This document shows, in pieces, positions 1-64,000 of a stretch of DNA of 64,000 bases (its first letter is position 1; the number at the start of each line of letters is the position of its first letter). The stretch comes from Sulfolobales archaeon (GTDB lineage Archaea; Thermoproteota; Thermoprotei_A; Sulfolobales; AG1). The stretch spans positions 1,213 to 65,212 of the forward strand of contig JBMFIR010000004.1 of the NCBI GenBank assembly GCA_049976205.1, given 5' to 3'. The position numbers and the translations under genes are program-made. The notes beneath the pieces are model-generated. The model did no database searches, had not been told where the DNA came from, and saw only the letters and a list, made by a program, of their open reading frames with translations.

Positions 1-250
1 ATTTGAGTTAAATACTGTGAGGAAAATGTTTTCTGAGGTTAAGAGTGGAAAACTCCCAAGGTTTTTAAAGTGCAGGAAGGTGATATCGCTGATAGTTAGT
101 GATGTTATTGGAGATAGATTAGACACAATAGCTTCAAGTCCTACAGCACCTGATGAAACAACTTCTCAAGATGTTTACAATATTTTGAAGAGACGTGGGC
201 TATGGAATAAGCAGGATCCGAGAAACTTTTCTAGGATTGGTTTAGATTAA
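1..250 (+). pseudogene. glycerate 2-kinase-like (DUF4147/MOFRL family) gene, 3'-truncated; 5' part lies upstream of the window
   Basis: The frame is open from nt 2. NTVRKMFSEVKSGKL...SLIVSDVIGDRLDTIASSPTAPDETT matches the central N-x-VRK-x-S-x-KGG and SDVxGDxxxxIASGPT blocks of glycerate 2-kinases. The ORF stops ~45 codons later, so the C-terminal MOFRL half is missing. Confidence 0.45.
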
Positions 251-252
251 GA

Positions 253-879
253 GTGTTTGTGATGGGTAGAGTTGTTGTTGTATCAGGTTGTGATGGTAGT
301 GGCAAGACTACTGTTATTAGGATTCTCTCATCTTATTTATCTAGGAGGCACAGGGTCTCGATCCATTGGTTGAGAGGGAGTCATTTACATATGTCTATTA
401 TCTACAGAATTCTCTCTAGACTCAGAACATTTAGGGGGTATGATAATCCCTACTACAAAGTTTCTGTCCCAACGACTGCGAAAACTCTCTTTGTTTTTCT
501 CGAGTTCACGGGTTTCTTGCCGCATCTATTTGCTAGGTGGCTTAGGAAGTATCTTAATGATTTTGTTCTATGTGATCGTGGGACACTGGATTTTCTCATA
601 TGGGTCATGACCACTTTGCGATACCCTAGATTTCTCCGAACAATCCTGGGTAGATCTCTATTCAAGTTGTCACTCAAAGAGTCTCCGGTGGTTTTAACAG
701 CTGAATTAAATATTTTAAGAACTAGATCAGATGTCCCAATTAATTTCCTATCTAGGGAATACTTATACTACTCCATACTGCAGAAGTATGTGGCGGGATC
801 TATTATAGACACATCTAATAAGAAACCTACTAGAGTAGTCGCTGAGGTGCTTAGGGGCATTGGTGTCGAAGACACTTAA
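253..879 (+). CDS. P-loop kinase-like protein (thymidylate-kinase-like fold)
   Basis: N-terminal Walker A VVVVSGCDGSGKTTV resembles the ExxDGxGKTT of dTMP kinases. A later CDRG resembles the DR(Y/H) motif. It overlaps the next ORF by 20 nt. Confidence 0.5.
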   Translation: MFVMGRVVVVSGCDGSGKTTVIRILSSYLSRRHRVSIHWLRGSHLHMSIIYRILSRLRTFRGYDNPYYKVSVPTTAKTLFVFLEFTGFLPHLFARWLRKYLNDFVLCDRGTLDFLIWVMTTLRYPRFLRTILGRSLFKLSLKESPVVLTAELNILRTRSDVPINFLSREYLYYSILQKYVAGSIIDTSNKKPTRVVAEVLRGIGVEDT

Positions 880-1723
880 ATTAATTAAGGTTCTGGAGAG
901 ATCTGAGAAGCCCTCACCCGAGGATCAAGAGGTGTTGCTTAGGGTCGCTGAGAGAAACAAAGTTCTCTTAGGCTTCCTGAGATCAGCTGATGTAAATAAT
1001 GATGCTAGGATCCTTGAGGAGAATAGGTATAGGAGGTACGTGAGTAGTGTTGCTGAGATCGCAGATGCTCTCAGAGGTCTTAACTACGCGTTTCATAAGT
1101 TTAGAAAGCCTGTACATCATGTCTCAGTTGATATTGATGTATTAATCGATCAAAGAGATCTTGTGAGAGCTGTTAAGAAACTGATCTCACGGGGATATAG
1201 GGTAAAACTCCTTGAGAAATACACTGCCACACTCGTGAAGAACTCGGTTATCGTTGATCTATATGTGCACCCAGCTTTTGCGTGGGTGATTTATTTAGAT
1301 GGATCGAAGCTACTTAATTGCTGCATTGAGGAATTTGATTTCGAGGGCTACTTAGTCAGGGGCTTAACAAAGGAGGCGGAGGCAGTTGTTTCAGCGGCTC
1401 ACGCAATCTACAAGGAACATATGTATCTACTAATTGATTACTTCACCACGAAAAATTGGTTGAGTCCAAAAGCTCTTAGACTATCCTCAGAGCTCGGGGT
1501 CGAGGACTCTGTCAAGATCAGTTGGTTACTGAATAAATTAGTTGATGAAGGAATTATTGAATTACCACATAAAATATCACTTGCTCTCATATCTAAGTTA
1601 TACCAAAGTAAATTTCTGAGAGATCCCTGGTTCAGAGCCACTTCCCCTAATCTAATTAAGTATTTATTAAGTGAGAGAGCTGGTGAGGTTCTGAGATGGA
1701 GATTAACTAGAGAAACTTATTAG
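860..1723 (+). CDS. putative nucleotidyltransferase (NTP_transf_5-like), function unknown
   Basis: 287-aa ORF. The VHHVSVDIDVLID block looks like the acidic DxD strand of pol-beta-type nucleotidyltransferases. It is translationally coupled to the upstream P-loop gene. Family assignment is from memory only. Confidence 0.35.
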   Translation: MVSKTLKLIKVLERSEKPSPEDQEVLLRVAERNKVLLGFLRSADVNNDARILEENRYRRYVSSVAEIADALRGLNYAFHKFRKPVHHVSVDIDVLIDQRDLVRAVKKLISRGYRVKLLEKYTATLVKNSVIVDLYVHPAFAWVIYLDGSKLLNCCIEEFDFEGYLVRGLTKEAEAVVSAAHAIYKEHMYLLIDYFTTKNWLSPKALRLSSELGVEDSVKISWLLNKLVDEGIIELPHKISLALISKLYQSKFLRDPWFRATSPNLIKYLLSERAGEVLRWRLTRETY

Positions 1724-1791
1724 CCCAGGTCCTGCTCTCAGAGTATTTTATTTAATTTATTTGAAATTAATTAAATGAGTGCCTTAGTAAA

Positions 1792-2514
1792 TTGAGTAAA
1801 GATCTTGGCGGAGTTAAGCTGATTGTTGTGGTTGATAATAGTAGGTATATTCATGATCTCAGAGAGGCCTGGGGATTATCTATATATGTTGAGGCCTATG
1901 GAAAGAGGATATTATTTGATACAGGACCAGACCCAAGTGTTCTCCAAGAGAATTCTGAGAAGCTGAACATAGATCTAGGATCAATAGACGCTGTTGTCAT
2001 AAGTCATGAGCATCGAGATCACAGCGGTGGATTAAGTTATGTAGCGAGTTTGAAAAAAGGGATCAAGGTTTATATCCCCAAGAACTCATCTATAAAGAGA
2101 TACATAGAGGATCTAGGTCTACAACCCGTGGAGGTGGAGGAGACAAATAAGTTATTCGATAACATATATGTAACCAAACCACTTCATGGGCCTCCCCAGG
2201 AGCAGGCTCTTGCCGTAGTAACTAGCAGGGGTCTAGTCGCTTTAGTGGGTTGTAGTCATCCAGGCGTAAATAACTTAGTTAAGCAAGCAGTCAAAGATCT
2301 GGGGCGGAGACCATATATTGTTATCGGAGGCTTCCACCTAGCTAAAGCTCCACTAGAAAAGATCTCTGGAATAATAGAAGAACTTGTCTCATTAGGCACA
2401 TCAAAAATATACCCAATACACTGTAGTGGAGATGAAGTCAAGAAATACCTCATGAAAAATCACCCAGAGAAATACGGAGAGGGAGGATCTGGACTCATTA
2501 TACATATTGATTAA
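1792..2514 (+). CDS. metallo-beta-lactamase fold hydrolase (COG1237-like)
   Basis: HEHRDHSGG (HxHxDH) metal-binding motif, a later CSHPG, 240 aa. Confidence 0.75.
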   Translation: MSKDLGGVKLIVVVDNSRYIHDLREAWGLSIYVEAYGKRILFDTGPDPSVLQENSEKLNIDLGSIDAVVISHEHRDHSGGLSYVASLKKGIKVYIPKNSSIKRYIEDLGLQPVEVEETNKLFDNIYVTKPLHGPPQEQALAVVTSRGLVALVGCSHPGVNNLVKQAVKDLGRRPYIVIGGFHLAKAPLEKISGIIEELVSLGTSKIYPIHCSGDEVKKYLMKNHPEKYGEGGSGLIIHID

Positions 2515-2550
2515 CTCCTTAACAGGATCTCCCAAGATAATTCTTGATTC

Positions 2551-2836
2551 AAAAACTTAGCCTCGGCATTTGTTTTTGGCTTTATCTCGATTTATGGTTA
2601 TTGATAGTATTCTCGAGAAGGATGACGCCCATAATTTCTCTGTAATAAGCTTTTTGAAGAGCTCACTATGAACCAGATTAGCAGTTGCGAGGGGGAGGAC
2701 GAGTTTCTATGAAGCCCCCTCAATCGCCCGAGGAAAACTGGCTCCCGAAGAGTGAGTGGAGAGGCAATATAGAGGGTGATGAGGCAAGCAGTAAAACAAA
2801 ACCGCAGTTAAACCAGAGGCCCTCCATAGATCTCTG
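2551..2836 (-). repeat. possible fourth, inverted and divergent copy of the structured repeat family (see 32726, 34640, 48498)
   Basis: This is a GC-rich island in a 337-bp ORF-free spacer. Its reverse complement shares gcctctggtttaactgcgg (vs tgcctggtttagctctggg), cctcgggcgat (vs cctcgggggcgt) and gccgaggct...tttt (vs ggcgaggctttt), in the same order as copy B. It contains a 7-bp stem GAGGGGG/CCCCCTC. Confidence 0.3.
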
Positions 2837-2851
2837 TTTTACCAAGATCTA

Positions 2852-4198
2852 TTAAGATATTGTTTCTTTCGTGTGATTAAAGACACTATATAAAGTGACA
2901 CCTAGTAGAGTGAATAATATTATGAATATTATTGATACAATATCTAACTGGATTAATTGAATCACAATGAACAAGATCCCTATGAAGCCGCTGAGTAGTC
3001 CCAGAATCCTGTGCTTCTTCAAGATACCTATCTTGTAGAGAGAGAAACCAGCGAAGATATTAGTTATTGCTGTTCCGAAAGATGCTGTGTTAACAAACCA
3101 TATAAGTATCTCTCTCCCGAGAAAAATAAATGGTATAGCTAGAGAAAATGTGAATAATAGAGCTCTACTAGGAGTGTTGTACTTAGGATGTATGTGAGAA
3201 AAAAACTCTGAGACAACTTTTCTCCCCATCGCGAATAATAGTCTTGAGGATGCGATCATGTATCCATTAACACCAGATAATACGCCCATGAGCACACCTA
3301 AGAATATTATTGCTTTACCTAATCTCCCAAGTACTTTCTCAGCCACTGAGGCTGTGACCAGCCACATACCCGCGAACCTAATCCAGGGCTCAGTAGCTGC
3401 TGTAGCTAGTGGTATTAGAACATAGAATGAAGCCCCAATCACTAAAGTAACCACGATAATAAGAGTTATTTTTCTCGGATCCTCTGATGTTTCATCAATA
3501 ACTTGAGCCACGCTACTAAAACCTGTGTAGGCCCAAGGAGCAATTGCTAGCCACATTAAAACACCATATAAGCCGTTTTTAATAGACCATGGCGAGGGAG
3601 TTAGTGTATTCATGATGTTTCCTCTCAAGAAGCACGTGATTACATAGATATATCCTGTTGCCACAAGAGTCAATGTCATTATTCTCTGAGACATGGCTGA
3701 GAATTTTATACCGAAATAATTTAGTATAAAGAATAAAGTAAGGATCGAGACCGTAGATAATACGTAGCCTATATACACATCATAGTTCTTCATAGTGTAT
3801 AAATAACCCCACTTGATAAGGTCAGGAGCTATTAACTGAAGCCATACGGAGAATGCTGTGGAATTCAACACCATTATTGAGAAATAAACTGTGTAAAGCC
3901 ACCAGCCATTTACAAAACCTAATAAATAACCAAAGCTATTATAAGTCCACGTAAAGACTCCGCCAGGATCTGGTTGCAGACGAATAAGTATCGAGTACGA
4001 TATAGCTGTGGGCAGGATCATGAGCATGCCTACGAAAGCAGCTACAACAATACCCCAGGGACCACTCATATCGAGCCATACACCAACAAGTGTAAATACT
4101 CCCCAGCCAATCACTGTTCCAAAAGTTAAAGCAAATAAATCTATTAATCTCAGCTCACTTCTTAACTTAGCCAATGACCAGGCCCCTCTTTCAAACAT
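2852..4198 (-). CDS. amino acid/polyamine (APC superfamily) permease
   Basis: 448 aa with ~12 hydrophobic segments and typical APC length and layout. Confidence 0.65.
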   Translation of the reverse strand: MFERGAWSLAKLRSELRLIDLFALTFGTVIGWGVFTLVGVWLDMSGPWGIVVAAFVGMLMILPTAISYSILIRLQPDPGGVFTWTYNSFGYLLGFVNGWWLYTVYFSIMVLNSTAFSVWLQLIAPDLIKWGYLYTMKNYDVYIGYVLSTVSILTLFFILNYFGIKFSAMSQRIMTLTLVATGYIYVITCFLRGNIMNTLTPSPWSIKNGLYGVLMWLAIAPWAYTGFSSVAQVIDETSEDPRKITLIIVVTLVIGASFYVLIPLATAATEPWIRFAGMWLVTASVAEKVLGRLGKAIIFLGVLMGVLSGVNGYMIASSRLLFAMGRKVVSEFFSHIHPKYNTPSRALLFTFSLAIPFIFLGREILIWFVNTASFGTAITNIFAGFSLYKIGILKKHRILGLLSGFIGILFIVIQLIQLDIVSIIFIILFTLLGVTLYSVFNHTKETIS

Positions 4199-4398
4199 CT
4201 AGAAAACAACTAATAATACTAATTTGAAAAAGTAAATAATTACGTAAATCTACAATAATTAATTCCCCAGATCATTTTATTCAGGAATTATTGAATCTCT
4301 TCACCAGATCGAGATTATTAAAAATTTATAAAGTTAGCACCTGAATTATCTCGTGAGTATTATATAGGTGAAGTCAACTGAGAAAATTAAGCGTAGCA

Positions 4399-5625
4399 GT
4401 GCTAACAGGTCCTCTCGATGCTCCCACAGGCGGATTATATCGCGCTCACAAATCTCTAGAAGAATACAAGAAATATTTTGATGTATCACCCATTTTCTTA
4501 ATTGATGATAAGTCAAAATGCTCTGAGAAGTTAACTAATGATATTTTCATGATCTGTAGAAAGAGACTCGGTGAGCTCTTAACCTCAGCAAGATTAGATG
4601 CGTTACATATCTATTTTCCTAATCTATTACTCGAGAAATTACTATATAGATTGCCTGTGTTGAGTAAAAATATTGACGTCTTGATACAGTTTCACGAAGT
4701 CGCTGAATTAATTAAGTTAGGTGTATTGCTTAAGAATAGACTAGGTTCAAAGGCGATAGCGGTTTTACATAACCCACCGTTTATCGCTGATAAATTAAGG
4801 AGAGAGAATATTTGGAGAGCATATAAGTTATGGTATAGTGAGCTATATAGCGATGATAAATTCAAAAAATTCATGGGTATAATTCGGAGAAAAATTGAGT
4901 TAGCGACATATGAGAGCAGGACATATAGAAAATTGCTTGATGAATATGATCTTTTGATAGCTATTAGTAGAGCTACTGTTTACGAGATGGGTAATGAATT
5001 AATTAACAAAATCTATGTTCTAGATCCAGGAGTGGCTCTCGATGATGAGGATCTGAGGTTGCTTTCAAATGTTAAGAGCACTATCCGTAATAAAGAGAAT
5101 TATATAGTGTTTGGAGGTCGTATCGATGCTTTAAAAGGTTTTATTGAGGCTATACATGTTTTTAAGAAGATCCTTAGGATTTATAGTGATCTAAAGCTTG
5201 TGGCCACAGGTTATGTTTCTCCATCACTTAAGGAGAGTATACTAAGGTACTTAAGAAAACATGATGTAGAAGAGAAGATCGTGTTAATGGGCTCAGTTTC
5301 TCGTAGGGAGCGTTTCGAGGTTGTTGGAAAAGCTAGATTAATGCTTTATCCTAGTCATGCTGATGCTTATTCATATAGTGTTCTAGAATCTTTACTTCTA
5401 GGTACTCCTGTGGTTGCTTATGACATACCTGCACTTAAACTAAATTACGAGGGTTCCTCAGGTTTAAAACTCGTTAAGGAGGGAGATATCGAGGCTTTGG
5501 CTAGTGAAGCTTTGAATATGCTTAAAGATAATAAATACGATACTTCGCCTCCTAAGAAGCTTAGGAGTTGGAGAGATATTATTGATGAAGAGATCTCTGT
5601 TATAAAAAGACTCGCGGAAAAATAA
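4399..5625 (+). CDS. glycosyltransferase, GT4/GT1-type (GT-B fold)
   Basis: C-terminal YPSHADAYSYSVLESLLLGTPVVAYD matches the E-x7-E region of group 1 glycosyltransferases. Confidence 0.75.
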   Translation: MLTGPLDAPTGGLYRAHKSLEEYKKYFDVSPIFLIDDKSKCSEKLTNDIFMICRKRLGELLTSARLDALHIYFPNLLLEKLLYRLPVLSKNIDVLIQFHEVAELIKLGVLLKNRLGSKAIAVLHNPPFIADKLRRENIWRAYKLWYSELYSDDKFKKFMGIIRRKIELATYESRTYRKLLDEYDLLIAISRATVYEMGNELINKIYVLDPGVALDDEDLRLLSNVKSTIRNKENYIVFGGRIDALKGFIEAIHVFKKILRIYSDLKLVATGYVSPSLKESILRYLRKHDVEEKIVLMGSVSRRERFEVVGKARLMLYPSHADAYSYSVLESLLLGTPVVAYDIPALKLNYEGSSGLKLVKEGDIEALASEALNMLKDNKYDTSPPKKLRSWRDIIDEEISVIKRLAEK

Positions 5626-5726
5626 TCTAGTAGTTATCTCAATATATTTCTAGACGCATACGAAGATCTTTTAGGGAGAATAGGATTAAATCTGGTTTCC
5701 ACATAAACTTTATACAGTAGAGACGA

Positions 5727-6344
5727 ATGAGGATCGTGAGTTTATCGCCTGCGATCTCGGAAACTCTTTCTCTACTCGGTGCCGAGGACGAGATAGTGGG
5801 TGTCACTCCCTGGTGCAGAATGTATTTGAGGAAGAAAGATATTGCTGTGGCGGGAACATATATTCATGTTAACATGGAGATCCTTAGGAAGTTGAGACCG
5901 GATATAATTTTTCTTCAATCACATGTTCAAGATAAACTCTACGACGCTTTAAGAAGCGAGGGTTTCAGAACATATTTAATTCCGCTACCAACAAATCTTC
6001 TTGATATTGTGTCTAATGTGGAGTTTATCTCTTCTCTAGTTGATAGGTACTGGGAAGGGAAGGATCTCGCTGATAAACTCCTAGATCAAGTCATTATGCA
6101 CAGGAGAGTAGCTAAGGAGAGGCCCAGGGTCTATGTCGAGTATCTATGGCCAGACAAAACATTTTCTACAGCGGGTAACCTAACGTACATAGATGATGCA
6201 CTACGACTCGTGGGTGCAGTAAATATATTTGTGGATAAGAAATTAAAGTTCTTCACACCCTCCGATGAAGAGATCTTGTCGAGAGACCCGGAGATAATAC
6301 TGGTTAATATAGAGCGTTTCCCCACTCACGGTACTTATAATTAG
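5727..6344 (+). pseudogene. periplasmic binding protein (BtuF/FhuD-like, PBP type 8), 5' fragment interrupted by an IS element
   Basis: MRIVSLSPAISETLSLLGAEDEIVGVT...PDIIFL...DPEIILVN is typical of the Fe-siderophore/cobalamin binding protein family. Homology ends near nt 6308. The last 12 codons read into the IS. Confidence 0.6.
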
Positions 6345-7695
6345 TTTCAATTATTTTTAATTCCGTGAGTGGGATTGATCCTTGGTGTGGGTTCACTAGC
6401 TTCACCCACACCTCATGGGATCCCGTCGAGCCCAACGCCATGGGGCTCCCATCTGTGGAGAGGTACCTCAACCCAATGTTTATGGCTCCAATAATGTCTC
6501 TGTCTAGGGTCAGCCCATTGACCAGTCTGGCTAATCTTAGGGTGATCTTGATTACTCTCACTCTCTTACCCCCTCTCATCGCAACGCGAATCACAGAGGG
6601 GACGTAGTTTTTAATGGGTTTTCCACTAAAAGGATCTTTTGAGGAAGAGTATGCCTCCAACACCTCAACAACATATATGGGCTTGTTACTTAATATTTCT
6701 ACTAGCTTTGAGACACTCCACTGGTGGATCCTGTGCCTGAGCTTGTTGCTTCTCACCTTGCTAGCAAGCCTTCCTTTACCCTTGCGGACGTTCCCAACAA
6801 CCACAACAGCGTTGTTTATATAAGCCAACTCCTCAATAAGCCTAGCAGTCTTGTAGATAATGTCCATCTTCCTCTCCCTCTCCCTCAGCTTCCTAAGTGC
6901 TTTCTTCACACCTCTGCCCTTAGTGGACTTACCCCCCGCGACCCTCTTTCTCCTCTCGGAGTATGCAATAACCACCTTACCCAGGCCGGTCTCGACCCTG
7001 TAGATATCACCAAGTCTTCCGCCTCTGAACACCGCCAGCGTGACATTGTTCTCATTAATATCAACAGCAACAATGTTGCTAGGGTCGTAAGAGACCTCAA
7101 AATCTCTCCTAAACGTTAAGTACACGAGAATCCTCTTACCAATGGGCTTAAGCTTAAGTTCACTAGCCAATCTCCATCCACCATAGAGATACTTCACCAA
7201 CAGCCTACTATATCTCAGGCTAAGCCTGATCCAGCCCCTATGAGTCCTAAGCTCCACATCGCCATTAGCCAATCTCCACTCCTGCGAATCAGAGTAGGTC
7301 ACCGTGATGCTCTTCACTACTGGCATATCGCTCACGGCAAGCCCCTTCTTCTTTAGCCTCAGGAAACTCCTAGCTCTTCTAACAGCATCTCTGTAACAAC
7401 CCTTGATCACCCTAGTCGGCAACCAAGGAAACTTCTCCCTGAACCTATTGTAGAATACTTTATGTAAGGTGGCTTGCGATGCATTATGCTTGACTGCGTA
7501 ATCAACCATCTCCTGGAGCATGTCTCTATAAGCTTCAAAGATTTCTCTAAGGGCTTGCCTACCAACCTTATTACTCCACCCCTCTAAGACTACTGTTCTT
7601 TTAAGGGTCTTTGACAGCTTGCTCAACTGCATCCACCACCCTCCTATACTTATGGCTACGCTTACTGTAAATTTTGCTGGCAAAGCTAGTGACAA
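6304..7695 (-). CDS. tnpB: TnpB/OrfB-like RNA-guided-nuclease family protein (probable start at Met22, nt 7632)
   Basis: NIVAVDINENNVTL is RuvC-I-like. YVVEVLEAYSSS corresponds to the VdPayTSq block. LDRDIIGAINIG is RuvC-III (DxNAAxNI). It overlaps tnpA, as is typical of IS607. Confidence 0.8.
   Translation of the reverse strand: MSLALPAKFTVSVAISIGGWWMQLSKLSKTLKRTVVLEGWSNKVGRQALREIFEAYRDMLQEMVDYAVKHNASQATLHKVFYNRFREKFPWLPTRVIKGCYRDAVRRARSFLRLKKKGLAVSDMPVVKSITVTYSDSQEWRLANGDVELRTHRGWIRLSLRYSRLLVKYLYGGWRLASELKLKPIGKRILVYLTFRRDFEVSYDPSNIVAVDINENNVTLAVFRGGRLGDIYRVETGLGKVVIAYSERRKRVAGGKSTKGRGVKKALRKLRERERKMDIIYKTARLIEELAYINNAVVVVGNVRKGKGRLASKVRSNKLRHRIHQWSVSKLVEILSNKPIYVVEVLEAYSSSKDPFSGKPIKNYVPSVIRVAMRGGKRVRVIKITLRLARLVNGLTLDRDIIGAINIGLRYLSTDGSPMALGSTGSHEVWVKLVNPHQGSIPLTELKIIETNYKYREWGNALY
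6309..6412 (-). ncRNA. candidate omega/right-end RNA scaffold of the TnpB element
   Basis: Two perfect hairpins lie in the 3' end of tnpB at the IS end: a 9-bp stem 6384-6392/6404-6412 with an 11-nt loop, and an 11-bp stem 6321-6331/6363-6373 with a 31-nt AT loop. Confidence 0.3.
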
Positions 7696-8228
7696 TCGCT
7701 ATTAAATCCTCAACTAGTTCTTGATAGTAGTCTTTGGGTTCCTCGCTGAAAGCAACTATCACCCTTACACCATATGCTTCGAAGAGTTTCTCGAGATAGG
7801 TGAAACCAAATCTAGTCAATCCATCCTTGTAAGCCGCCACCACAGCATCTATCCACCTCTTCCTAGACATTTCAATGAGCTTCTCTAAACCGCTCCTATT
7901 CTCTCTAAGACCACTAGCAACATCTCTAATAATCACGTATTCAGCTTGTGGAAACTGCTTTCTAACATAGTCTTCTAGTGAAGCCACTTGCCTCTCTAAG
8001 TCACCTCTTTGCGTACCACCACTAACCCTAGCATAAATAGGGACTCTCTTCAAACCAGCATAGAACCCCCTTGGTTAATCTTTCAAACTCAGACTCCGGA
8101 ATATATCACCTACCGTGAATATTAACAGCTCTAACTTTCCCCATCTTAATCCACTTGATCACGGTACTACGACCAACACCAGCGATCTCAGCGAACTTGC
8201 TAAGCTTATGCAATTTCTCCATTTCCAT
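7601..8228 (-). pseudogene. tnpA: IS607-type serine recombinase transposase with N-terminal MerR-like HTH, disrupted
   Basis: MEMEKLHKLSKFAEIAGVGRSTVIKWIKMGKVRAVNIHGR is followed by an in-frame TGA (8106-8108) and then YIPESEFERLTKG. A frameshift in a G5 run (plus-strand CCCCC 8066-8070) precedes KRVPIYARVSGGTQRGDLERQ, the catalytic Ser motif. Confidence 0.7.
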
Positions 8229-8270
8229 TAAGTAGTTAGAAGTAATAAAAGTATCTAAATTTATCGCTAA

Positions 8271-8480
8271 GTTGAAAAACAGCCTGTGATGAAGAATATT
8301 ACGTTAGAGAAGTATTTAAGCATCAGAAATTCTCTGACTAGAACCACAGCATATGAAACGAGCAATATATATCTTATCATAGAGTCTGTGGAGGCGAACC
8401 TGGCTCATCCAGGGCCCTCATTCGTAACACATACACTGAGGCGAATTCTAGAAATTGTTACACGATATCGAAGAGGCTAA
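8271..8480 (+). pseudogene. periplasmic binding protein, 3' fragment (continuation of 5727..6308)
   Basis: NIYLIIESVEANLAHPGPSFVTHTLRRILEIV resembles the C-terminal vY.v..d...RPGPR.v...e.la signature of the same PBP family. The frame is open from 8271. Confidence 0.5.
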
Positions 8481-8589
8481 TTTATTAAAAACATGGTGAT
8501 TGCTCAGATCCTTTTAACATGAATCAGTAATCCCTAAACTAAAAACAATATTAGTGAAAGGATGTATATAATTTAATGAGGCATATAAA

Positions 8590-9252
8590 GTGATGAGAGT
8601 ATTATCTGAAGACGAGAAACAGCGTTTGATAAAGACTCTTGAGGAGGATAGAGAATTCAGATATGCTTTAATGGGCTTATTAGGATTTAAAGAAATCCTG
8701 GATCGCATCACTCGAATCGAAGAAAGACAGCAGAAACTAGAGGAGAGACAGCAGGAATTAGAGGAGAGAATGATCAAACTAGAAGAAAGAATGATCAAGC
8801 TAGAGGAGAGAATGATTGAGCTTGCGGAGAGACAACAAAAGCTGGAGGAGAGAATGATTCAGGTTGAGACTGAGTTGATCTATGTCAGGAGATTATCAGA
8901 ATTAAATAGGAGAGATATATCTGCTATTTCCGAGGCTCTTTATAGTAGATGGGTTTTAGAGACAGTTGAAAAAGAGATCTCAGCTAAGGGAGAGAGAATA
9001 GTTGGTGTCTACAGAAATTATGTTGTAAAAGACAAGGAAATAGATCTTGTGATAGAGACAGATCAAAGCATTTATTGTGTGGAGGTTAAGATTCAGCCGA
9101 ATCATCATGACATAGATGATCTCTTAAATAAAGCTGAGACCCTGAGAAACATATTTAAGAAACAGATCATACCTATTTTAGTGGGTTCTTGGATAGGTAG
9201 AGAAACAATTGAGTATGCGAAAAACAAACATGTTAGAGTAATTACATATTAG
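8590..9252 (+). CDS. coiled-coil protein with C-terminal PD-(D/E)xK nuclease-like domain (DUF3782-like)
   Basis: Seven LEERQQK/LEERMIK heptads are followed by KEIDLVIETD...YCVEVKIQ, a D...E-x-K motif. Confidence 0.5.
   Translation: MMRVLSEDEKQRLIKTLEEDREFRYALMGLLGFKEILDRITRIEERQQKLEERQQELEERMIKLEERMIKLEERMIELAERQQKLEERMIQVETELIYVRRLSELNRRDISAISEALYSRWVLETVEKEISAKGERIVGVYRNYVVKDKEIDLVIETDQSIYCVEVKIQPNHHDIDDLLNKAETLRNIFKKQIIPILVGSWIGRETIEYAKNKHVRVITY
8716..8865 (+). repeat. 7 x 21-bp in-frame tandem repeat (heptad coiled coil)
   Basis: gaagaaagacagcagaaacta / gaggagagacagcaggaatta / gaggagagaatgatcaaacta and further units. The protein reads IEERQQK LEERQQE LEERMIK LEERMIK LEERMIE LAERQQK LEERMIQ. 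Confidence 0.9.
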
Positions 9253-9384
9253 AGAGCCAAAAACTATCTATTAATGAGATTTCCTTCAAAACATTAATTA
9301 GATATTATTTATCGTCATAATCACAATAACACTTTTTAAATATCTCATCAACTTTAATCACCTCTACCACTAGGTAGATCTAGA

Positions 9385-10572
9385 TCATTTCTGCTGATCA
9401 CATCTTCCTATTTTAGTAAGTAATAGAATTGCCATAATGAATAGATTAATTACAAAGTACAGTAGAGACAGTACTTTGTCTATCGAGCTATAATCTGCAT
9501 TTACTGATTGTACTAATTCTTGCCAAGCTCTTCCTAATAACACCTCTATTGAGTACAGTGTTAAAAGAAACATATTTTTATTCGAAAATATGTATACGTA
9601 AGCGATCGGGAGAGTCCACATTATATACTCAGGGAAATTAAGTGGGGAAAACAGGTAAAATAGAGTTAGTGCTATAATAATTCTCTCGTATAAAAATTTC
9701 TCTCTACATACTCTACCCATATATAAAGCAGAGAGAACTGGTACTAAAACAGCTAGTAGAGCAAATAATGTGATTAAATGATCGCTATATTGTGCGATGA
9801 TCTTATAAATTGATAAGCCCCCGATTCTATCTGTATGCACTAGATATGCTCTATAAATCATTTCAGGCCCATAGAATACGTAGCCTATGAATAAGATGAT
9901 CGCCGAGAGCAATATATAAGAAAGCAAGTAAGTAAATCCCCTATCTAAACCTGAGAGCATAGGGATCGAATATATTGATGAGGTGATCTTAGTCATTGTT
10001 GAGATAGACATTATAGTAATTGATAAAGAATGCTTCCTCAAGATAATTGTGAGAAGAGATAATATTCCCAAGGCTCCAATTATCAGATCATCTATTTGAG
10101 TTAGTCCAATACCGTAGTAGTGGATCGCTGGATTAAGAGATATAATAAGTGAATATATTAAGGCTCTATCTCTAGTGAACCCGTGATGAAGAAAGATTCT
10201 GTAGAGAGAATAGAGTATGAGTAATAAAAGAAATTCTCCGTATAAAACTAGACCCAGATCACTAGGGAGAAGTGCTATAGGAGAAATTAGTATTGGGTAC
10301 ATAGGACCATAGTAGCTTGGGTACTGTGAAGTGTATGGATTCACTCCCTTTAGAACACTGCTAGAGACATCAATTATATACTTAGCATCAACTCTAGAAA
10401 CAATATAATCACGAATATAAAAGTACCCAAACACAGATAATAGAAAAATCACTATAAGAAACACAAGTAGAGCTCTCAATCGCTTAATTCTTTTTTCCAT
10501 AAGCAGAAATATCAGGGTTAAGAGAACATAAACCACAAATAGAAGTGAAATTAAGCTTCTCCCCGACAACAC
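9385..10572 (-). CDS. polytopic membrane protein, putative GT-C type glycosyl/mannosyltransferase (DUF2029/PIG-M-like)
   Basis: 395 aa with >10 TM segments. The loop motif LKGVNPYTSQYPSYYGPMYP resembles the N-terminal loop of DUF2029/GPI-mannosyltransferase families. Confidence 0.4.
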   Translation of the reverse strand: MLSGRSLISLLFVVYVLLTLIFLLMEKRIKRLRALLVFLIVIFLLSVFGYFYIRDYIVSRVDAKYIIDVSSSVLKGVNPYTSQYPSYYGPMYPILISPIALLPSDLGLVLYGEFLLLLILYSLYRIFLHHGFTRDRALIYSLIISLNPAIHYYGIGLTQIDDLIIGALGILSLLTIILRKHSLSITIMSISTMTKITSSIYSIPMLSGLDRGFTYLLSYILLSAIILFIGYVFYGPEMIYRAYLVHTDRIGGLSIYKIIAQYSDHLITLFALLAVLVPVLSALYMGRVCREKFLYERIIIALTLFYLFSPLNFPEYIMWTLPIAYVYIFSNKNMFLLTLYSIEVLLGRAWQELVQSVNADYSSIDKVLSLLYFVINLFIMAILLLTKIGRCDQQK

Positions 10573-10718
10573 CCTTAATCACTTACCCAAGGCATATTAA
10601 GCAACAGTATTTAAACGTATTCTTAGAGATCCACAGATCATTAGATAGTACTTTACCCCGATAGCTCTAAACCTTAATTTTATAGATAAGATACCCAATT
10701 TGTAAATATTCCTAGAGA

Positions 10719-11276
10719 GTGTCTTTAGTGAAGATTTGTGTTGGTAGTAAAAATCCTTCTAAGATCCGTGGAGTCGAGAAAGCATTTAAACTACTAGTCG
10801 GAGACGTTAATACATTAGGATTTGATGTGAAAGGTTTAATACCTCAACCAATTGGATTAGATCAAATAATAAACTCCGCTAAATACAGAGTAGAGAAGGT
10901 CAAAGAATTAGATCCTGAATGTGATTTTTATGTGGGGATTGAGGCAGGCTTAATCGAGTTGAGAGAAGGTAGATTTTTCGATGTTCATGTCGCGTACATA
11001 GTTGATAGAGAAGGCAATGTGTATTATGGATTGTCACCTGCTTTTGAGATCCCCAGGAGATTTGTTGAGAAAATATTATCTGGTGAATACAGAGAACTTG
11101 AGGAGATCGTGGATTCATACTTCGGCACTAAGAATATTGGGGAGACAGGTGGTTTCATAAGTCTTTTAACGAGGAAGAGAATTATTCGAGAGGAATTAAT
11201 CTATTACTCAGTGACCACGGCACTAATTCCGTTCTTAAATAAATGGTTGTATAAAAATGATTCTTTGAAGAAGTAA
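10719..11276 (+). CDS. yjjX: inosine/xanthosine triphosphatase (DUF84, YjjX-like non-canonical NTPase)
   Basis: KICVGSKNPSKIRGVEKAF...PQPIG...DFYVGIEAG...GFISLLT...R is collinear with E. coli YjjX. Confidence 0.8.
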   Translation: MSLVKICVGSKNPSKIRGVEKAFKLLVGDVNTLGFDVKGLIPQPIGLDQIINSAKYRVEKVKELDPECDFYVGIEAGLIELREGRFFDVHVAYIVDREGNVYYGLSPAFEIPRRFVEKILSGEYRELEEIVDSYFGTKNIGETGGFISLLTRKRIIREELIYYSVTTALIPFLNKWLYKNDSLKK

Positions 11277-11753
11277 TTCCTTATTTATCCTATATCTTCT
11301 CGAAATAATTTCCTCAAAGCCGTTTTGAAGAGATTTACTTAGAAAACTACTATGCGTAAGTATCTCTTTAATATGATCAGTGCCGTGAGACGTCGAGGAT
11401 CTCGAGGATAGAGAAGTAAAGATTCACTCTCCCCTAAACACACTATGTCTTTAGGTTCTCTTCAAGGAGTCTTTAAGTAAGTTATTAAAGTTTTCATCGA
11501 GTAGTGCCATGGCTCCGGCATTAATGGATAATGCCACGGCATACTGTATAAACTCATCACTATCTAGATATGTCTCTAACGCTATTTATACAGCTTTAAT
11601 TTTCTCGTTAATTGAGACTTTCATACGCTGCGAGACATAGTAATGTTTTACTTAATAGGTTTACCAAGCGGCATCATAGATTTCGTATATCAATATGCCT
11701 CATTAGTAATCTTTAAATAAATTTTTATGTTATAGATGCCTTGAGGGATAATT

Positions 11754-12689
11754 ATGAGTTTTGATCCGAGGGAATTCTATTTAAGAGCAGTTGATGAGAT
11801 CCGTAGAGTGGTTGGTGAAGAAAGAGCTATAGCAGCATGCTCAGGTGGTGTTGATAGCACTGTTTCTGCTATTATCGCTAAGAGAGCAATTGGTGATAAA
11901 CTGATTCCTGTCTATATTGATGATGGTTTTAGAAGAATTGGTGAACCTGAGAACGTGGTTAAGCTACTGAGAGGTATTGGTCTTGATGTGAGATTTATTG
12001 ATGCAAGGAAAGAGTTTTTAGATGCTTTAAGAGGTGTTAGAGATGCTGAGGAGAAGAGAAAGATCTTTAGACACGTCTTCTACACAGTTCTTGGTAGAGT
12101 GGCTAGGGAGTATGGTGCTAAGTATCTTGTTCAGGGAACTATAGCAGCTGATGTTATAGAGACTCAGAGAGGTATTAAGACACAACATAATGTGCTTAAA
12201 CAGATTGGATTAGATCCCAGGACCTATGGTTTCGAGGTAATTGAGCCTCTAAAAGATCTTTTTAAGCCACAAGTTAGGGAATTAGCTAAGTTCCTTGGTT
12301 TGCCTAAGGAGATCTGGGCTAAAATGCCTTTCCCAGGACCAGGATTAATGATTAGGGTCGTGGGGGAGGTTACTGAGGAGAAGCTTCAGATAGCTAAGAT
12401 CGCTAATAAAATCGTTGAGGAGGAATTAAGTGAACAAAACTACTTCCAGGTATTTGCTGCTGTGTTAAGCGATAAGGTAACTGGTGTAAGAGAAGGATCC
12501 AGGGTCTACGGCTACGCGGTGGTTGTGAGAGCTGTGTTAAGCGAAGACGCTATGACTGCCAAAGCCGCTGAGATACCCTACGACAAACTCAAGAGAATCG
12601 CTGAGAGAATAATTAGAGAGGCACCGGGAGTAGCTAGAGTACTCTACGACATAACAGATAAACCACCAGCAACAATAGAGTACGAGTAG
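11754..12689 (+). CDS. guaA: GMP synthase [glutamine-hydrolysing] subunit B (ATP pyrophosphatase)
   Basis: ACSGGVDSTVSA PP-loop, QGTIAADVIE, and C-terminal YDITDKPPATIEYE. At 311 aa it has the length of the archaeal split GuaA-B. Confidence 0.85.
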   Translation: MSFDPREFYLRAVDEIRRVVGEERAIAACSGGVDSTVSAIIAKRAIGDKLIPVYIDDGFRRIGEPENVVKLLRGIGLDVRFIDARKEFLDALRGVRDAEEKRKIFRHVFYTVLGRVAREYGAKYLVQGTIAADVIETQRGIKTQHNVLKQIGLDPRTYGFEVIEPLKDLFKPQVRELAKFLGLPKEIWAKMPFPGPGLMIRVVGEVTEEKLQIAKIANKIVEEELSEQNYFQVFAAVLSDKVTGVREGSRVYGYAVVVRAVLSEDAMTAKAAEIPYDKLKRIAERIIREAPGVARVLYDITDKPPATIEYE

Positions 12690-12737
12690 AATAACTTATC
12701 CGAAATCTTTTTTGTCTCATAATAAAATCTATGAATA

Positions 12738-12816
12738 GGGGCCCGTAGCTCAGCCAGGATAGAGCGCTGGCCTCCTAAGCCAGTGGTCCGGGGTTCAAAT
12801 CCCCGCGGGCCCGCCA
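12738..12816 (+). tRNA. tRNA-Arg (anticodon CCT), CCA encoded
   Basis: Cloverleaf: acceptor GGGCCCG/CGGGCCC, D arm GCTC-AGCCAGGATA-GAGC, anticodon stem CTGGC/GCCAG with loop CTCCTAA, T arm CGGGG-TTCAAAT-CCCCG, discriminator G, then CCA. Confidence 0.9.
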
Positions 12817-12906
12817 CATCACGAAACAATTATTTTCGCATCTCATTAACTGTTAATATTTATTAGTCTCACCTATACAATAAGTATATTGGTTGTGTCC
12901 TCTAGT

Positions 12907-13039
12907 GGGCCCGTAGCTCAGCTAGGTAGAGCGGCGGGCTCCAGTCCACGCGGGTCTATAGACCCCTTGTGGGGGATGATAGAGGACTGGAGCAGGAGAG
13001 ACCCGCAGGTCGGGGGTTCAAATCCCTCCGGGCCCACCA
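12907..13039 (+). tRNA. tRNA-Trp (anticodon CCA) with 56-nt intron (12945-13000) at canonical 37/38 position, CCA encoded
   Basis: Acceptor GGGCCCG/CGGGCCC, D arm GCTC-AGCTAGGTA-GAGC, anticodon stem GCGGG(12934-38)/CCCGC(13002-06), spliced loop CTCCAGA, T arm GGGGG-TTCAAAT-CCCTC. The central BHB helix CTCC(12939-42)/GGAG(12995-98) is flanked by 3-nt bulges. Confidence 0.85.
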
Positions 13040-13093
13040 CATCTCGGGAAGGCTCCTAAAGACATCTTTATTTCTTTTTAATGAATTTTTTAA

Positions 13094-13936
13094 ATGGGTG
13101 CTCTGATAGTAGTCTCTAGAAATACCGAGAATTCTTCTGAGGAGGTTCTGATAGATACTCATTTCATAGTTTCTAGAATAATTAATAGATATATTGCTCT
13201 TCCAAACGACCCTGTTTTTGAGAGATATGTTGTTTCTTGGCTTCAGGTTTTCAGAGATAACCTGTGGAGACTATGCGATAGGCCCTCAGGTCTATGTAGC
13301 TTAGATAGATTCAATGGCGCTCTCGAGATCTTTATTAAGTCCTATAGAGATTTTCTCTATAACACTGGCGCCTCTATCGAGGTTAAGGAGAAGGTCTACT
13401 CCTATGTTAGGGAGATAATAGATCAATTAATTGAGTACATTAGAAAAAGCTACCCTAGGTACGAGCCTCCTGTATCTATTGATAAACCAGATAAGTATCG
13501 TATTGAGCTAAATATGAGGAATATAAGGGATCAGGATCTGAGAAAAATGATTCTTGAGATACAAGGCTCAGAGGGCATAGTGAGTAGATACGAGCTTCGG
13601 AGAAACAGAGAGGTTCTTGAGCTCCCAGTCGGGACGTATCAGATCAGGGTTATTAGTGGTGATAAAGAAATCTATAGAGATGTTTTAAAGGTTTATAGAG
13701 ATAGCTCGTTATCGATTGATCTCGCTGGAGAGATCATTAAGAGACACGAGACGTCCCCGAGGCAGATTATCCATGCTGGTAGAGAAATAGTGATTCAAAT
13801 ACCTAGGAGAAAGTCTTCGGCGAGTAAGATCAGGATTAGAAGACTTATTAATTACTTATCTCGGCTAGATATTATAGCTCTAATACTTCTCATAATCCTT
13901 CTGATAATTGATTTAATAATAATATTTCTTAAATAA
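13094..13936 (+). CDS. hypothetical protein with C-terminal transmembrane anchor
   Basis: 280-aa ORF. The C-terminal LDIIALILLIILLIIDLIIIFLK is hydrophobic. No recognisable motif. Confidence 0.4.
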   Translation: MGALIVVSRNTENSSEEVLIDTHFIVSRIINRYIALPNDPVFERYVVSWLQVFRDNLWRLCDRPSGLCSLDRFNGALEIFIKSYRDFLYNTGASIEVKEKVYSYVREIIDQLIEYIRKSYPRYEPPVSIDKPDKYRIELNMRNIRDQDLRKMILEIQGSEGIVSRYELRRNREVLELPVGTYQIRVISGDKEIYRDVLKVYRDSSLSIDLAGEIIKRHETSPRQIIHAGREIVIQIPRRKSSASKIRIRRLINYLSRLDIIALILLIILLIIDLIIIFLK

Positions 13937-13978
13937 GAAATAAAGCTTATTAGGTTCCTCTTCGAATAATTCTATCAC

Positions 13979-14776
13979 TTGGTGAGATTTACGAAAAATG
14001 ATTCTGAGAAGATCCATGTAGTGATCATATATTCATCACCTAGACAATACGGAAATACAGCAAAGATCTCTAAATACTTAGAGGAGTTTCTGAGAGACTT
14101 AGGTGCTGAGGTTAAGATGTTTAATGTATTTAATATGAGAATAGAGCCTTGTTTAGGATGTGTATCTGATGATGTTAAGCTATGCAAATTCCCGTGCGTG
14201 ATTAACGATGATGCAAGGAAAATATTTGAGGCTATTGATGAGAGTATTGGTCTAATAATTGTTTCACCTATATACTGGTATAATGTGCCTGGTCCTCTAA
14301 AGAATCTTATTGATAGATTAACAGTTTTTGAGAACGAGATATTTATCTCGGGTAGAAGTAGATTAGAGGGTAAGGTAGTGGGTTTCGTGGTGGTGGGTAA
14401 CGATACTGGCTCAATTGCGGTGCTACAGAATCTTATGATAACTATGAATAGTATGGGTGCTGTGATTCCTCCGTGGGCAATAGCTTATCACACTGATGAA
14501 GAAGATCCTTTCAATAACTCGAGTTTTGTGATGGATCTAGCTAATGTAGCTAGAGCTGTTTATTTAATGAGTAAGCTTATGATAGATACAAAGAGCTACA
14601 TGATTAATTGGTATGCTGCATCTGAGGATTTCAAGAAAAAATCATTTGAATTAGTGGAGAAGATTAATAAGATCTATGAAGATCTCTATGAGAAAGAGAG
14701 GAGTAGTAGAATAAGGTTCATCCAAGAAAAATACTTAGGTAAATTCACTACAAAGACTTCTACCAGTAGATACTAG
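13979..14776 (+). CDS. NADPH-dependent FMN reductase family flavoprotein (iron-sulfur flavoprotein-like)
   Basis: VVIIYSSPRQYGNTAKI flavodoxin-like N-terminus, Cys cluster CLGCVSDDVKLCKFPC, and SPIYWYNVPGPLKNLIDR. Confidence 0.6.
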   Translation: MVRFTKNDSEKIHVVIIYSSPRQYGNTAKISKYLEEFLRDLGAEVKMFNVFNMRIEPCLGCVSDDVKLCKFPCVINDDARKIFEAIDESIGLIIVSPIYWYNVPGPLKNLIDRLTVFENEIFISGRSRLEGKVVGFVVVGNDTGSIAVLQNLMITMNSMGAVIPPWAIAYHTDEEDPFNNSSFVMDLANVARAVYLMSKLMIDTKSYMINWYAASEDFKKKSFELVEKINKIYEDLYEKERSSRIRFIQEKYLGKFTTKTSTSRY

Positions 14777-14871
14777 GGTAAAGCAAGAATCAATATTAAG
14801 AAATATTTCATGGAGATTAAGCTTATTAGCTTTTTCAACTGTAAGAATTTAATTGGCGAGATACTCGCGGT

Positions 14872-15828
14872 ATGGATAGTGGAGACTCAAACTCTGAGGA
14901 TGATTCGTCTAGTGAAGTTTATATTACAAAAGCATCTTTACATGATCTTAATGATATTCTAAGGATCTATGACGAGAGTAGAAAGTTCCTAGATGACGAA
15001 GACGAAGAATGGTTCAGAAGTATAATTAAGAGTAGAAGTAGAAGGATCAATTTATATACTCTCAGAATCAATGGAGGATCAGTTGTAGGGTTTACTGTAT
15101 TATATAAAAATAAGCGTAGAAAGAGTGTATATATTGATTCCCTGGCTCTAGATATGAGTTATAGAGGAAGAGGATTAGGTAAAGTATTTCTTGAGAAATT
15201 AGAGGATTTATTTAGAAAAGAAGGATTCGAAAAAATCTACTTAACAGTTAAACATAATAACTTGAGAGCACTATCTCTCTACCTAAAGAAAGGTTTTAGA
15301 ATAAAGAATCTCGTCTTGATCCTTGGTTTAGAGGATCTTGATAAGATATTTAGAGAAAGTAGCAACATGTTGAATAAAGAGTTAAGTAATGGATATAGAT
15401 ATAAAATAAGTCTTGGTTCAATGAATGACAGAAGGATCCTTAGTAAAGCACTTCTCGAAACAGCAATGTGGAATAGATTTACTGGAGAACCAGATGAAAT
15501 TGTTTATAAGAGGAGTGGAGAAGAAAGAATTATTCTCAAAATATATAGAGGAAGAAAAATGATTGGCTTAGCCTCAATAAACCTTGAGAGAGAAGGCTTA
15601 TTCATAGAGAGATTAGCTGTTGTTTTTAATAGACCCTCTGAAGCAATATTCGTATTACTAAAAGCTATAGAGAAGATCTCTGATTACTTAGGCGTAGCCC
15701 CCAAAACATTACTAATCCCTGTAGACGCCTCAAAGAACACTATCCTAGATTCTTTACTCGAGAAAGGCTTCAGAATAATTGATACAGAATATGTTGTTAT
15801 TAAAGATCTTCGTGAAGACGCATCGTAA
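14872..15828 (+). CDS. GNAT family N-acetyltransferase (two-domain)
   Basis: LALDMSYRGRGLGKVFLEKL is the acetyl-CoA binding motif A (Q/RxxGxG/A). A second GNAT-like half follows. Confidence 0.7.
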   Translation: MDSGDSNSEDDSSSEVYITKASLHDLNDILRIYDESRKFLDDEDEEWFRSIIKSRSRRINLYTLRINGGSVVGFTVLYKNKRRKSVYIDSLALDMSYRGRGLGKVFLEKLEDLFRKEGFEKIYLTVKHNNLRALSLYLKKGFRIKNLVLILGLEDLDKIFRESSNMLNKELSNGYRYKISLGSMNDRRILSKALLETAMWNRFTGEPDEIVYKRSGEERIILKIYRGRKMIGLASINLEREGLFIERLAVVFNRPSEAIFVLLKAIEKISDYLGVAPKTLLIPVDASKNTILDSLLEKGFRIIDTEYVVIKDLREDAS

Positions 15829-15924
15829 CCACATTTCAACATCAATAATCGCTTTTTCACACAGTAATTACTCAGTGCAATAATATATAGCTTCACTAAA
15901 ATATTTATTTGGTGATGCAAGAGT

Positions 15925-16245
15925 TTGAGTAAAAAGAAGGAGGAAGCTTCAGCTTCAAGAGAACTTCTTTTACCAACCGAGGGACAGATCGTGTGTGTTG
16001 TCACTGAGATAATAGGTGCTGATTGGGTAAAGATGCTTTGTGCTGATGGTGTTGAGAGAATGGGTAGGATCCCCGGCAAGTTCAGAAGAAAAGTATGGAT
16101 TGCTCCCGGAGACTTAGTGCTAGCTGCTCCATGGGATTATCAGAAGAATAAAGCAGATGTATTATATAGATATGAGAGAGATGAGAGAAAAAGAATTATT
16201 GAGATGGGGTATATATCTAAGGAGATCCTGGATCTAGTCTCGTAG
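15925..16245 (+). CDS. eif1a: translation initiation factor aIF-1A
   Basis: LPTEGQIVCVVTEIIGADWVKMLCADGVERMGRIPGKFRRKVWIAPGDLVLAAPWDYQ is the canonical S1-like OB fold of aIF-1A. Confidence 0.9.
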   Translation: MSKKKEEASASRELLLPTEGQIVCVVTEIIGADWVKMLCADGVERMGRIPGKFRRKVWIAPGDLVLAAPWDYQKNKADVLYRYERDERKRIIEMGYISKEILDLVS

Positions 16246-16249
16246 AAAA

Positions 16250-17317
16250 CTATATATCAGCTACCGTAGCGGAGCCGAATCTTCCGAGATCTATTATAGT
16301 ACCAGGCTCTCTATCAACTGGTATTACTCTGAAACCCAAAGCTCTTCTCTTGATCCTGTACACCGTTAATAGATCCAGTACAAACTTCTCTATAGAGAAC
16401 TTCTTTCTAGGAACAACAATCATATCGACACCAACTATACAGTAAGGAGTTAATCTAAGCAGTTTTGTTAGTGTTAATTTACCCTCAGTAACTCTCTTCT
16501 TAAGAATATTATCCTCCTCCACAGGAAGCATTACTTCATTGAAACCTGTTTTGGAGATTCCTGAGATCGATATTATTTCCTCGATAAATCTATTCATTCT
16601 ATATATAGTGTGAGCCACTCCTGGAGAATCTAATGTCTCTCTCGAGTACTTCTCTACTAATTCGGCAACGCTCTCCTCCATCCACGGAGAAAGACTAGCG
16701 TCTATACCCCCATATCTCACACCGATTTCGTAAGCGATTTCTCTAGCTGATGAATCTAGATCTCTTAACCACTTAATTAACTCCTTGTACCCCTCTCCTC
16801 CTCCGAAACCTTTATCAAAGAGATCCACATATCTAAGAGCGAGAGTTACAGTTGCTTCATTAACTAGAGAGGGACTTGAGGGGAAGTATGGGGTCATCAC
16901 CCACTCACCTACTACTCCGGCGAATCTTGTGTAGACATCATATTGCTCAGCTGAGTAAAACTGCCTCAGGATCTGGAGGATCTTGTCTAGATAATCCTCC
17001 GTGATAAGCATTGTTGAGAAAGTGTTTCTTAAACTAATCATACACGCAAATAGATCTGTTCCAGATGGAGTGTTTCTCTCGCTAGGATCTATTACAAAAG
17101 CTGCTATGAAGTATTTACTGAGTGAGTCATAGTTCGAGTGTATATAGTCGCATACTTTATATATATTGTCTCTAGCTACTGGAAGAGAGATTCTTTTACT
17201 CCACACAGTATAACCTCTCCCGGAGAGTTTCGAGACAAATTTCTCGAGCAGATCTGTGTATTTAACAATTTTCTCGTAGTTGGGCAAGTGAATAGTTAAG
17301 CTTCTAATAATAGCCAT
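16250..17317 (-). CDS. conserved hypothetical protein (possibly DUF711/UPF0210-like)
   Basis: 355-aa ORF with good coding statistics. GGIDASLSPW is reminiscent of UPF0210. The family call is weak. Confidence 0.3.
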   Translation of the reverse strand: MAIIRSLTIHLPNYEKIVKYTDLLEKFVSKLSGRGYTVWSKRISLPVARDNIYKVCDYIHSNYDSLSKYFIAAFVIDPSERNTPSGTDLFACMISLRNTFSTMLITEDYLDKILQILRQFYSAEQYDVYTRFAGVVGEWVMTPYFPSSPSLVNEATVTLALRYVDLFDKGFGGGEGYKELIKWLRDLDSSAREIAYEIGVRYGGIDASLSPWMEESVAELVEKYSRETLDSPGVAHTIYRMNRFIEEIISISGISKTGFNEVMLPVEEDNILKKRVTEGKLTLTKLLRLTPYCIVGVDMIVVPRKKFSIEKFVLDLLTVYRIKRRALGFRVIPVDREPGTIIDLGRFGSATVADI

Positions 17318-17426
17318 TTATCATCAACCACATCTTCTATACCGAAACAAATATTTAAGTCTCTTAAGGTTCGGAGAAGAGATCTTATATTCTCCCATAC
17401 GCATTTCCGATAGGGATAAAGACATA

Positions 17427-17816
17427 ATGTTAATCGCGGCACCAGTACTTCAATCAAGTAGAGGATTATTTCTAAACACTCACTTCGGAAGATCACCACA
17501 GATAGCTCTTATAGAAATCGAGGGAAAGAGTTATAGAATAAAACAGATAATAGATAATCCCTATTGGCGAGGAAGGAGAGGAGAGAGAGTAAAGATTGTT
17601 GAAACAATATTAACACACGGAATCAATGCCGTATTAGCTATAGAATTAGGCTCAGGAGCATTCTACAAATTAACTAGAAGTGGTGTAAAGATCTATTATA
17701 TAGATACTAGGCAGCCAATGCCGCTAGAGGAGGCTTTGAAGAAATTTATAAATGGAGAAGTTATTGAAGGAAAAGAACCGAGAGAATTACATGAGGAGCA
17801 TGAAGAAGAGGAATAG
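17427..17816 (+). CDS. NifX/NifB-C-terminal-like (dinitrogenase FeMo-cofactor binding domain family) protein
   Basis: HFGRSPQIALIEIEG...GINAVLAIELGSGAFYKL matches the PF02579-type pattern HFG..p.f.i. Confidence 0.6.
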   Translation: MLIAAPVLQSSRGLFLNTHFGRSPQIALIEIEGKSYRIKQIIDNPYWRGRRGERVKIVETILTHGINAVLAIELGSGAFYKLTRSGVKIYYIDTRQPMPLEEALKKFINGEVIEGKEPRELHEEHEEEE

Positions 17817-17913
17817 AGCTAATTGTCATCATAAGATCCTGCTTATTAAATAAAAGATCTTTTTACACGATTTCATTTTTATTTACTAGCATTAATATAT
17901 AAGGTGAATTCTG

Positions 17914-18822
17914 ATGATTAAAAGATTCGTGAATAAGATCGCTGTAGTAACAGGCGGGGCAAGAGGAATAGGGGCTGCTATTGCAGAGAGATTAGGCATA
18001 GAGGGAGCTAAGGTAGTCATATTCGATATAGATGAGGAGGCTGGTCGAATTAGAGAGAGTATGCTTAGAGAAAAAGGAGTAGAGGCTTTATTTATTCATG
18101 GGGATGTCGCTGTCGAAAATGATATTAAGAGATGCCTCGATGAAGTTGTGAGAAGATTCGGTGGGGTAGATATCTTAATTAACAATGCTGGGATAGGTTT
18201 CTCAGGTAAATCACTATTTGATCAAACACTTGAGGAATGGAGAAGAATTATTGATACTAATCTAACGGGTCCCTATCTCTTCTCTAAGTATTTTGCGAAA
18301 TCAATGATTGAGAGAGGTGGCGGTGTGATAATTAATATTGCTAGCACAAGAGCTCTTCAGTCGGAGCCTAACACCGAGCCTTACTCAGCATCTAAGGGTG
18401 GCTTGGTTGCGCTGACGCATTCTCTAGCGATTAGTTTAGGGAGATACGGTATTAGAGTAATTGCTGTTTCTCCTGGATGGGTTGATACAAGTAGGTATCA
18501 GATACCTCCTCGAGAACCCTCGCTAACAAACCTAGATCATCTCCAGCACCCGGCTCGAAGAGTCGGTAGACCTGAGGACATAGCGTCACTAGTAGCCTTC
18601 TTAGCCTCCGATGAAGCAAGCTGGGTCACGGGAGTTAATATTGTTATTGATGGTGGAATGACTATTAAAATGATCTATTTAGATGAGGACGTGATCTCAA
18701 ACGCGATAGACCTATTAACAGGAGATCATGAATTCGCAGTTTTGATACATAGGTTATTGAAGGAGAAACGAGAGAAACTAAAAGAAGCCGTAGAGCTCTT
18801 ATCACACCTGATTAAGTCTTGA
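17914..18822 (+). CDS. short-chain dehydrogenase/reductase (SDR) with ~50-aa C-terminal extension
   Basis: VTGGARGIGAAIA (TGxxxGxG), NNAG, and YSASKGG (YxxxK). Confidence 0.85.
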   Translation: MIKRFVNKIAVVTGGARGIGAAIAERLGIEGAKVVIFDIDEEAGRIRESMLREKGVEALFIHGDVAVENDIKRCLDEVVRRFGGVDILINNAGIGFSGKSLFDQTLEEWRRIIDTNLTGPYLFSKYFAKSMIERGGGVIINIASTRALQSEPNTEPYSASKGGLVALTHSLAISLGRYGIRVIAVSPGWVDTSRYQIPPREPSLTNLDHLQHPARRVGRPEDIASLVAFLASDEASWVTGVNIVIDGGMTIKMIYLDEDVISNAIDLLTGDHEFAVLIHRLLKEKREKLKEAVELLSHLIKS

Positions 18823-18953
18823 TCATATTAGCTTAAAGATATACTAATTCTCTAGCGATATATTATAATGCTGCTACGTAAATAATTGATATTGTAGATA
18901 TATTCTTGAGGCAAATAATATTTTGTTAAAATAATTTATCAAGGGGGTTTTTA

Positions 18954-19973
18954 ATGCATAAAATAATAGATCTTCATGAAGACATCGCATATTTCTTCGA
19001 AACTGGATCAAAAGAATTGATCCGTGATTTTGATAAAGATATAAGTGGTAGACATGGTGATATACCTAAGTATCTTCGTGGGAATGTACACTTAATATTC
19101 GCCTCTATTTTTCCAGCCATTGAAACATGGGATCCTGTTAGAGCTGAGAAGCTGACTAAGCTCTACGGTAGAGAGATTTTCTATAGAGGCAGTATATTTA
19201 CTGGATACGATAACTTATTTGAGCAAGCAAAGATCTACTATAGACTTGCTGATAGATACAGTGATTATATCGAGATCATATTTAGCAGATCAGATCTAGA
19301 CAAGTTCCTAAGTGATAATAAAATAAGGCTCTTAATTAGTCTCGAGGGAGCGGATCCTCTAATGAATCCCGATGATCTATTGATTCTATACAGAGTCGGT
19401 GTGAGAAGTCTCACAATCACTTGGAATTATAATAATAGATACGGTGCATCATGTATGTCTAAGAAAGACTATGGATTAACAGACGCAGGAGAAGAATTAG
19501 TGGAGTACGCAAATAAATTAGGAATAATACTTGATATATCTCACACAAGTAAGAAAACCTCTCTAGACGTGATCAATGTATCTAAGCTACCTGTTATAGC
19601 AAGTCACTCAAACTACTTCTCTAGAAAGAATCATCCTAGAAACATTGATGATGAAATTCTCGAGGGTCTCAAGAGAATTGGTGGTGTGGTCGGCTTTACA
19701 TTAATAAGATCTACTTTAGGAGGAAAAGAATCAATAGATGATTTAGTTGATCACATAGTAGATGTATGGAGTAGATATGGATCAGATGTTTTAGCTATCG
19801 GAACAGATTTCTTCGGGATAGAGAATACGCCTACGGGATTAGAGGACGTGTCTAAACTACAAGATCTTCTAAAGAAATTAAGTAATAGAGGCCTCGGAGA
19901 AAACGATCTTAGGAAAATAGCTCATGAAAATGTCTTGAGAATTCTGAAGATTCATGCTAGTAAATGGATCTAG
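18954..19973 (+). CDS. membrane (renal-type) dipeptidase, peptidase family M19
   Basis: IDLHEDIA (HxD), SLEGADPL, ITWNYNN, DISHTS, IASHSN. Confidence 0.75.
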   Translation: MHKIIDLHEDIAYFFETGSKELIRDFDKDISGRHGDIPKYLRGNVHLIFASIFPAIETWDPVRAEKLTKLYGREIFYRGSIFTGYDNLFEQAKIYYRLADRYSDYIEIIFSRSDLDKFLSDNKIRLLISLEGADPLMNPDDLLILYRVGVRSLTITWNYNNRYGASCMSKKDYGLTDAGEELVEYANKLGIILDISHTSKKTSLDVINVSKLPVIASHSNYFSRKNHPRNIDDEILEGLKRIGGVVGFTLIRSTLGGKESIDDLVDHIVDVWSRYGSDVLAIGTDFFGIENTPTGLEDVSKLQDLLKKLSNRGLGENDLRKIAHENVLRILKIHASKWI

Positions 19974-20060
19974 AAAATTTATTGGTAATTAATATAATTT
20001 ATAATATAATAATTTATTCCATAAAATATTATTCATAAATAAAATAAGATTGGGGTTTCT

Positions 20061-21062
20061 ATGGATAGGATTCATGTGGGATTTATTGGGACAGGCTTCA
20101 TCGCGGATATTCTGGCTAATGCTCTCTTGAAGTTGAAGGAGTACTCTTCTATTGAAGCTGTTTACTCCCGAGAGATCGAGAAGGCTAAGCATTTTGCAAA
20201 GAGGTTTGGGGTTGAGAAAATATATTCTAGCTGGAGGGATCTTATTAATGATAACGAGATCGAGGCTATTGTCGTAGCGACTCCTACTTATACTCATAAA
20301 GAGATTGCTGTGGAGGCTGCTAAGAGGGGTAAACACGTGTTTCTCGAGAAACCTATTTCTCTTAATATACAGGATGCGAGAGAGATCGTTAGAGAGGCTG
20401 AGAAGAATCATATTAAATTATTCGTTGGGCACTGCCTCAGGTACTGGCCTGAGTATGTTAGGGTTAAGGAACTTGTTTCAAGAGGTGAGATTGGTGAGCC
20501 TAGGGTTGCGAGAGCTTATAGACTAGGTTCTTACCCCACGTGGTCTCTGTGGTATAGATACAGAGAGTTTAGTGGTGGTGTTGTTATTGATTTAGCTATT
20601 CATGATATTGATTTTCTGAGGTGGGTTTTGGGCTCTATTAAGAGGGTCTATGGTGTTGGTGGTAGATTCAGTAGGTACTCTGTTGATGTTATTGATCACG
20701 CTATGTATATACTGGAGTTTGAGAATGGCGCAGTAGCCTATGGCGAGGCTTCTTGGGCAATGCCTCAGAAATTTGGTTTCACCACATATCTTGAGATAGC
20801 TGGTACAAAAGGTCTTTTAACTGTTGATAATAAGTCTACTGCTTCGGCCCATGAGTATTACAATGATTCTTCATCATCATATTCTCCATTGTATCATGAT
20901 GCTTACTATAATGAGCTCAAAGCCTTCCTCAGATGGATCTTGTTTAATGAGCCAGTAGCCATATCTCCAGAAGATGCTGTTGAGAGTCTGAGAATAGCTC
21001 TCGCAGTAACTAAGAGTATTGAGAAGAGAGAAGCAATTGATCTGGGGGTGGAGGCGGCTTGA
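20061..21062 (+). CDS. Gfo/Idh/MocA family oxidoreductase
   Basis: VGFIGTGFIA Rossmann N-terminus and the KHVFLEKPIS (EKP) motif. Confidence 0.8.
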   Translation: MDRIHVGFIGTGFIADILANALLKLKEYSSIEAVYSREIEKAKHFAKRFGVEKIYSSWRDLINDNEIEAIVVATPTYTHKEIAVEAAKRGKHVFLEKPISLNIQDAREIVREAEKNHIKLFVGHCLRYWPEYVRVKELVSRGEIGEPRVARAYRLGSYPTWSLWYRYREFSGGVVIDLAIHDIDFLRWVLGSIKRVYGVGGRFSRYSVDVIDHAMYILEFENGAVAYGEASWAMPQKFGFTTYLEIAGTKGLLTVDNKSTASAHEYYNDSSSSYSPLYHDAYYNELKAFLRWILFNEPVAISPEDAVESLRIALAVTKSIEKREAIDLGVEAA

Positions 21063-22060
21063 TCAGGTTCGCGATAGTCTCATTTGCTCATATGCATGCT
21101 TATAGCTACGCTAGAGTCATTAAGGAACTCGAGGCCGAGGGTCTAGCCTCTTTAGAGGGGTTTTACGACGATAATCTCGATAGATTAAATAGGGTTTCAG
21201 AGATCTATAAGCCCAAGAGAATTTATAGAGATCTCTACTCACTCGCTGAGGACAAAAATATTGATGCTGTTATAGTGGCCTCTGAAAACTCCAAGCACAA
21301 AAGTTTCTCGGTGCCTCTGATGAGAGCTGGGAAACATGTTCTTGTTGAGAAACCTATTGCCACAACCTATAGAGATGGTTATGAGATGGTTGAGGAGGCT
21401 AAGAGGAATAATGTGAAGCTTCAGATAGCTTTTGTAATGAGGTATCATGACGCCTCTATTGAGATCAAGAGAAGAATAAGTTCTCTAGGAAGGATCTATG
21501 CGATAACATCTACCAATCACGGTAAGAATCCCATGGATTGGTTTGTTGATCCTGAGTTAGCTGGGGGAGGAGCCTTCATGGATCACATAGTTCATGTAGC
21601 AGATCTAATTAGGTGGTACACTAATAAAGAATTTGTAGAAGTAACAGCTTTCACTGCAAGAAATCTAAATGAGAGCCTAACGGTAGAGGATAATGGCTTG
21701 ATAATAGCTAGATTAGAAGATGATATAATAGCATCAATTGACTGCAGCTGGTCAAGACCTCCTAAGTGGCCTGTCTGGGGCGATGTGTATATGAGGATAC
21801 TAGGTGAGAGAGGCGTACTAGTCCTAGACGCATTCAATCAAAATATCTATCTATCAGATGGAGAAGGCTTCAGAGGAGTATACTTTGGACCAGACGCTGA
21901 TAAAAACATGATCCTAGGATTTATAGAGGCTATAAAAAAGGATCAGGAGCCTGTGGCCAGTGGCTTAGATGGTTTAAGAGCTCTCGAGGTTGTTTTAGCA
22001 GCATACAAATCTCTACGTGAAAAAAGAACAGTCAGAATAGAGGAGGTAAGAAGTCTTTGA
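21059..22060 (+). CDS. Gfo/Idh/MocA family oxidoreductase (paralog)
   Basis: KHVLVEKPIA motif and 4-nt overlap with the upstream paralog. Confidence 0.8.
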   Translation: MIRFAIVSFAHMHAYSYARVIKELEAEGLASLEGFYDDNLDRLNRVSEIYKPKRIYRDLYSLAEDKNIDAVIVASENSKHKSFSVPLMRAGKHVLVEKPIATTYRDGYEMVEEAKRNNVKLQIAFVMRYHDASIEIKRRISSLGRIYAITSTNHGKNPMDWFVDPELAGGGAFMDHIVHVADLIRWYTNKEFVEVTAFTARNLNESLTVEDNGLIIARLEDDIIASIDCSWSRPPKWPVWGDVYMRILGERGVLVLDAFNQNIYLSDGEGFRGVYFGPDADKNMILGFIEAIKKDQEPVASGLDGLRALEVVLAAYKSLREKRTVRIEEVRSL

Positions 22061-22116
22061 AGATCTCATAGGTTATTAAGAGATATATGGCTCTTTTCAG
22101 ATATAGGTAGGGGGTC

Positions 22117-23373
22117 TTGATTTCCGGCTTCATAAAACTAGTTCTTTCATCAAGTTTAACCAAGAACACTCCAATGGATAACTACTTGGGTTTTGCCTCT
22201 CCCAGAGTAGTGAGACACCCATACACTAGAGAACCCTGGCTCTTATTCACTGCCTGGAGAGATCAGTCAGGTGTCGAAAGAGAGATCTGGGCAGCTCCAG
22301 TAATTGATGAATTTTCTCTAGAAATAGATCTGAGAAGATCCAAGAAAATCTCCGCGGGATCCTCTGTAGGTGTAAAAGGTCTTAATACTGTTGATGTCTT
22401 CTACGACTACTACGATGATCGTTGGATCATTTTCTCTACAATCTATGGTGGAGACCCGAAGAGTCTCGCAGTCATATACTCAGATCCTGACTTCACAAAA
22501 ATCGAGGCCTCACTGATTGAGTCACCCATTAACATGGGTGATGCGGGTTTCTCATGTATCTCATACGAGGATGATAAGATACTCACGTGCACTGGAGGTT
22601 TTGGTTTAGAGAGATCTCTAATGACAATTGATGACTTCGCTAAGAAACAGCTATCAAAACCCGTTCTGGTGAAGAAGTCTATAGGAGGATTATTACTAGG
22701 TGAGGCAGCAGATGTTCATAAAACCTTTGTTTATGGCGGGAGGATCCTTATGCTAACAGAGAATCTCGGCGGAACAGGCACGTGGCATATACAACTATAC
22801 ATGGGTCCTAGAATCGGTTGGAAGAAGTGGGGTGATCAATACTCACTAGGCAAATGGTACATGCCTCTCTCAACAAAAATTCCTTTACCCTTCGCGAGTG
22901 ACTATGAGAAGACAAGTTATGGACACCCAGAGTACACACTTGAGCTGAGAAAGCCGTGGCTCATGTGGGCTAGTTTTAGACACTGCCACTGGCCACAGCC
23001 TGATAAGGGTCTTAAATGGGCTCACGAGATATGGGCTGCGGAGACTTCGGTGGATTACTTCTCTAATCCTAGAGAGTGGCTTCCAGCGGTTTTTGAAGCT
23101 GATGAAACAATTGAGCCACCCTGGATCCTCGATACATTAGGTGCATCAAAGATCTTGATCCATGTGTATAGACCTAGGGAAACACATGAGCTAGTAGTGA
23201 GACACGGAAGAGACGTAGGGAAACTCTCAGTAGGTGATGGAAGATACGTTGAAGAGAGATATGTTGTCTCTAAGGAACAGAGAATAGTTATAGACCCGGC
23301 TCCGCCAGCGATCTACATCGAGCCCACAGACCCAAGGAGATCAACTGGTGTAATGATATATCTACTACCATAA
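22117..23373 (+). CDS. hypothetical protein (last gene of the SDR-dipeptidase-oxidoreductase run)
   Basis: 418-aa ORF on the same strand as the preceding genes. No motif recognised. Confidence 0.45.
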   Translation: MISGFIKLVLSSSLTKNTPMDNYLGFASPRVVRHPYTREPWLLFTAWRDQSGVEREIWAAPVIDEFSLEIDLRRSKKISAGSSVGVKGLNTVDVFYDYYDDRWIIFSTIYGGDPKSLAVIYSDPDFTKIEASLIESPINMGDAGFSCISYEDDKILTCTGGFGLERSLMTIDDFAKKQLSKPVLVKKSIGGLLLGEAADVHKTFVYGGRILMLTENLGGTGTWHIQLYMGPRIGWKKWGDQYSLGKWYMPLSTKIPLPFASDYEKTSYGHPEYTLELRKPWLMWASFRHCHWPQPDKGLKWAHEIWAAETSVDYFSNPREWLPAVFEADETIEPPWILDTLGASKILIHVYRPRETHELVVRHGRDVGKLSVGDGRYVEERYVVSKEQRIVIDPAPPAIYIEPTDPRRSTGVMIYLLP

Positions 23374-23498
23374 TTCTGAATCAGCCCAGAAACCGGTCAT
23401 CACTACTCAGATTATCTAGCCATCATCACCGATATAATATTCGTCTAAGGCAATTATTAAGTTAGGTTACAGTTTCTATTCACTTTCTATTAACTTCT

Positions 23499-23950
23499 CT
23501 ACACTCCCCATCTAAATCTCCATAGTCCTCTACCAAATGACCCAACCGCTGTTTCTAGCTCCTCAGCAAGCGTATCACTTATAAGAGCTTCATCAGCTAA
23601 TGGAAATACTATAGTACCTACTAACACCTCTTTCGACCAATATCTCTCGCAATAATCTTGACCCACGCTTTTCTTGGGAAAAACCATACTCTCAAGGATC
23701 CTCCAGCAATCTCAACAGCTTTTTCGACAACATCCTTAGAAAGCCATAGACCTGATTACTCAGCTACACCTATATATACTAAGAGTTGTGGAGTAGTCCT
23801 CAAAACCACTATTCAAGAGAGCTATAACATCAATAGATCTCTCATTAACTCTTATTCTCAGTCTTAATCTCATTGCCAAGATTAATATCTCTGATTCCAC
23901 TGATCCTCGCGATATATCTATATCTTATTCTGCCAATATAGATTTTACTA
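23499..23950 (-). pseudogene. possible decayed retropepsin-like aspartyl protease gene
   Basis: Minus-strand fragments lie in three frames separated by stops: MSSKIYIGRIRYRYI..., IDVIALLNSGFEDYSTTL (position of xxDSGA/DTG) and LVGTIVFPLADEALISDTLAEELE. Confidence 0.25.
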
Positions 23951-24120
23951 CTCATATCTCTTCACAATAACCCGTTGACTAAAGAAAATATAGATAAAGC
24001 TTCAGTGAGTACTATAAAGCAATTTTTTAATGAGATAATAATATATGCACATGAGATTTTATGAAAAAAGAGTTATTTTTTATGATTGTTTATAGATCGA
24101 GAAACTAGAGATTTATTAAT

Positions 24121-24157
24121 TCTGGGGCAGAACTATAGTTCTGGGGTAGAACTATAC
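24121..24157 (+). repeat. tandem direct repeat, 2 x 18/19 bp
   Basis: tctggggcagaactatag (24121-24138) and tctggggtagaactatac (24140-24157), 16/18 identical, each preceded by t. Confidence 0.85.
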
Positions 24158-25191
24158 TCTTCGATCCTCGTCCAAAGACTAGGAGAGAAGATCTATTTGG
24201 GAGGGAGAGAGAACTTGAATTACTACATAGAAACATTGATTCGCCGATTATAGTTATTACTGGGATCAGAAGAATTGGGAAAACATCTGTTCTAAACGTA
24301 TTTCTAAATGAAGTCTCGATCCCTGGTGTGATTATTGATTTAAGAAGTTTAAAGACTAATTATGGTTTTAAAGATCTCTATGATCTTTTGGCTAAGAGTT
24401 TCTCTAGTAAACTTGATAAATTCATTGATCTGTTGAAAAATATATCGTCTATTAAGATCGTTGGGGCTGAGGTGGAGTTTAAGTGGAGAGGTAGAGGCGC
24501 TATTAATTTATCGACCTTGTTTGATTACTTGAATAAGAAAAGAGTTATAATAGCTTTTGATGAAGCCCAGAGACTGCGAGGACCTAGATCTCAGGAGATT
24601 CTTAGTGCTATAGCTCATGCATATGATTATGATAAAAACATAACATTTATATTCACAGGCTCTGAAGTAGGACTACTTTACTCATTTCTAGAGATCGATA
24701 ATCCATCGTCTCCTATATATGGAAGATATATATACACACTATCACTAGAGAGATTTCCAAGAGATGTATCAATAGAATTCCTTAAACAAGGATTTAGTGA
24801 AGTAAATATGAACGTATCAATGGAAGTGATCGAAGCCGCAGTAGATATATTTAATGGTGTTCCTGGCTGGTTAACATTTTTCGGAAACGAATATATTAGA
24901 GGAACAAGAGATCTCAACAAGATCAAGAGATTAGCTGTGGAGTTAGCGCTAGAGGAATTAAGAAACTTGGTTAAGGAGAGAGGAGAGAGATACGCAATAG
25001 CTCTAAAAGGATTAGCAGAAGGAGCAAATAGCTGGGGGAGACTTAAGAGATATATCGAAGAAAAAGAGGGGAGAACAATCTCAACAAGTATTTTACACAA
25101 TATAGTGAAGTCTCTAGAGGATCTAAGTATAGTAAAAGACTATGAGTTTCTAGACCCAATATATAAGGAGGCAGCGAAAGAACTCAGATAA
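24157..25191 (+). CDS. archaeal ATPase (Arch_ATPase/AAA+ family, PF01637-like); N-terminus lacks a canonical start codon
   Basis: Homology extends in frame upstream of the tracked ORF: LFDPRPKTRREDLFGRERELELL...VITGIRRIGKTSVLN (Walker A), then AFDEAQ (Walker B). Between the stop at 24136-38 and GTG 24328 there is no ATG, GTG or TTG. ATA lies at 24154-56. Confidence 0.65.
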   Translation, partial: LFDPRPKTRREDLFGRERELELLHRNIDSPIIVITGIRRIGKTSVLNVFLNEVSIPGVIIDLRSLKTNYGFKDLYDLLAKSFSSKLDKFIDLLKNISSIKIVGAEVEFKWRGRGAINLSTLFDYLNKKRVIIAFDEAQRLRGPRSQEILSAIAHAYDYDKNITFIFTGSEVGLLYSFLEIDNPSSPIYGRYIYTLSLERFPRDVSIEFLKQGFSEVNMNVSMEVIEAAVDIFNGVPGWLTFFGNEYIRGTRDLNKIKRLAVELALEELRNLVKERGERYAIALKGLAEGANSWGRLKRYIEEKEGRTISTSILHNIVKSLEDLSIVKDYEFLDPIYKEAAKELR

Positions 25192-25329
25192 TTAGTGATA
25201 CTACACTTACCCACAGATTAAGAATATCTATTTATATCAAGGAAATATTTTAATTTATAAATATTCTTTCTATGGAATGATCAGCGTAATTAAATCTTTA
25301 CTATATATCATGATTATTTAATATACACA

Positions 25330-26181
25330 TTGGGTAGAGCAATGAGTAAGGAACTAGATCTAGAGAAATTCTATCATCTATTTCCCTGGAGAGAGGATCC
25401 TGATACACCAAGTGGTTATAAGAGATATCAAGAAGTAGTAGAAGACATGAAGTTTCTAGTTAATCACCCGTGGATACAGAAAATTCTTCAGATGAAAAAA
25501 GAAATTGAGATAATTGATTTATGCAGTGGAGTAGGTTTTGGTGGCGCAGCCTTATCTAAATTGCTTAAAGAAAGAGGATATAGTGTAAATCTTACTTTAC
25601 TCGATCTCAGATTAAACGCACTAGAAAAAGGTAAGAGATTCATTACTAAGGAACTCGGTCTCGAGCCTGAAGTAATTGTTGCTGATTTAACAAAAAAGTT
25701 GAATATCTCAAAGAAATACGATATAGCCCTCATATGGGGGCTCTCAACACCTCATTTTAATCCCTGGGAATGGATCAAGGTACTTATTAACGTAAGAAGA
25801 CTGCTATCCAACGATGGTGTTTTAGCATATGAGGAAGCTGATAGAGTAGAGCATATTTTTATAAGAATGGGTTATCAAAGAATCATGCCACAAATAGCTG
25901 AAGAGAATCGCTTGGTTCTCTCAATTCACTCAGAACGAAATTATAAAACAGGAGATGTCTATAAATTAGTCATAGATCTATTGAAAGGAGATAGAGTCAG
26001 GATCAAATTTTATTACTGGGATATAGCTTCGTCAGCTACCTTCGCATGGATCTTCTTTGATGATGTAGATTTTATCTCAACAAAGTATCCCTACCAAGGA
26101 ATCATGATAGCAAGTAAACCTAGAGACTCTATAAATCTAGAAGAACTATTTACTAAAACTCCCACGTTGATCTCAGCATAG
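25330..26181 (+). CDS. class I SAM-dependent methyltransferase
   Basis: IIDLCSGVGFGGAAL is the motif I glycine loop, followed by an acidic LLDL strand. Confidence 0.6.
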   Translation: MGRAMSKELDLEKFYHLFPWREDPDTPSGYKRYQEVVEDMKFLVNHPWIQKILQMKKEIEIIDLCSGVGFGGAALSKLLKERGYSVNLTLLDLRLNALEKGKRFITKELGLEPEVIVADLTKKLNISKKYDIALIWGLSTPHFNPWEWIKVLINVRRLLSNDGVLAYEEADRVEHIFIRMGYQRIMPQIAEENRLVLSIHSERNYKTGDVYKLVIDLLKGDRVRIKFYYWDIASSATFAWIFFDDVDFISTKYPYQGIMIASKPRDSINLEELFTKTPTLISA

Positions 26182-26301
26182 AAATATTAAGGTTCTACAA
26201 CTTTAATTTGATTCTTTTCTCGACTTATTTGATTTTTAAATATAGTGAACGTTCAATAAGGCTTAATAAATATAATCCCTCCATATATCGATGGGGGCCT
26301 A

Positions 26302-27309
26302 ATGAAGTTAGTAGACGCGTACTTTTACCTTGAGAGATTAAGAGATCTCCTATACTCATTATTAGAGTTGAGAGATAAAGCTAGAGATTCCGGGTCTGAG
26401 AAAGTGCCTATTCAGGAGGCGACATCTCTTGTGAAATACGGATTTATATCGATGTTTAAAGGTGGTGTCATAATGGATGTCACAAACGAGAAGCAAGCAG
26501 AGATCGCTGAGAGAGCTGGTGCAGTTGGTGTTATGGTTTTAGATAAATTACCATATGATGTAAGAGCCTCAGGAGGTGTTGCTAGAACAGCTGATCTGAA
26601 GATTATTGAGAGTGTTATGAATACTATAACAATCCCTGTATCCGCAAAATGTAGAATAGGTCACGAGGAGGAGGCTAGATTATTAGAAGAGATAGGAGTT
26701 GATTTAATTGATGAAAGCGAGGTTTTGACACCTGTTGATGAGAAAGCTCATATAAATAAGTGGTTATTCAAGACACCATTTGTTAACGGCGCGAGAAATC
26801 TGCCTGAAGCCTTGAGAAGAATATATGAGGGAGCATCAATGATTAGAACTAAGGGAGAACCTGGAACAGGTAATGTTGCTGAAGCTGTTAAACACATGAA
26901 ATTAGTTAATCGAGATATCGCTATGCTAAGAGGATATTATATAAGCGGTGATTATGAGGCTATATGGGTTTATTCTAAAGAGAATAAAGTACCTTATGAA
27001 TTAGCTTTATTAACAGCTAGATTAGGGAGATTACCAATAGTTAATTTTGCTGCTGGTGGAATAGCTACTCCAGCTGATGCTGCATTAATGATGTGGTTAG
27101 GAGCTGACGGGGTTTTTGTTGGTTCAGGAATATTTAAGAGTAGCGATCCTGAGTCTAGGGCGCGAGCCATAGTCTTAGCAACAGCATTTTATGATGATCC
27201 AGAGACTGTTGTTGAGGCTCAGAAAATGGTTTCTGAGAGACAAGCCATGTTGGGAATAGATGTTAGAACACTAAAACCAGAGCAATTAATGCAGATACGA
27301 GGTGAGTAA
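26302..27309 (+). CDS. pdxS: pyridoxal 5'-phosphate synthase lyase subunit PdxS
   Basis: [64 protein letters not shown], and [11 protein letters not shown]. Confidence 0.92.
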
Positions 27310-27313
27310 TTAA

Positions 27314-27910
27314 ATGGTTAAAGTAGGAGTATTAGCTGTTCAAGGAGATTTTCTAGAGCACTTAGAAATTCTCAGAGAAGCGGGGGTAGAGTCCGTATAT
27401 GTTAAGAAAGTCGATGATTTATACAAAATAGATGCTTTAATAATTCCTGGAGGAGAATCAACAACTATCGGTGGCTTAATTAATTTTAGAAATTTAGCAG
27501 AACCAATAATTAGATTAGCTGATTCAGGCGTACCTATCATGGGAGTTTGTGCCGGCGCCATAACGTTAGCGAAAAAAGTAGTTGATAGAGTAGTAGGTGA
27601 AACAAATCAATTCACACTAGGTTTAATGAATATAAGTGTTATCAGAAATATCTTCGGTAGACAAAAGAATTCTTTTAGAACACGAGTATATATTGAGAAT
27701 ATAGGAGAAATAGACGCGGCATTCATCAGAGCTCCTGGGATAATAGATGCGTGGGAACCCGCTAAAATTATAGGCTACATAGATCATCCCACTACCGGCA
27801 GAGTAGGGGTAGCCGCAGCACAAAATAATCTCATAGCCATAACCTTTCATCCAGAAATCACAAGCGATACCAAGATATATAAGTTCCTTCTAGAGATAAT
27901 TAAGAAATAG
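27314..27910 (+). CDS. pdxT: pyridoxal 5'-phosphate synthase glutaminase subunit PdxT
   Basis: GVLAVQGDFLEH, IIPGGESTT, MGVCAG (catalytic Cys), and FHPE. Confidence 0.9.
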   Translation: MVKVGVLAVQGDFLEHLEILREAGVESVYVKKVDDLYKIDALIIPGGESTTIGGLINFRNLAEPIIRLADSGVPIMGVCAGAITLAKKVVDRVVGETNQFTLGLMNISVIRNIFGRQKNSFRTRVYIENIGEIDAAFIRAPGIIDAWEPAKIIGYIDHPTTGRVGVAAAQNNLIAITFHPEITSDTKIYKFLLEIIKK

Positions 27911-27930
27911 GCTCATAGAACCTCATCCTT

Positions 27931-29085
27931 GTGACAAGCCGAGTTGATATGAATTCAACACAGTATAAATTTAGATGTGTGCGTTGCGGCAGAGAAATAG
28001 ATTCATCAAATATAATTTTTAGATGCCCATTCTGCAAAGGTCTTCTCGTAATAGAGTACGAAAAACCTGTGTTTATGATTGATAAAGATAAGCCAGGTAT
28101 ATGGAGATATAGATCTCTTCTACCGAATTTCAAAGAGATCATATCTCGTGGAGAAGGATATACTCCTATAAAACGCGTTGGAGGAGTATATATTAAGAAT
28201 GAGAAAATTAACCCAACGGGTAGCTACGTAGATAGAGCATCAGCGTTAATTGCTTCTTATATAAGCAATTTTAGAGTAAGAGATGTTGTAGTAGAATATG
28301 AAGAAGTATTTTCTAAATCTCTAGCCTACTATCTATCTAATTTAACAAATATTAGATTCTGTATTGAAAATGAGGATCTCACTAATATACCAATAAATGA
28401 TCTAGTTTATTTAATGAAGATAGGAGAGATAGAGATATGCGGAGATAAACATATTGAAAACACATTAGTATTAAACTACGCTAATCCTCTAACTATAGAA
28501 GGTTTAAAAACAATTGTATTTGAGCTATACGAAAAGAAGATTAATGTAGATTACATAGTAGTTCCAGCGAAGACAGGTATATTAGCGTATTCTCTGGCTA
28601 AGGGTATGAACGATCTCGAGAAATCCGGCTTAAATACAGGTTATGAGATAATCGCCACACTACCAAAAAACAATCCTATTCCAGAGATCCTCAGAGAAAC
28701 AAGAAAGATCAAAGTTATAGAAGTGCCTCATAGAGAAATTCTTGAATCATTAAAAGAATTGGTTAGCCATAGAATAAATACTCCTCCACTCTCTGCAACA
28801 GCTTACTATGTGGCAAAGAATATGAGTAGAGCCATCGCCGTAATAACGGCAGGCTATAAACCTACTGCCAAAATATATCGAGATAAAGGTCTCAAAAAAA
28901 TTATTCTCGAGACAATCAAGAGGAGGGGTCCTATGACCGCTTACGAAATATGGAAAGAAAATCAGAAATATTCTCTCCGCGGAATCTACAAGTCTATTCA
29001 TAGTCTAATTGAGCAAGGGTATATATGCTTCGAGACACAGACTAAAAGAGGCAGAAAAGTTCGTGTATATGATATATGCTCATAA
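27931..29085 (+). CDS. threonine-synthase-like (fold-type II PLP enzyme fold) protein lacking the PLP lysine, fused to a C-terminal winged-helix domain
   Basis: Zn ribbon CVRCG...CPFCKG, GIWRYRSLLP, GEGYTP, and NPLTIEGLKT match ThrC. NPTGSYVDRAS carries Val where the Schiff-base Lys belongs. The C-terminal RRGPMTAYEIWKENQKYSLRGIYKSIHSLIEQGYICFETQTKRGRKVRVYDI is wHTH-like. Confidence 0.7.
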   Translation: MTSRVDMNSTQYKFRCVRCGREIDSSNIIFRCPFCKGLLVIEYEKPVFMIDKDKPGIWRYRSLLPNFKEIISRGEGYTPIKRVGGVYIKNEKINPTGSYVDRASALIASYISNFRVRDVVVEYEEVFSKSLAYYLSNLTNIRFCIENEDLTNIPINDLVYLMKIGEIEICGDKHIENTLVLNYANPLTIEGLKTIVFELYEKKINVDYIVVPAKTGILAYSLAKGMNDLEKSGLNTGYEIIATLPKNNPIPEILRETRKIKVIEVPHREILESLKELVSHRINTPPLSATAYYVAKNMSRAIAVITAGYKPTAKIYRDKGLKKIILETIKRRGPMTAYEIWKENQKYSLRGIYKSIHSLIEQGYICFETQTKRGRKVRVYDICS

Positions 29086-29172
29086 TCTTTTTCAAGGCGT
29101 TTATCGCATAATTAAGTGATAGATAAACAAATACGCATACCGACTCCCAGATGAACTAATCAGTAATTAGGG

Positions 29173-30162
29173 CTATATATCGAGTTTTAAGAAATCAAGT
29201 CTTTTACTATATTCTAAGTCTCTTATCTCTTCTCTTGACCCAGGTTTTCTGAAGACAAATAGTTTCTCGTGGTATATGAGTAGAAAATCTCTTTTTCTTA
29301 ATCTGCTCCACACTTCTCTCGTGGTCTTCATCTTGTGCTGTATCTTAATAACCTCCTCCTTCAACACAAAGCCCGCATCTAGAAAGACTTGCATTACATA
29401 ATGTGATATTGGCACATAGTGTTTTCTAATTCTCGTATCCCCAATTAATATTGCACAATATTTCCCAGGTCTCAGCACTCTATATATCTCTCTAGCTACA
29501 TCTCTCATCCATCTCAGATACTCCTCGAGGCTCCTAGTCTTAGAGAGATCTCCATCAACTCTATCCCCATCACCGTACTTGATTATATTGAAGTAAGGTG
29601 GGTGAGTAGCCACGAGATCAATGCTCTCGTCCCCGATCAAGTCTAGTTTCCTCGCATCCCCTAGATAGACCTTGTACCACACCTTCTTAGTATCCTCTAC
29701 ATCAACTCCCTCAATTTTTGCATCAGTGCTCTCATAGAGGTTTTTCAAGGCCTCCTCGAGGTAGTAGAGTCTGTGGAGTGTTAGTATCACAGCGTTATAG
29801 TTTATGTCTACACCAATAGAGTTTCTCCCCAGGAGCTTAGCCTCTATCAATGTGGTCCCACTACCCATCATAGGATCCAGGACAATGTCACCGGGTTTAG
29901 TGTACATAAGTATAAGAGCCCTAGGTATCTGAGGAGCCCAATTCCCTCTGTAATCCCCTCTATGAGTAGCCCAAGAACCTCTCCTAGGGAAACTCCAGAC
30001 AGTAGTTGATACATCAGTCAACTCCTCGGGCTCAGGAGCTAGACGCTTAATCCTAACCGGCTGAAGACTAATGACTTGATCCTCTAGCACAATTTCTTTA
30101 TGCTTCGCCACATACTCAAGATACTCATTAAATGAGACTTCTCTCATTCTCAGTATTTTCAC
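29173..30162 (-). CDS. DNA (N6-adenine or N4-cytosine) methyltransferase, motif order X-I...IV; orphan
   Basis: WSFP...HRGDYRGNWAPQIPRALI...GDIVLDPMMGSGTT is the AdoMet motif I. LVATHPPYFN is the (D/N/S)PPY-type motif IV. Confidence 0.7.
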   Translation of the reverse strand: MKILRMREVSFNEYLEYVAKHKEIVLEDQVISLQPVRIKRLAPEPEELTDVSTTVWSFPRRGSWATHRGDYRGNWAPQIPRALILMYTKPGDIVLDPMMGSGTTLIEAKLLGRNSIGVDINYNAVILTLHRLYYLEEALKNLYESTDAKIEGVDVEDTKKVWYKVYLGDARKLDLIGDESIDLVATHPPYFNIIKYGDGDRVDGDLSKTRSLEEYLRWMRDVAREIYRVLRPGKYCAILIGDTRIRKHYVPISHYVMQVFLDAGFVLKEEVIKIQHKMKTTREVWSRLRKRDFLLIYHEKLFVFRKPGSREEIRDLEYSKRLDFLKLDI

Positions 30163-30386
30163 ACACCTCTGATCTTTTCTAAAATCTCAAGTATTGATTT
30201 GATTCGATAATATACTTGATCTCTTGATTCTCGTTTAAAATCAATCATATATCTCTCCCCTTAAGGACTATGATATATTAGCTTCACATAACGAGTTTCC
30301 CACATTGAGGTTATACGTAAGTAACATTATAAACTAAATGCCCCAGATAGCGATAAGAATCTTCTACCATAGATCAGTATCTTACA

Positions 30387-32585
30387 CTATATTTGAACTA
30401 CATCTTTTTCACTTATCCACATACTTTTGATCTTACCATCCACATAGTATATTAGTGTTCCACTGATTTTTGATCTAACGTAATAAGTATCATTTATATA
30501 CTCATACATGATCGGATATTGCGGAAGAAGATATTCTTGGATACCTACCACAGCTTTGCCAGCTTTAATAGGCACCAAGATTATTATTTCAGCATCATCG
30601 GTTCCTAACTCAATATCTATCTTATCTCCAGGTATCTTAAGTAATCTATAGCCACCACTGAATACTTTGTAATATAAATACTCTCCTTCTCTTAACACGT
30701 ATCTCGTTAGCAACGGATCTATTGAATCTCTTATTGATATCGGGTCTTTATAGATATTGAATACGCCAATAACAATAGAATCTTTTGATCTTGAGGCTAC
30801 TTTAAGAAGCCTAGTCTCATTATAGGGATCCGTAAATAAAGAATCTTCTGTGGGTAGAGCTGGTTCATCAACTCTTACGACTTCACCATTCGGCAAAACT
30901 ATTTTCTTAAGAAGATCTATATTTGTTTTATCCGGGTCTCTATCGGTTAAGTAAATAGGTCCACCACTCAGTACACTAGCTACTGCATAAAGTTTGGCAA
31001 AGGGATCATAGCTCATCCACATATCATAATCAGGATATGTTATAAAGCTGAAGAATACTGAGTTAAATATACTCCACATAACATGTAGCTTAGCCGCAGA
31101 TCTCCACAAAGGTATGTAATCAAGAGATACTCTGGCTATGTTGCTGAGAGGCATAAAACTATAGTTCTCCGGATTCATCGCCATTGAATTAAGGATCCAC
31201 ATGTTATGCTCATGAGCTGCTAATTGTGAACTAATCATTATATTCTCTGAAGCTCTCGCAATATCTATCTGGTCTTCATAAGCTAATTTTATGTAGTATT
31301 GATTATCTATTTTAACAAAATCAAATCCTTGTTCTCTTAAGTATCTGAAGAATCTTCTGAAGAAATCAAGTGCCTTCTCAAACTCAGGAGATGGTACATG
31401 AGTCCCAGTTCTGTAATCAATTACTGCCTCGGAACCTAATTCATTAAATACATCCTTATGTGCACCGCCCCAATGCAGATTTATAGTGTGCCACAATCCA
31501 ATCTCCTCAACCCCCAGCCTCTTAACTGACTCTATCAATTCTCTGAAACCAGCTGGGAATTTGTCTCTTCTAGGCTGTAAAGACTTAAGGATCCTCACAC
31601 TAATAGCTCCGAACTCAGGTTGCCTAAGTCTAAGCTCCTTAATCTCCTCAATTTGCCACCCATCATCCACAATAACCCATTTCACCGGAACACCTCTTCT
31701 CACTAAACCACCAACGATCTTCTTGATATCATCTGAGCTCAAGTCAACTAGTTGAAGAGCATTCCAACTACACCACCCAAGCTTACTCAACACCCTAGGA
31801 GCAGGCTTCTGAAGTCGGTGTTTGATAAATGTGTATTGTGAAACTAGATCGATTAATCTCTCAATTGATTCATAGGGTCTCTCGGCATAAGCTATCGCCA
31901 GAATATTACTTCTTTTGATCTCATTAACAACTTTTCCAGAGAAAGTTTCAATAACTAAATTAGGTGATGCATACGCCGACAAAGCTCCGTTGGTTAATGT
32001 AAGAATCGATAGATAACCATGATGATACTTAGCTAATATAAATATGGTGTAAGGAAATAACTTATTAAACGAATCAATTTGATAAGGAAACGCCCAGCTA
32101 CTAATCCTAAATAATTTATCCTTAGGATCCTTAGGATATTCAATATAATCAGATGGCCTAGGTACACTAGGTACTCTCTCTAATCCCACCAGATTATAAT
32201 ATTCGAATCCTTTCTCATAATCAAATCCTATATTATAGATCGTTAAGGCAAGTATTTTCCCTGGTGATTCGAAAAAATCTACTTTCAGCGACAATGGTTC
32301 TTTACTAAATGGTGTGGTTTCAGATTTCCCTTCAACATTAAATAATAAGCTATTTTCTCCCTCTATAAAGCTTAGTTTAATGTAGTCTTTATCACTGATC
32401 TTATAGAGATCTTCTGTGTCTCTTCTCTCTATAATCAACATATCGCCACTATATTCATCTCCAGTTGCTTTCTTCACTTTATGAACAGCTATATCAAATT
32501 TTAACCTCCCTACATTGATTCTCAAGAAAACCTCCTCATCTCGGCTCTTTACATAATAAATATCCGAGATAAAATTTATACCCAA
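30387..32585 (-). CDS. alpha-galactosidase, GH36 (raffinose-synthase/seed-imbibition-like, GalS-type)
   Basis: LGWCSWNAL, VKWVIVDDGWQ, and DFVKIDNQ are typical GH36/raffinose synthase blocks. At 732 aa it has the length of Sulfolobus GalS. Confidence 0.75.
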   Translation of the reverse strand: MGINFISDIYYVKSRDEEVFLRINVGRLKFDIAVHKVKKATGDEYSGDMLIIERRDTEDLYKISDKDYIKLSFIEGENSLLFNVEGKSETTPFSKEPLSLKVDFFESPGKILALTIYNIGFDYEKGFEYYNLVGLERVPSVPRPSDYIEYPKDPKDKLFRISSWAFPYQIDSFNKLFPYTIFILAKYHHGYLSILTLTNGALSAYASPNLVIETFSGKVVNEIKRSNILAIAYAERPYESIERLIDLVSQYTFIKHRLQKPAPRVLSKLGWCSWNALQLVDLSSDDIKKIVGGLVRRGVPVKWVIVDDGWQIEEIKELRLRQPEFGAISVRILKSLQPRRDKFPAGFRELIESVKRLGVEEIGLWHTINLHWGGAHKDVFNELGSEAVIDYRTGTHVPSPEFEKALDFFRRFFRYLREQGFDFVKIDNQYYIKLAYEDQIDIARASENIMISSQLAAHEHNMWILNSMAMNPENYSFMPLSNIARVSLDYIPLWRSAAKLHVMWSIFNSVFFSFITYPDYDMWMSYDPFAKLYAVASVLSGGPIYLTDRDPDKTNIDLLKKIVLPNGEVVRVDEPALPTEDSLFTDPYNETRLLKVASRSKDSIVIGVFNIYKDPISIRDSIDPLLTRYVLREGEYLYYKVFSGGYRLLKIPGDKIDIELGTDDAEIIILVPIKAGKAVVGIQEYLLPQYPIMYEYINDTYYVRSKISGTLIYYVDGKIKSMWISEKDVVQI

Positions 32586-32725
32586 AAACTTGTTCTTATC
32601 ACTTACACTATAAAAGATCTTTACGCTTACCCTTGAGCTCTAAAGGATCTTTAAATACATGAAATAAAGATCTTAATACAGATCCTCATAATGATTCAGA
32701 TCTGTTTTTTAATGAACTGACCTTC

Positions 32726-32991
32726 TTCTCAATTCTATATCAGATCAACACAGGTTCTCCTAGGTTCAACCCTGAACCGGTTCTCCGGCCCATCCCCCCT
32801 CAGGGGTTAGGGTTATGAACTTTATCACCGCCTCGGAGACATAAATTCAACCTTGTGTATCCAGCATCTCTATTGAGTATCACCAGAGATTAGTCCCCAA
32901 GGCACACATGCATTATAATCATCATAGATACTAGAGGATACAGAACTTATAGATCCATCATCACCCCGAAAGACGAGATTTTAGGTTGTAA
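32726..32991 (+). repeat. structured interspersed repeat, copy A (~266 bp)
   Basis: It is collinear with 48498-48778 and 34640-34882. It starts TTCTCAATTCTATA and ends ...GACGAGATTTTAGGTTGTAA. It shares hairpins H2 (32789-32812) and H3 (32831-40/32893-902). Confidence 0.7.
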
Positions 32992-33080
32992 TCATTCGAG
33001 AAGTAAGTTTTTGCTCGAAGACGCACAATATCTGAACGTAGTGACTAAAGCTTCTGTGAATTATGGATCTTATTGAATAG

Positions 33081-33155
33081 CGGGCCCGCCGGGATTTGAA
33101 CCCGGGACCTCCGGCTCCGCAGGCCGACGCCCTATCCTGGCTAGGCGACGGGCCC
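33081..33155 (-). tRNA. tRNA-Arg (anticodon GCG), no encoded CCA
   Basis: Minus strand: GGGCCCG TC GCCT-AGCCAGGATA-GGGC G TCGGC CTGCGGA GCCGA GGTC CCGGG-TTCAAAT-CCCGG CGGGCCC G. Confidence 0.9.
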
Positions 33156-33249
33156 CATGATTATTTTTGAGTGATTAAGTTAATATCTCTCATAGACTAC
33201 ATATGTATTATTTTTATGAGAAGTGAATATTTTAATTGGCTGAGTAGTA

Positions 33250-33699
33250 ATGATTACTCTGAGGCTTCCTCCCAGGATCAAGGTCTTAGAGGCTTTGGGC
33301 GCTGTTGCTGATGGTAGAGTGAAGATTATTGATGATCACTATGCTGAGGTGGTGAGTTCTGAGGGTGATCGTGTTTATAAGGTCTATACAGATCTTTCTA
33401 GAGGAGTTGTTGATAGCTCTGATAATGGGACTGTTTATCGAGGCTATATTGGGTATCCTATATTGTCTGTTTTAATGATCAGAGGTTTTCTACCTTTTAA
33501 TAAGAGAATTGCTGAGGCTCTGAGAGGTATTAGGTGGAGAGAGTTGAATGAGAGATATAAGAGCTACTCAATCGTTGAGAATATTGTTGTTTCAGAAGCA
33601 TCTAGGAAAGGTGTTTCGAGGCAAGAGATCGAGAATTTTATTAATGAAGTAATGAAGATCCTTGGTAGCAAGAGATTTTATAGAGAGAAAGTGATTTAG
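33250..33699 (+). CDS. conserved hypothetical protein, translationally abutting trmJ-like gene
   Basis: 149-aa ORF. Its stop TAG is immediately followed by the ATG of the next gene. Confidence 0.5.
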   Translation: MITLRLPPRIKVLEALGAVADGRVKIIDDHYAEVVSSEGDRVYKVYTDLSRGVVDSSDNGTVYRGYIGYPILSVLMIRGFLPFNKRIAEALRGIRWRELNERYKSYSIVENIVVSEASRKGVSRQEIENFINEVMKILGSKRFYREKVI

Positions 33700-34449
33700 A
33701 TGATTAATAAGGACATAAGAATTGTTCTAGTAGGTGTCGAGGGATCCATTAACCTAGGTTTCGTAGCTAGATTATGTAAGAATTTTGGTGTAGAGAAACT
33801 CTACCTTGTTAAACCCTCCGCGTCAATAGATGATGAAGCCTATAGATACGCTATGAGAGGTCGAGAGATCCTTGATAAGATCAAGATACTTGAATCAATG
33901 GATCAGTTAGTGAATGAAGTAGATCTCGTGGCATGCACATCATCCGTAGTCCCAATTGATAGAGATCCTCTCAGGCAACCCATGGAACTAAGTGAATTTA
34001 TTGAACTAATAGATAAATACAGATCCATAGCAGTGGTTTTTGGGAGAGAAAGCACAGGATTAACAAGAGAAGAACTAAGAAAATGTCATCTCTATATACA
34101 CATAGAGGCTGATCAAAATTACCCAGTACTTAATCTCTCACACGCAGTAGCAATAACACTCTATGAAATACACAAGAAATACAGTACCCAGAAAAGTCTC
34201 GAGACACTCGAGAAAATCGATAAAGAAGACCTCAGGATCTTGGAGACAGTAGTAAGTAAGATAGTTGAGTTAGTGTATCCACCTAATCGAAGAGAAGATA
34301 TTAGAGCATCTCTGATGAGAATATTGTATAAGGCGAATATGACAAAAACAGAGATCAGACTATTAGCTAGAACCCTAAGCAAATTAATCTCATTAGCACA
34401 AAAAAGATCAAAAGCCGATCTTTTAACATACGAAGAAGACATCAATTGA
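33700..34449 (+). CDS. trmJ: SPOUT (SpoU/TrmH group, TrmJ-like) tRNA/rRNA 2'-O-methyltransferase
   Basis: IRIVLVGVEGSINLGFVARL, VVFGRESTGLT, and LNLSHAVAITLYE are the SPOUT motifs. Confidence 0.75.
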   Translation: MINKDIRIVLVGVEGSINLGFVARLCKNFGVEKLYLVKPSASIDDEAYRYAMRGREILDKIKILESMDQLVNEVDLVACTSSVVPIDRDPLRQPMELSEFIELIDKYRSIAVVFGRESTGLTREELRKCHLYIHIEADQNYPVLNLSHAVAITLYEIHKKYSTQKSLETLEKIDKEDLRILETVVSKIVELVYPPNRREDIRASLMRILYKANMTKTEIRLLARTLSKLISLAQKRSKADLLTYEEDIN

Positions 34450-34639
34450 TTCTTTCTATCTAACTTCACGAGCTTAAATAATCGCTACTTAATACTGACA
34501 CATAACCCATTATAATACTCATAACTTATTTTAGAAAGATACGAGACAATCAAGGATCTAAATATAATATTGATAAATACATCTCTTAAAGCCTACCAGA
34601 CTTTAATACACCTCGAGAGAATCAGCAAGAATCTATCAG

Positions 34640-34882
34640 TTTTCAATTCTATAGAAGATCTTTTTGCCGGGGTCTAGGGCGCTACCCCTCCTAAAGAGAT
34701 TATTTCTATCCATAATCATCGGGTTAGGGGTAATGAGCGGGGATCCTCCCCCACCGGGTCATCGAGAAGCATATAGCCCCTGGAAACTGATCCCCAAACC
34801 CTCAAACTCTTAGATCTCATCATCGAGAAGCATTTATGCTCAAAGGCTTAAAAATCCTGCCCCGCCTTAAAAGACGAGGTTC
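34640..34882 (+). repeat. structured interspersed repeat, copy C (~243 bp)
   Basis: It starts TTTTCAATTCTATAGAAGATC and ends CCCCGCCTTAAAAGACGAGGTT. H2 is ACCCCT(34684-89)/AGGGGT(34726-31). H3 is GGGGATC(34739-45)/GATCCCC(34789-95). It has an internal duplicate, TCATCGAGAAGCAT. Confidence 0.65.
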
Positions 34883-34944
34883 GCCAAAAATCTTGCTAGT
34901 ATCATGAGATACTTGATTAATAGATCTTATGCGACACGTGATCA

Positions 34945-35679
34945 TCAGCACATATTGTTTTTGACCATGTATATTTTCTCGATAGCTTCAAAAAGATCTC
35001 TTGCGACGCATTTTGCACCTTGGTTCTCTAGTAGTTTTTTCTTAGAATCATTGTCTACTACTCCTATGAATCTGACCCCTGATTTTATACTACTTAAATA
35101 ATCTGTTAAATAATCTCCGAGAAAAATTGCTTCATCAGGATCTGCGCCATAGTCTCTCAAGATCTTTTTAATAATATCTGATTTATCAAATAAGAATTCC
35201 TCTTCTAAATCTCTCGTATAGGCTCTGTCCAAGGTGTATATATCATCAACTAAATCTTCTACACCAAATATTCTCAATTCATCAAAAACTGTTTCTCTAG
35301 GACACTCACGTCCCGTAGCTATTACGTTTCTGAGACCAATACTTCTTGAGTAAATAAGAAGTTCTCGAGCACCTCTATTAAGAAAACCTGTTTTAGTTCT
35401 ATAGAGTCTTCTGAATGTTCTCCAGAAATTTTCTCTTGAGCACCTAACGATCTTTTTTGATAGATTGTTCTCAATATATAGTCTATAGAACTTGTCGTAG
35501 GTGAGTATCTCTTCACCACAGAGACTAAGTGTGGTATTGAATGTTTCGTAGAAATCAACTAGATTATTCACCAGTGTCATGTCATAGTCTAGTATAAGGA
35601 TCCTTATCTTCAAAACATACTCCAGGTAATCTACTGAGACAAGCTTAATAATCTTAGTCTGAGAATATACTTGGTGCAT
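34945..35679 (-). CDS. HAD superfamily hydrolase (phosphatase-like)
   Basis: ILILDYDMTLV is motif I (DxD), ATGR is motif II, and FLGDYLTD is motif IV. The ORF extends to 35739, but Met at 35679 avoids overlap with the divergent gene. Confidence 0.7.
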   Translation of the reverse strand: MHQVYSQTKIIKLVSVDYLEYVLKIRILILDYDMTLVNNLVDFYETFNTTLSLCGEEILTYDKFYRLYIENNLSKKIVRCSRENFWRTFRRLYRTKTGFLNRGARELLIYSRSIGLRNVIATGRECPRETVFDELRIFGVEDLVDDIYTLDRAYTRDLEEEFLFDKSDIIKKILRDYGADPDEAIFLGDYLTDYLSSIKSGVRFIGVVDNDSKKKLLENQGAKCVARDLFEAIEKIYMVKNNMC

Positions 35680-35680
35680 C

Positions 35681-36310
35681 TTGAGAGAAGAATTGAAATA
35701 CGTGCTGAAGATAAAAAGAATCACTTTTCTAATAATCATAGCTCTTCTATTAGTAGGCTACATAGTCTATATGTCAATAAGTATTTATAGAGGCTATGAG
35801 AATTATTCTAGAGTGTCTCTAGATAAGATCTACTACGAGTTTATCACGTATAGAAATAAGACCCTTATGCTCTCATACGCGGTTAGTTTAGTAGGTCAGC
35901 AATCAAGTTATGAACTCTCAACACTCTCTAGGGTTGACTGCGCCGTGAATTATAATCCTAATGCATCGATCTATAGTGTTTTTTGTTTAGGTAATCCTGA
36001 GGTTATGAGAGATCTCTTTATTGGCCAGGGTTCTAGACCTTATTTCGCGATCGTGTCTCTACTAGATCTATTCTATAATGTGACTTCTGAGAAGAATACT
36101 TCATATCTAGGAATTAAAGAAGTTGCTGTATATTTCAAGGATATGAGGATCTATGTCCCTTCGAGATATATAGCGATATATAATGTCTCTCTCAGCGAAG
36201 GCTACATGATTATTTACTCAGATCTGGTGTCAGGAGTGCCTCTCAGAGCAGAGATCTATACAGACAAGTTTAGATTAGTAGCTGATTTAATAACTTTCAC
36301 AACAACTTGA
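35681..36310 (+). CDS. hypothetical membrane-anchored/secreted protein
   Basis: N-terminal TM segment ITFLIIIALLLVGYIVYM. No motif recognised. Confidence 0.4.
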   Translation: MREELKYVLKIKRITFLIIIALLLVGYIVYMSISIYRGYENYSRVSLDKIYYEFITYRNKTLMLSYAVSLVGQQSSYELSTLSRVDCAVNYNPNASIYSVFCLGNPEVMRDLFIGQGSRPYFAIVSLLDLFYNVTSEKNTSYLGIKEVAVYFKDMRIYVPSRYIAIYNVSLSEGYMIIYSDLVSGVPLRAEIYTDKFRLVADLITFTTT

Positions 36311-36361
36311 TTCCTGATAAACAGCTTATATTTTTGAGGAGAAACTCTACTAGGGTCTCAT

Positions 36362-36961
36362 ATGCCTAAACTCACGGGCTTCAGCCTTGTTACACTAGGT
36401 TTAATAATCTCGAGTTTAGTAGTGGGTTTCTTGATAGGTTTTGCAACAACATCATTAACCGATCTAAAATATATATTCTCTCCACAAGATAAGCAAATTA
36501 TTTCACAATGTCAAGATCTAAACACTAGTTATCAGCAGTTAAGTATTTTACTAAGAAGATATATCTACATGGGGTTACTATATGATCTGAGAAGCTTAGT
36601 CGTTCTTGTGGCAGATACTAGAGTAATTGTTTCAATATCTAATTTAACATCTTCTCCTGAGCTTCTCTCAATAGCAAAAATTAATCTTGAGACGGCAGTT
36701 AATTTATCTAATAGAATCTTGGATAATATAAGAACCGCGAGAAACCTAACAACTTCACAATCAGAGGCTTATATATTGGATCAGATCAGAGACAGGATCC
36801 TAATTACGAGAGCAAATCTAGAGAATCTCTTATCAGATGTTAATAATGCTATAAATACCAAAAGTGTTCCACCTGATCTAGCGGCTAAATCAGATCGATT
36901 ATTCAATAGTGTTTCTCAAACTATTGACGAGATAGTATCTCTACTCAAACAATTATCGTAG
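36362..36961 (+). CDS. hypothetical membrane-anchored protein
   Basis: N-terminal TM segment FSLVTLGLIISSLVVGFLIGF. The rest is predicted helical. Confidence 0.4.
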   Translation: MPKLTGFSLVTLGLIISSLVVGFLIGFATTSLTDLKYIFSPQDKQIISQCQDLNTSYQQLSILLRRYIYMGLLYDLRSLVVLVADTRVIVSISNLTSSPELLSIAKINLETAVNLSNRILDNIRTARNLTTSQSEAYILDQIRDRILITRANLENLLSDVNNAINTKSVPPDLAAKSDRLFNSVSQTIDEIVSLLKQLS

Positions 36962-36973
36962 AAATATAAAAAA

Positions 36974-37798
36974 TTATTTTTTCATTAGGAGAGAGGGAAT
37001 AGCATATAGAGCTATACTAAGTACTCCAAGAACACCTCCGTAAGGCATGTTGAGTATAACTGCTAGAATTAACGAAGCCACTGATACTAAAACTATTATC
37101 GCAGTGGCTGAAACAACTGATATTCTTTTTAGAAAAGGTGTTATGCTAGGAGCTATGAAAAGTACGTGAGCTGCTATTGCACCAACTAGTCTAGTTACGT
37201 AGACTGCTGATAATGCCACTATAGCATAGATCATTGTTCTGTAGAGTAGTGTTGATACAGGACCTTTCATATAGGAGAAGTATTCAGGATCGAATGATAA
37301 CAAAAGAATCTTTTTCCAAGTAAATAGCAAGACACCTAGGAAAATTAGTATAGTTAAGAAACTTAGTAAAAGATCTTGCTCTCTCAGAAAGAATGGAGAT
37401 CCAAACAAGATATTGTATACAATAGATGGGCCTACTGGAGAGTAGATCGCTAATCCATATGATGCTAAAGAAGATATTGCTGCGGCGACAAAAGCAATAG
37501 TTGCTATAGAAATATTTTGTTCATATCCTCTCTGAGATAAAAATACTATTAAGATAACGAAGAGACTCATAACAACATACGCTATAGCCTCAGGGTAAAG
37601 ATATGGTATGAAGAGATTAATTAGGTACCCCGTAGCGGCTGCTGCGAGGATCATGTGGAGAGATTCTATTGCGAGAAACTGTGTTTGTGTGTATCGAATA
37701 AGTAGACTCACTATACCTCCTAGAACTGAGGCTAGTAAGACACCTATTAATCCTCTTAGGTATATGGGGTCGAGAAATATGTTAGTGATAAGGTCCAT
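36974..37798 (-). CDS. metal (Zn/Mn/Fe) ABC transporter permease, ABC-3 family
   Basis: 274 aa with ~8 TM segments, in an operon with an ATPase and a TroA-like binding protein (overlapping stops and starts). Confidence 0.75.
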   Translation of the reverse strand: MDLITNIFLDPIYLRGLIGVLLASVLGGIVSLLIRYTQTQFLAIESLHMILAAAATGYLINLFIPYLYPEAIAYVVMSLFVILIVFLSQRGYEQNISIATIAFVAAAISSLASYGLAIYSPVGPSIVYNILFGSPFFLREQDLLLSFLTILIFLGVLLFTWKKILLLSFDPEYFSYMKGPVSTLLYRTMIYAIVALSAVYVTRLVGAIAAHVLFIAPSITPFLKRISVVSATAIIVLVSVASLILAVILNMPYGGVLGVLSIALYAIPSLLMKK

Positions 37799-38552
37799 GT
37801 TCTTCTCCTAGATAAATTGTTTTTCCATTGAGAGTAGCTAATCCATATACCTTCTCCAACACCTCTGGTTTTAAAACCTCACGTGCTTTTCCATAGGCTA
37901 GTACTCTTCTATTTAGAAAGAGTATATCAGGGTCGTATCTCAGACATCTGGAGATGTCATGTGAAACAACTATCATACTTACCTCCTTTTTATTCAATAA
38001 GTCGAATAAAAGATCTACTATATGTTCTCTAGCGGATGCATCAACCATTGATAAAGGCTCATCAAAAACCAGTAGTTTAGCCTTCATAGCCAGAGCTCTG
38101 GCTATTAGAACTCTCTGTTTATAGCCTCCTGACAACTCATAGAAGTATTTGTCCAGGTACTCTTCTAAACCCGTTATTTGAATAGCTCTCTCTACTTGAT
38201 CAGGATCCTCTGACACTTTAAGAATATATGGAGACGCCACTATTTCCTTAACTTTCAATGGAATATATTGATAAACATTACTTATTTGCGGCATGTAACT
38301 CACTAATCTTCTTATCTGATCCTGATCTTTCTCAGGATCATATCCAAATACTTTTAGTACACCACTTCTTCTCTTAATCATACCAAGTATAGTTCTAAGA
38401 AGAGTTGTCTTACCAGCACCATTAGGACCCATAACGATTAGTGCAGAGGGATGCTTCAAGGAAAAAGATACATTGTCCAGAACCAAATTCTCTCCTAGAT
38501 AAACACTAAGATCTTTTGTATAAACCGCGTACTCCTCATAAACCAAGATCAT
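37782..38552 (-). CDS. metal ABC transporter ATP-binding protein
   Basis: GPNGAGKTTLL (Walker A), LSGGYKQRVLIARAL (signature), LLVFDEP (Walker B). Confidence 0.85.
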   Translation of the reverse strand: MILVYEEYAVYTKDLSVYLGENLVLDNVSFSLKHPSALIVMGPNGAGKTTLLRTILGMIKRRSGVLKVFGYDPEKDQDQIRRLVSYMPQISNVYQYIPLKVKEIVASPYILKVSEDPDQVERAIQITGLEEYLDKYFYELSGGYKQRVLIARALAMKAKLLVFDEPLSMVDASAREHIVDLLFDLLNKKEVSMIVVSHDISRCLRYDPDILFLNRRVLAYGKAREVLKPEVLEKVYGLATLNGKTIYLGEEHGPYH

Positions 38553-39622
38553 TTCACCCTACGTTTCACATTAATATAGTAATATACGGCTACCAGTATT
38601 ATTACTACGATTATTGCCGCAGATATCACAATCATATAAGTGTTAACACTAGTCCCCGAACTCTGCGGAGATGTAATGACTGCCTCAGAGGATGTAGAAC
38701 CACAGTATCTCTTTAGTTCAAGTGCGACTACGACAGGTGCTAAATAAGGAACATTTTTCATAATAGTTTCTCTGACATTGACTATGACCGGGGTCACACC
38801 CATGCTCTTTATAGTTGATATTACCATATCTGAGTACTCCTCAGTTCCCTGAAGAATCAATACGCATCTAGCACCTGAGTTCTTTAGACCTTGAAGAGAT
38901 TGTGGTGTTGGCTCTTGCTCAGGCTCGGGGGTAAGCATGTAGACAGGTTCTAGACCTAAGGAATAAATCATGTATTGACCCGCGGCACTATATATAGCGA
39001 CGCCCTTGAGTCCTGAGACTATGTATCTCGCATAACTATATGAACTATTAATAACGTTTATAGCTACCTGAGTAGAGGAATTAATTGCTGAGCTAAATAC
39101 AGTATACTCTCCTGGAGAGTATTTCTCTCTAGCGATCTCAAGCACCTTATCTCTTGCAATCTCTAGGAGCATTATCTGAGCTCTATAATCAAAACCTATA
39201 TGCTCATTATATACACCAGTAGACTTCTTGAGAGGCTCCCAACCTCTCTTGATTAACTCCTCGTAGAGTATTATATACGGTTTCCCCGACGCCCTAGCTG
39301 CATCAATAAGTTTCGTGGTTATAGGCAGGTGACCTATTACGTCTACGATAATTAAATCTGCTTGAAGAGCTCTTTGAATATCTTGTGGAGTACCCTCATA
39401 AGTGTGAGGATCAACGCCGGGGGGTATGGGAGAAATCACATCCACGTAGCTCCCTAAAGCTAATCTTAGCAAAGAAGCATACGAGGGTGGCACCACCGCT
39501 ATCTTTATCTTTTCTAGAGACTGTGATTCTGCTATAGATATATTCGCTATAAGAATCATTGATAGCAATATTACTAAAAGATATATCTTAGAAATTCTTT
39601 TGATATCATAGTTAATTCTCAT
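38549..39622 (-). CDS. metal ABC transporter substrate-binding protein (TroA/ZnuA-like) with C-terminal TM anchor
   Basis: N-terminal signal/TM, DPHTYEGTPQD (the DPH.y.p.p motif of cluster A-I SBPs), and a C-terminal hydrophobic IVISAAIIVVIILVAVYYY. Confidence 0.7.
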   Translation of the reverse strand: MRINYDIKRISKIYLLVILLSMILIANISIAESQSLEKIKIAVVPPSYASLLRLALGSYVDVISPIPPGVDPHTYEGTPQDIQRALQADLIIVDVIGHLPITTKLIDAARASGKPYIILYEELIKRGWEPLKKSTGVYNEHIGFDYRAQIMLLEIARDKVLEIAREKYSPGEYTVFSSAINSSTQVAINVINSSYSYARYIVSGLKGVAIYSAAGQYMIYSLGLEPVYMLTPEPEQEPTPQSLQGLKNSGARCVLILQGTEEYSDMVISTIKSMGVTPVIVNVRETIMKNVPYLAPVVVALELKRYCGSTSSEAVITSPQSSGTSVNTYMIVISAAIIVVIILVAVYYYINVKRRVK

Positions 39623-39674
39623 AGTGAGAGCCCTTAAAAAATAATTAAATTAATTGCTTTTAAGTTTTTAGGCA

Positions 39675-40259
39675 CTACCTAAAATTTATAGCAGATAGAT
39701 CTATTAACTTAAAAGAGTCCTTATCTATAAATCCCTTATTAATAACGTAATTCACTAAATCAAATATCTTCTCCACATTATCAATAATAACAAAATCTGT
39801 AGTAACCACAATATTATTTCTAGATAAATCAATTATAGATCTATCAGCTTTCTCAGCTAATAAATAACTCGATAACAAACCCGTCTCTCTACTTTTATTA
39901 ACTACGTACTTACCTAGATCTAAGCTATAAGAAACATTTTTATCAATGACATAAATAACTTCTAAGACATCTAATTCTCTAAAGATCTTTATTATAAGAT
40001 CTATTGCTCTAGCTACGTAAAGATTATCAATAGATACTTTTTTTGACCCACCCAAGTCTCTTATTAAACCATCATCACATAAATACACGCATCCTCCCGA
40101 TATCGCAGTGGTTAATGTACTGAGCGTATTTAGTAGATCTACTACAAGTGTTTTTTGCTTGATCTCCTCTACAGACACCTTCTTTATATTTGCTTTAGAC
40201 ACGTAATCAGGTCTATGAATACATCTCATTAATAAACTTCTCTCTAATTTACTTAACAT
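39675..40259 (-). CDS. hypothetical protein (possibly PIN-like/DUF434-DUF5616 type)
   Basis: 194-aa ORF. TLVVDLLNTLS and VVTTDFVIIDN acidic strands are weakly PIN/NYN-like. Confidence 0.3.
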   Translation of the reverse strand: MLSKLERSLLMRCIHRPDYVSKANIKKVSVEEIKQKTLVVDLLNTLSTLTTAISGGCVYLCDDGLIRDLGGSKKVSIDNLYVARAIDLIIKIFRELDVLEVIYVIDKNVSYSLDLGKYVVNKSRETGLLSSYLLAEKADRSIIDLSRNNIVVTTDFVIIDNVEKIFDLVNYVINKGFIDKDSFKLIDLSAINFR

Positions 40260-40378
40260 ATACCTACTACATATAGTATTAAGAGATATTTTCTGGCTAT
40301 AACCTCTTGATAATAAATACTTGTAGTCTTTAGAAGCCTCAATAAGTCTCTCATCTAATTCAATACATTCTCCTATAC

Positions 40379-43126
40379 TCAGACCCTGAGAACCTCAGAG
40401 ACTACTTCTCTAATTATCTCTTCAGCATTATCAGCGTTTTTACTCAAGCTCCCCGTCGCGTGATCCTTTTTACCACCACCTCTACCCCCGGCCCTAGAGA
40501 TAATCTTACTCAATAACTCTCTCGCATCTAATTTACTCAATAGGTTAGCTGATAGTGATATCTCGATTCTTGATGAATCTTTTGATATATTCGTTAGAAG
40601 TATCGAGACTATATTATCTTGTCTACTTAGTTTCTTAATATACTCTCTCGCAATATCTTCCTCAGGAGGATCTTTTATTAACAATATCTTCACGTTGTTA
40701 ATAGTCTCTGCTCTAGACAGGGTCTCTGAGATCATTTTCTCCCATATAGCTCTATATCTACTAAGGATCTTCTCAACAGCTTCTCTCTCTTCAATCAGTG
40801 TCTTTGCTCTACTCACGAGACCTTCATCAGCAGATCCTCCTATCAGAGATGATATTTCTCTCAAAATACTCTGGTACCTTGTTGCTTCCTCAGATACTCT
40901 ACTACCAGCGACGTATTCGAATCTTATTACACCGTCGGCTATCTTCGAAACATTAATTATCTTGAAGCCACCTATCTCACCTGTGTGAGGTAGATGGGTG
41001 CCAAAGCATGCTTGAGCATCCCAATTCTCGATCTCAACTATTCTAATAACAGGATCCTCTGGGACACCTCCTTGATAAATACTTAGACCATACTTATTCT
41101 CAGCCTCGTATCTGCTTAGGTATCTCACTATCACTTTTCTTCTCTCATCAATAACTCTATTAACTAACTCCTCTATCTTAGAGATCTCCTCACGAGAGGG
41201 GAGCTGGTAGTGTGTCACGTCTAATCTTCCTCTAAACTCATTCTTGTCGGCACCTGCCTGCCAGACATGCTCTCCCAGAATTCTTCTAAGTGTGCCTAGC
41301 AATACGTGTGTTGCTGTGTGATGTCTCATTATCCTATATCTCCTGCCCCAATCAATAAATCCTCTGATCCTGGATCCTATAAACTCTTCTCTCAACTCTT
41401 TATCTAAATAGTGAATAATCACATTATCAATCATCTTCACATCTACGACGCTGTACTTCTCCCCATCAATAATAATGTGCCCCTGATCACTTGCTTGGCC
41501 TCCTCCTAATGGGTAGAAGAGCGTTTGATCAAGAACAACAATATTGCCTTTAATGCCCAGGATCTTTGCATCAAACTCTTTAATCATCGGATCTTCGTGA
41601 AAGAGTCTGCGGGTCTCTGGGAACTTCTTAACCCAGTCTCTAAGGGTAGGCTCAATCTTCTCTTTAGATTTAATAGGAGCTCTCGAGTGTCTGGATGCCA
41701 CCAATGAGTAGAAGTTTCTCGGGATATCAACCTTTAGACCCATCGAGGAGGAGATCTCCGAAACAATCTCCGGAGGTATACCGTGGCTATCATAGATCTC
41801 TATGAGATCATCCAGGGACAAACCACCACCAGAGTATCTTTTAATAATCACAGGCGCTCTCTTAATATTCTCGCGGTATCTCTCCTCTTCGAAATCAATT
41901 ACATCAAGTATGTACCTGTAATTTCTGCCTATGCTCCTGAATGTGTTGCCCCATCTCTCTATTTGCAACATAATTAATTCCTTAAGAGAAACATCGGTTT
42001 TTAATCTAGCTAGTGTTCTCATGATTCTTCTCAGAACAAGTCTAGCTAAGTATCCCTCCCCTGTATTAGAAGGAACAATTCCGTCTCCTAGCATCAGAGT
42101 CAGTGTTTTGGTGTGATCAAGTACTGAGAATACATTAACTAATTGTTTAAATGTTTCCTCTACATCTACTCTATTTCTACCAAGATCCTTAGACATACGA
42201 TCAATAAATGAATCAATTGTCCTCGGCTCGGAAGGATCTATTTTACCTGAGTATATAGATGCTATATACATAAAGTCTCTATCAGGCTCTGACACACCTA
42301 ATTTACTAAAGAATCTAGAGACCATATTGCTACCGAAGACGGCGTGGAAAGCCGTGGGTGTTTTCTGTGTTAACCACGTTATTCTCTCTATACCATAGCC
42401 CACATCAACTATTTTCATAGGGATCTCTCTATAACCATTTTCTAAGGTTTCATACTGCATAAAAACCAGAGTAGCTACCTCTAAGCCTCCTACTGTAACC
42501 TCCATTGAGGGACCCGCGTTTCCTCCACCCTCCCACCAACTCTCCTTGAAGGTGAGTTCATCTTCAGGAACGCCTATAGTGTCTATGAAGAATTCCTCAG
42601 CGTACTTTACTGTCTCATCTTTCCAGTACACATATTTATCAGGGTAATTGAATGCGTGATGACCACCCATTGTGAAGCTCGTCATGTGTCTACCGAATGT
42701 TAAGCCTATGTTATCAATATCTTCAAGCCTGATACATGGTTGAGCAATAACTAGTGGATTAGCTGGTGGAGGAACCTTGCCCGAGGTCACATGTGGTTGG
42801 AAGACCACTATTGAAGCTATTGTTAGATAGAGATCCTCTCTCCATCTAGCGACGACTGGTGCTGGATCAATTATTTTGTGACCTCTCTCCTCAAAGAATC
42901 TTAGGAAGAGATTAACTGTGTCCTCATAGGACAGATTCTTTATCTTAAGAGGGATATCAAAGAACCTGTAGTCTGTGCAGGGTATATCATTGCATATCTC
43001 CCAGGGACCCTTTGTCCAGAAAGGTGTTTGACAGATCTTGCATATCCTTCTATGATACCCATGATCAATAAAAGTCTTCAGTCTATACTCTGAGGGATCC
43101 CCTAATTTCGGCAATAGCTTATGCAC
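40379..43126 (-). CDS. alaS: alanine--tRNA ligase
   Basis: Archaeal-type N-terminus FIDHGYHRRICKICQTPFWT, class II core, editing domain HHTATHVL...CFGTH, 915 aa. Confidence 0.95.
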   Translation of the reverse strand: MHKLLPKLGDPSEYRLKTFIDHGYHRRICKICQTPFWTKGPWEICNDIPCTDYRFFDIPLKIKNLSYEDTVNLFLRFFEERGHKIIDPAPVVARWREDLYLTIASIVVFQPHVTSGKVPPPANPLVIAQPCIRLEDIDNIGLTFGRHMTSFTMGGHHAFNYPDKYVYWKDETVKYAEEFFIDTIGVPEDELTFKESWWEGGGNAGPSMEVTVGGLEVATLVFMQYETLENGYREIPMKIVDVGYGIERITWLTQKTPTAFHAVFGSNMVSRFFSKLGVSEPDRDFMYIASIYSGKIDPSEPRTIDSFIDRMSKDLGRNRVDVEETFKQLVNVFSVLDHTKTLTLMLGDGIVPSNTGEGYLARLVLRRIMRTLARLKTDVSLKELIMLQIERWGNTFRSIGRNYRYILDVIDFEEERYRENIKRAPVIIKRYSGGGLSLDDLIEIYDSHGIPPEIVSEISSSMGLKVDIPRNFYSLVASRHSRAPIKSKEKIEPTLRDWVKKFPETRRLFHEDPMIKEFDAKILGIKGNIVVLDQTLFYPLGGGQASDQGHIIIDGEKYSVVDVKMIDNVIIHYLDKELREEFIGSRIRGFIDWGRRYRIMRHHTATHVLLGTLRRILGEHVWQAGADKNEFRGRLDVTHYQLPSREEISKIEELVNRVIDERRKVIVRYLSRYEAENKYGLSIYQGGVPEDPVIRIVEIENWDAQACFGTHLPHTGEIGGFKIINVSKIADGVIRFEYVAGSRVSEEATRYQSILREISSLIGGSADEGLVSRAKTLIEEREAVEKILSRYRAIWEKMISETLSRAETINNVKILLIKDPPEEDIAREYIKKLSRQDNIVSILLTNISKDSSRIEISLSANLLSKLDARELLSKIISRAGGRGGGKKDHATGSLSKNADNAEEIIREVVSEVLRV

Positions 43127-43172
43127 CTACCTAATAAAATATTTTGTTTAGAAAATAAGGATATTGGATTAG

Positions 43173-44198
43173 ATGAAGACAGATATTAAACAAAAACTAA
43201 TAAGGATCCTTGAAGAAGCTGGTCCTCGAGGCTATACACAGAGAGAGTTAATTTACATATTAGGAGTATCAAAAGGCTATTTATCACTTATAGTATCTCA
43301 ACTAGAGAAAAGTGGTGTCGTGGTAAGATACAGAGGCCCTGGAAAAACTGTTGTTGTTAAATTAACTAAGTACACTCATCCATCCACAGGTAAATTCATA
43401 AGATTCGGCATTGTTAAATCAACAGAATATATATTTCTACCAATTCTACTAAAGAAATTAAGAGACAGAGGCTACGAGACAGAACTTGTTTTCTATCCCA
43501 ACGTCAGAGAATTAGCGACTTCACTGGCTAAAGGCAGATTGCATATAGCAATGCTACCAATATACACGCAGTTAGCATATAGATTCTTTGGAGCACCAAT
43601 AAAGAGTATTCAAGGAGGAGCAGTTGGCGGAGGATTCGTTGTCTACAGAGGTGGAGAAATTAAAGAGTTAATAGATTCCTATGAGAAGATCTCTGTTTAT
43701 AGCAGTCAGATATCAACTATGGAGATCCTCTCACACGCACTCATGAGAAGAATGAGGAGTAGATACGAGATAAGATTCTATAGAGACCCAGGAGAATTAG
43801 TTGAGAGAAATAAGAAGAGAAGTAATGTGGTTATGAGTACGTGGGAGCCTTACGCAACATACCTTCAAGAGAAAGGTTTCAAGACTTCTCCGTATAGAGA
43901 GTTTCTTGGAGAATATCATTGTTGCACATTAACTATTCACGAGAATCTTATGACTGGATTAAGAGATCTTATAAAAACAATTTATTCCGAGACATTACGA
44001 GAGGCAATGAGAAGATTTGATGATGCATTAGATCAATACTCTAGAATTCTTGGTGTAGAAAAAGATCTTCTCGTGAAAACATCTAGAGATTATTTATACA
44101 GAGATTATCTGGATATTAATGAAGTAGAGAGATTAATTCGTGAAGGAGGAGGCTACATGATATCTATAGAGGTGCTTAAAGAGCTTATAGAGGAATAA
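43173..44198 (+). CDS. putative transcriptional regulator: N-terminal wHTH plus periplasmic-binding-protein-like (NMT1/SsuA-like) domain
   Basis: ILEEAGPRGYTQRELIYILGVSKGYLSLIVSQLEKSGVVV is MarR/TrmB-like wHTH. The remainder has an alternating beta/alpha PBP-type pattern. Confidence 0.4.
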   Translation: MKTDIKQKLIRILEEAGPRGYTQRELIYILGVSKGYLSLIVSQLEKSGVVVRYRGPGKTVVVKLTKYTHPSTGKFIRFGIVKSTEYIFLPILLKKLRDRGYETELVFYPNVRELATSLAKGRLHIAMLPIYTQLAYRFFGAPIKSIQGGAVGGGFVVYRGGEIKELIDSYEKISVYSSQISTMEILSHALMRRMRSRYEIRFYRDPGELVERNKKRSNVVMSTWEPYATYLQEKGFKTSPYREFLGEYHCCTLTIHENLMTGLRDLIKTIYSETLREAMRRFDDALDQYSRILGVEKDLLVKTSRDYLYRDYLDINEVERLIREGGGYMISIEVLKELIEE

Positions 44199-44200
44199 AC

Positions 44201-44758
44201 CTACTGCTGGACAGGTCGTACAAACTCAGCTGGTAGAGTTATTGTTAGCGGGAACAATGACTCTGCTATATATATTGTAACTTCTTCTCTCTCACGATCA
44301 ATAGCTTGTATAGTTCCTTTAGAGCCCTTGAACGGTCCTGCAACAACCTCTACAACCATTCTCTCTTTAAGCATCTCAATAATTGGCTTAACCCTGATCA
44401 TTTCCTCGAGATCTTTATAGCTTACGGCTCCTGCAGCCCTACCCTTCACATATGGCACGTCTCTAACAGCTAGATAGACTGTGTGTAGGTTCTGAACCTC
44501 AAATATCACGTAGCCCTTGATGTCTGGTGGAATGATCAGTGCTCTGATATCGCCTAGATAAGAAGCCACCGGATTATTTACGTCGCTTTGACTTTTTAGA
44601 GAATTCACTATAGTCTCTACGGTAAAAGCAACATCGAATTCTCTACCCCCAATTGTTCTGACAGCAAATAGTTGTAATTTTCTAAGTTCCTCAGATAATT
44701 CTTTCTTCTCTGCTAATTCATTCTTCTTTTCCTCAGTATTTTTTTCTTCACTATTCAT
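44201..44758 (-). CDS. spt5: transcription elongation factor Spt5 (NusG homolog) with K/E-rich N-terminal extension
   Basis: NGN domain LFAVRTIGGREFDV and KOW motif VVAGPFKGSKGTIQAIDREREEVTIYI. It overlaps secE by 4 nt. Confidence 0.8.
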   Translation of the reverse strand: MNSEEKNTEEKKNELAEKKELSEELRKLQLFAVRTIGGREFDVAFTVETIVNSLKSQSDVNNPVASYLGDIRALIIPPDIKGYVIFEVQNLHTVYLAVRDVPYVKGRAAGAVSYKDLEEMIRVKPIIEMLKERMVVEVVAGPFKGSKGTIQAIDREREEVTIYIAESLFPLTITLPAEFVRPVQQ

Positions 44759-44946
44759 GTTCCTCCTACGCCTCCTAAGTAAGTGAGTATTAGATAAGAG
44801 ATCATTCCTATAGCAAACCCTATTGCGCCGACTAAGAAGAATCCTAGGAAAATTATTCTCAGGAATAACTTGTATTCCTCGGGGTCTGGTCTCCTAGCTA
44901 ACTCAATTATTTTTCTCCAAGACTCAATTATTTCAGAGATATTCAT
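44755..44946 (-). CDS. secE: protein translocase subunit SecE/Sec61-gamma
   Basis: 63 aa with a single C-terminal TM segment, ARRPDPEEY, and conserved secE-spt5 synteny. Confidence 0.7.
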   Translation of the reverse strand: MNISEIIESWRKIIELARRPDPEEYKLFLRIIFLGFFLVGAIGFAIGMISYLILTYLGGVGGT

Positions 44947-44999
44947 TAATCACTCCTAAATAAATACATTGTGTAAAGCAATTTATAAGCTAACTCGAA

Positions 45000-46409
45000 T
45001 TATTTCCTCCTCAAATAATTCATAATGAGGATCAGATATACTAAGGATAGATCTGTTAATATTGAGAGGATCGTTGATAAAGGATCTGAGAATCTTAGGT
45101 AAAATGCATATATATCATATATAAATGATGATCTAGTTCCCTTAAGTAGATTATTAATAGAGCACTTAAAGAACTGATTCTCTAGTGGAGCAAGATCCTG
45201 TATAGCACATGGATAAACGTTTGTTATTAGAACAATATTATTCTCAATGATCGAGTACGAGGCTAACAATATCATTATTAAGTGGAGTCTTGCTGTACTT
45301 GTTCTAAATATATAAACAAGCGGGATCGATAATATGGCGGTTATAGGCGTGAGGAATCGGGGTCCATATGCTAGGCCGCCATGGTAGTCATGCCACGCAG
45401 AATATGTTATTAATGGCGCAAATACGTAGATAATAATAGCCAACCATATTCTTCTAGGAAACATCTCGGGAAAAGTTACTAAATAGATTAATGAGAATAG
45501 TGATAGAGGATATAGTGCCATTAGACTCTTTCTAGGATCAATTAATTGTGTATAGATTGCATACATAATATCTAGAGGATTAAGTGTGAAACCTGTGCCA
45601 AAACCTCTACTATTTGAGTAGAGGAGTTCAGGTGGCAGAAATGGATTACCTGTTGTGATATAGTCATAGTATAGTTGAAATAATATGAATAATACAAATA
45701 CCAACAACCAAATAAACGATCTATTTAATATATATATGGTTTTGTTCACGAGATTTTTCTCGGGATCTAGGATCATTAGAATAAGTAGATATATTGTGTA
45801 GGAGATCACCAATATTATCGTGGAGGGATCTGTTAAAAACATTAGTCCCGAGAAAACAGCGTTTAGAATAACATATTTATAAGATACTTCATGATTTACT
45901 TGCTTTATAATCTTAATACTTGTGTATAGAGATCCCGTGAAAAATAGTGTTAAAAGTGCTTGTGGAAAGATATGTGATGAATAGATCCATGGAAGAGAAG
46001 CATATATAGATAAAATAATTGATGTTAATATATATCTATCGTCGCTCTGATCCATCTCTCTAATGAGTTTGTAGAGAATAATCATTGAAGTAAATATCGA
46101 GAGACTCATCACTAGACCTCCAATGAATAAAGGATCCAGTACTCCTCCTAGTAGGCACATAGGTATAGATAATATTAGCGGAGTTCCGATTGGTGCCGCG
46201 AAGACATATTTACTGGGGCTTATAACCACGTAGTCTGTATAGTACCACTCGATCTTGTTTAAGTAGAAGTTGAGACTACACATATTCCTAGACAGCTCTA
46301 TGAGAGGCTTCGTGTACCCAGTATAGTAGTGCGCATTTATTGTTGTTATGAATACAGCTAGTGATACTATTAATGTTATTTGTAGAGTTCTTTTACTCAT
46401 CCCAAACAC
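45000..46409 (-). CDS. polytopic membrane protein, putative GT-C glycosyltransferase (ArnT/PMT-like)
   Basis: 469 aa with >10 TM segments, divergent from a cytoplasmic glycosyltransferase-like gene. Confidence 0.35.
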   Translation of the reverse strand: MFGMSKRTLQITLIVSLAVFITTINAHYYTGYTKPLIELSRNMCSLNFYLNKIEWYYTDYVVISPSKYVFAAPIGTPLILSIPMCLLGGVLDPLFIGGLVMSLSIFTSMIILYKLIREMDQSDDRYILTSIILSIYASLPWIYSSHIFPQALLTLFFTGSLYTSIKIIKQVNHEVSYKYVILNAVFSGLMFLTDPSTIILVISYTIYLLILMILDPEKNLVNKTIYILNRSFIWLLVFVLFILFQLYYDYITTGNPFLPPELLYSNSRGFGTGFTLNPLDIMYAIYTQLIDPRKSLMALYPLSLFSLIYLVTFPEMFPRRIWLAIIIYVFAPLITYSAWHDYHGGLAYGPRFLTPITAILSIPLVYIFRTSTARLHLIMILLASYSIIENNIVLITNVYPCAIQDLAPLENQFFKCSINNLLKGTRSSFIYDIYAFYLRFSDPLSTILSILTDLSLVYLILIMNYLRRK

Positions 46410-46443
46410 TCTTTTATAAAGATTTCTATAAATTGATTTAGAG

Positions 46444-47586
46444 GTGTTTCTAATGGGGATCCCGAAGATCTATGTGGTGACCGCCTCGATTTATCCTCTG
46501 GATAATTTACTCGATCTACTTAAAAACGAAACTATTCAACCAGACAAGATCTTGGTTATTGATGAGGGAGATGAGAAAATTAGAGAAAAAAATAGAGAAA
46601 TACTCAAGGAGCTAGACCTAGAGAAAATATTCTTCTATGGACCTAGAGAAAGAACTGAGTGGTTTAAGAGCCGCTACGGATCATCATATGAGAAGTACTT
46701 AAGCTTAATTCCTGAGAGAAGTCATGCGGAGACGAGCTTTGGTTTTTTAGTTGCTTATGAGGAAGATGCTGAAGTAGTTATTGAGGTTGATGATGATGTA
46801 TATAGTGAAGAGAACTATAGTTTTGTGAGAGATCACTTAAGTAATTTAAGTGATTCGAAGGGAGTCAGAATTTCATCCTCTTCTTCATGGGTTAATACAA
46901 TAGATTTCTTAGATATTAATCAGAATAGATCCGAGAAAATTTTCCCTAGAGGACATCCCTACGACCCTGTTGTGAGAGAATACGCTTACAAGTATAAGGA
47001 GGACAGTGGTGAATGTGTACTTAACATGGGTCTCTGGACGGAATCTCCTGACCTAGATGCTGTTACCATACTTCACTACGGGGGTTTAGACGGTGTTTCA
47101 AAGATAAAAGCTAGGAGACTATTGATCGATAAAGTATTTATTGACAAAGGATCTTTTTACGCGGTGTGCTCAATGAATACTTCGTTCAAGAAGAAATTGA
47201 TCCCTGCTTTCTATCAACTCTACATGAAGTATATGGGTATTGATAGATTCGATGATATATGGTCAGGTCTCTTCGCGAAGAAAATAGCTGATGAGCTGGG
47301 GGATAATATGTGTCTAGGTAAACCAGCTTTAAAGCATCGTAAGAGACCAAGATCTGTGTGGAAAGATCTTAGATCAGAGCTTGAGGGTATGATAATCAAT
47401 GAGAAGCTCTGGAGAATAGTTAAAGAAGCAGAGATTAGAAGCAGAAGCTACATAGATGCCTATAGAGAATTAGCAGAATATATTGAAAAGAGAATAAATG
47501 AGTTCAGCGAAGAACTTCACAGAAAATTCGTGAAGTTCCAGACGGAGAAAATGATTCTTTGGACAGAAGCGATAGTTCTTTTATAA
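46444..47586 (+). CDS. reversibly-glycosylated-polypeptide (RGP, alpha-1,4-glucan-protein synthase/UDP-arabinopyranose mutase) family protein
   Basis: VIEVDDDV (DxD) and DRFDDIWSGLFAKK match the RFDD(M/I)WAG block of plant RGPs. Confidence 0.55.
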   Translation: MFLMGIPKIYVVTASIYPLDNLLDLLKNETIQPDKILVIDEGDEKIREKNREILKELDLEKIFFYGPRERTEWFKSRYGSSYEKYLSLIPERSHAETSFGFLVAYEEDAEVVIEVDDDVYSEENYSFVRDHLSNLSDSKGVRISSSSSWVNTIDFLDINQNRSEKIFPRGHPYDPVVREYAYKYKEDSGECVLNMGLWTESPDLDAVTILHYGGLDGVSKIKARRLLIDKVFIDKGSFYAVCSMNTSFKKKLIPAFYQLYMKYMGIDRFDDIWSGLFAKKIADELGDNMCLGKPALKHRKRPRSVWKDLRSELEGMIINEKLWRIVKEAEIRSRSYIDAYRELAEYIEKRINEFSEELHRKFVKFQTEKMILWTEAIVLL

Positions 47587-47661
47587 AGACCTAGTTAAGT
47601 GAACGGCTAAGCATCTTATTAATCCTCTATATCAATTTTATTAGAGATACGAGGTCTCTAT

Positions 47662-49211
47662 ATGAATAAATACACAGAGAAGGCAGTAGAAGTTTTCCTA
47701 GAGACAGGAACTAAGTTTCCCAGATCTATTATTTGGGCCATGGGTCTCCTAAAATACGCTGCGGCTAAAGTGAACACCGAGTTGGGTTTATTGGATAAGG
47801 ATATTGGCGAAGCCATAATGAAGGTCTCCAAAGAGCTTGCCGATGGATTATACGATGATTTAGTTATTGTAGATGTGTTTCAAACCGGTTCTGGGACAGG
47901 TCTAAATATGAATATTAATGAAATAATAGCTACCAAAGCTACACAGCTCCTCGGTAAAAATATTCATCCAAATGATCATGTTAACATAGGTCAGTCATCA
48001 AATGATGTTGTTCCAAGTGCTATTAGGATCGCTGCTGTCTACGAGGTGGAGAGTAAGCTTATTCCATCTCTCAAGAGATTCACTGATGATCTCAGGGATC
48101 TAGTAAATAGAACATCTAACGTGATCAAGCCAGGGAGAACACATCTAAGAGATGCTCTCCCAGCGACAATGGGTCAAGAATTCTCTGCTTATCTTGATGC
48201 TTTTGAACACGATCTTGTTCTTCTCACGAGAGCCGCTGAGTACGTCAGGGAATTACCCATAGGAGGAACCGCTGTCGGAACAGGTCTAAATACTCATCCT
48301 AGATTCGGTGAATTAGTTGTTGAGGAAATAAATAAGTTAACGAATCTAGGTTTTAGAGTAGCTAGCAACAGGTTTAGGGCGATGAGGACATTGAGTAACT
48401 TAGTTAATTTAAGTGGCGTTCTAAGGATCATGGCGCTAGATTTACTTAGACTATCTCAGGATATCAGATTAATATACTCAGGCCCAAACACAGGTTTCTT
48501 TCAATTCTATAGTAGATCGTTCTATGTTATTGCCTGGTTTAGCTCTGGGCCGGGTCTCCAGCCCATTACCCCTACCCCTCTCGGGGCTCGGGGTTATGGT
48601 TTTATCATTGCCTCGGGGGCGTAGATTTAGTCTTGTGTATCTAGCATTTCTATCGAGTATTGCTATAGATTGGCCCCCGAGACTCATATTCAAATCAATC
48701 ATCATCAGAGATATTAGAGGATACAGAGCTTATAAACATCATCCCCCGCCTTAAAAGGGCGAGGCTTTTCAGTTGTAAAACAAATCCAGTCACTGTAGAA
48801 GCCGCTATGCTGGCCTCGGCTCAGGTAATTGGGTTAGACACCTCTAATAGCTACGCTAATTTACTCGGTGTATTCGAGTTGAGTATAGCTATACCATTAG
48901 TTGGCTACAATATTGTTTCTCAGATAAAGCTATTGGATCAAGCCTTAGAGAAATTATCTGAATATGTTATTAGAAGAATTACTCCACTACGTGAGAGATT
49001 AATTGAATTAACTGAAAAGAGTCAGGCTCTGATAACTCTTGTGTCTCCTTTAATAGGCTACGACAAGGCAGCGGAATTATCTAAGATTCTTTTGAGAGGG
49101 GTGTCAATTAGACAAGCTCTCAGGGAGCTAGGTTTTAGTGAGGAGGATATTAATAGAATACTTGATCCAAGGAGATTAACTAGTCCAGGGATACCATCGA
49201 AAAATATTTAG
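47662..49211 (+). pseudogene. fumC: class II fumarate hydratase / aspartase-family lyase, interrupted by repeat copy B and lacking the SS-loop
   Basis: The N part has [36 protein letters not shown] and ends at ...[11 protein letters not shown] (~48497). The C part resumes at KTNPVTVEAAMLASAQVIG (~48777) and runs to the C-terminus. The ~18 aa carrying GSSxMPxK are absent. Confidence 0.75.
48498..48778 (+). repeat. structured interspersed repeat, copy B (~281 bp), inserted in fumarase gene
   Basis: It starts CTTTCAATTCTATAGTAGATC and ends CCCCGCCTTAAAAGGGCGAGGCTTTTCAGTTGTAA. H2 spans 48568-48594. H3 is CTCGGGGGC(48612-20)/GCCCCCGAG(48673-81). H4 is TCTAT(48649-53)/ATAGA(48665-69). Confidence 0.7.
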
Positions 49212-49232
49212 TTCATCAAGCTCCAAGGATTT

Positions 49233-49652
49233 TTATTCTCCCATCACCTGAATAAATATGTTTCTTTTTCTCGGACCATCTAATTCAACTAACATAACTT
49301 CTTGCCATGTTCCTCTAACCAGAGATCCTTTTGATACTGGCAGGAATCTTCCTGATCCTATGAAGCTAGAGGCTAAGTGAGCATGAGCATTATCATCTAT
49401 CTCATCGTGTCTCCACCCACTACCTGGTCTAAATGTTTCAACGATCCACCTTATGTAATCCTCCACGATTCTTGGCTCATACTCATTTAGGATAATCGCT
49501 GCGGTTGCGTGTGGTGCATGTATTAGGCACACGCCTTCGGATATCCCGCTCTCTCTTACTGCGTTTTCTACTTCTCTAGTGATTCTTACCACCTGAAATT
49601 TCTTCGTGGTCTCAATAACTAGTGTCTTGGAATATATCTTCAGAAGATGCAC
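49233..49652 (-). CDS. YjbQ/UPF0047 family protein (secondary thiamine-phosphate synthase-like)
   Basis: GVCLIHAPHATAAIILNEYEP...DDNAHAHLASSFIG matches the YjbQ signature. Confidence 0.8.
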   Translation of the reverse strand: MHLLKIYSKTLVIETTKKFQVVRITREVENAVRESGISEGVCLIHAPHATAAIILNEYEPRIVEDYIRWIVETFRPGSGWRHDEIDDNAHAHLASSFIGSGRFLPVSKGSLVRGTWQEVMLVELDGPRKRNIFIQVMGE

Positions 49653-49706
49653 CCGTCATTAGATAATGTGTTTAGATTTTTATTTTTCAATGAATCTTTT
49701 TAATTA

Positions 49707-50543
49707 GTGGATTATGTAATGATCAAGTACTATAGGCAGGAAGAGCTTTCGGAAAAAGTTGAGCTTAGCGATTTATTAGATTCTGTGATACATGGCGATT
49801 GTCTTCACGTCTTAGGGAAGATTCCTTCCGAGAGTATTGATATGGTTTTCTTCGATCCACCTTACTATCTTCAGTTACCTAAGAACAAGAGATTGATTAG
49901 ATGGTATGTTAAGACAGTGGTTGAGAGCCCTGAGGAGTACTGGGATGAGTTTGATTCATGGGATGAGTACGATACCTTCATATCAAGAGTGCTAAAAGAG
50001 ATTAGAAGAGTTATGAAGAGAAACGCCACCATATGGGCTATCGGAACCTATCACAACATTTTTAGAATAGGTAAGATTATGCAAGACCTAGGCTTCTGGA
50101 TACTAAATGACGTGATCTGGTTCAAGTCTAATCCTATGCCCAATTGGTTAAACGTTAGATTCACTAATTCGACAGAGATCCTCATATGGGCTGTCAGAGA
50201 TAGGGAGGCTAAGGACTATGTATATAATCACGATGTGGCTAAAGAATATAGCTTCAATGATTTCGGGTCTCGTATAGCCTTGAGTGTGTGGAGAATACCT
50301 ATAGTCAGAGGTCGAGAGAGGATCAGAGACGAGAGAGGAAGGAGACTACATCCCACACAGAAACCGGAAGAGTTGCTAAGGAGAGTTATTGAGGTCTCTA
50401 CAAGAAAGGGAGACGTTGTTCTAGACCCTATGGCTGGTACAGGAACTACTGGTGTGGTTGCCAGAAGTCTAGAGAGACACTTTATATTGATCGAGAGGGA
50501 GAGTAGATACGTGGAGGCTATATTGAGGAGACTAAGACTTTAG
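49707..50543 (+). CDS. beta-class DNA methyltransferase (N6-adenine/N4-cytosine; motif IV before motif I); orphan
   Basis: MVFFDPPYYL (motif IV), HPTQKPEELLRRVI, and VVLDPMAGTGTTG (motif I). Confidence 0.8.
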   Translation: MDYVMIKYYRQEELSEKVELSDLLDSVIHGDCLHVLGKIPSESIDMVFFDPPYYLQLPKNKRLIRWYVKTVVESPEEYWDEFDSWDEYDTFISRVLKEIRRVMKRNATIWAIGTYHNIFRIGKIMQDLGFWILNDVIWFKSNPMPNWLNVRFTNSTEILIWAVRDREAKDYVYNHDVAKEYSFNDFGSRIALSVWRIPIVRGRERIRDERGRRLHPTQKPEELLRRVIEVSTRKGDVVLDPMAGTGTTGVVARSLERHFILIERESRYVEAILRRLRL

Positions 50544-51227
50544 GTTTATTCCACTAAATTTCTCCACTAAACCACTTATAGCGTCGATAAAGATTTTTAT
50601 CGCGAAATATAGTAGAACACCTGCTAAACTCATTAATAGGATCGAGTAAGGTACCTTGCCAGTGGTCTCAATAAATCTGCCGCCTGAGGCGAGCAATGTC
50701 AGCCACACATAATCCATCCAAACATGACTAGAGTACATAACAGCGAAACCCATAGAACCATTCTTTGATGAGGTCTCGATAAGCGGATACCCAACAGTGA
50801 TCCACCATATGAGAAAATATGCATTGAATCCTGTTAGGAGAAGTCCTGTTAGTAAGGCATCCAGTAATGAGAAACCTCTCGACACGAAAGACACTCCTGA
50901 TCCCATCCCCGATAAAATTTTGAGGGCATCAATGATTAACAGATATGAAAAGTATACTAAGAAGATGAATACTCCTATATTAAGATAGTATTTTATTCTC
51001 TCAAGAAAACTTCTAGCTACTAAAGTGAATCTGTGGAGAATAAATACATAGGGCAACTCAAAGAGCATATGACCAAATCCTATTGATAAGCCTGCTAGAG
51101 GGCCTAGTAAAGCCCCGAGAGCAATAGCTGATATAGAGAGTGGCCCCGGGCTCAGAGCACCACTAGGCGAAATAGCTAATGTTAGAAAAACTATTCTTCT
51201 CAGATCACCTGAATATCTTATCTCCAT
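50532..51227 (-). CDS. LysE/RhtB-type amino-acid exporter family membrane protein
   Basis: 231 aa with ~6 TM segments and an N-terminal SPGPLS motif, like the LysE family (t)PGP. Confidence 0.5.
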   Translation of the reverse strand: MEIRYSGDLRRIVFLTLAISPSGALSPGPLSISAIALGALLGPLAGLSIGFGHMLFELPYVFILHRFTLVARSFLERIKYYLNIGVFIFLVYFSYLLIIDALKILSGMGSGVSFVSRGFSLLDALLTGLLLTGFNAYFLIWWITVGYPLIETSSKNGSMGFAVMYSSHVWMDYVWLTLLASGGRFIETTGKVPYSILLMSLAGVLLYFAIKIFIDAISGLVEKFSGINLKS

Positions 51228-51325
51228 ATATCTCTCCTCTCGACTCTTAATGAATTTTTATTATATTAATTAAAAATAAAGTTATTGCTAAGGTTTTTCA
51301 CCAATGCTTTTATTTTCTGACACAA

Positions 51326-52090
51326 TTGATTAATGAGAAAAATATGAGCTTTAATGAGTATGCTATATATACTGAGGATCTCACCAAGATCTATGGACAA
51401 GATGTCGTGGGCGTAGCTCATCTTAATCTACGTGTTAGAGACGGAGAGATATATGGATTAATAGGGCCGAACGGGTCTGGAAAAACAACTACTCTTAGAA
51501 TAATCGCTGGTTTAATAAGACCTACATATGGTAAAGCCTATATCTATGGGATCAATGTTGTAGAGAACTCTTTGAAGGCTAGAGAACTAATAAATTACCT
51601 ACCTGAGGAAGCCGGTGCATATAGTGATTTAAGTGGCCTAGATTTCATAAGATTCATGTTATCAATAAGATTAAGAGGATCACAACTGGAGCGAGCAATA
51701 GACGAAGCTGTAGAAATCAGTGGTTTAGGAAATGCTCTTAAGAGACCTGTGAGAACATATAGTAAAGGTATGAAGAGGATCTTGGCTCTAAGCGTAGTAT
51801 TAGCTTCGAGACCAAGACTTCTTATATTAGATGAACCCACTTCAGGACTCGATGTCGAAAGAAGTATACAAATAAGAGATCTGATCCTTAGATATAATAG
51901 AGAGTATAAAACAACTGTTCTAATCAGTAGTCATAACATGCTTGAGGTAGAGTACTTGTGTGATAGAGTAGGTATATTATACAGAGGTAAATTATTGATC
52001 GAAGGAGAGATAAGCAGACTAAAAGAAGATACAGACTCAAGAAATCTCGAGGAAGTATTCATTAAAAAGGTGAGGGAAATTGGTAGTTAA
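51326..52090 (+). CDS. ABC transporter ATP-binding protein (ABC-2/daunorubicin-type exporter)
   Basis: GPNGSGKTTTL, YSKGMKRILAL (degenerate signature), LLILDEPTSGLD. Confidence 0.85.
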   Translation: MINEKNMSFNEYAIYTEDLTKIYGQDVVGVAHLNLRVRDGEIYGLIGPNGSGKTTTLRIIAGLIRPTYGKAYIYGINVVENSLKARELINYLPEEAGAYSDLSGLDFIRFMLSIRLRGSQLERAIDEAVEISGLGNALKRPVRTYSKGMKRILALSVVLASRPRLLILDEPTSGLDVERSIQIRDLILRYNREYKTTVLISSHNMLEVEYLCDRVGILYRGKLLIEGEISRLKEDTDSRNLEEVFIKKVREIGS

Positions 52091-53375
52091 GCTACTACTC
52101 CAAAGAGAGATCAAGGCACTTATTAAGAGTCCTGGATTCATTATATCTCTAATAATCCTCGTGGCATTCTACGCTGGTTTAGGCAAATTAATAGGCTATT
52201 CTGTAGAGAGCAATATCTCTCTTATAAATGAGCCTATGGGTGTGGTAATCAATGATCATAGCCCTGTCGCGCTTAAGATTATTGAATATCTCAATGAGAG
52301 TCTAGGCAAAAGATTATTTATTGCTAATTCATTGACACAGGGACTAGAACTTTATAACGTAGTTATGTATATTCCCAAGAATTTCTCCGAGAATTTCTTA
52401 AGAGGAGTAGCAGAGATAGTTTTCTATCAGAGAGTCTCTAGAGTAGGCGGATTATCTATAGGGATCTATGGTTCACTAAATAGTGTCTTGGAACCATTAA
52501 AAGATACTTACTATAAGATTTCGTTAAATAATAGCTTAACAACACCTAATAACTTTACACCAAGTATACAGATCTTCTACGAATTAGATGGGGTTAGACT
52601 CAATAGCCTAAGATATTTATCAGTCGTAGGATTCTTCTCCACATCCATCATGTTTATAGCGATTATATTCATGTTTAGCGCATCATTCTCTATGCAATTC
52701 ATGACTTCCGAAAAGACGCAGAAAGCATTTGAGATGCTACTAGCTCAGCCTATTAGGAGAAGAAATATTGTTTTAGCAAAAATACTTGGTGGAATTATTG
52801 CCTCTTTGATCGAAGGAGTAGTCTTTGCCATTGGTCTCTTACTAATGTTCTACTTCTCACTTCCAATCTCAAAGGTGCCCGGATCACTTGATAGCGACGT
52901 CAATAGATTAATTTATGGAGCATCACAAAGCTCTAACCCATCATATTTTGCACAGTACTTCATAGAGACTATGAACCCGGCCATGATCATTACAATTATA
53001 GTATTATTCATTCTGGGTCTAGTCTTTACTAGCGCCATAGGTGTTATAGTAGGTATGTTGGTGAGTGATGAAAAGGTTGCGGGTATGCTCATAGGGCCCT
53101 TGATTTTCTCATTTATTGGTATAGGTATGGCTGTTATGTTTGTTGGTCTTCCAATAGATCCTATGACAGCTTTTGTGTCTAGTATTGGAATAGCGCCAGC
53201 ATTTGTCTATGTGATTATAGGATTCTTAATTAATAGAATAGATCTTGTTCTCTTACCTATAGCGTCTCTATCTATAATAGCAACTATTCTCATGCTGCTT
53301 TCATTCTATTTAATTGAGAGAGATGTTGTGATACTAGGTATAAGATTAACGAAGAAGATAATTACCAGAGACTAG
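52080..53375 (+). CDS. ABC-2 type transporter permease
   Basis: It overlaps the ATPase stop. One N-terminal TM segment and a large loop are followed by ~5 TM segments. Confidence 0.6.
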   Translation: MVVKLLLQREIKALIKSPGFIISLIILVAFYAGLGKLIGYSVESNISLINEPMGVVINDHSPVALKIIEYLNESLGKRLFIANSLTQGLELYNVVMYIPKNFSENFLRGVAEIVFYQRVSRVGGLSIGIYGSLNSVLEPLKDTYYKISLNNSLTTPNNFTPSIQIFYELDGVRLNSLRYLSVVGFFSTSIMFIAIIFMFSASFSMQFMTSEKTQKAFEMLLAQPIRRRNIVLAKILGGIIASLIEGVVFAIGLLLMFYFSLPISKVPGSLDSDVNRLIYGASQSSNPSYFAQYFIETMNPAMIITIIVLFILGLVFTSAIGVIVGMLVSDEKVAGMLIGPLIFSFIGIGMAVMFVGLPIDPMTAFVSSIGIAPAFVYVIIGFLINRIDLVLLPIASLSIIATILMLLSFYLIERDVVILGIRLTKKIITRD

Positions 53376-53378
53376 TTT

Positions 53379-54335
53379 TTATGAGAATCTCTTGAGTATC
53401 TCTCTTGCTAGTTCCTCAGCCCCATCTCTATACTCCCTTGGTTTTACTCCTCTGCATTTTTCGATAATCTCTAGTAATTTCCAGGGATCAAGACTCTCTT
53501 GGTAGCATACACCAAGTTTCTCGGCTAGTATCTTAGCATCTTCGTATCCTGCTGTTAATCTCCAATTCGGGTTCGGGATCACGACAGTTGGTTTCTTATA
53601 CGTCAACGCTGCATCAATAACTGTTTTTCCTAAATGAGTTATCACTAGAGACGCTCTAGCTATCCATCTATTAATCTCTGGATCAAAATCAAAAATAACC
53701 CAATTCTTCTTAGTCTCTTTATAGGGTCTGGGATCGACCCTCCCCGTCTGCAGAACGATATTGTCAAGTCCTGTCTTCACTATCGCATCAAATAATTCCT
53801 TGAATCCATATGTGCCCGCGGTTACTAGTATGTACCCCTCATCTCTAATTTCGTATTCGGGTCTCTCGTAGAGAGGTCCGAAAAATCTTCCTCTAGGAAG
53901 AATCTTCTTCTGCTCCTCCCACTGAAGAACAGTTAGATCCGATATATATGAGAGATATTTTGCTGAGGAGCTGGGCCTAGTGAATCTCACGGAACTCTCA
54001 ATATTTATAACAGGTACTCTCTTAAACTTAGCAACAAGTGCTGGGGGGACGCTATGATTAGATCCTGTGCTAACAAAAACATCTATATTCTTAACCTTAT
54101 CAATACTCTCGAAAAATGCTTTTGGGATCCCTGTTAAGAGTTTCTGGAATCCCTCATTAGGTCCTCTCGCCTTTCGTATCTCGATAACGTCTCCATATCT
54201 ATATACTTTGCTTCTACTCCACTCATCACCTGTAGGTATATAAAAGACTATCTCAGCCTTACCATATATCCTCTGTGCTAACGCCACGGCATAGCCCGTA
54301 TGTCCTCCTCCACTAGCTGTTATACCAATTCTCAT
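53379..54335 (-). CDS. GT28-like (MurG/Alg13-Alg14/Agl24-like) UDP-GlcNAc glycosyltransferase
   Basis: N-terminal MRIGITASGGGHTGYAVALA carries the GGxGGH motif. The C-terminal Rossmann half has HLGKTVIDA. Confidence 0.55.
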   Translation of the reverse strand: MRIGITASGGGHTGYAVALAQRIYGKAEIVFYIPTGDEWSRSKVYRYGDVIEIRKARGPNEGFQKLLTGIPKAFFESIDKVKNIDVFVSTGSNHSVPPALVAKFKRVPVINIESSVRFTRPSSSAKYLSYISDLTVLQWEEQKKILPRGRFFGPLYERPEYEIRDEGYILVTAGTYGFKELFDAIVKTGLDNIVLQTGRVDPRPYKETKKNWVIFDFDPEINRWIARASLVITHLGKTVIDAALTYKKPTVVIPNPNWRLTAGYEDAKILAEKLGVCYQESLDPWKLLEIIEKCRGVKPREYRDGAEELAREILKRFS

Positions 54336-54406
54336 TATATAACCCTCAAAGAATAACTAAGTAAAAATAAATATAGTGTAATCTCATATTTAGCGGAGAA
54401 ATAATA

Positions 54407-55315
54407 TTGCATGAGTTAACTGATTTAAGCAACTATTCTAAGGAGAAGAATTTCTTCTATATAATAAATGACTTGTTTAAGGTTAAGCAGACGTTATTGC
54501 TTATGTATGTAGGGATCTTCGGATACTTAATTGCTGCTGTGACCAAGATAGATATTCTGAAGCTTGTTTTGATTATGATATCTCAATTCTTAACTATTGG
54601 TGGAACAACAGGTTTTAATATGGTGCTTGACGCTGATCTAGACGCTATCATGATGAGAACTAGAAACAGGGTTATTCCATCAAATATTATTAGTAGAGGA
54701 AGAGCCTCTGTAGTCTCAGGAGTCACGTTACTCATAGGTTTATTAGTCTCGTACCTAATATCTCCACTCTACATGTTTGTAGCTCTCTTGGGGGCGGCAA
54801 TAGATCTTGTAGTGTATACACTTATTATGAAGAGAAAAACTTGGCTAAGTGTTGTTTTCGGAGGTTTCGCTGGAGGAGCACCTGCTTTAGGGGGTTATGT
54901 GGCGTATACAGGAGCCATAGATCTGGTGGGTGTGTCTCTTATGTTGATTGTTGCTTTATGGAGTTCTCCTCATATATGGTATATAAGTGCTTACTATCTA
55001 GAGGACTATAAGAAAGCAAATATACCAACAATACCGGTTCTATATGGTCTGAGAGCAACTGGTTTAGCGTCTACAATAATGATTCTCTTGATATACGTGG
55101 TTGTTGTAGTGTTATTCATTTCACTAAGTCCTAAACCATGGATTCTTCTCATAACATCTACGCTAATGACCATCGCTATATTGAACCATACATTAAGACA
55201 CTACGCGAGATCTTCAGTAGACAGTGTGGAGTTAAGAAAAACTTTTAAGTTCTTGAGCCCTTATCTAGCAATTTTGTTCTTAGCGTTTTATTTAGATAAA
55301 CTCTTATTTATTTAA
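54407..55315 (+). CDS. UbiA-family prenyltransferase, protoheme IX farnesyltransferase-like
   Basis: NMVLDADLDAIMMRTRNRVIPS matches NxxxDxxIDxxMxRTxxRP. It has ~8 TM segments. Confidence 0.55.
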   Translation: MHELTDLSNYSKEKNFFYIINDLFKVKQTLLLMYVGIFGYLIAAVTKIDILKLVLIMISQFLTIGGTTGFNMVLDADLDAIMMRTRNRVIPSNIISRGRASVVSGVTLLIGLLVSYLISPLYMFVALLGAAIDLVVYTLIMKRKTWLSVVFGGFAGGAPALGGYVAYTGAIDLVGVSLMLIVALWSSPHIWYISAYYLEDYKKANIPTIPVLYGLRATGLASTIMILLIYVVVVVLFISLSPKPWILLITSTLMTIAILNHTLRHYARSSVDSVELRKTFKFLSPYLAILFLAFYLDKLLFI

Positions 55316-55317
55316 AC

Positions 55318-56394
55318 TCACTCAAGATCTCTTAATAAATCATATATTACTTCGTTAGGAGATTTCTTCCTTGATACTATAAACTGTGTTTTCTCTCTAT
55401 ATCTATCGATATCTTTCATATATACGTCAATTAATTCACATATGTCATTTATATCTCTGATATAATAGAGCGGTAGCCCGAGTTCCTCTGCGCATTTATC
55501 CACATAGAGAGGCGTGGGAAAAGTTGTTATTCCTAAGACCCCTTGTAGAGCAGCTTCTCTAGCCATAGTGCCGCCTCCGGTGATTACAGCAAGTGAATAC
55601 TTAACCAATGCTGGACCAATCGCGTAGCTCTGCTCAGGAAAAATCACCATTTTTCTCTCAATGAAGTCCCGAAGATCATTTGATAAGATTGTTTTCTGGT
55701 CACTATATCTAGGAAGTACAACTACTCTCAGTTTTCTCTCAATAAGTTTTTGCGATAATCTAAACCAAAACTCTCGATTAAACCCCCATTCGTAGTATGA
55801 AGCTTTATGCTCCTCGGGTCTAAGAACAACATATGAGTATTCATCGAGACCTAGTTCCTCAACGTATTTTCTCGAAGAAGCCTCTGGAAAATCTTTGATC
55901 CAAGCAAGTTCATCAAAGCCGTCATAAGCCACGAGAATCAAACTAGGAAGAGTGTACTCACGCCAAGCACTTTCAGGTATACATTTTGAATAAACTAGGT
56001 ACCTTGCTAGTGGAAGAGCTAGTCTATGTGGATGCTTCGCATGTGGACTATCAGATAATACAATATAAGGTTTTCCAACTCCATATACTACTCTGGCCTC
56101 AACAGGGTTAGGATACGATACCCCAGCAATTAACTCCCCGCGATATCTTGATAAGATCTCCACAGCATGTATCATTCTTTCGCTCTCGCTAATTATTTTC
56201 TCATAGAGATTCTCAGCATATTTACCGAAAATGATCGCATCAATACCTAATTTCTCTACGATTCCTCTGATCACATCGTATTCTCTTGCTGTTAGAATCG
56301 TTTCATATCCTCTCTCAGCTAGGTATCTCTTCAGTGAAGCACCAATTAACAATTGTTTACTTGTTAAAGCATCAAACCAAATCACTCTTCTCAA
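55318..56394 (-). CDS. DUF354 family protein (GT-B/epimerase-like fold, function unknown)
   Basis: VIWFDALTSKQLLIGASLKRYLAERGYETILTAREYD resembles the DUF354 N-terminus. GGGTMAREAALQG lies near the C-terminus. Confidence 0.5.
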   Translation of the reverse strand: MRRVIWFDALTSKQLLIGASLKRYLAERGYETILTAREYDVIRGIVEKLGIDAIIFGKYAENLYEKIISESERMIHAVEILSRYRGELIAGVSYPNPVEARVVYGVGKPYIVLSDSPHAKHPHRLALPLARYLVYSKCIPESAWREYTLPSLILVAYDGFDELAWIKDFPEASSRKYVEELGLDEYSYVVLRPEEHKASYYEWGFNREFWFRLSQKLIERKLRVVVLPRYSDQKTILSNDLRDFIERKMVIFPEQSYAIGPALVKYSLAVITGGGTMAREAALQGVLGITTFPTPLYVDKCAEELGLPLYYIRDINDICELIDVYMKDIDRYREKTQFIVSRKKSPNEVIYDLLRDLE

Positions 56395-56452
56395 ACGAAA
56401 CTCCAGGAGTCATGGAGTTAGATGCTTTAAATACTTGTAGACTAATCGTTAT

Positions 56453-57823
56453 TTGATGGCTATGGAGAGACTATTTGGCACAGATGGTGTAAGAGGTGTA
56501 TTTAACGCTGAAATGGATCCTTTTATGGCAATGAGACTGGCTTTCTCAATAGCAACATATTTGCCTAGAGGATCTAGAGTTCTGGTGGCTAGAGACGGTA
56601 GAGCGGGTTCAGAGAATATATACTACGCGGTTATAGCAGGTTTAATGGCTGGAGGCGTTAAGGTATATGATGGAGGTCCCGCACCAACACCCTCTATGCA
56701 ACTAAGTGTTAGAGACAGAGGCTATGATGCTGGTGTCATGGTTACTGCTAGTCATAACCCCCCCGAGTATGTGGGTATGAAATTCATAACTAGTGATGGC
56801 GTAGAGGCTCCTAGAGAAGTTGAAGAAGAGGTAGAGAAAATATATTACGAGACTAGATTCAGGAAGGTTTCTTGGAAAGAAGTTCAGTACACTGTGTTAA
56901 GAGATCCTCTAGTTAATGAATATTATATATCTAAGATCGTAGAATCAGTTGATAAAGAAAAAATCGTCTCCAGAAGTTTCAGAGTAGTTGTTGATCCTGC
57001 CAATAGCGTAGGTGGTTTAACGACACCTTATATACTTGAGAGATTAGGAGCCAAGGTATTTACAATAAATGCTGAGTTAAGACCTGAGCCGTCAAGACCT
57101 TATGAACCTACTCCAGAGACTATAACTGATCTCAGAGCAATTGTTAAAGAATTAAAAGCTGATCTCGGAGTCGCACATGACGGAGACGCTGATAGAGCAA
57201 TGTTTGTTGATGAGGAAGGAGAAGCCTACTGGGGTGATCGAGACGCAGTCTTACTTGCTAAGCATATTTATCTTAATAGAAAAAGCAAGATGCCCAAGAG
57301 AATAGTTACGGCTGTCTCTTCCTCCACGTTAGTTGAAGAAATGCTGAAGCCTTACGGGATAGAGGTTGTGTGGACTAGGGTGGGATCTATAGTGATCGCT
57401 AGAGAATTAATTAGATTAGGAGGTGGATTATGCGGTTTCGAGGAAAATACAGGTTTTATATATCCTGAGCATCAATACGTAAGAGACGGCGGCATGAAGA
57501 CCGCGCTGATCTTAGAGTATCTGGCCTATGAGAAGAAGAGCTTAAGAGAGTTAATGAGTGAACTTCCAAAACTGCATGTTATAAAAACTAAAAGACCTAC
57601 TAACCCCGAGAAGACAAAGAGAGTGCTTGAGGAGTTAAAGAATGTTTATTCCAGCAAGAGAATCATAACAGTTGACGGTGTTAAAGTAATTGGGGATGAT
57701 TACTGGTTCTTAGTGAGACCCTCAGGAACAGAGCCTATTCTGAGAATAATGATTGAGGCAAAAACAAAAGAGAAAGCTGAGGAGGTTCTAAAGGAGGTTC
57801 TCTTGGTGGTTGATAAATTATGA
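56453..57823 (+). CDS. glmM: phosphoglucosamine mutase / phosphomannomutase (alpha-D-phosphohexomutase family)
   Basis: LFGTDGVRG, TASHNPPEYVGMK (phosphoserine loop), HDGDADR (metal loop), RPSGTEP. Confidence 0.85.
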   Translation: MMAMERLFGTDGVRGVFNAEMDPFMAMRLAFSIATYLPRGSRVLVARDGRAGSENIYYAVIAGLMAGGVKVYDGGPAPTPSMQLSVRDRGYDAGVMVTASHNPPEYVGMKFITSDGVEAPREVEEEVEKIYYETRFRKVSWKEVQYTVLRDPLVNEYYISKIVESVDKEKIVSRSFRVVVDPANSVGGLTTPYILERLGAKVFTINAELRPEPSRPYEPTPETITDLRAIVKELKADLGVAHDGDADRAMFVDEEGEAYWGDRDAVLLAKHIYLNRKSKMPKRIVTAVSSSTLVEEMLKPYGIEVVWTRVGSIVIARELIRLGGGLCGFEENTGFIYPEHQYVRDGGMKTALILEYLAYEKKSLRELMSELPKLHVIKTKRPTNPEKTKRVLEELKNVYSSKRIITVDGVKVIGDDYWFLVRPSGTEPILRIMIEAKTKEKAEEVLKEVLLVVDKL

Positions 57824-58218
57824 AGTATCGATTAATGGATCTTCTCGCGTGCCCGATATGTAAAACTTTTCCTCTAAAGCTAATAATCTTCTCTCGAAAT
57901 ACCTATAAGAGAGAGTTTAGAGGAAGAAAACCTGTTTGTGAACTCTACTGCTCCTTTCTAGGCAGAGAAATAAAAGAATTAAGAGAGAAAGGCGAGGAAC
58001 CACCATGTGAGGAGTGTTTTAAATACGAGATCTCCGAGGGAATACTTATATGCCCGAAATGTGGTAGATGGTACCCCATAATTAATGAGATACCGAGAAT
58101 GCTACCTGATGAATATAGAAACAAAAAAGAAGATATTGATTTCTTGAATAAATATAAAGATTACATCCCTGAGGAAGTTCTTAGAAGAGGTCTTCCACAT
58201 AATCTCTCTAATCAATAA
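57820..58218 (+). CDS. Trm112-like zinc-ribbon protein
   Basis: LLACPICK...LICPKCGRWYPIINEIPRML is the Trm112/DUF343 pattern with an inserted Cys-containing segment. Confidence 0.6.
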   Translation: MKYRLMDLLACPICKTFPLKLIIFSRNTYKREFRGRKPVCELYCSFLGREIKELREKGEEPPCEECFKYEISEGILICPKCGRWYPIINEIPRMLPDEYRNKKEDIDFLNKYKDYIPEEVLRRGLPHNLSNQ

Positions 58219-58277
58219 ATTATTATTTCTTTAAGTATTTTTAGCGATAAATACTCTGAATAGATCCATTAATATTA

Positions 58278-58700
58278 TCACATAGTTACTATAGGTCGCC
58301 TCTCTTTCTCCCCTTCTTCTGTGGCAGGCTGTGTCCCAAGTCTGAGAGCCATTAAGGGTGTTAATTTACCTTCTCTGATCATTGCTGTAGCCATATCTCT
58401 GAAACTTGATGTATGTGATATATCGAGCTCCAGTAACTTAACCGCGATATCATACATTGCTTTCCAAACTTGCTCAAGACTTGATCTGTCTAGACTAGAT
58501 AGTATTATGGGATCCTGCAACCACTGGTCAAAGGCTCTCAAAGTCTTGATCATGTGTTGAAAAACAGCTCTTGTGGCCAACACTATCTGGAGTCTATCTC
58601 CACCTGACACGATCTCATCATTCAATTGTTTAAATGCTTCTAGCATTCTCTTCTGCATCTTGATCCATTCATCTAGATTACTTATTAGCATTTGAGCCAA
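58278..58700 (-). CDS. hypothetical helical protein
   Basis: 140-aa ORF. No motif recognised. Confidence 0.4.
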   Translation of the reverse strand: MAQMLISNLDEWIKMQKRMLEAFKQLNDEIVSGGDRLQIVLATRAVFQHMIKTLRAFDQWLQDPIILSSLDRSSLEQVWKAMYDIAVKLLELDISHTSSFRDMATAMIREGKLTPLMALRLGTQPATEEGEKERRPIVTM

Positions 58701-58909
58701 ACACGTCGCCTCTTTATAGAAAATGTGTTAGAAATCTTAAAAATGAATATGAGATCTCGTATCCGCGAAGAGCGCGCTCATCATATAATCAGTTTTTGCA
58801 CCCTTCTTCATCCACATAGTTATTCTCTAGTCTCCAATTATTGATTTTCAACTTATTAGAAATTATAATAAGGTTTGTGTACATAATTTAATTAGCGGTG
58901 TAGAAACTA

Positions 58910-60331
58910 TTGCCTGACGTACTGGGTGCTCTAGCTAAAGCAGGAGAATATTTACCCGGCGTAGCTAGACCCAAGATAAGACCATCACTAGGAATGAGAC
59001 TGTTATTTACTGGCATAGCATTGATCCTATACATGTTTATGACAACAATACCTCTCTATGGTATAGAGCACCCACCTAGGCTCTTAACACAGCTACCACA
59101 GATAGTTCAGATAGTCTTTGCAATGTCTGGTGGAACATTAGCTCAGCTGGGTATAGGCCCCATAGTAACAGCTGGTTTGATAATGCAGATCTTAGTTGGT
59201 TCAAAGCTTATATCACTAGATCTTTCTAAGCCTGATGATAGGAGAAAATTCACTTTATCTCAAAAAACACTTGCTCTCATAGTCGCGGGCGTAGAGGCAG
59301 GCGGATACGTGCTGGCGGGGCCACAGTTCTGGACAACCACTGGTCCTAACCCTATTTTTGATGTATCCGCCAGCTTCTGGATTAGATTAGCTGTCTGGGC
59401 TCAGCTAGTAGTGGCCACATACCTCATCATGTTAATGGATGAAGCTCTCCAAATGGGCTGGGGTATTGGGAGTGGGATATCACTATTTATACTAGCAGGT
59501 GTTGCTCGAGATGTATTCAATAGATTATTCTCACCGCTCCCAACCGGAACTGGGAGTTCAGAGCCGTTCGGTCTCGTCCCATACTTGATCTGGAGTGGCT
59601 ATAATAGTGGATATTCCTTTGAGAATATAATGGTTAGATTCAGTAATGGTGTTTATCTACCTAATTTAATGGGTCTTATAGCACTTATTGTAGTAATGAT
59701 CTCACTGATATATTTACAGAGAATGAAGGTTTATATACCAGTCACCACACAGAGACTAAGAGGTATCAGAACAAGAGTCCCTCTACAATTCCTCTATGTA
59801 ACAAATCTACCGGTTCTACTGGTATCTATTCTATACAGTGATCTATATATCTTCTACAGCATCGCTTCATATAATCCCTCCGTGGCCCAGTTCTTTGGTT
59901 GGGCTATGTATTATCTGAGGCCTATCAATGGGTTTTATGAGATACTTGCTGATCCCGGTAGAGCAGCTATTCATATAGCACTATTTGCCTTACTAGCCAT
60001 AATGTTCGGATTAATGTGGATCGAGGTAGCAGGATTAAATCCTTCGGGACAAGCCGAGAGATTAATCGCTTCTGGTCTAGAGATACCTGGTCTAAGAAGA
60101 AATCCAAAGGTTCTTGAAATGATCTTGGCGAAATACATTTATCCGCTAACTATACTCAGTACACTAATTGTTGTTGCGATAGTTATTGTAGCAGATATCT
60201 TCACGACCTATGGAACAGGAACAGGGATCCTGCTGGCTGTTGGTATAGTTGAGCAATTCTATACACTCATAGTATATGAGAGAGCTCTAGAGGCGTATCC
60301 AATGCTTAAGAAAATACTGGGTGAAGCATAA
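58910..60331 (+). CDS. secY: preprotein translocase subunit SecY
   Basis: 473 aa with 10 TM segments. RLLFTGIALILYMFMTTIPLYG and GIGPIVTAGLIMQIL are SecY hallmarks. Confidence 0.9.
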   Translation: MPDVLGALAKAGEYLPGVARPKIRPSLGMRLLFTGIALILYMFMTTIPLYGIEHPPRLLTQLPQIVQIVFAMSGGTLAQLGIGPIVTAGLIMQILVGSKLISLDLSKPDDRRKFTLSQKTLALIVAGVEAGGYVLAGPQFWTTTGPNPIFDVSASFWIRLAVWAQLVVATYLIMLMDEALQMGWGIGSGISLFILAGVARDVFNRLFSPLPTGTGSSEPFGLVPYLIWSGYNSGYSFENIMVRFSNGVYLPNLMGLIALIVVMISLIYLQRMKVYIPVTTQRLRGIRTRVPLQFLYVTNLPVLLVSILYSDLYIFYSIASYNPSVAQFFGWAMYYLRPINGFYEILADPGRAAIHIALFALLAIMFGLMWIEVAGLNPSGQAERLIASGLEIPGLRRNPKVLEMILAKYIYPLTILSTLIVVAIVIVADIFTTYGTGTGILLAVGIVEQFYTLIVYERALEAYPMLKKILGEA

Positions 60332-60337
60332 ACAACT

Positions 60338-61474
60338 GTGATACTAATGAAGAAGTTAGAGAATAGGAAATGTCTAGATAATGATGAATATTTTCTATCA
60401 ATTATTATTCCAACATACAACGAAGCAGATAATGTGCCAGAGGTCTTGAGTAGACTAAAGATCTTGTCCAAGGAACTAAGAGATAAATGCTTCGAGATTA
60501 TTATTGTAGACGATAACTCTCCAGATAGTACTTGGAGAATAGCTTATGAGAATCTAAATAAATTAGGTCTTGACGGCGTAGTTATTATAAGAGAAAATAT
60601 CAGAGGAATAGGATCAGCTATTGTAACAGGTATAAGAGAGGCTAAGGGGAGATATGTAGCTGTAATGGATGCAGATCTTCAGCATCCTCCGGAGGAGCTT
60701 ATTAATATGTTGAATAAAGCATTAGAGAATAACTATGACTTAGTCATCGCGTCTAGATATGTGAAGGGAGGAGGGGTTGAGGGCTGGGGGATTCATAGGA
60801 GAATTATTTCTAAAACAGCTTCTCTCATAGCAAGAATAATTGTTCCCCACGCCAGAAAAATAAGAGATCCTATGTCAGGATACTTCCTATTTAGGAGAGA
60901 CAGAGTCGATGTATCAGAATTAAGAGGAGAGGGCTCTAAGGTTCTTTTAGAGGTGGTGGTTAGAGGAAATATATCAAATATATACGAGTACCCCTATATT
61001 TTTAAGAAAAGAACTCGAGGAGTAAGTAAACTTGGTTTCTTAGAGATCACTCGTTTCCTCATACAGATCCTTAGACTAAGTGATTATAAAATACTTAAAT
61101 TCGCTATAGTTGGCGCTAGTGGAATAAGTGTTAACTGGGGTATTCTTTATCTGTTATACGAATTAATGAAGTACCCCACATATATCTCATATGCCGTCTC
61201 TGTTGAGACTTCACTTATCTCTAACTTTATCTTTAATGATCTCTGGACATTCCGTAGAGAGAAGAAGTATAAGAGTTGGTTCAGAAGACTAATTGAATAT
61301 CACACAGCACAATTAGCAGGTTTATTAATTAACTACTCTGTAACTGTTTTACTAAGCCTCTTTATGTTTTATTTAATCGCTAGTTTCATAGGAATAGTCT
61401 TGGGCTTTATAGCTAATTACGTGATTAGCACTGAATTCGTGTGGAGTTATAAACCGAAGAAAGACATAAATTAA
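60338..61474 (+). CDS. dolichyl-phosphate sugar synthase (GT2, Dpm1-like) fused to GtrA-like membrane domain
   Basis: IIIPTYNEADNV, IVDDNSPD, and MDADLQHPP are followed by 4 TM segments of GtrA type. Confidence 0.8.
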   Translation: MILMKKLENRKCLDNDEYFLSIIIPTYNEADNVPEVLSRLKILSKELRDKCFEIIIVDDNSPDSTWRIAYENLNKLGLDGVVIIRENIRGIGSAIVTGIREAKGRYVAVMDADLQHPPEELINMLNKALENNYDLVIASRYVKGGGVEGWGIHRRIISKTASLIARIIVPHARKIRDPMSGYFLFRRDRVDVSELRGEGSKVLLEVVVRGNISNIYEYPYIFKKRTRGVSKLGFLEITRFLIQILRLSDYKILKFAIVGASGISVNWGILYLLYELMKYPTYISYAVSVETSLISNFIFNDLWTFRREKKYKSWFRRLIEYHTAQLAGLLINYSVTVLLSLFMFYLIASFIGIVLGFIANYVISTEFVWSYKPKKDIN

Positions 61475-61675
61475 TGAAAATAATTTTACTAGCATTTTAT
61501 ATTTGATCCAAGTATTCATAAATTAATTCTAGGACTTTTAATTTAATTAATTAGTCTTTTATTGGGTCATGAAATCTTTTTATACATTTAACAAATATCA
61601 TCTTAATATCATAGTAAAGATTTGAAAATATTTATTTTCTCCCAAACCTATTTTATTATTTGAAGGTGTTTTTGA

Positions 61676-62842
61676 ATGTCTGCAGAAGCCGAAAAACCAA
61701 AAGTCTATAAAGGTCTAGAAGGTGTATATGTTACAGAGACTAAACTGAGTTTCATAGATGGTCTCAGATCAAGACTTTACTATGTTGGATACTCTATTGA
61801 CACATTAGCTAAGAATTCTACGTATGAGGAAGTTGCTTTTCTGCTATATCATCTCAGACTGCCTAAAAAAGATGAGTTAGATCTCTTTAAAGCCTTTATG
61901 AATGAAGCAAGGGATCTTCCTCCAGAAGTTCTTGATGTTATCAAGAGAATGGTTTCGCTTAAGGCTCATCCAATGGATATTTTAAGAACAGCTGTTTCTT
62001 ATCTCGCAGCATTCGATCCTGAGGTTGCTGTGAATACCCCAGAGTCTAATCTTAGGAAATCTGTGAGAATACTTGCTAAAGCACCCTCGATCATAGCTGC
62101 TATGTACAGATTCTCTAGAGGACTAGATTACATACCTCCCAGAAAAGATTATTCGCACGTCGAAAACTTCTTATATATGATGCATGGGAAGAGACCAACA
62201 GAGTTTGAGAAAAAAGTTATGGATGTTATATTCATTCTACACGCTGAGCATGGCATGAATGCCTCAGCATTTGCTTCGTTAGTGACGATATCTACACTCT
62301 CTGACATATACTCTGCAGTTGTTAGTGGAATAGCTACTCTAAAAGGACCTCTGCACGGAGGCGCTGCCGAGGCTGCCTACTATCAGTTCAAGGAGATTGG
62401 TAGCCCTGATAAAGTTGAGGAATGGGTGGAAAAGGCGTTCGCCACTAAGAAAAGAATAATGGGTATGGGTCATAGAGTTTACAAGACTTATGATCCTAGA
62501 GCAAAGTTTATGAAGGAGTTAGATGGTGAGATAGCCAAGATCTATGGTGGCGAGCCTAAGCTACTCTACGAGATAGCTATTAAATTAGAGGACGTGGCCC
62601 TGAAAGTTTTCGCTGAGAAAGGTAGAATGGATATACAACCCAACATAGATTATTACACACCTATAGCCTACACAGCACTAGGCGTACCCCCAGAGTACTT
62701 CACAACGATATTCGCAGCCTCAAGAATTGTTGGTTGGACTGCTAAAGCTATGGAGTATCTGAAAGATCCCAGATTGATAAGACCACTAGATCTATATGTG
62801 GGAGAGCTAGATAAAGAATACGTTCCTATAGACAAGAGATAA
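61676..62842 (+). CDS. gltA: citrate synthase
   Basis: GLEGVYVTETKLSFIDG, ILHAEHGMNAS, GPLHGGA, and MGMGHRVYKTYDPRA. Confidence 0.9.
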   Translation: MSAEAEKPKVYKGLEGVYVTETKLSFIDGLRSRLYYVGYSIDTLAKNSTYEEVAFLLYHLRLPKKDELDLFKAFMNEARDLPPEVLDVIKRMVSLKAHPMDILRTAVSYLAAFDPEVAVNTPESNLRKSVRILAKAPSIIAAMYRFSRGLDYIPPRKDYSHVENFLYMMHGKRPTEFEKKVMDVIFILHAEHGMNASAFASLVTISTLSDIYSAVVSGIATLKGPLHGGAAEAAYYQFKEIGSPDKVEEWVEKAFATKKRIMGMGHRVYKTYDPRAKFMKELDGEIAKIYGGEPKLLYEIAIKLEDVALKVFAEKGRMDIQPNIDYYTPIAYTALGVPPEYFTTIFAASRIVGWTAKAMEYLKDPRLIRPLDLYVGELDKEYVPIDKR

Positions 62843-62873
62843 TTTTTCTCGAAATTATCTTTTTTTTAAAAAA

Positions 62874-64000
62874 TTATTCTCTCCCTATTTCTTCACCTGC
62901 TTCTAAGACTCTTCCTGCTGAGACACGGGCTTTACCATAGATAACTGCACCTATCTTAAGGTACCTTTTCCCCCTAATAATAGATTTATAGGCTTCCTCA
63001 GATTCTCTCGGAGAAATAGATTTAATTAATACATTAGGCTCTAAAACAGCCTCCGAACCAATAACTGAGTAGCTAACATAGCTGCCTCTACCTATAGTCG
63101 CTTTCTGCATAATAAAAGATCTGTTTACCTCAGTATTTGAAGCTACAGAGGCCTCGTCCTCGATACTAGTATGGTCTCTAACAAATGAATATGCACCTAC
63201 AAAAACTTCTCTACCTATATATACAGGACCCTTAATAATTGCATAATGATCTATTTCAGCATCCTCCTCAATAATTACAGGGCCCTCAATAACTGCTCTA
63301 TGAGAGATCCTAGCACCTGAATGAATTCTTGATACCCTTAACTCACTTAATAGTACGTAACTTGCTTTAAGAAGATCCCATGGAGAACCAATATCAACCC
63401 AGTAATGACCCCAGTGAAGAAGCTTTACCCTGAATCTCTTCACATACTCATTAAATATCTTGTATAACTCATCGTATCTATCTACTAACTCAAAGAATTC
63501 TTTTCTGACTAAGTAGATACCACCAGCTATATAGCCCGAGACATTAACTGTTGATGGTGAAACATTCTTTACAAAACCTCTCTCATCTGATTCAATTAAC
63601 CAATGATTTCTTCTAGGCTCCTCAGCGACTCCGAGGAATACTCCTCCTAGATCCTCTTCATGCATTTCTTCAGTATAGGCTACAATAGATCTGTAGGCTT
63701 CACCGCTCACAATAATGTCTCCATAAACAATTAGTATATATTGATCCTCGTTAGTAAGAAGATCTCTAGTAGTTCTAAAAGCACCTAATATACCTGCTCC
63801 ACTCTGTTTCCGCACTTTTACCTCAGGAACAGTGATCCTCTTAGTAATAGTCTCACCTTTTGCCACATCATCTGTTATCAAAACTATTTTTTGTGGACCG
63901 ACTTCTTTGAGAGACTCTAGAATATGCTCTAAAATACTTTTACCCATGATCTTTATATATGTTTTATTTACTTCACCAGACAATAAATATAGTTTCTCTG
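62874..64000 (-). CDS. sugar-phosphate nucleotidyltransferase with C-terminal left-handed beta-helix (GlmU/RmlA-like), 5' end runs off the window
   Basis: IMGKSILEHILESL, YGDII, and YIAGGIY are followed by hexapeptide repeats. The frame stays open to nt 64000, and the GxGxR loop is not yet seen. Confidence 0.7.
   Translation of the reverse strand, partial: EKLYLLSGEVNKTYIKIMGKSILEHILESLKEVGPQKIVLITDDVAKGETITKRITVPEVKVRKQSGAGILGAFRTTRDLLTNEDQYILIVYGDIIVSGEAYRSIVAYTEEMHEEDLGGVFLGVAEEPRRNHWLIESDERGFVKNVSPSTVNVSGYIAGGIYLVRKEFFELVDRYDELYKIFNEYVKRFRVKLLHWGHYWVDIGSPWDLLKASYVLLSELRVSRIHSGARISHRAVIEGPVIIEEDAEIDHYAIIKGPVYIGREVFVGAYSFVRDHTSIEDEASVASNTEVNRSFIMQKATIGRGSYVSYSVIGSEAVLEPNVLIKSISPRESEEAYKSIIRGKRYLKIGAVIYGKARVSAGRVLEAGEEIGRE

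What the first reader, a model, noticed from the sequence alone, without database searches (positions are those of the whole stretch)
27931..29085. Threonine-synthase-fold pseudoenzyme fused to a winged helix, directly behind pdxS-pdxT: candidate archaeal vitamin-B6/amino-acid sensing regulator
Seen in sequence: the ORF starts 20 nt after the pdxT stop on the same strand (pdxS 26302-27309, pdxT 27314-27910). It keeps the ThrC-type zinc ribbon (C16, C19, C32, C35) and the GIWRYRSLLP, GEGYTP and NPLTIEGLKT blocks. The Schiff-base lysine of NPTGS[FY]K is Val (NPTGSYVDRAS; V100 = GTA 28228-28230). The S-x-G-N block reads EYEEVF, and the Gly-rich phosphate loop reads PAKTGIL. Residues ~318-381 (nt ~28882-29073) look like a wHTH. 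Established knowledge: bacterial pdxST is regulated by PdxR, a MocR-type fusion of an N-terminal wHTH to a fold-type I PLP domain. Inference: this looks like an independently built analogue, with a fold-type II non-catalytic domain and a C-terminal wHTH. It could sense PLP, a B6 vitamer or an amino-acid-related ligand and control pdxST or its own expression. I know of no characterised archaeal counterpart.
Basis: partly seen in the sequence, partly recalled or inferred. Interest (0 to 1): 0.8.

Follow-up and report, generated by a model that had tools for sequence, protein, structure and literature searches.

The report
Candidate archaeal vitamin B6 gene regulator
A gene behind the vitamin-B6 synthesis genes encodes a dead copy of threonine synthase fused to a DNA-binding domain, and it very probably acts as a so far undescribed archaeal switch for B6 synthesis and uptake genes by binding a strikingly conserved palindrome in front of them.

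Summary
ORF 27931-29085 encodes a Zn-ribbon, a threonine-synthase-fold domain and a C-terminal winged helix. The Schiff-base lysine is Val100, and it is never Lys in 95 homologues. The interpretation as a B6 regulator is strongly supported by new evidence. (1) In 41 of 80 genomic loci the gene lies directly beside pdxS-pdxT, in two different gene orders. (2) A near-invariant palindrome, tTATTGAACGTTCAATAA (window 26242-26259), abuts the BRE/TATA region of every testable pdxS promoter (39/39). It follows pdxS when the gene order changes. It also precedes a PdxU-type ECF transporter, an MFS transporter, or the regulator gene itself, whenever those are the neighbours. (3) A subclade whose recognition helix reads SLQG instead of (S/T)LRG has neither the palindrome nor pdxST nearby. 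(4) A larger sister family (NCBIfam PRK05638, named "threonine synthase"; Thermococcus, Bathyarchaeia, Odinarchaeota) has the same architecture and lacks the lysine in 163 of 165 members. The ligand (PLP or a B6 vitamer is the guess), the direction of control and DNA binding itself are untested. I found no published description. It is a new variant of a known kind: enzyme-derived sensor plus wHTH vitamin regulators such as PdxR/MocR, RbkR and ThiR.

The parts
26242..26259 (.). Predicted operator: ATAGTGAACGTTCAATAA. This is the window's copy of the 18-bp palindrome tTATTGAACGTTCAATAA. The 10-bp core TGAACGTTCA is at 26246-26255.
   Evidence: It is the only match in the 64-kb window. The core is found at the same place, about 56 nt before the pdxS start, in 39 of 39 testable pdxS promoters of related loci. 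The logo core carries about 2 bits per position.
26256..26274 (+). Inferred BRE/TATA region of the pdxS promoter (AATAA GGC TTAATAAATATA). The right arm of the palindrome overlaps the inferred BRE.
   Evidence: Conserved AATAA, a 3-4 nt spacer, then TTAA/TTAT at +17..+22 from the core start in 44 aligned sites. The assignment as BRE/TATA is an inference from archaeal promoter architecture; it was not measured.
26302..27309 (+). pdxS (PLP synthase lyase subunit), 335 aa, with an N-terminal extension of about 36 aa.
   Evidence: NF003215 456 bits against a cut-off of 395; PF01680 1.4e-91.
27314..27910 (+). pdxT (PLP synthase glutaminase subunit), 198 aa.
   Evidence: TIGR03800 175 bits against a cut-off of 105.6; PF01174 1.5e-47.
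27931..29085 (+). Regulator gene: Zn-ribbon, Lys-less ThrC-fold sensor domain and C-terminal wHTH. It is 384 aa from GTG 27931, but the likely true start is ATG 27949 (378 aa).
27970..28041 (+). N-terminal CxxC...CxxC zinc ribbon (residues 14-37; C16, C19, C32, C35).
   Evidence: The four Cys are at least 90% conserved in the family. They are also present in the true ThrCs of this subclass, so the ribbon is inherited and not new.
28093..28860 (+). ThrC-like fold-type II (PALP) domain with a remodelled cofactor site (residues about 55-310).
   Evidence: PF00291 60.7 bits. Foldseek to ThrC structures at E 1e-14. Motif table: S-T-G-N becomes Y-x-E-D-F-T; P-V-G-D-G becomes P-A-x-T-G-L; the N1 Thr is kept.
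28228..28230 (+). GTA codon for Val100, at the position of the PLP Schiff-base lysine.
28882..29082 (+). C-terminal winged helix-turn-helix (residues 318-384). The predicted recognition helix is 349-361 (LRGIYKSIHSLIE; nt 28975-29013).
   Evidence: AF2 topology H-H-H-beta-beta, with pLDDT 85-97 over this region. Sub-threshold hits to PadR, TrmB, Fur and HTH_27 in 29 members. The homologous domain of the sister family is scored as PF03551 PadR.
29086..29093 (+). T-run (TCTTTTTC) directly after the stop codon. It is a possible archaeal oligo-T terminator of the pdxS-pdxT-regulator transcript.
   Evidence: Read from the sequence only; not tested.

Best explanation
The gene encodes a transcription factor of a vitamin-B6 regulon. 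A threonine-synthase-derived domain has lost the catalytic lysine and most cofactor and substrate contacts, and it serves as the sensor. The C-terminal wHTH, presumably in a homodimer, binds the 18-bp palindrome tTATTGAACGTTCAATAA. That palindrome abuts the BRE/TATA region of the pdxS promoter, with its centre at about -42 from the inferred transcription start. In this window the regulator is the third gene of the pdxS-pdxT-regulator operon, so it also controls its own level. In other lineages the same site precedes a PdxU-type ECF transporter, an MFS transporter or the regulator gene itself. The most likely effector is PLP or another B6 vitamer bound non-covalently, which would give end-product feedback. 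What is shown: the architecture, the loss of the lysine, the synteny, and the conservation of the operator and its co-location with the gene. What is inferred: that this protein is the one that binds the palindrome, that the ligand is a B6 vitamer, and the direction of control. On direction I lean slightly (about 55:45) towards activation by the ligand-free protein with release by the product, as proposed for archaeal RbkR, whose sites sit at the same place. The alternative is ligand-dependent repression by occlusion of the BRE.
For: - Architecture and pseudoenzyme status.
- Synteny: pdxS-pdxT lies directly beside the gene in 41 of 80 genome loci, in the orders S-T-R (34 loci) and R-S-T (7 loci). 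The taxa include Sulfolobales, Desulfurococcales, Ignisphaera, Pyrodictiaceae, Acidilobaceae and Methanomethylicales.
- Operator at pdxS: the core TGAACGTTCA is at the pdxS promoter in 39 of 39 testable loci (30 exact, 8 with one mismatch, 1 with two).
- Operator specificity: all 36 exact-core matches in 1.22 Mb of loci lie at predicted operator positions. There are none in the 36 loci without such neighbours.
- The site follows the target: in R-S-T loci it lies between the regulator's stop codon and pdxS, so it belongs to the target promoter.
- Other targets next to the regulator: the same site precedes an ECF S component (PF07155, 2.3e-20) with a fused ATPase in L020 and L029. It precedes an MFS transporter followed by the regulator in L041, L048 and L052, and the regulator alone in L044.
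- Link to B6: PF07155 is the family of the only known B6 ECF S components, PdxU and PdxU2/HmpT (PMC9997740).
- Helix and operator co-vary: a subclade with SLQG instead of (S/T)LRG in the recognition helix lacks both the palindrome and pdxST.
- Unbiased check: a metagenome scan with the palindrome gave pdxS as the only sizeable recurrent downstream family. High-GC pdxST contigs without an adjacent regulator still carry the site, and their GC matches that of the MFS-regulator loci, as expected for one regulon with several targets.
- Precedent for site position: RbkR sites 1-12 nt upstream of promoter elements were read as activator sites (PMC5397151).
Against: - No experiment links the protein to the DNA site. 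The palindrome could belong to another factor.
- Vulcanisaeta and three metagenomic pdxST loci carry the palindrome (Vulcanisaeta a symmetric variant, TTAAACGTTTAA) with no regulator within the flanks. Whether a copy exists elsewhere in those genomes could not be checked.
- About half of the family members are not next to pdxST or a palindrome. This includes cultured Caldisphaera lagunensis.
- The cofactor pocket is so remodelled (S-x-G-N lost, first Gly of the phosphate loop lost) that PLP binding is not a given.
- The wHTH matches known Pfam families only below their thresholds.
- The right arm of the palindrome overlaps the inferred BRE, so repression is as plausible as activation.
Confidence: 0.7

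Rival explanations
1. It is a DNA-binding regulator of pdxST, but the sensor reads something other than a B6 vitamer. Candidates are O-phosphohomoserine, threonine or another amino acid, or a PLP-amino-acid adduct. B6 supply would then follow the demand of amino-acid metabolism rather than end-product feedback.
For: The domain derives from an amino-acid enzyme and has lost most PLP contacts. Family-specific conserved residues (Y99, Y123, D126/F127, T128) suggest a rebuilt pocket. More distant members sit beside unrelated genes: a corrinoid protein, EamA, an acyl-CoA dehydrogenase.
Against: The Arg that binds the phosphate of O-phosphohomoserine in ThrC (NP-x-R-x-EGQKT, from established ThrC structures) is Thr here (NPLTIEG). 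The predicted targets are B6 synthesis plus transporters of the PdxU family, which is the classic content of an end-product regulon.
Confidence: 0.18
2. The palindrome is the site of a different, unidentified transcription factor. The ThrC-like protein would then be a co-regulated B6-related protein, such as a PLP carrier or buffer or a partner of PdxST, whose winged helix serves protein contacts rather than DNA.
For: The palindrome occurs at pdxS without an adjacent copy of the gene in Vulcanisaeta and in three metagenomic contigs. No binding data exist. The wHTH has only sub-threshold Pfam matches.
Against: The gene sits beside a palindrome-bearing promoter in four unrelated contexts (pdxST, ECF, MFS, alone), which is typical of a regulator clustering with its targets. 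The wHTH is the best conserved part of the protein: the TAYEIW and LRGxYKA blocks and basic wing residues. A change in the recognition helix coincides with loss of the site. The symmetric site fits a dimeric wHTH protein.
Confidence: 0.1
3. It is an active PLP enzyme, a threonine synthase or a related lyase as annotated in some databases, that uses unusual catalytic residues.
For: JGI and some NCBI records call homologues threonine synthase or PLP-dependent enzyme. The overall fold is ThrC.
Against: No Lys at the Schiff-base column in 95 of 95 members, and no alternative family-specific Lys. S-x-G-N and the first Gly of the phosphate loop are lost. All ThrC equivalog HMMs score far below their cut-offs. 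Separate ThrC-like genes lie in some of the same loci (L033, L047, L051).
Confidence: 0.03

Closest known systems
PdxR and other MocR/GabR-type regulators (Bacteria)
   Same: A PLP-enzyme-fold domain fused to a wHTH controls pdxST and B6 transporter genes, including PF07155 ECF S components. The regulator gene clusters with its targets (PMC5320631, PMC9997740).
   Different: In MocR the wHTH is N-terminal and of the GntR type. The sensor is a fold-type I aminotransferase domain that keeps its lysine and binds PLP covalently. Here the wHTH is C-terminal and PadR/TrmB-like, the sensor is fold-type II (ThrC) and Lys-less, and there is an N-terminal Zn ribbon. It is an independent invention, found in Archaea.
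NCBIfam NF004170 / PRK05638, named 'threonine synthase' (archaeal PALP+PadR proteins of about 440-470 aa)
   Same: The same three-part architecture, alignable over the full length. The lysine is replaced in 163 of 165 wHTH-bearing members (R117, I17, L13 and others). One member (P0157, locus L081) sits beside an ECF transporter whose S component is 38% identical to the one beside the present family.
   Different: The present protein scores 108 bits against the cut-off of 421. It is about 60-80 aa shorter and has lost the G-N of S-x-G-N and the first Gly of the phosphate loop, which the sister family keeps. It uses a different recognition helix and a different operator: there is no TTGAACGTTCAA in L081. 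The sister family is not linked to pdxST in the loci examined.
RbkR (archaeal riboflavin kinase fused to wHTH) and ThiR (archaeal ThiN-like sensor fused to wHTH)
   Same: These are archaeal vitamin regulons run by an enzyme-type sensor domain fused to a wHTH. They have palindromic sites placed just upstream of promoter elements of biosynthesis and transporter genes, and product-driven control. RbkR: PMC5397151. ThiR: my own knowledge of Rodionov et al. 2017, J Bacteriol; the paper is not held in the library.
   Different: The sensor folds are unrelated and the wHTH is N-terminal. RbkR is still an active enzyme. The vitamins differ.
Threonine synthase (ThrC, EC 4.2.3.1), Zn-ribbon subclass
   Same: The fold, the N-terminal Zn ribbon and several structural motifs: GIWRY, GEG-TP, NPTGS-, EG-KT.
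   Different: No catalytic Lys. No S-x-G-N. No substrate-phosphate Arg. An altered phosphate loop. An extra wHTH.

Membership tests
Threonine synthase (ThrC) | PLP Schiff-base lysine in the NPTGS[FY]K motif | tested here: not met
   V100 in the window. A51/S29/V6 and K0 in 95 homologues. K in 13 of 13 true ThrCs.
Threonine synthase (ThrC) | S-x-G-N loop and Gly-rich PLP-phosphate loop | tested here: not met
   S-T-G-N becomes Y-x-E-D (EYEEVF in the window). P-V-G-D-G becomes P-A-x-T-G, with only the second Gly kept.
Threonine synthase (ThrC) | Score above the curated cut-off of a ThrC equivalog model | tested here: not met
   NF004170 108 against 421; NF006205 71.5 against 358; TIGR00260 33 against 167.
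PALP superfamily (fold-type II PLP enzymes, PF00291) | Pfam gathering score and fold | tested here: met
   60.7 bits against 35. Foldseek top hits are ThrC, TdcB, serine racemase and CysK, with probability 1.00.
MocR/PdxR regulators | N-terminal GntR-type wHTH plus a fold-type I aminotransferase-like domain with a PLP-binding Lys | tested here: not met
   No GntR or Aminotran_1_2 hit. The domain order is reversed, the fold is type II and there is no Lys.
PRK05638-type Lys-less ThrC-wHTH proteins (NF004170) | Zn ribbon + PALP + C-terminal wHTH architecture with the lysine replaced | tested here: met
   Same architecture. Full-length alignment to P0215 and P0258.
PRK05638-type Lys-less ThrC-wHTH proteins (NF004170) | HMM score above the curated cut-off | tested here: not met
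   108 bits against 421. It is a distinct, sharply separated sister family: E about 1e-50 or better within the family, against 1e-26 or worse to the sister family.
Winged helix-turn-helix DNA-binding domains (PadR/TrmB/MarR-like) | H1-H2-H3 followed by a beta-hairpin wing | tested here: met
   The AF2 model has H319-332, H337-343, H349-361, E365-372 and E375-382, with block-mean pLDDT 85-97 over this region.
Winged helix-turn-helix DNA-binding domains (PadR/TrmB/MarR-like) | Significant match to a curated wHTH family model | tested here: inconclusive
   PadR matches in 15 of 29 members, TrmB in 13 of 29 and HTH_27 in 6 of 29, all below gathering scores. The best PDB profile hit is Fur at E 0.008.
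Winged helix-turn-helix DNA-binding domains (PadR/TrmB/MarR-like) | Sequence-specific DNA binding | not testable with these tools
   Only indirect evidence: a conserved palindrome co-located with the gene.
Vitamin end-product regulators (functional class: PdxR, RbkR, ThiR, BirA, NiaR) | Binds the pathway's vitamer, which changes DNA binding | not testable with these tools
   The ligand is inferred only from the content of the regulon: pdxST, a PF07155 ECF transporter and an MFS transporter.

The most novel reading that the evidence does not exclude
This protein is the founding, sequence-defined example of the first archaeal vitamin-B6 regulator. It also stands for a large unrecognised class of archaeal transcription factors in which a threonine-synthase fold, stripped of its Schiff-base lysine, has become a reversible small-molecule sensor fused to a wHTH. 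On that reading, hundreds or more of the PALP+wHTH genes now named 'threonine synthase' or 'PLP-dependent enzyme' in Thermoproteota, Thermococcales, Bathyarchaeia, Methanomethylicia and Asgard archaea are regulators, not enzymes. The palindrome-marked ECF, MFS and ABC genes would then point to the long-sought B6 vitamer transporters of archaea.
Probability: 0.5. Interest if true: 0.85.

Novelty: new variant of a known kind. Interest (0 to 1): 0.78.

Why it matters
- No regulator of vitamin B6 metabolism is known in Archaea, and B6 transporters are largely unknown in prokaryotes (PMC9997740).
- This finding supplies three things at once: a concrete protein family, an exact 18-bp operator, and a predicted regulon (pdxST, a PdxU-type ECF system, an MFS transporter and perhaps an ABC permease). 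All can be tested with simple binding assays.
- It shows a second, independent route by which a PLP-enzyme fold became a transcription-factor sensor: fold-type II without the lysine, against fold-type I with the lysine in MocR.
- It flags a curated NCBI "equivalog" model (NF004170, "threonine synthase") whose wHTH-bearing members almost all lack the catalytic lysine. This would affect pathway reconstruction for threonine in many archaeal genomes.
- The operator is nearly invariant across the sampled orders and classes, which makes it a useful marker for regulon prediction in uncultured archaea.

Tried and rejected
- **Negative control for the operator.** I looked for a pdxS promoter in a genome without an adjacent regulator. 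Vulcanisaeta (L083) has a symmetric variant, TTAAACGTTTAA, at the same place, so it is not a clean negative. Whether a regulator copy lies elsewhere in that genome could not be checked.
- **Separate fold of the wHTH.** I tried to fold it with its own alignment. I relied on the whole-protein model instead.
- **Operator of the SLQG subclade.** I looked for its own palindrome around the gene. The gene is tightly packed between DUF1805 and a corrinoid-protein gene with no intergenic space, so nothing could be said.
- **Autoregulatory site.** I searched the 36 loci without pdxST or a transporter for a site at the regulator's own promoter. None was found with up to 2 mismatches. General self-regulation through an own site is therefore rejected, except where the gene is inside a target operon or, as in L044, directly behind a site.
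- **Caldisphaera lagunensis** (cultured, complete genome). The gene is not next to pdxST and no site lies within 5 kb on either side.
- **Sister-family loci** (L081, L082, L087, L088). No TTGAACGTTCAA and no pdxST linkage. L081 has a different palindrome, TTAGTTATAACTAA, upstream of the gene.
- **Metagenome scan with the 17-mer.** Most of the 120 stretches are chance hits in unrelated organisms, and 43 of 129 sites fall inside long ORFs. Only the pdxS group, and a small ABC-permease group, recur.
- **Substrate of the transporters.** NCBIfam gave no substrate-level name for the ECF S component or the MFS transporter.
- **Literature.** Eight searches found no description of the family or the operator. 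The ThiR paper is not in the library.
- **Active-enzyme reading.** Considered and rejected; see the rival explanations.
Full report
**1. The observation**

The ORF at 27931-29085 (+, 384 aa from GTG) is real. It follows pdxS (26302-27309) and pdxT (27314-27910) on the same strand, with gaps of 4 nt and 20 nt. Both neighbours pass their curated NCBIfam cut-offs.

Pfam PALP is significant (60.7 bits against 35). Every threonine-synthase equivalog model is far below its cut-off, the best being NF004170 at 108 bits against 421. HMMER alignment to the solved Aquifex ThrC (2zsj) places V100 opposite the Schiff-base lysine.

An AlphaFold2 model built on 41 homologues is confident (pLDDT 90.6, pTM 0.84). 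Its best structural matches are threonine synthases at E about 1e-14, followed by other fold-type II enzymes. After a disordered linker (311-317) the model ends in three helices and a beta-hairpin, which is the winged-helix topology. Twenty-nine C-terminal domains give consistent but sub-threshold hits to PadR, TrmB, HTH_27 and Fur.

The database orthologues (99% identical) are called at 378 aa, so ATG 27949 is the more likely start.

**2. The family**

About 108 proteins form a sharply bounded family, with E from 1e-246 to 2e-50 and then a drop to 1e-11 for true ThrCs. They come from Sulfolobales/Desulfurococcales, Ignisphaera, Thermosphaera, Thermofilum, Caldisphaera, Acidilobaceae, Pyrodictiaceae, Methanomethylicales and some high-GC MAGs labelled Nitrososphaeria.

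The state of the ThrC active-site motifs is as follows.

| Position | True ThrC | This family (95 full-length members) |
|---|---|---|
| Schiff-base Lys | K in 13/13 | A51, S29, V6; never K |
| S-T-G-N loop | conserved | Y-x-E-D-F-T |
| Phosphate loop P-V-G-D-G | conserved | P-A-x-T-G-L (second Gly 95/95) |
| Arg of NP-x-R-x-EGQKT | see note | Thr |
| Thr aligned with the pyridine-N1 ligand | present | kept |

Note on the Arg: established ThrC structures show that it binds the phosphate of O-phosphohomoserine. Aquifex ThrC has it (NPYRIEGQKT), but most of the Zn-ribbon ThrCs compared here have Thr at that position as well.

The invariant lysines K89, K193 and K224 are also conserved in true ThrCs. 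No new lysine has therefore appeared that could take over catalysis. The protein is a conserved pseudoenzyme, not a decayed gene.

**3. Synteny**

A scan of one genome per GTDB species gave 80 loci. In 41 of them pdxS-pdxT lies directly beside the gene on the same strand. The order is pdxS-pdxT-R in 34 loci and R-pdxS-pdxT in 7. Linkage that survives a rearrangement and spans class-level distances argues for a functional tie.

**4. An operator**

I aligned the regions upstream of the first gene of these clusters. This exposed a palindrome, tTATTGAACGTTCAATAA, about 56 nt before the pdxS start codon.

- The 10-bp core TGAACGTTCA is present in 39 of 39 testable pdxS promoters: 30 exact, 8 with one mismatch, 1 with two.
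- All 36 exact-core matches in 1.22 Mb of fetched loci lie at predicted operator positions.
- The 36 loci that lack such neighbours contain none.
- The window has a single copy, at 26246-26255.
- In the logo from 44 distinct sites the core carries about 2 bits per position. It is followed by AATAA, a 3-4 nt spacer and a TTAA/TTAT element.

I read AATAA plus the spacer and TTAA/TTAT as BRE plus TATA box. This places the palindrome centre at about -42 from the inferred transcription start, with its right arm overlapping the BRE. That reading is an inference from archaeal promoter architecture.

In R-S-T loci the site lies between the regulator's stop codon and pdxS, so it belongs to the target promoter and not to the regulator gene.

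**5. Other targets**

The same site occurs next to the regulator in loci without pdxS.

- In L020 and L029 it precedes an ECF S component (PF07155, 2.3e-20), a fused double ATPase and a T-like membrane protein.
- In L041, L048 and L052 it precedes an MFS transporter that is followed by the regulator.
- In L044 it precedes the regulator alone.

PF07155 is the family of PdxU and PdxU2/HmpT, the only ECF S components known for B6 vitamers (PMC9997740).

An unbiased metagenome scan with the palindrome returned 120 stretches, most of them chance hits. pdxS is the only sizeable recurrent downstream family: 12 loci by clustering and 15 by tblastn. Three high-GC pdxST contigs carry the site without an adjacent regulator, and their GC matches that of the MFS-regulator loci. 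Three further high-GC contigs have the site upstream of a fused ABC permease.

**6. The link between the protein and the site**

The recognition helix reads (S/T)LRG(I/V)YKA in all members that sit beside the palindrome. A subclade with SLQGVYKAL, found next to DUF1805, a corrinoid protein, EamA and ABC genes, has neither the palindrome nor pdxST.

Vulcanisaeta carries a symmetric variant, TTAAACGTTTAA, at the same promoter position with no adjacent regulator. This is compatible either with a distant copy of the gene or with another factor, and it is the main open point. Thermosphaera aggregans, a cultured species with a complete genome, has pdxS-pdxT-R plus the site.

**7. The sister family**

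An exhaustive HMMER search found a second tier of proteins of 420-500 aa with the same Zn-ribbon, PALP and wHTH architecture. They match NCBIfam NF004170 (PRK05638, "threonine synthase"), and P0157 passes its cut-off. They occur in Thermococcus, Pyrococcus, Thermosphaera, Bathyarchaeia, Odinarchaeota and others.

Among 165 wHTH-bearing members the lysine column is R117, I17, L13, V5, F4, T3, M3 and Y1, and K in only two. All 13 relatives without a wHTH keep K. This family keeps the G-N of S-x-G-N and the G-x-G phosphate loop. That fits a domain which still holds PLP but cannot form the aldimine.

One member (L081) sits beside an ECF transporter whose S component is 38% identical to the one in L029. 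The other loci examined show no B6 link.

**8. Mechanism**

The best-supported reading is a B6-regulon transcription factor. The dead ThrC domain senses a small molecule, most likely PLP or another vitamer bound non-covalently. The wHTH dimer binds the palindrome at the pdxS promoter. In this window the regulator is co-transcribed with pdxST and so feeds back on itself.

The direction of control is unresolved. Archaeal RbkR sites at the same position, 1-12 nt upstream of promoter elements, were interpreted as activator sites with product-induced release (PMC5397151). The overlap with the inferred BRE would equally allow repression.

**9. Comparison and novelty**

Functionally the protein parallels bacterial PdxR/MocR, but it is built from different parts in the opposite order and without the lysine. 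In design it parallels archaeal RbkR and ThiR. Eight literature searches found no description of the family, the operator or any archaeal B6 regulator. I rate it a new variant of a known kind, with high interest because it can be tested directly.

Noticed in passing
window 26302-26409 (first ~36 codons of pdxS): PdxS carries an N-terminal extension of about 36 aa ([31 protein letters not shown]...) that lies outside the NF003215/PF01680 models. tblastn alignments start at residue 1 in most Thermoproteota loci and in the high-GC contigs L114 and L201, but the Methanomethylicales loci align only from residue 37. Its function is unknown.
   Followed up: partly
NCBIfam NF004170 (PRK05638); proteins P0152-P0262 and P0383-P0495: A curated equivalog model named 'threonine synthase' covers proteins that end in a PadR-like wHTH. 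They lack the catalytic lysine in 163 of 165 cases (mostly Arg), so this is a probable systematic mis-annotation in Thermococcales, Bathyarchaeia, Asgard archaea and others. Two exceptions (P0181, P0418) keep Lys together with the wHTH.
   Followed up: partly
L083 4944-4955 (Vulcanisaeta sp. JCM 14467, upstream of pdxS): A symmetric operator variant, TTAAACGTTTAA (G>A and C>T at mirror positions), sits at the same promoter position, with no regulator gene next to pdxST. This suggests a co-evolved regulator elsewhere in that genome, or another factor.
   Followed up: partly
L128, L171 (619-636), L182: High-GC contigs have the palindrome TTGTTGAACGTTCAACA upstream of a fused double ABC permease (PF00528). 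The distance to the TATA-like element is longer, about 19 nt. This is a possible further regulon member or B6 importer.
   Followed up: partly
L057-L076 (for example L059 9700-12768): A subclade of the family has SLQG in the recognition helix. It is embedded in a conserved cluster: acyl-CoA dehydrogenase, DUF1805, regulator, MtbC-like corrinoid protein (PF02310), EamA transporter, ABC permease and ATPase. It probably has a different ligand and regulon.
   Followed up: partly
L081 5944-5957: A perfect 14-bp palindrome, TTAGTTATAACTAA, lies upstream of the sister-family gene P0157. That gene is followed by an ECF S component, a double ATPase and a T-like protein. The palindrome is a candidate operator of that family.
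   Followed up: no
L210 6151-6816 (Caldisphaera lagunensis): In this cultured species the regulator is not beside pdxST. It lies next to a HAD-family hydrolase and between two aminotransferase genes. HAD enzymes include PLP phosphatases, so a B6 link is conceivable but untested.
   Followed up: no
window 24328-25191 (+): An archaeal ATPase_2 (PF01637) ORF with a C-terminal MCM-like wHTH matches the Pfam profile only from position 54 and starts with GTG. It is possibly N-terminally truncated or mis-started. The L001 orthologue region is only 79% identical, against 96-97% for the neighbouring genes.
   Followed up: no
window 29173-30162 (-): A stand-alone N6/N4 DNA methyltransferase (PF01555) converges on the regulator gene, with no obvious restriction partner in the ORFs listed up to 32 kb. 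A 65%-identical copy occurs in L039.
   Followed up: no

What the first reader, a model, noticed from the sequence alone, without database searches (positions are those of the whole stretch)
32726..32991. Interspersed ~245-280 bp repeat family with conserved GC-rich stems and compensatory base changes (copy A, next to tRNA-Arg)
Three same-strand copies are collinear: A 32726-32991, C 34640-34882, B 48498-48778. All begin T(T/C)(T/C)TCAATTCTATA-N2-AGATC. B and C end CCCCGCCTTAAAAG(G/A)CGAGG; A carries a shortened version (CACCCCGAAAGACGAGA). They have no terminal inverted repeats and no obvious target duplications. In this AT-rich genome they carry GC-rich helices that are kept while the sequence changes. 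H2 is a CCCC-loop-GGGG hairpin with an outer (A)CCC(C)/GGG(GT) extension across a 2/3-nt internal loop, and it occurs in all three. H3 is a long-range stem: CTCGGGGGC/GCCCCCGAG in B, CCTCGGAGAC/GTCCCCAAGG in A (8/10 paired) and GGGGATC/GATCCCC in C, so the apical pair G:C in B becomes A:T in A and C. H4 is TCTAT/ATAGA in B and TCTCT/AGAGA in A, where an A:T pair becomes C:G. Covariation like this argues for selection on a folded RNA or ssDNA rather than on sequence. Copy A lies ~90 bp from the 3' end of tRNA-Arg(GCG). Inference: the family is either a non-autonomous mobile element with structured ends (PATE/MITE-like) or a family of structured small RNAs. I cannot match it to a known family by eye.
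Basis: partly seen in the sequence, partly recalled or inferred. Interest (0 to 1): 0.75.

Follow-up and report, generated by a model that had tools for sequence, protein, structure and literature searches.

The report
Mini-transposons ending in a CRISPR repeat
The three repeats are small gene-less copies of a TnpB-type (IS200/IS605) jumping gene, one of which has broken the fumarase gene, and unusually the hairpin that normally marks the transposon's right end has been replaced by a copy of a CRISPR repeat.

Summary
The repeat family is real. A (32717-32991) and B (48498-48778) belong to one subfamily and C (34640-~34890) to a sister subfamily. All three read on the minus strand. They are non-autonomous derivatives of a TnpB-encoding IS200/IS605-family insertion sequence (PATE/MITE-like). 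Full-length relatives in Desulfurococcales MAGs share the same left end: TTAC or TGAC target, then AAC..., a GC-rich hairpin and a TATA box. They also share the same right-end tip, GGGAGGNGGTCA(T/G). Two empty-site comparisons show precise insertion 3' of TTAC/TGAC with no target duplication. B sits inside a class II fumarase gene, which has also lost about 50 nt encoding the catalytic SS loop. It lies in crRNA sense on the element's transcribed strand. It occupies exactly the place where canonical relatives carry the right-end hairpin, next to where a TnpB guide would begin. The GC-rich helices are conserved and the minus strand folds better, but covariation support is weak. I found no report of a CRISPR repeat inside an IS200/IS605 right end. 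Its role is untested: Cas6 site, RNA decoy, or binding site for a repeat-binding protein.

The parts
32717..32991 (-). Copy A: degenerate fam1 non-autonomous IS200/IS605-derived element. It lies in the intergenic region 88 nt from tRNA-Arg(GCG).
   Evidence: nhmmer with the fam1 profile, E = 3e-62; alignments.
32726..32746 (-). Copy A solitary CRISPR repeat (plus strand TTCTCAATTCTATATCAGATC; crRNA sense on the minus strand). It is preceded at 32717-32725 by a shortened right-end tip (CTGACCTTC).
32961..32991 (-). Copy A left end: decayed hairpin (TCACCCCGAAAGACGAGA), LE terminus, and GTAA (= TTAC target on the minus strand) at 32988-32991. A TATA-like CTTATAGA lies at 32946-32953.
34640..34890 (-). 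Copy C: fam0-type non-autonomous element. Its left-end terminus is diverged, so the end coordinate is uncertain by about 10 nt.
   Evidence: nhmmer with the fam0 profile, E = 2e-35, window 34886-34639; alignments.
34640..34660 (-). Copy C solitary CRISPR repeat (TTTTCAATTCTATAGAAGATC on the plus strand). No right-end tip follows it.
34848..34879 (-). Copy C TATA-like box (CTTAAAAA, 34848-34855) and left-end hairpin CCCCGCCTTAAAAGACGAGG (34860-34879).
48498..48774 (-). Copy B: fam1 non-autonomous element inserted in the fumarase gene. The right-end tip is missing.
   Evidence: nhmmer E = 2e-72; comparison with the empty site; an identical insertion in an independent assembly, L115.
48498..48521 (-). 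Copy B solitary CRISPR repeat (CTTTCAATTCTATAGTAGATCGTT on the plus strand; minus strand ...GATCTACTATAGAATTGAAAG, with the 8-nt handle ATTGAAAG at its 3' end).
48568..48594 (-). Helix H2 of copy B: CCCC/GGGG outer stem and inner stem across an internal loop.
48610..48683 (-). Long-range helix H3 of copy B (GCCTCGGGGGC with GCCCCCGAGAC), enclosing the H4 hairpin that some family members have deleted.
48729..48774 (-). Copy B left end: TATA box (TTTATAAG on the minus strand, 48729-48736), hairpin GCCTCGCCC-TTTTAA-GGCGGGGG (48742-48764), and terminus AACTGAAAA (48765-48774).
48775..48778 (-). TTAC target motif (GTAA on the plus strand). It belongs to the fumarase codons GGT AAA and is not part of the element.
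   Evidence: The intact ortholog L114 reads CCTGGTAAAACC.
47662..48497 (+). Fumarase (class II) N-terminal fragment, ending ...SGPNTGF.
48775..49211 (+). Fumarase C-terminal fragment, starting (G)KTNPVTVEA. Between the two fragments 17 codons (GEIDIRQEIAGSSIMPG, the catalytic SS loop) are missing.

Best explanation
A, B and C are non-autonomous copies, 250-290 bp long, of a TnpB-encoding insertion sequence of the IS200/IS605 family. They are PATE/MITE-like and lie on the minus strand.

Anatomy, read on the minus strand:
- the target tetranucleotide TTAC (A, B) or TGAC-type (C), which is host DNA;
- the left end AAC(T/A)G.., with a GC-rich imperfect hairpin GCCTCGCCC-N4-6-GGGCGGGG;
- a TATA box, which in the full-length IS precedes tnpB;
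- a GC-rich folded body descended from the 3' part of the IS, the region that encodes the omegaRNA scaffold in characterised TnpB elements;
- the right end.

In canonical relatives the right end reads ...GACCCCAGCATAGAAA-[CCCCGCCC-TTAA-GGGCGGGG]-AGGGGTCAT. In this lineage the bracketed hairpin has been replaced by a complete 24-nt CRISPR repeat in crRNA sense (GATGATCTACTATAGAATTGAAAG). In intact copies the tip GGGAGG(G/A)GGTCA(T/G) follows the repeat.

Shown here: homology of both ends with autonomous tnpB elements; precise insertion 3' of TTAC/TGAC without target duplication; dispersal of repeat-bearing copies to unrelated sites in several genomes; disruption of the fumarase gene by B, together with loss of about 50 nt of the gene and the 13-nt tip.

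Inferred:
- The copies move as single-stranded DNA by 'peel and paste', using a Y1 TnpA supplied in trans.
- The left-end promoter transcribes the body and the repeat.
- The repeat makes this transcript, or the DNA, a ligand of the host CRISPR machinery. My preferred reading (about 35%) is that Cas6 binds and cuts it 8 nt before the repeat's 3' end. That would give the RNA a defined 3' end and incidentally soak up Cas6 and Cas complexes, as an RNA anti-CRISPR does.
- Binding of a Cbp-type repeat-binding protein to the DNA is about equally possible.
For: CRISPR identity of the motif
- It forms arrays with a 61-68-nt period (16-87 motif matches in the large-array loci) in Desulfurococcales and Sulfolobales genomes, and about 100 solitary copies.
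- Published Sulfolobus repeat: GCTAATCTACTATAGAATTGAAAG, with the 8-nt handle ATTGAAAG produced by Cas6 (PMC3737332).

IS identity
- L103 and L024 carry TnpB. L024 has a 489-aa ORF matching PF07282 (1e-15) and PF01385 (2e-15).
- L024 is a complete element: left end TGAC|AACAGGGCAA + hairpin at 4010, tnpB at 4127-5596, and a canonical right-end hairpin + AGGGGTCAT.
- fam0 mini-elements keep up to 76% amino-acid identity to the TnpB C-terminus in their right-end-proximal ~100 nt.
- Alignment A4 shows the hairpin-to-repeat swap in both tnpB-carrying and gene-less copies, including C.
- The fam0 profile also detects B (2e-11) and A (5e-4).

Empty sites
- The intact fumarase ortholog L114 (85% amino-acid identity) reads ...ATGCCTG|GTAAAACC where B's left end abuts GTAAAAC.
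- L014 (occupied) against L050 (empty)...CGTGAC|[AACGG...GAATTGAAAGGGGAGGGGTCAT]|CTAG..., a precise insertion with no duplication.

Dispersal
- Repeat-bearing copies 88-92% identical sit in unrelated flanks.

Strand
- B folds at -87.0 kcal/mol (z = -3.6) on the minus strand, against -80.3 (z = -1.3) on the plus strand.
- The sense strand is more stable in 14/16 fam1 and 11/12 fam0 copies.
- H3 has G-U at one position in 13/17 copies, which would be A-C on the other strand.

Not an assembly artefact
- B is identical in an independent ENA contig.
Against: - The right-end hairpin, which the Y1 transposase of characterised IS200/IS605 elements needs, is absent from these copies. Trans-mobilisation by TnpA is therefore assumed, not shown.
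- No tnpA or tnpB lies in the window, and I did not look for a Y1 TnpA in the related loci.
- B's right junction is not a clean insertion: the tip and about 50 nt of the gene are missing.
- Covariation support for the folded body is weak. For helix H2 the plus strand pairs slightly better.
- The sense-strand stability difference could partly reflect G/U richness.
- The related copies were collected with an exact-match search for the repeat, so conservation of the repeat among them is biased by ascertainment.
- Nothing here shows transcription, Cas6 cleavage or protein binding.
- None of 531 spacers from arrays in the related loci matches the elements. The repeat-tip junction was not found in viral contigs. 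Neither result argues for an anti-CRISPR role.
Confidence: 0.85

Rival explanations
1. The units are orphan CRISPR leaders with a single repeat (degenerate mini-arrays), like the multicopy leader-repeat units of Methanocaldococcus jannaschii. The ~250-nt body would be a leader.
For: The body lies on the leader side of the repeat, upstream in crRNA sense. Some other solitary repeats in the related genomes really are leader + one repeat: L044, L100, L016, L046_1081 and L083 match array leaders.
Against: Leaders of the real arrays are conserved among themselves but show no similarity to the bodies of A, B, C or of fam0/fam1. The bodies instead share both ends and the TnpB C-terminal coding remnant with IS elements. 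The units insert precisely 3' of TTAC/TGAC.
Confidence: 0.03
2. The family is a set of host small-RNA genes, structured and perhaps Cas6-processed, that spread by duplication. Mobility and IS ancestry would be irrelevant to its present role.
For: The minus strand folds significantly better than shuffles (z = -3.6). Helices are conserved. A TATA box lies upstream, and a Cas6-type site would define the 3' end.
Against: One copy destroys a conserved metabolic gene. Copies differ in presence between close relatives. Copies decay: A has a degenerate hairpin, and several copies have internal deletions. Covariation is weak. This is the pattern of selfish elements rather than conserved genes.
Confidence: 0.07
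3. Copy B is an intron (bulge-helix-bulge or self-splicing) in the fumarase mRNA, and A and C are dispersed relatives of a mobile intron.
For: B lies within a conserved gene in the same frame context, flanked by recognisable N- and C-terminal parts.
Against: Removing B cannot restore the protein. Seventeen codons, including the catalytic GSSIMPG loop, are absent. No mini-exon for them exists in B or anywhere in the window. There is no Rfam intron match. The element is antisense to the gene.
Confidence: 0.01
4. The CRISPR repeat has no function. It would be a neutral scar of a past recombination between an IS copy and a CRISPR array, hitch-hiking in a successful element lineage.
For: IS copies do sit in or beside arrays: in L103 a truncated tnpB is fused to the second repeat of an array. 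No spacer matches the elements and the junction was not found in viral contigs. Conservation of the repeat among the collected copies is biased by how they were found.
Against: The swap removes a hairpin normally needed for transposition, yet repeat-bearing copies outnumber canonical ones among the collected mini-elements and have dispersed. The repeat is complete (24 nt) and in crRNA sense. It also occurs in a second, different context inside TnpB elements in the same orientation (fam2). Different subfamilies carry repeat variants matching different array types: GATCATC, GATCACC, GATCTTC.
Confidence: 0.3

Closest known systems
IS200/IS605-family insertion sequences (IS1341-type, tnpB only) and their non-autonomous PATE/MITE derivatives; IS608 is the mechanistic reference
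   Same: There are no terminal inverted repeats and no target duplication. Insertion is 3' of a fixed tetranucleotide: TTAC, as for IS608 (from my own knowledge of IS608: target TTAC, right end TCAA). The left end has a subterminal GC-rich imperfect hairpin. The right end terminates in ..TCA(T/G). The ends are shared with elements encoding TnpB (PF01385/PF07282).
   Different: The right-end hairpin is replaced by a CRISPR repeat. No transposase gene was seen. The element family itself is undescribed, as far as the searched literature shows.
TnpB omegaRNA (reRNA)
   Same: The folded body descends from the 3' end of tnpB plus the right end. It is on the tnpB-sense strand and ends next to the flank, where a guide would start.
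   Different: The gene-less copies have no TnpB partner in cis. The terminal stem-loop next to the guide position is exchanged for an unstructured class 1 CRISPR repeat. Expression and TnpB binding are untested, and there is no Rfam model match.
Solitary repeat units (SRUs) of viruses and plasmids, some of which act as RNA anti-CRISPRs (Racr; PMC10651486)
   Same: Both are a single CRISPR repeat of the host type, outside any array, downstream of a promoter, and carried by a mobile element.
   Different: Here the repeat is carried by a chromosomal transposon in dozens of copies and is built into the transposon end. It is preceded by a ~200-nt structured RNA body. It was not found in viral contigs.
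Non-canonical binding sites of the CRISPR repeat-binding protein Cbp1 in ISC1229 (IS110 family) transposons of S. solfataricus (PMC10883916)
   Same: Both are CRISPR-repeat-like 21-bp motifs located in the 3' flank of a crenarchaeal transposon. This is a precedent for repeat mimicry by insertion sequences.
   Different: The IS family and transposition chemistry differ. There the motif only resembles the repeat consensus, whereas here a full repeat replaces a defined structural element. Binding is not tested here.
CRISPR leader + first repeat
   Same: The body has the same position and orientation relative to the repeat.
   Different: There is no sequence similarity to the leaders of real arrays in the related genomes. 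The units have transposon ends.

Membership tests
IS200/IS605-derived non-autonomous element (PATE/MITE-like) | No terminal inverted repeats | tested here: met
   The ends are AAC(T/A)G..hairpin on one side and ..repeat..GGTCA(T/G) on the other, and they are not complementary. The repeat finder found no inverted repeat bounding the copies.
IS200/IS605-derived non-autonomous element (PATE/MITE-like) | Insertion 3' of a conserved tetra- or pentanucleotide, without target-site duplication | tested here: met
   B compared with the intact ortholog L114 shows TTAC. L014 compared with the empty site in L050 shows TGAC and precise junctions on both sides.
IS200/IS605-derived non-autonomous element (PATE/MITE-like) | Subterminal imperfect hairpin at the left end | tested here: met
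   GCCTCGCCC-N4-6-GGGCGGGG is present in B, C and family members, with 87% of cells paired. It is decayed in A.
IS200/IS605-derived non-autonomous element (PATE/MITE-like) | Subterminal imperfect hairpin at the right end | tested here: not met
   It is replaced by a 24-nt CRISPR repeat in A, B, C and in fam0/fam1 copies. Canonical relatives (L024, L104, L029, L015) have the hairpin.
IS200/IS605-derived non-autonomous element (PATE/MITE-like) | Ends homologous to those of an autonomous element encoding TnpB and/or TnpA | tested here: met
   L024 is a complete tnpB element with the same left end and the same right-end tip. A TnpB C-terminal remnant is present in fam0 copies.
IS200/IS605-derived non-autonomous element (PATE/MITE-like) | Mobilisation by a Y1 (HUH) TnpA through single-stranded DNA | not testable with these tools
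   There is no tnpA in the window. The related loci were not screened for Y1 transposases.
TnpB omegaRNA | Encoded at the 3' end of tnpB / the right end, on the tnpB-sense strand, with the scaffold ending at the transposon boundary | tested here: met
   The position and strand follow from homology with L024, L093 and L103.
TnpB omegaRNA | Transcribed and bound by TnpB, guiding cleavage of TAM-flanked targets | not testable with these tools
   No expression or biochemical data are available. No tnpB lies in the window.
Solitary repeat unit / RNA anti-CRISPR (Racr) | A single repeat matching the CRISPR arrays of the host, not part of an array | tested here: inconclusive
   In the related MAGs the solitary repeats match arrays of the same genomes. 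The window holds no array, and its genome could not be scanned.
Solitary repeat unit / RNA anti-CRISPR (Racr) | Expressed as a small RNA that binds Cas proteins and lowers CRISPR immunity | not testable with these tools
   Only a predicted TATA box lies upstream.
CRISPR leader-repeat unit | Body homologous to the leaders of functional arrays | tested here: not met
   BLAST of 13 array leaders against all solitary-repeat bodies gave no leader match to the A, B, C or fam0/fam1 bodies.
Archaeal or self-splicing intron (for copy B) | Removal restores an intact reading frame | tested here: not met
   17 codons, including GSSIMPG, are absent, and there is no mini-exon.

The most novel reading that the evidence does not exclude
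A lineage of IS200/IS605 (TnpB/OMEGA) transposons has exchanged its own right-end hairpin for the host's class 1 CRISPR repeat, and it still spreads. That hairpin is the structure recognised by the transposase, and it sits next to the guide in the omegaRNA. The repeat is kept because it plugs the element into the host CRISPR machinery. Three routes are open: Cas6 cuts and binds the element RNA, giving 3'-end formation and/or an RNA anti-CRISPR decoy made in dozens of copies per genome; the cut releases a crRNA-like RNA whose 'spacer' is the transposon tip plus flanking DNA; or a Cbp-type repeat-binding protein is recruited to the transposon end. Any of these would be a direct functional bridge between OMEGA transposons and type I/III CRISPR-Cas.
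Probability: 0.35. Interest if true: 0.85.

Novelty: new variant of a known kind. Interest (0 to 1): 0.68.

Why it matters
TnpB/IS605 elements are the ancestors of Cas12, and their guide RNAs are thought to have seeded CRISPR arrays. Here the traffic seems to run the other way. A transposon end has taken up a repeat from an unrelated class 1 CRISPR system, exactly where its own guide-adjacent hairpin was, and the resulting elements have multiplied in several hyperthermophilic archaea.

If the repeat is functional, this would be the first transposon-borne solitary CRISPR repeat with a defined structural position. It would also pose a testable question about how Y1 transposition copes without a right-end hairpin.

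At the ordinary level, the finding explains three unannotated repeats. It shows the fumarase gene of this organism to be inactivated. It also gives the target motif (TTAC/TGAC) and the boundaries of an undescribed element family.

Tried and rejected
- **Intron or mini-exon idea for B.** Six-frame translation of A, B and C, and a search of the whole window for GSSxMPxK, found no exon.
- **Orphan CRISPR leader.** Leaders of real arrays do not match the bodies.
- **Rfam.** Only tRNAs reach the gathering score. At E <= 1 on B there is nothing except a chance SraC hit, and nothing on an array locus.
- **RNAalifold on the full alignment.** It gave a sparse structure, and energies did not separate the strands (-40.7 against -42.2). 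I defined the helices by hand instead.
- **Synteny test for A.** I asked whether A and a fam1 copy in L069, both ~90 nt from a tRNA-like sequence, are orthologous. No shared neighbours were found and ARAGORN finds no tRNA in L069.
- **Repeat-plus-tip junction in viral contigs.** No matches.
- **Spacer matches of 531 array spacers to the elements.** None.
- **Tandem Repeats Finder on an array locus.** It returned nothing, as expected for unique spacers.
- **L106 ORFs next to a solitary repeat.** No informative Pfam hit.
- **Literature.** Searches for a CRISPR repeat inside an IS200/IS605 end found no report. The nearest precedents are Cbp1 sites in ISC1229 and viral SRUs.
- **The window's own genome.** Its CRISPR arrays and total copy number are therefore unknown.

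Full report
**1. The observation**

The shared opening motif YTYTCAATTCTATANNAGATC occurs exactly three times in the window even when three mismatches are allowed, against 0.47 expected. B and C end in the hairpin CCCCGCC-TTAAAAG-GCGAGG, and A has a decayed version. G+C is 42-46% against 38% for the window. tRNA-Arg(GCG) lies at 33080-33155 on the minus strand, 88 nt from A. Only tRNAs reach Rfam gathering scores in the window.

**2. First surprise: B is inside a gene**

The ORF 47662..48624 is the N-terminal part of a class II fumarase. It matches E. coli FumC up to residue 306. The ORF after B matches from about residue 320. The catalytic SS loop (GSSxMPGK) lies between the two parts and is not encoded in B or anywhere else in the window. 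B therefore cannot be an intron.

**3. Second surprise: the opening motif is a CRISPR repeat**

A scan of one genome per species found the motif in long arrays with a 61-68-nt period, with 16 to 87 motif matches in the large-array loci. The arrays are in Desulfurococcales and Sulfolobales genomes: Desulfurococcaceae archaeon AG1 and the MAGs PSS.bin.19, PSS.bin.20, EvPrim.Bin15, JZ-1 and SMAG_U13334. The scan also found about 100 solitary copies in the same genomes.

The sequence is the known Sulfolobus repeat. Published papers give GCTAATCTACTATAGAATTGAAAG. They state that Cas6 leaves an 8-nt 5' handle, ATTGAAAG, and a 16-nt 3' handle (PMC3737332). The crRNA-sense strand is therefore the window's minus strand. 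The conserved array leaders lie on the corresponding side of the arrays.

**4. What follows the solitary repeats**

The DNA next to the solitary repeats clusters into families. A and B belong to fam1, with 15 or more members. C belongs to fam0, with 28 or more members (profile E-values 3e-62, 2e-72 and 2e-35). Alignments define discrete units whose flanks are unrelated.

Read on the minus strand, a unit consists of:
- TTAC or TGAC;
- AAC(T/A)G.. and the hairpin GCCTCGCCC-N4-6-GGGCGGGG;
- a TATA box (TTTATAAG or TTTTTAAG);
- a GC-rich body of about 200 nt;
- the repeat;
- in many copies, GGGAGG(G/A)GGTCA(T/G).

Leaders of real arrays are unrelated to these bodies, so the 'orphan leader' idea fails.

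**5. Identity**

In L103 the repeat lies at the very 3' end of a TnpB gene (PF01385), where YYRIES is encoded by TACTATAGAATTGAAAG. tblastn finds many tnpB copies in the related loci and none in the window. fam0 mini-elements retain up to 76% identity to the last ~35 residues of TnpB.

L024 holds a complete element:
- left end TGAC|AACAGGGCAA + hairpin;
- an intact 489-aa TnpB (PF07282 1e-15, PF01385 2e-15);
- right end ...GACCCCAGCATAGAAA-CCCCGCCCCTTAAGGGCGGGG-AGGGGTCAT.

Alignment A4 puts canonical and repeat-bearing right ends side by side. The hairpin is exactly replaced by AGATGATCTACTATAGAATTGAAAG, while the flanking GACCCCAGCATA.. and GGGAGGGGTCAT stay in place. This holds both in tnpB-carrying copies (L093, L103) and in gene-less copies (L014, L050, L076, and C).

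**6. Mobility**

An intact fumarase from a close relative (P0002, 85% identity, 441 aa, contig L114) reads ...ACAGGTTTTGGCGAA...ATAATGCCTG|GTAAAACCAATCC. In the window, B's left end abuts GTAAAAC. The TTAC on the minus strand is therefore target DNA (codons GGT AAA), and the element starts at AAC. On the other side the 13-nt tip and about 50 nt of the gene (GEIDIRQEIAGSSIMPG) are missing. The junction GGTTT|CTTTC allows a microhomology-mediated deletion, which is an inference. The same insertion is present in an independent ENA assembly (L115).

A second pair gives a clean case. L014 reads ...CGTGAC|AACGGAGC...GAATTGAAAGGGGAGGGGTCAT|CTAGC..., and a 92%-identical empty site in L050 reads ...CGTGAC|CTAGT.... 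There is no duplication, and insertion is 3' of a fixed tetranucleotide. This is the IS200/IS605 signature; IS608 uses TTAC and ends in TCAA (my own knowledge). Repeat-bearing copies 88-92% identical lie in unrelated flanks, so they dispersed after acquiring the repeat.

**7. Structure and strand**

On 17 fam1 sequences a hand-defined structure of 44 pairs is 82.7% paired. When the 3' partners are slid by 1-3 columns, pairing falls to 36-57%. The shuffle control is barely exceeded: 81.4 +/- 0.5 (6/500), covariation score 0.206 against 0.188 (7/500), and double changes 12 against 9.4 (90/500). The helices are conserved, but covariation is weak evidence.

The strand question is clearer:
- B folds at -87.0 kcal/mol (z = -3.57, 0/200 shuffles) on the minus strand, against -80.3 (z = -1.29) on the plus strand.
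- The tnpB-sense strand is more stable in 14/16 fam1 and 11/12 fam0 copies.
- One H3 position is G-U in 13/17 copies.

Helix H2 slightly favours the other strand, and G/U richness is a possible confounder.

**8. What the repeat does**

Nothing here tests this. The facts that bear on it are:
- The repeat is complete.
- It is in crRNA sense relative to the element's own promoter.
- It sits where the omegaRNA's last hairpin would be, next to the guide position.
- It also occurs, in the same orientation, in a second context, between an IS607-like HTH ORF and tnpB (fam2).
- Subfamilies carry variants matching different array types: GATCATC, GATCACC, GATCTTC.

Against an anti-CRISPR role, none of 531 array spacers matches the elements, and the junction is not in viral contigs.

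A guide-hijack role is unlikely, by inference. The would-be spacer starts with the transposon tip. For tipless copies, the empty site offers TAC or GAC where type I-A needs CCN (PAM as in PMC3737332).

The known precedents are viral and plasmid solitary repeats acting as RNA anti-CRISPRs (PMC10651486) and Cbp1 binding to repeat-like motifs in ISC1229 transposon flanks (PMC10883916). I found no report of a CRISPR repeat inside an IS200/IS605 end.

**9. Verdict**

It is a new, undescribed member set of the IS200/IS605 non-autonomous elements, with a structurally defined and apparently unreported variant: the right-end hairpin is replaced by a class 1 CRISPR repeat. Confidence in the identity is high. 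The role of the repeat is open.

Noticed in passing
window 12907-13036 (+): Rfam reports a tRNA match 130 nt long (57 bits), next to tRNA-Arg(CCT) at 12739-12816. ARAGORN does not report it. It is probably an intron-containing tRNA gene.
   Followed up: no
window 8716-8858: A direct repeat with a 21-nt period (5 copies, 74-79% identical) lies inside what looks like coding DNA. It is probably a heptad-like protein repeat.
   Followed up: no
L057 ~6120-6165; L018 ~7240-7290; L088 ~1215-1260; L110 ~4925-4970 and ~7095-7140: These are 45-nt mini-elements consisting only of TTAC|AACTGAAA, one hairpin GCCTCGCCC-TTCA-GGGCGGGG, and the right-end tip AGGAGGTCAG. They look like the smallest possible derivative of the same IS family and are frequent in the related MAGs.
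   Followed up: partly
L033 1160-1665 (minus strand); also L011 4716, L040, L066, L078, L092, L103 1415, L104: A second family of solitary repeats (fam2). The repeat is followed directly by a 12-nt partial repeat, TAGAATTGAAAG. It lies between a truncated HTH_17/MerR-type ORF (IS607-like TnpA N-terminus) and a tnpB, in the same orientation as the genes.
   Followed up: partly
L103 1-135: A CRISPR leader, first repeat, one 32-nt spacer and 19 nt of a second repeat are fused directly to a 5'-truncated tnpB. This is an IS copy recombined with or inserted into an array.
   Followed up: partly
window 48700-48712 (B), 32915-32925 (A), 34810-34822 (C); family-wide: A conserved C-box-like motif (G/A)TGATGA lies ~65-75 nt from the left end on the minus strand, in both subfamilies. 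It may be a kink-turn or L7Ae site.
   Followed up: no
window 32991-33080 and L069 ~655-750: Copy A and a fam1 copy in PSS.bin.20 both lie about 90 nt from a GC-rich tRNA-type 3' end. I found no shared neighbouring genes, and ARAGORN finds no tRNA in L069, so orthology is unproven.
   Followed up: partly
L026 1587, L037 3295, L059 7173, L080 1597, L108 4969: Solitary repeats in Sulfolobales MAGs and in strain AG1 are followed by a different conserved GC-rich body (GATCGACCCTGCGGGTTTATG...). There is no tnpB hit nearby, and their nature is unexplained.
   Followed up: no
L001 (Logan SRR6311223 contig, = window ~33223-34579): An independent short-read contig of the same organism ends about 60 nt before copy C. 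This is consistent with assemblies breaking at this repeat family.
   Followed up: no
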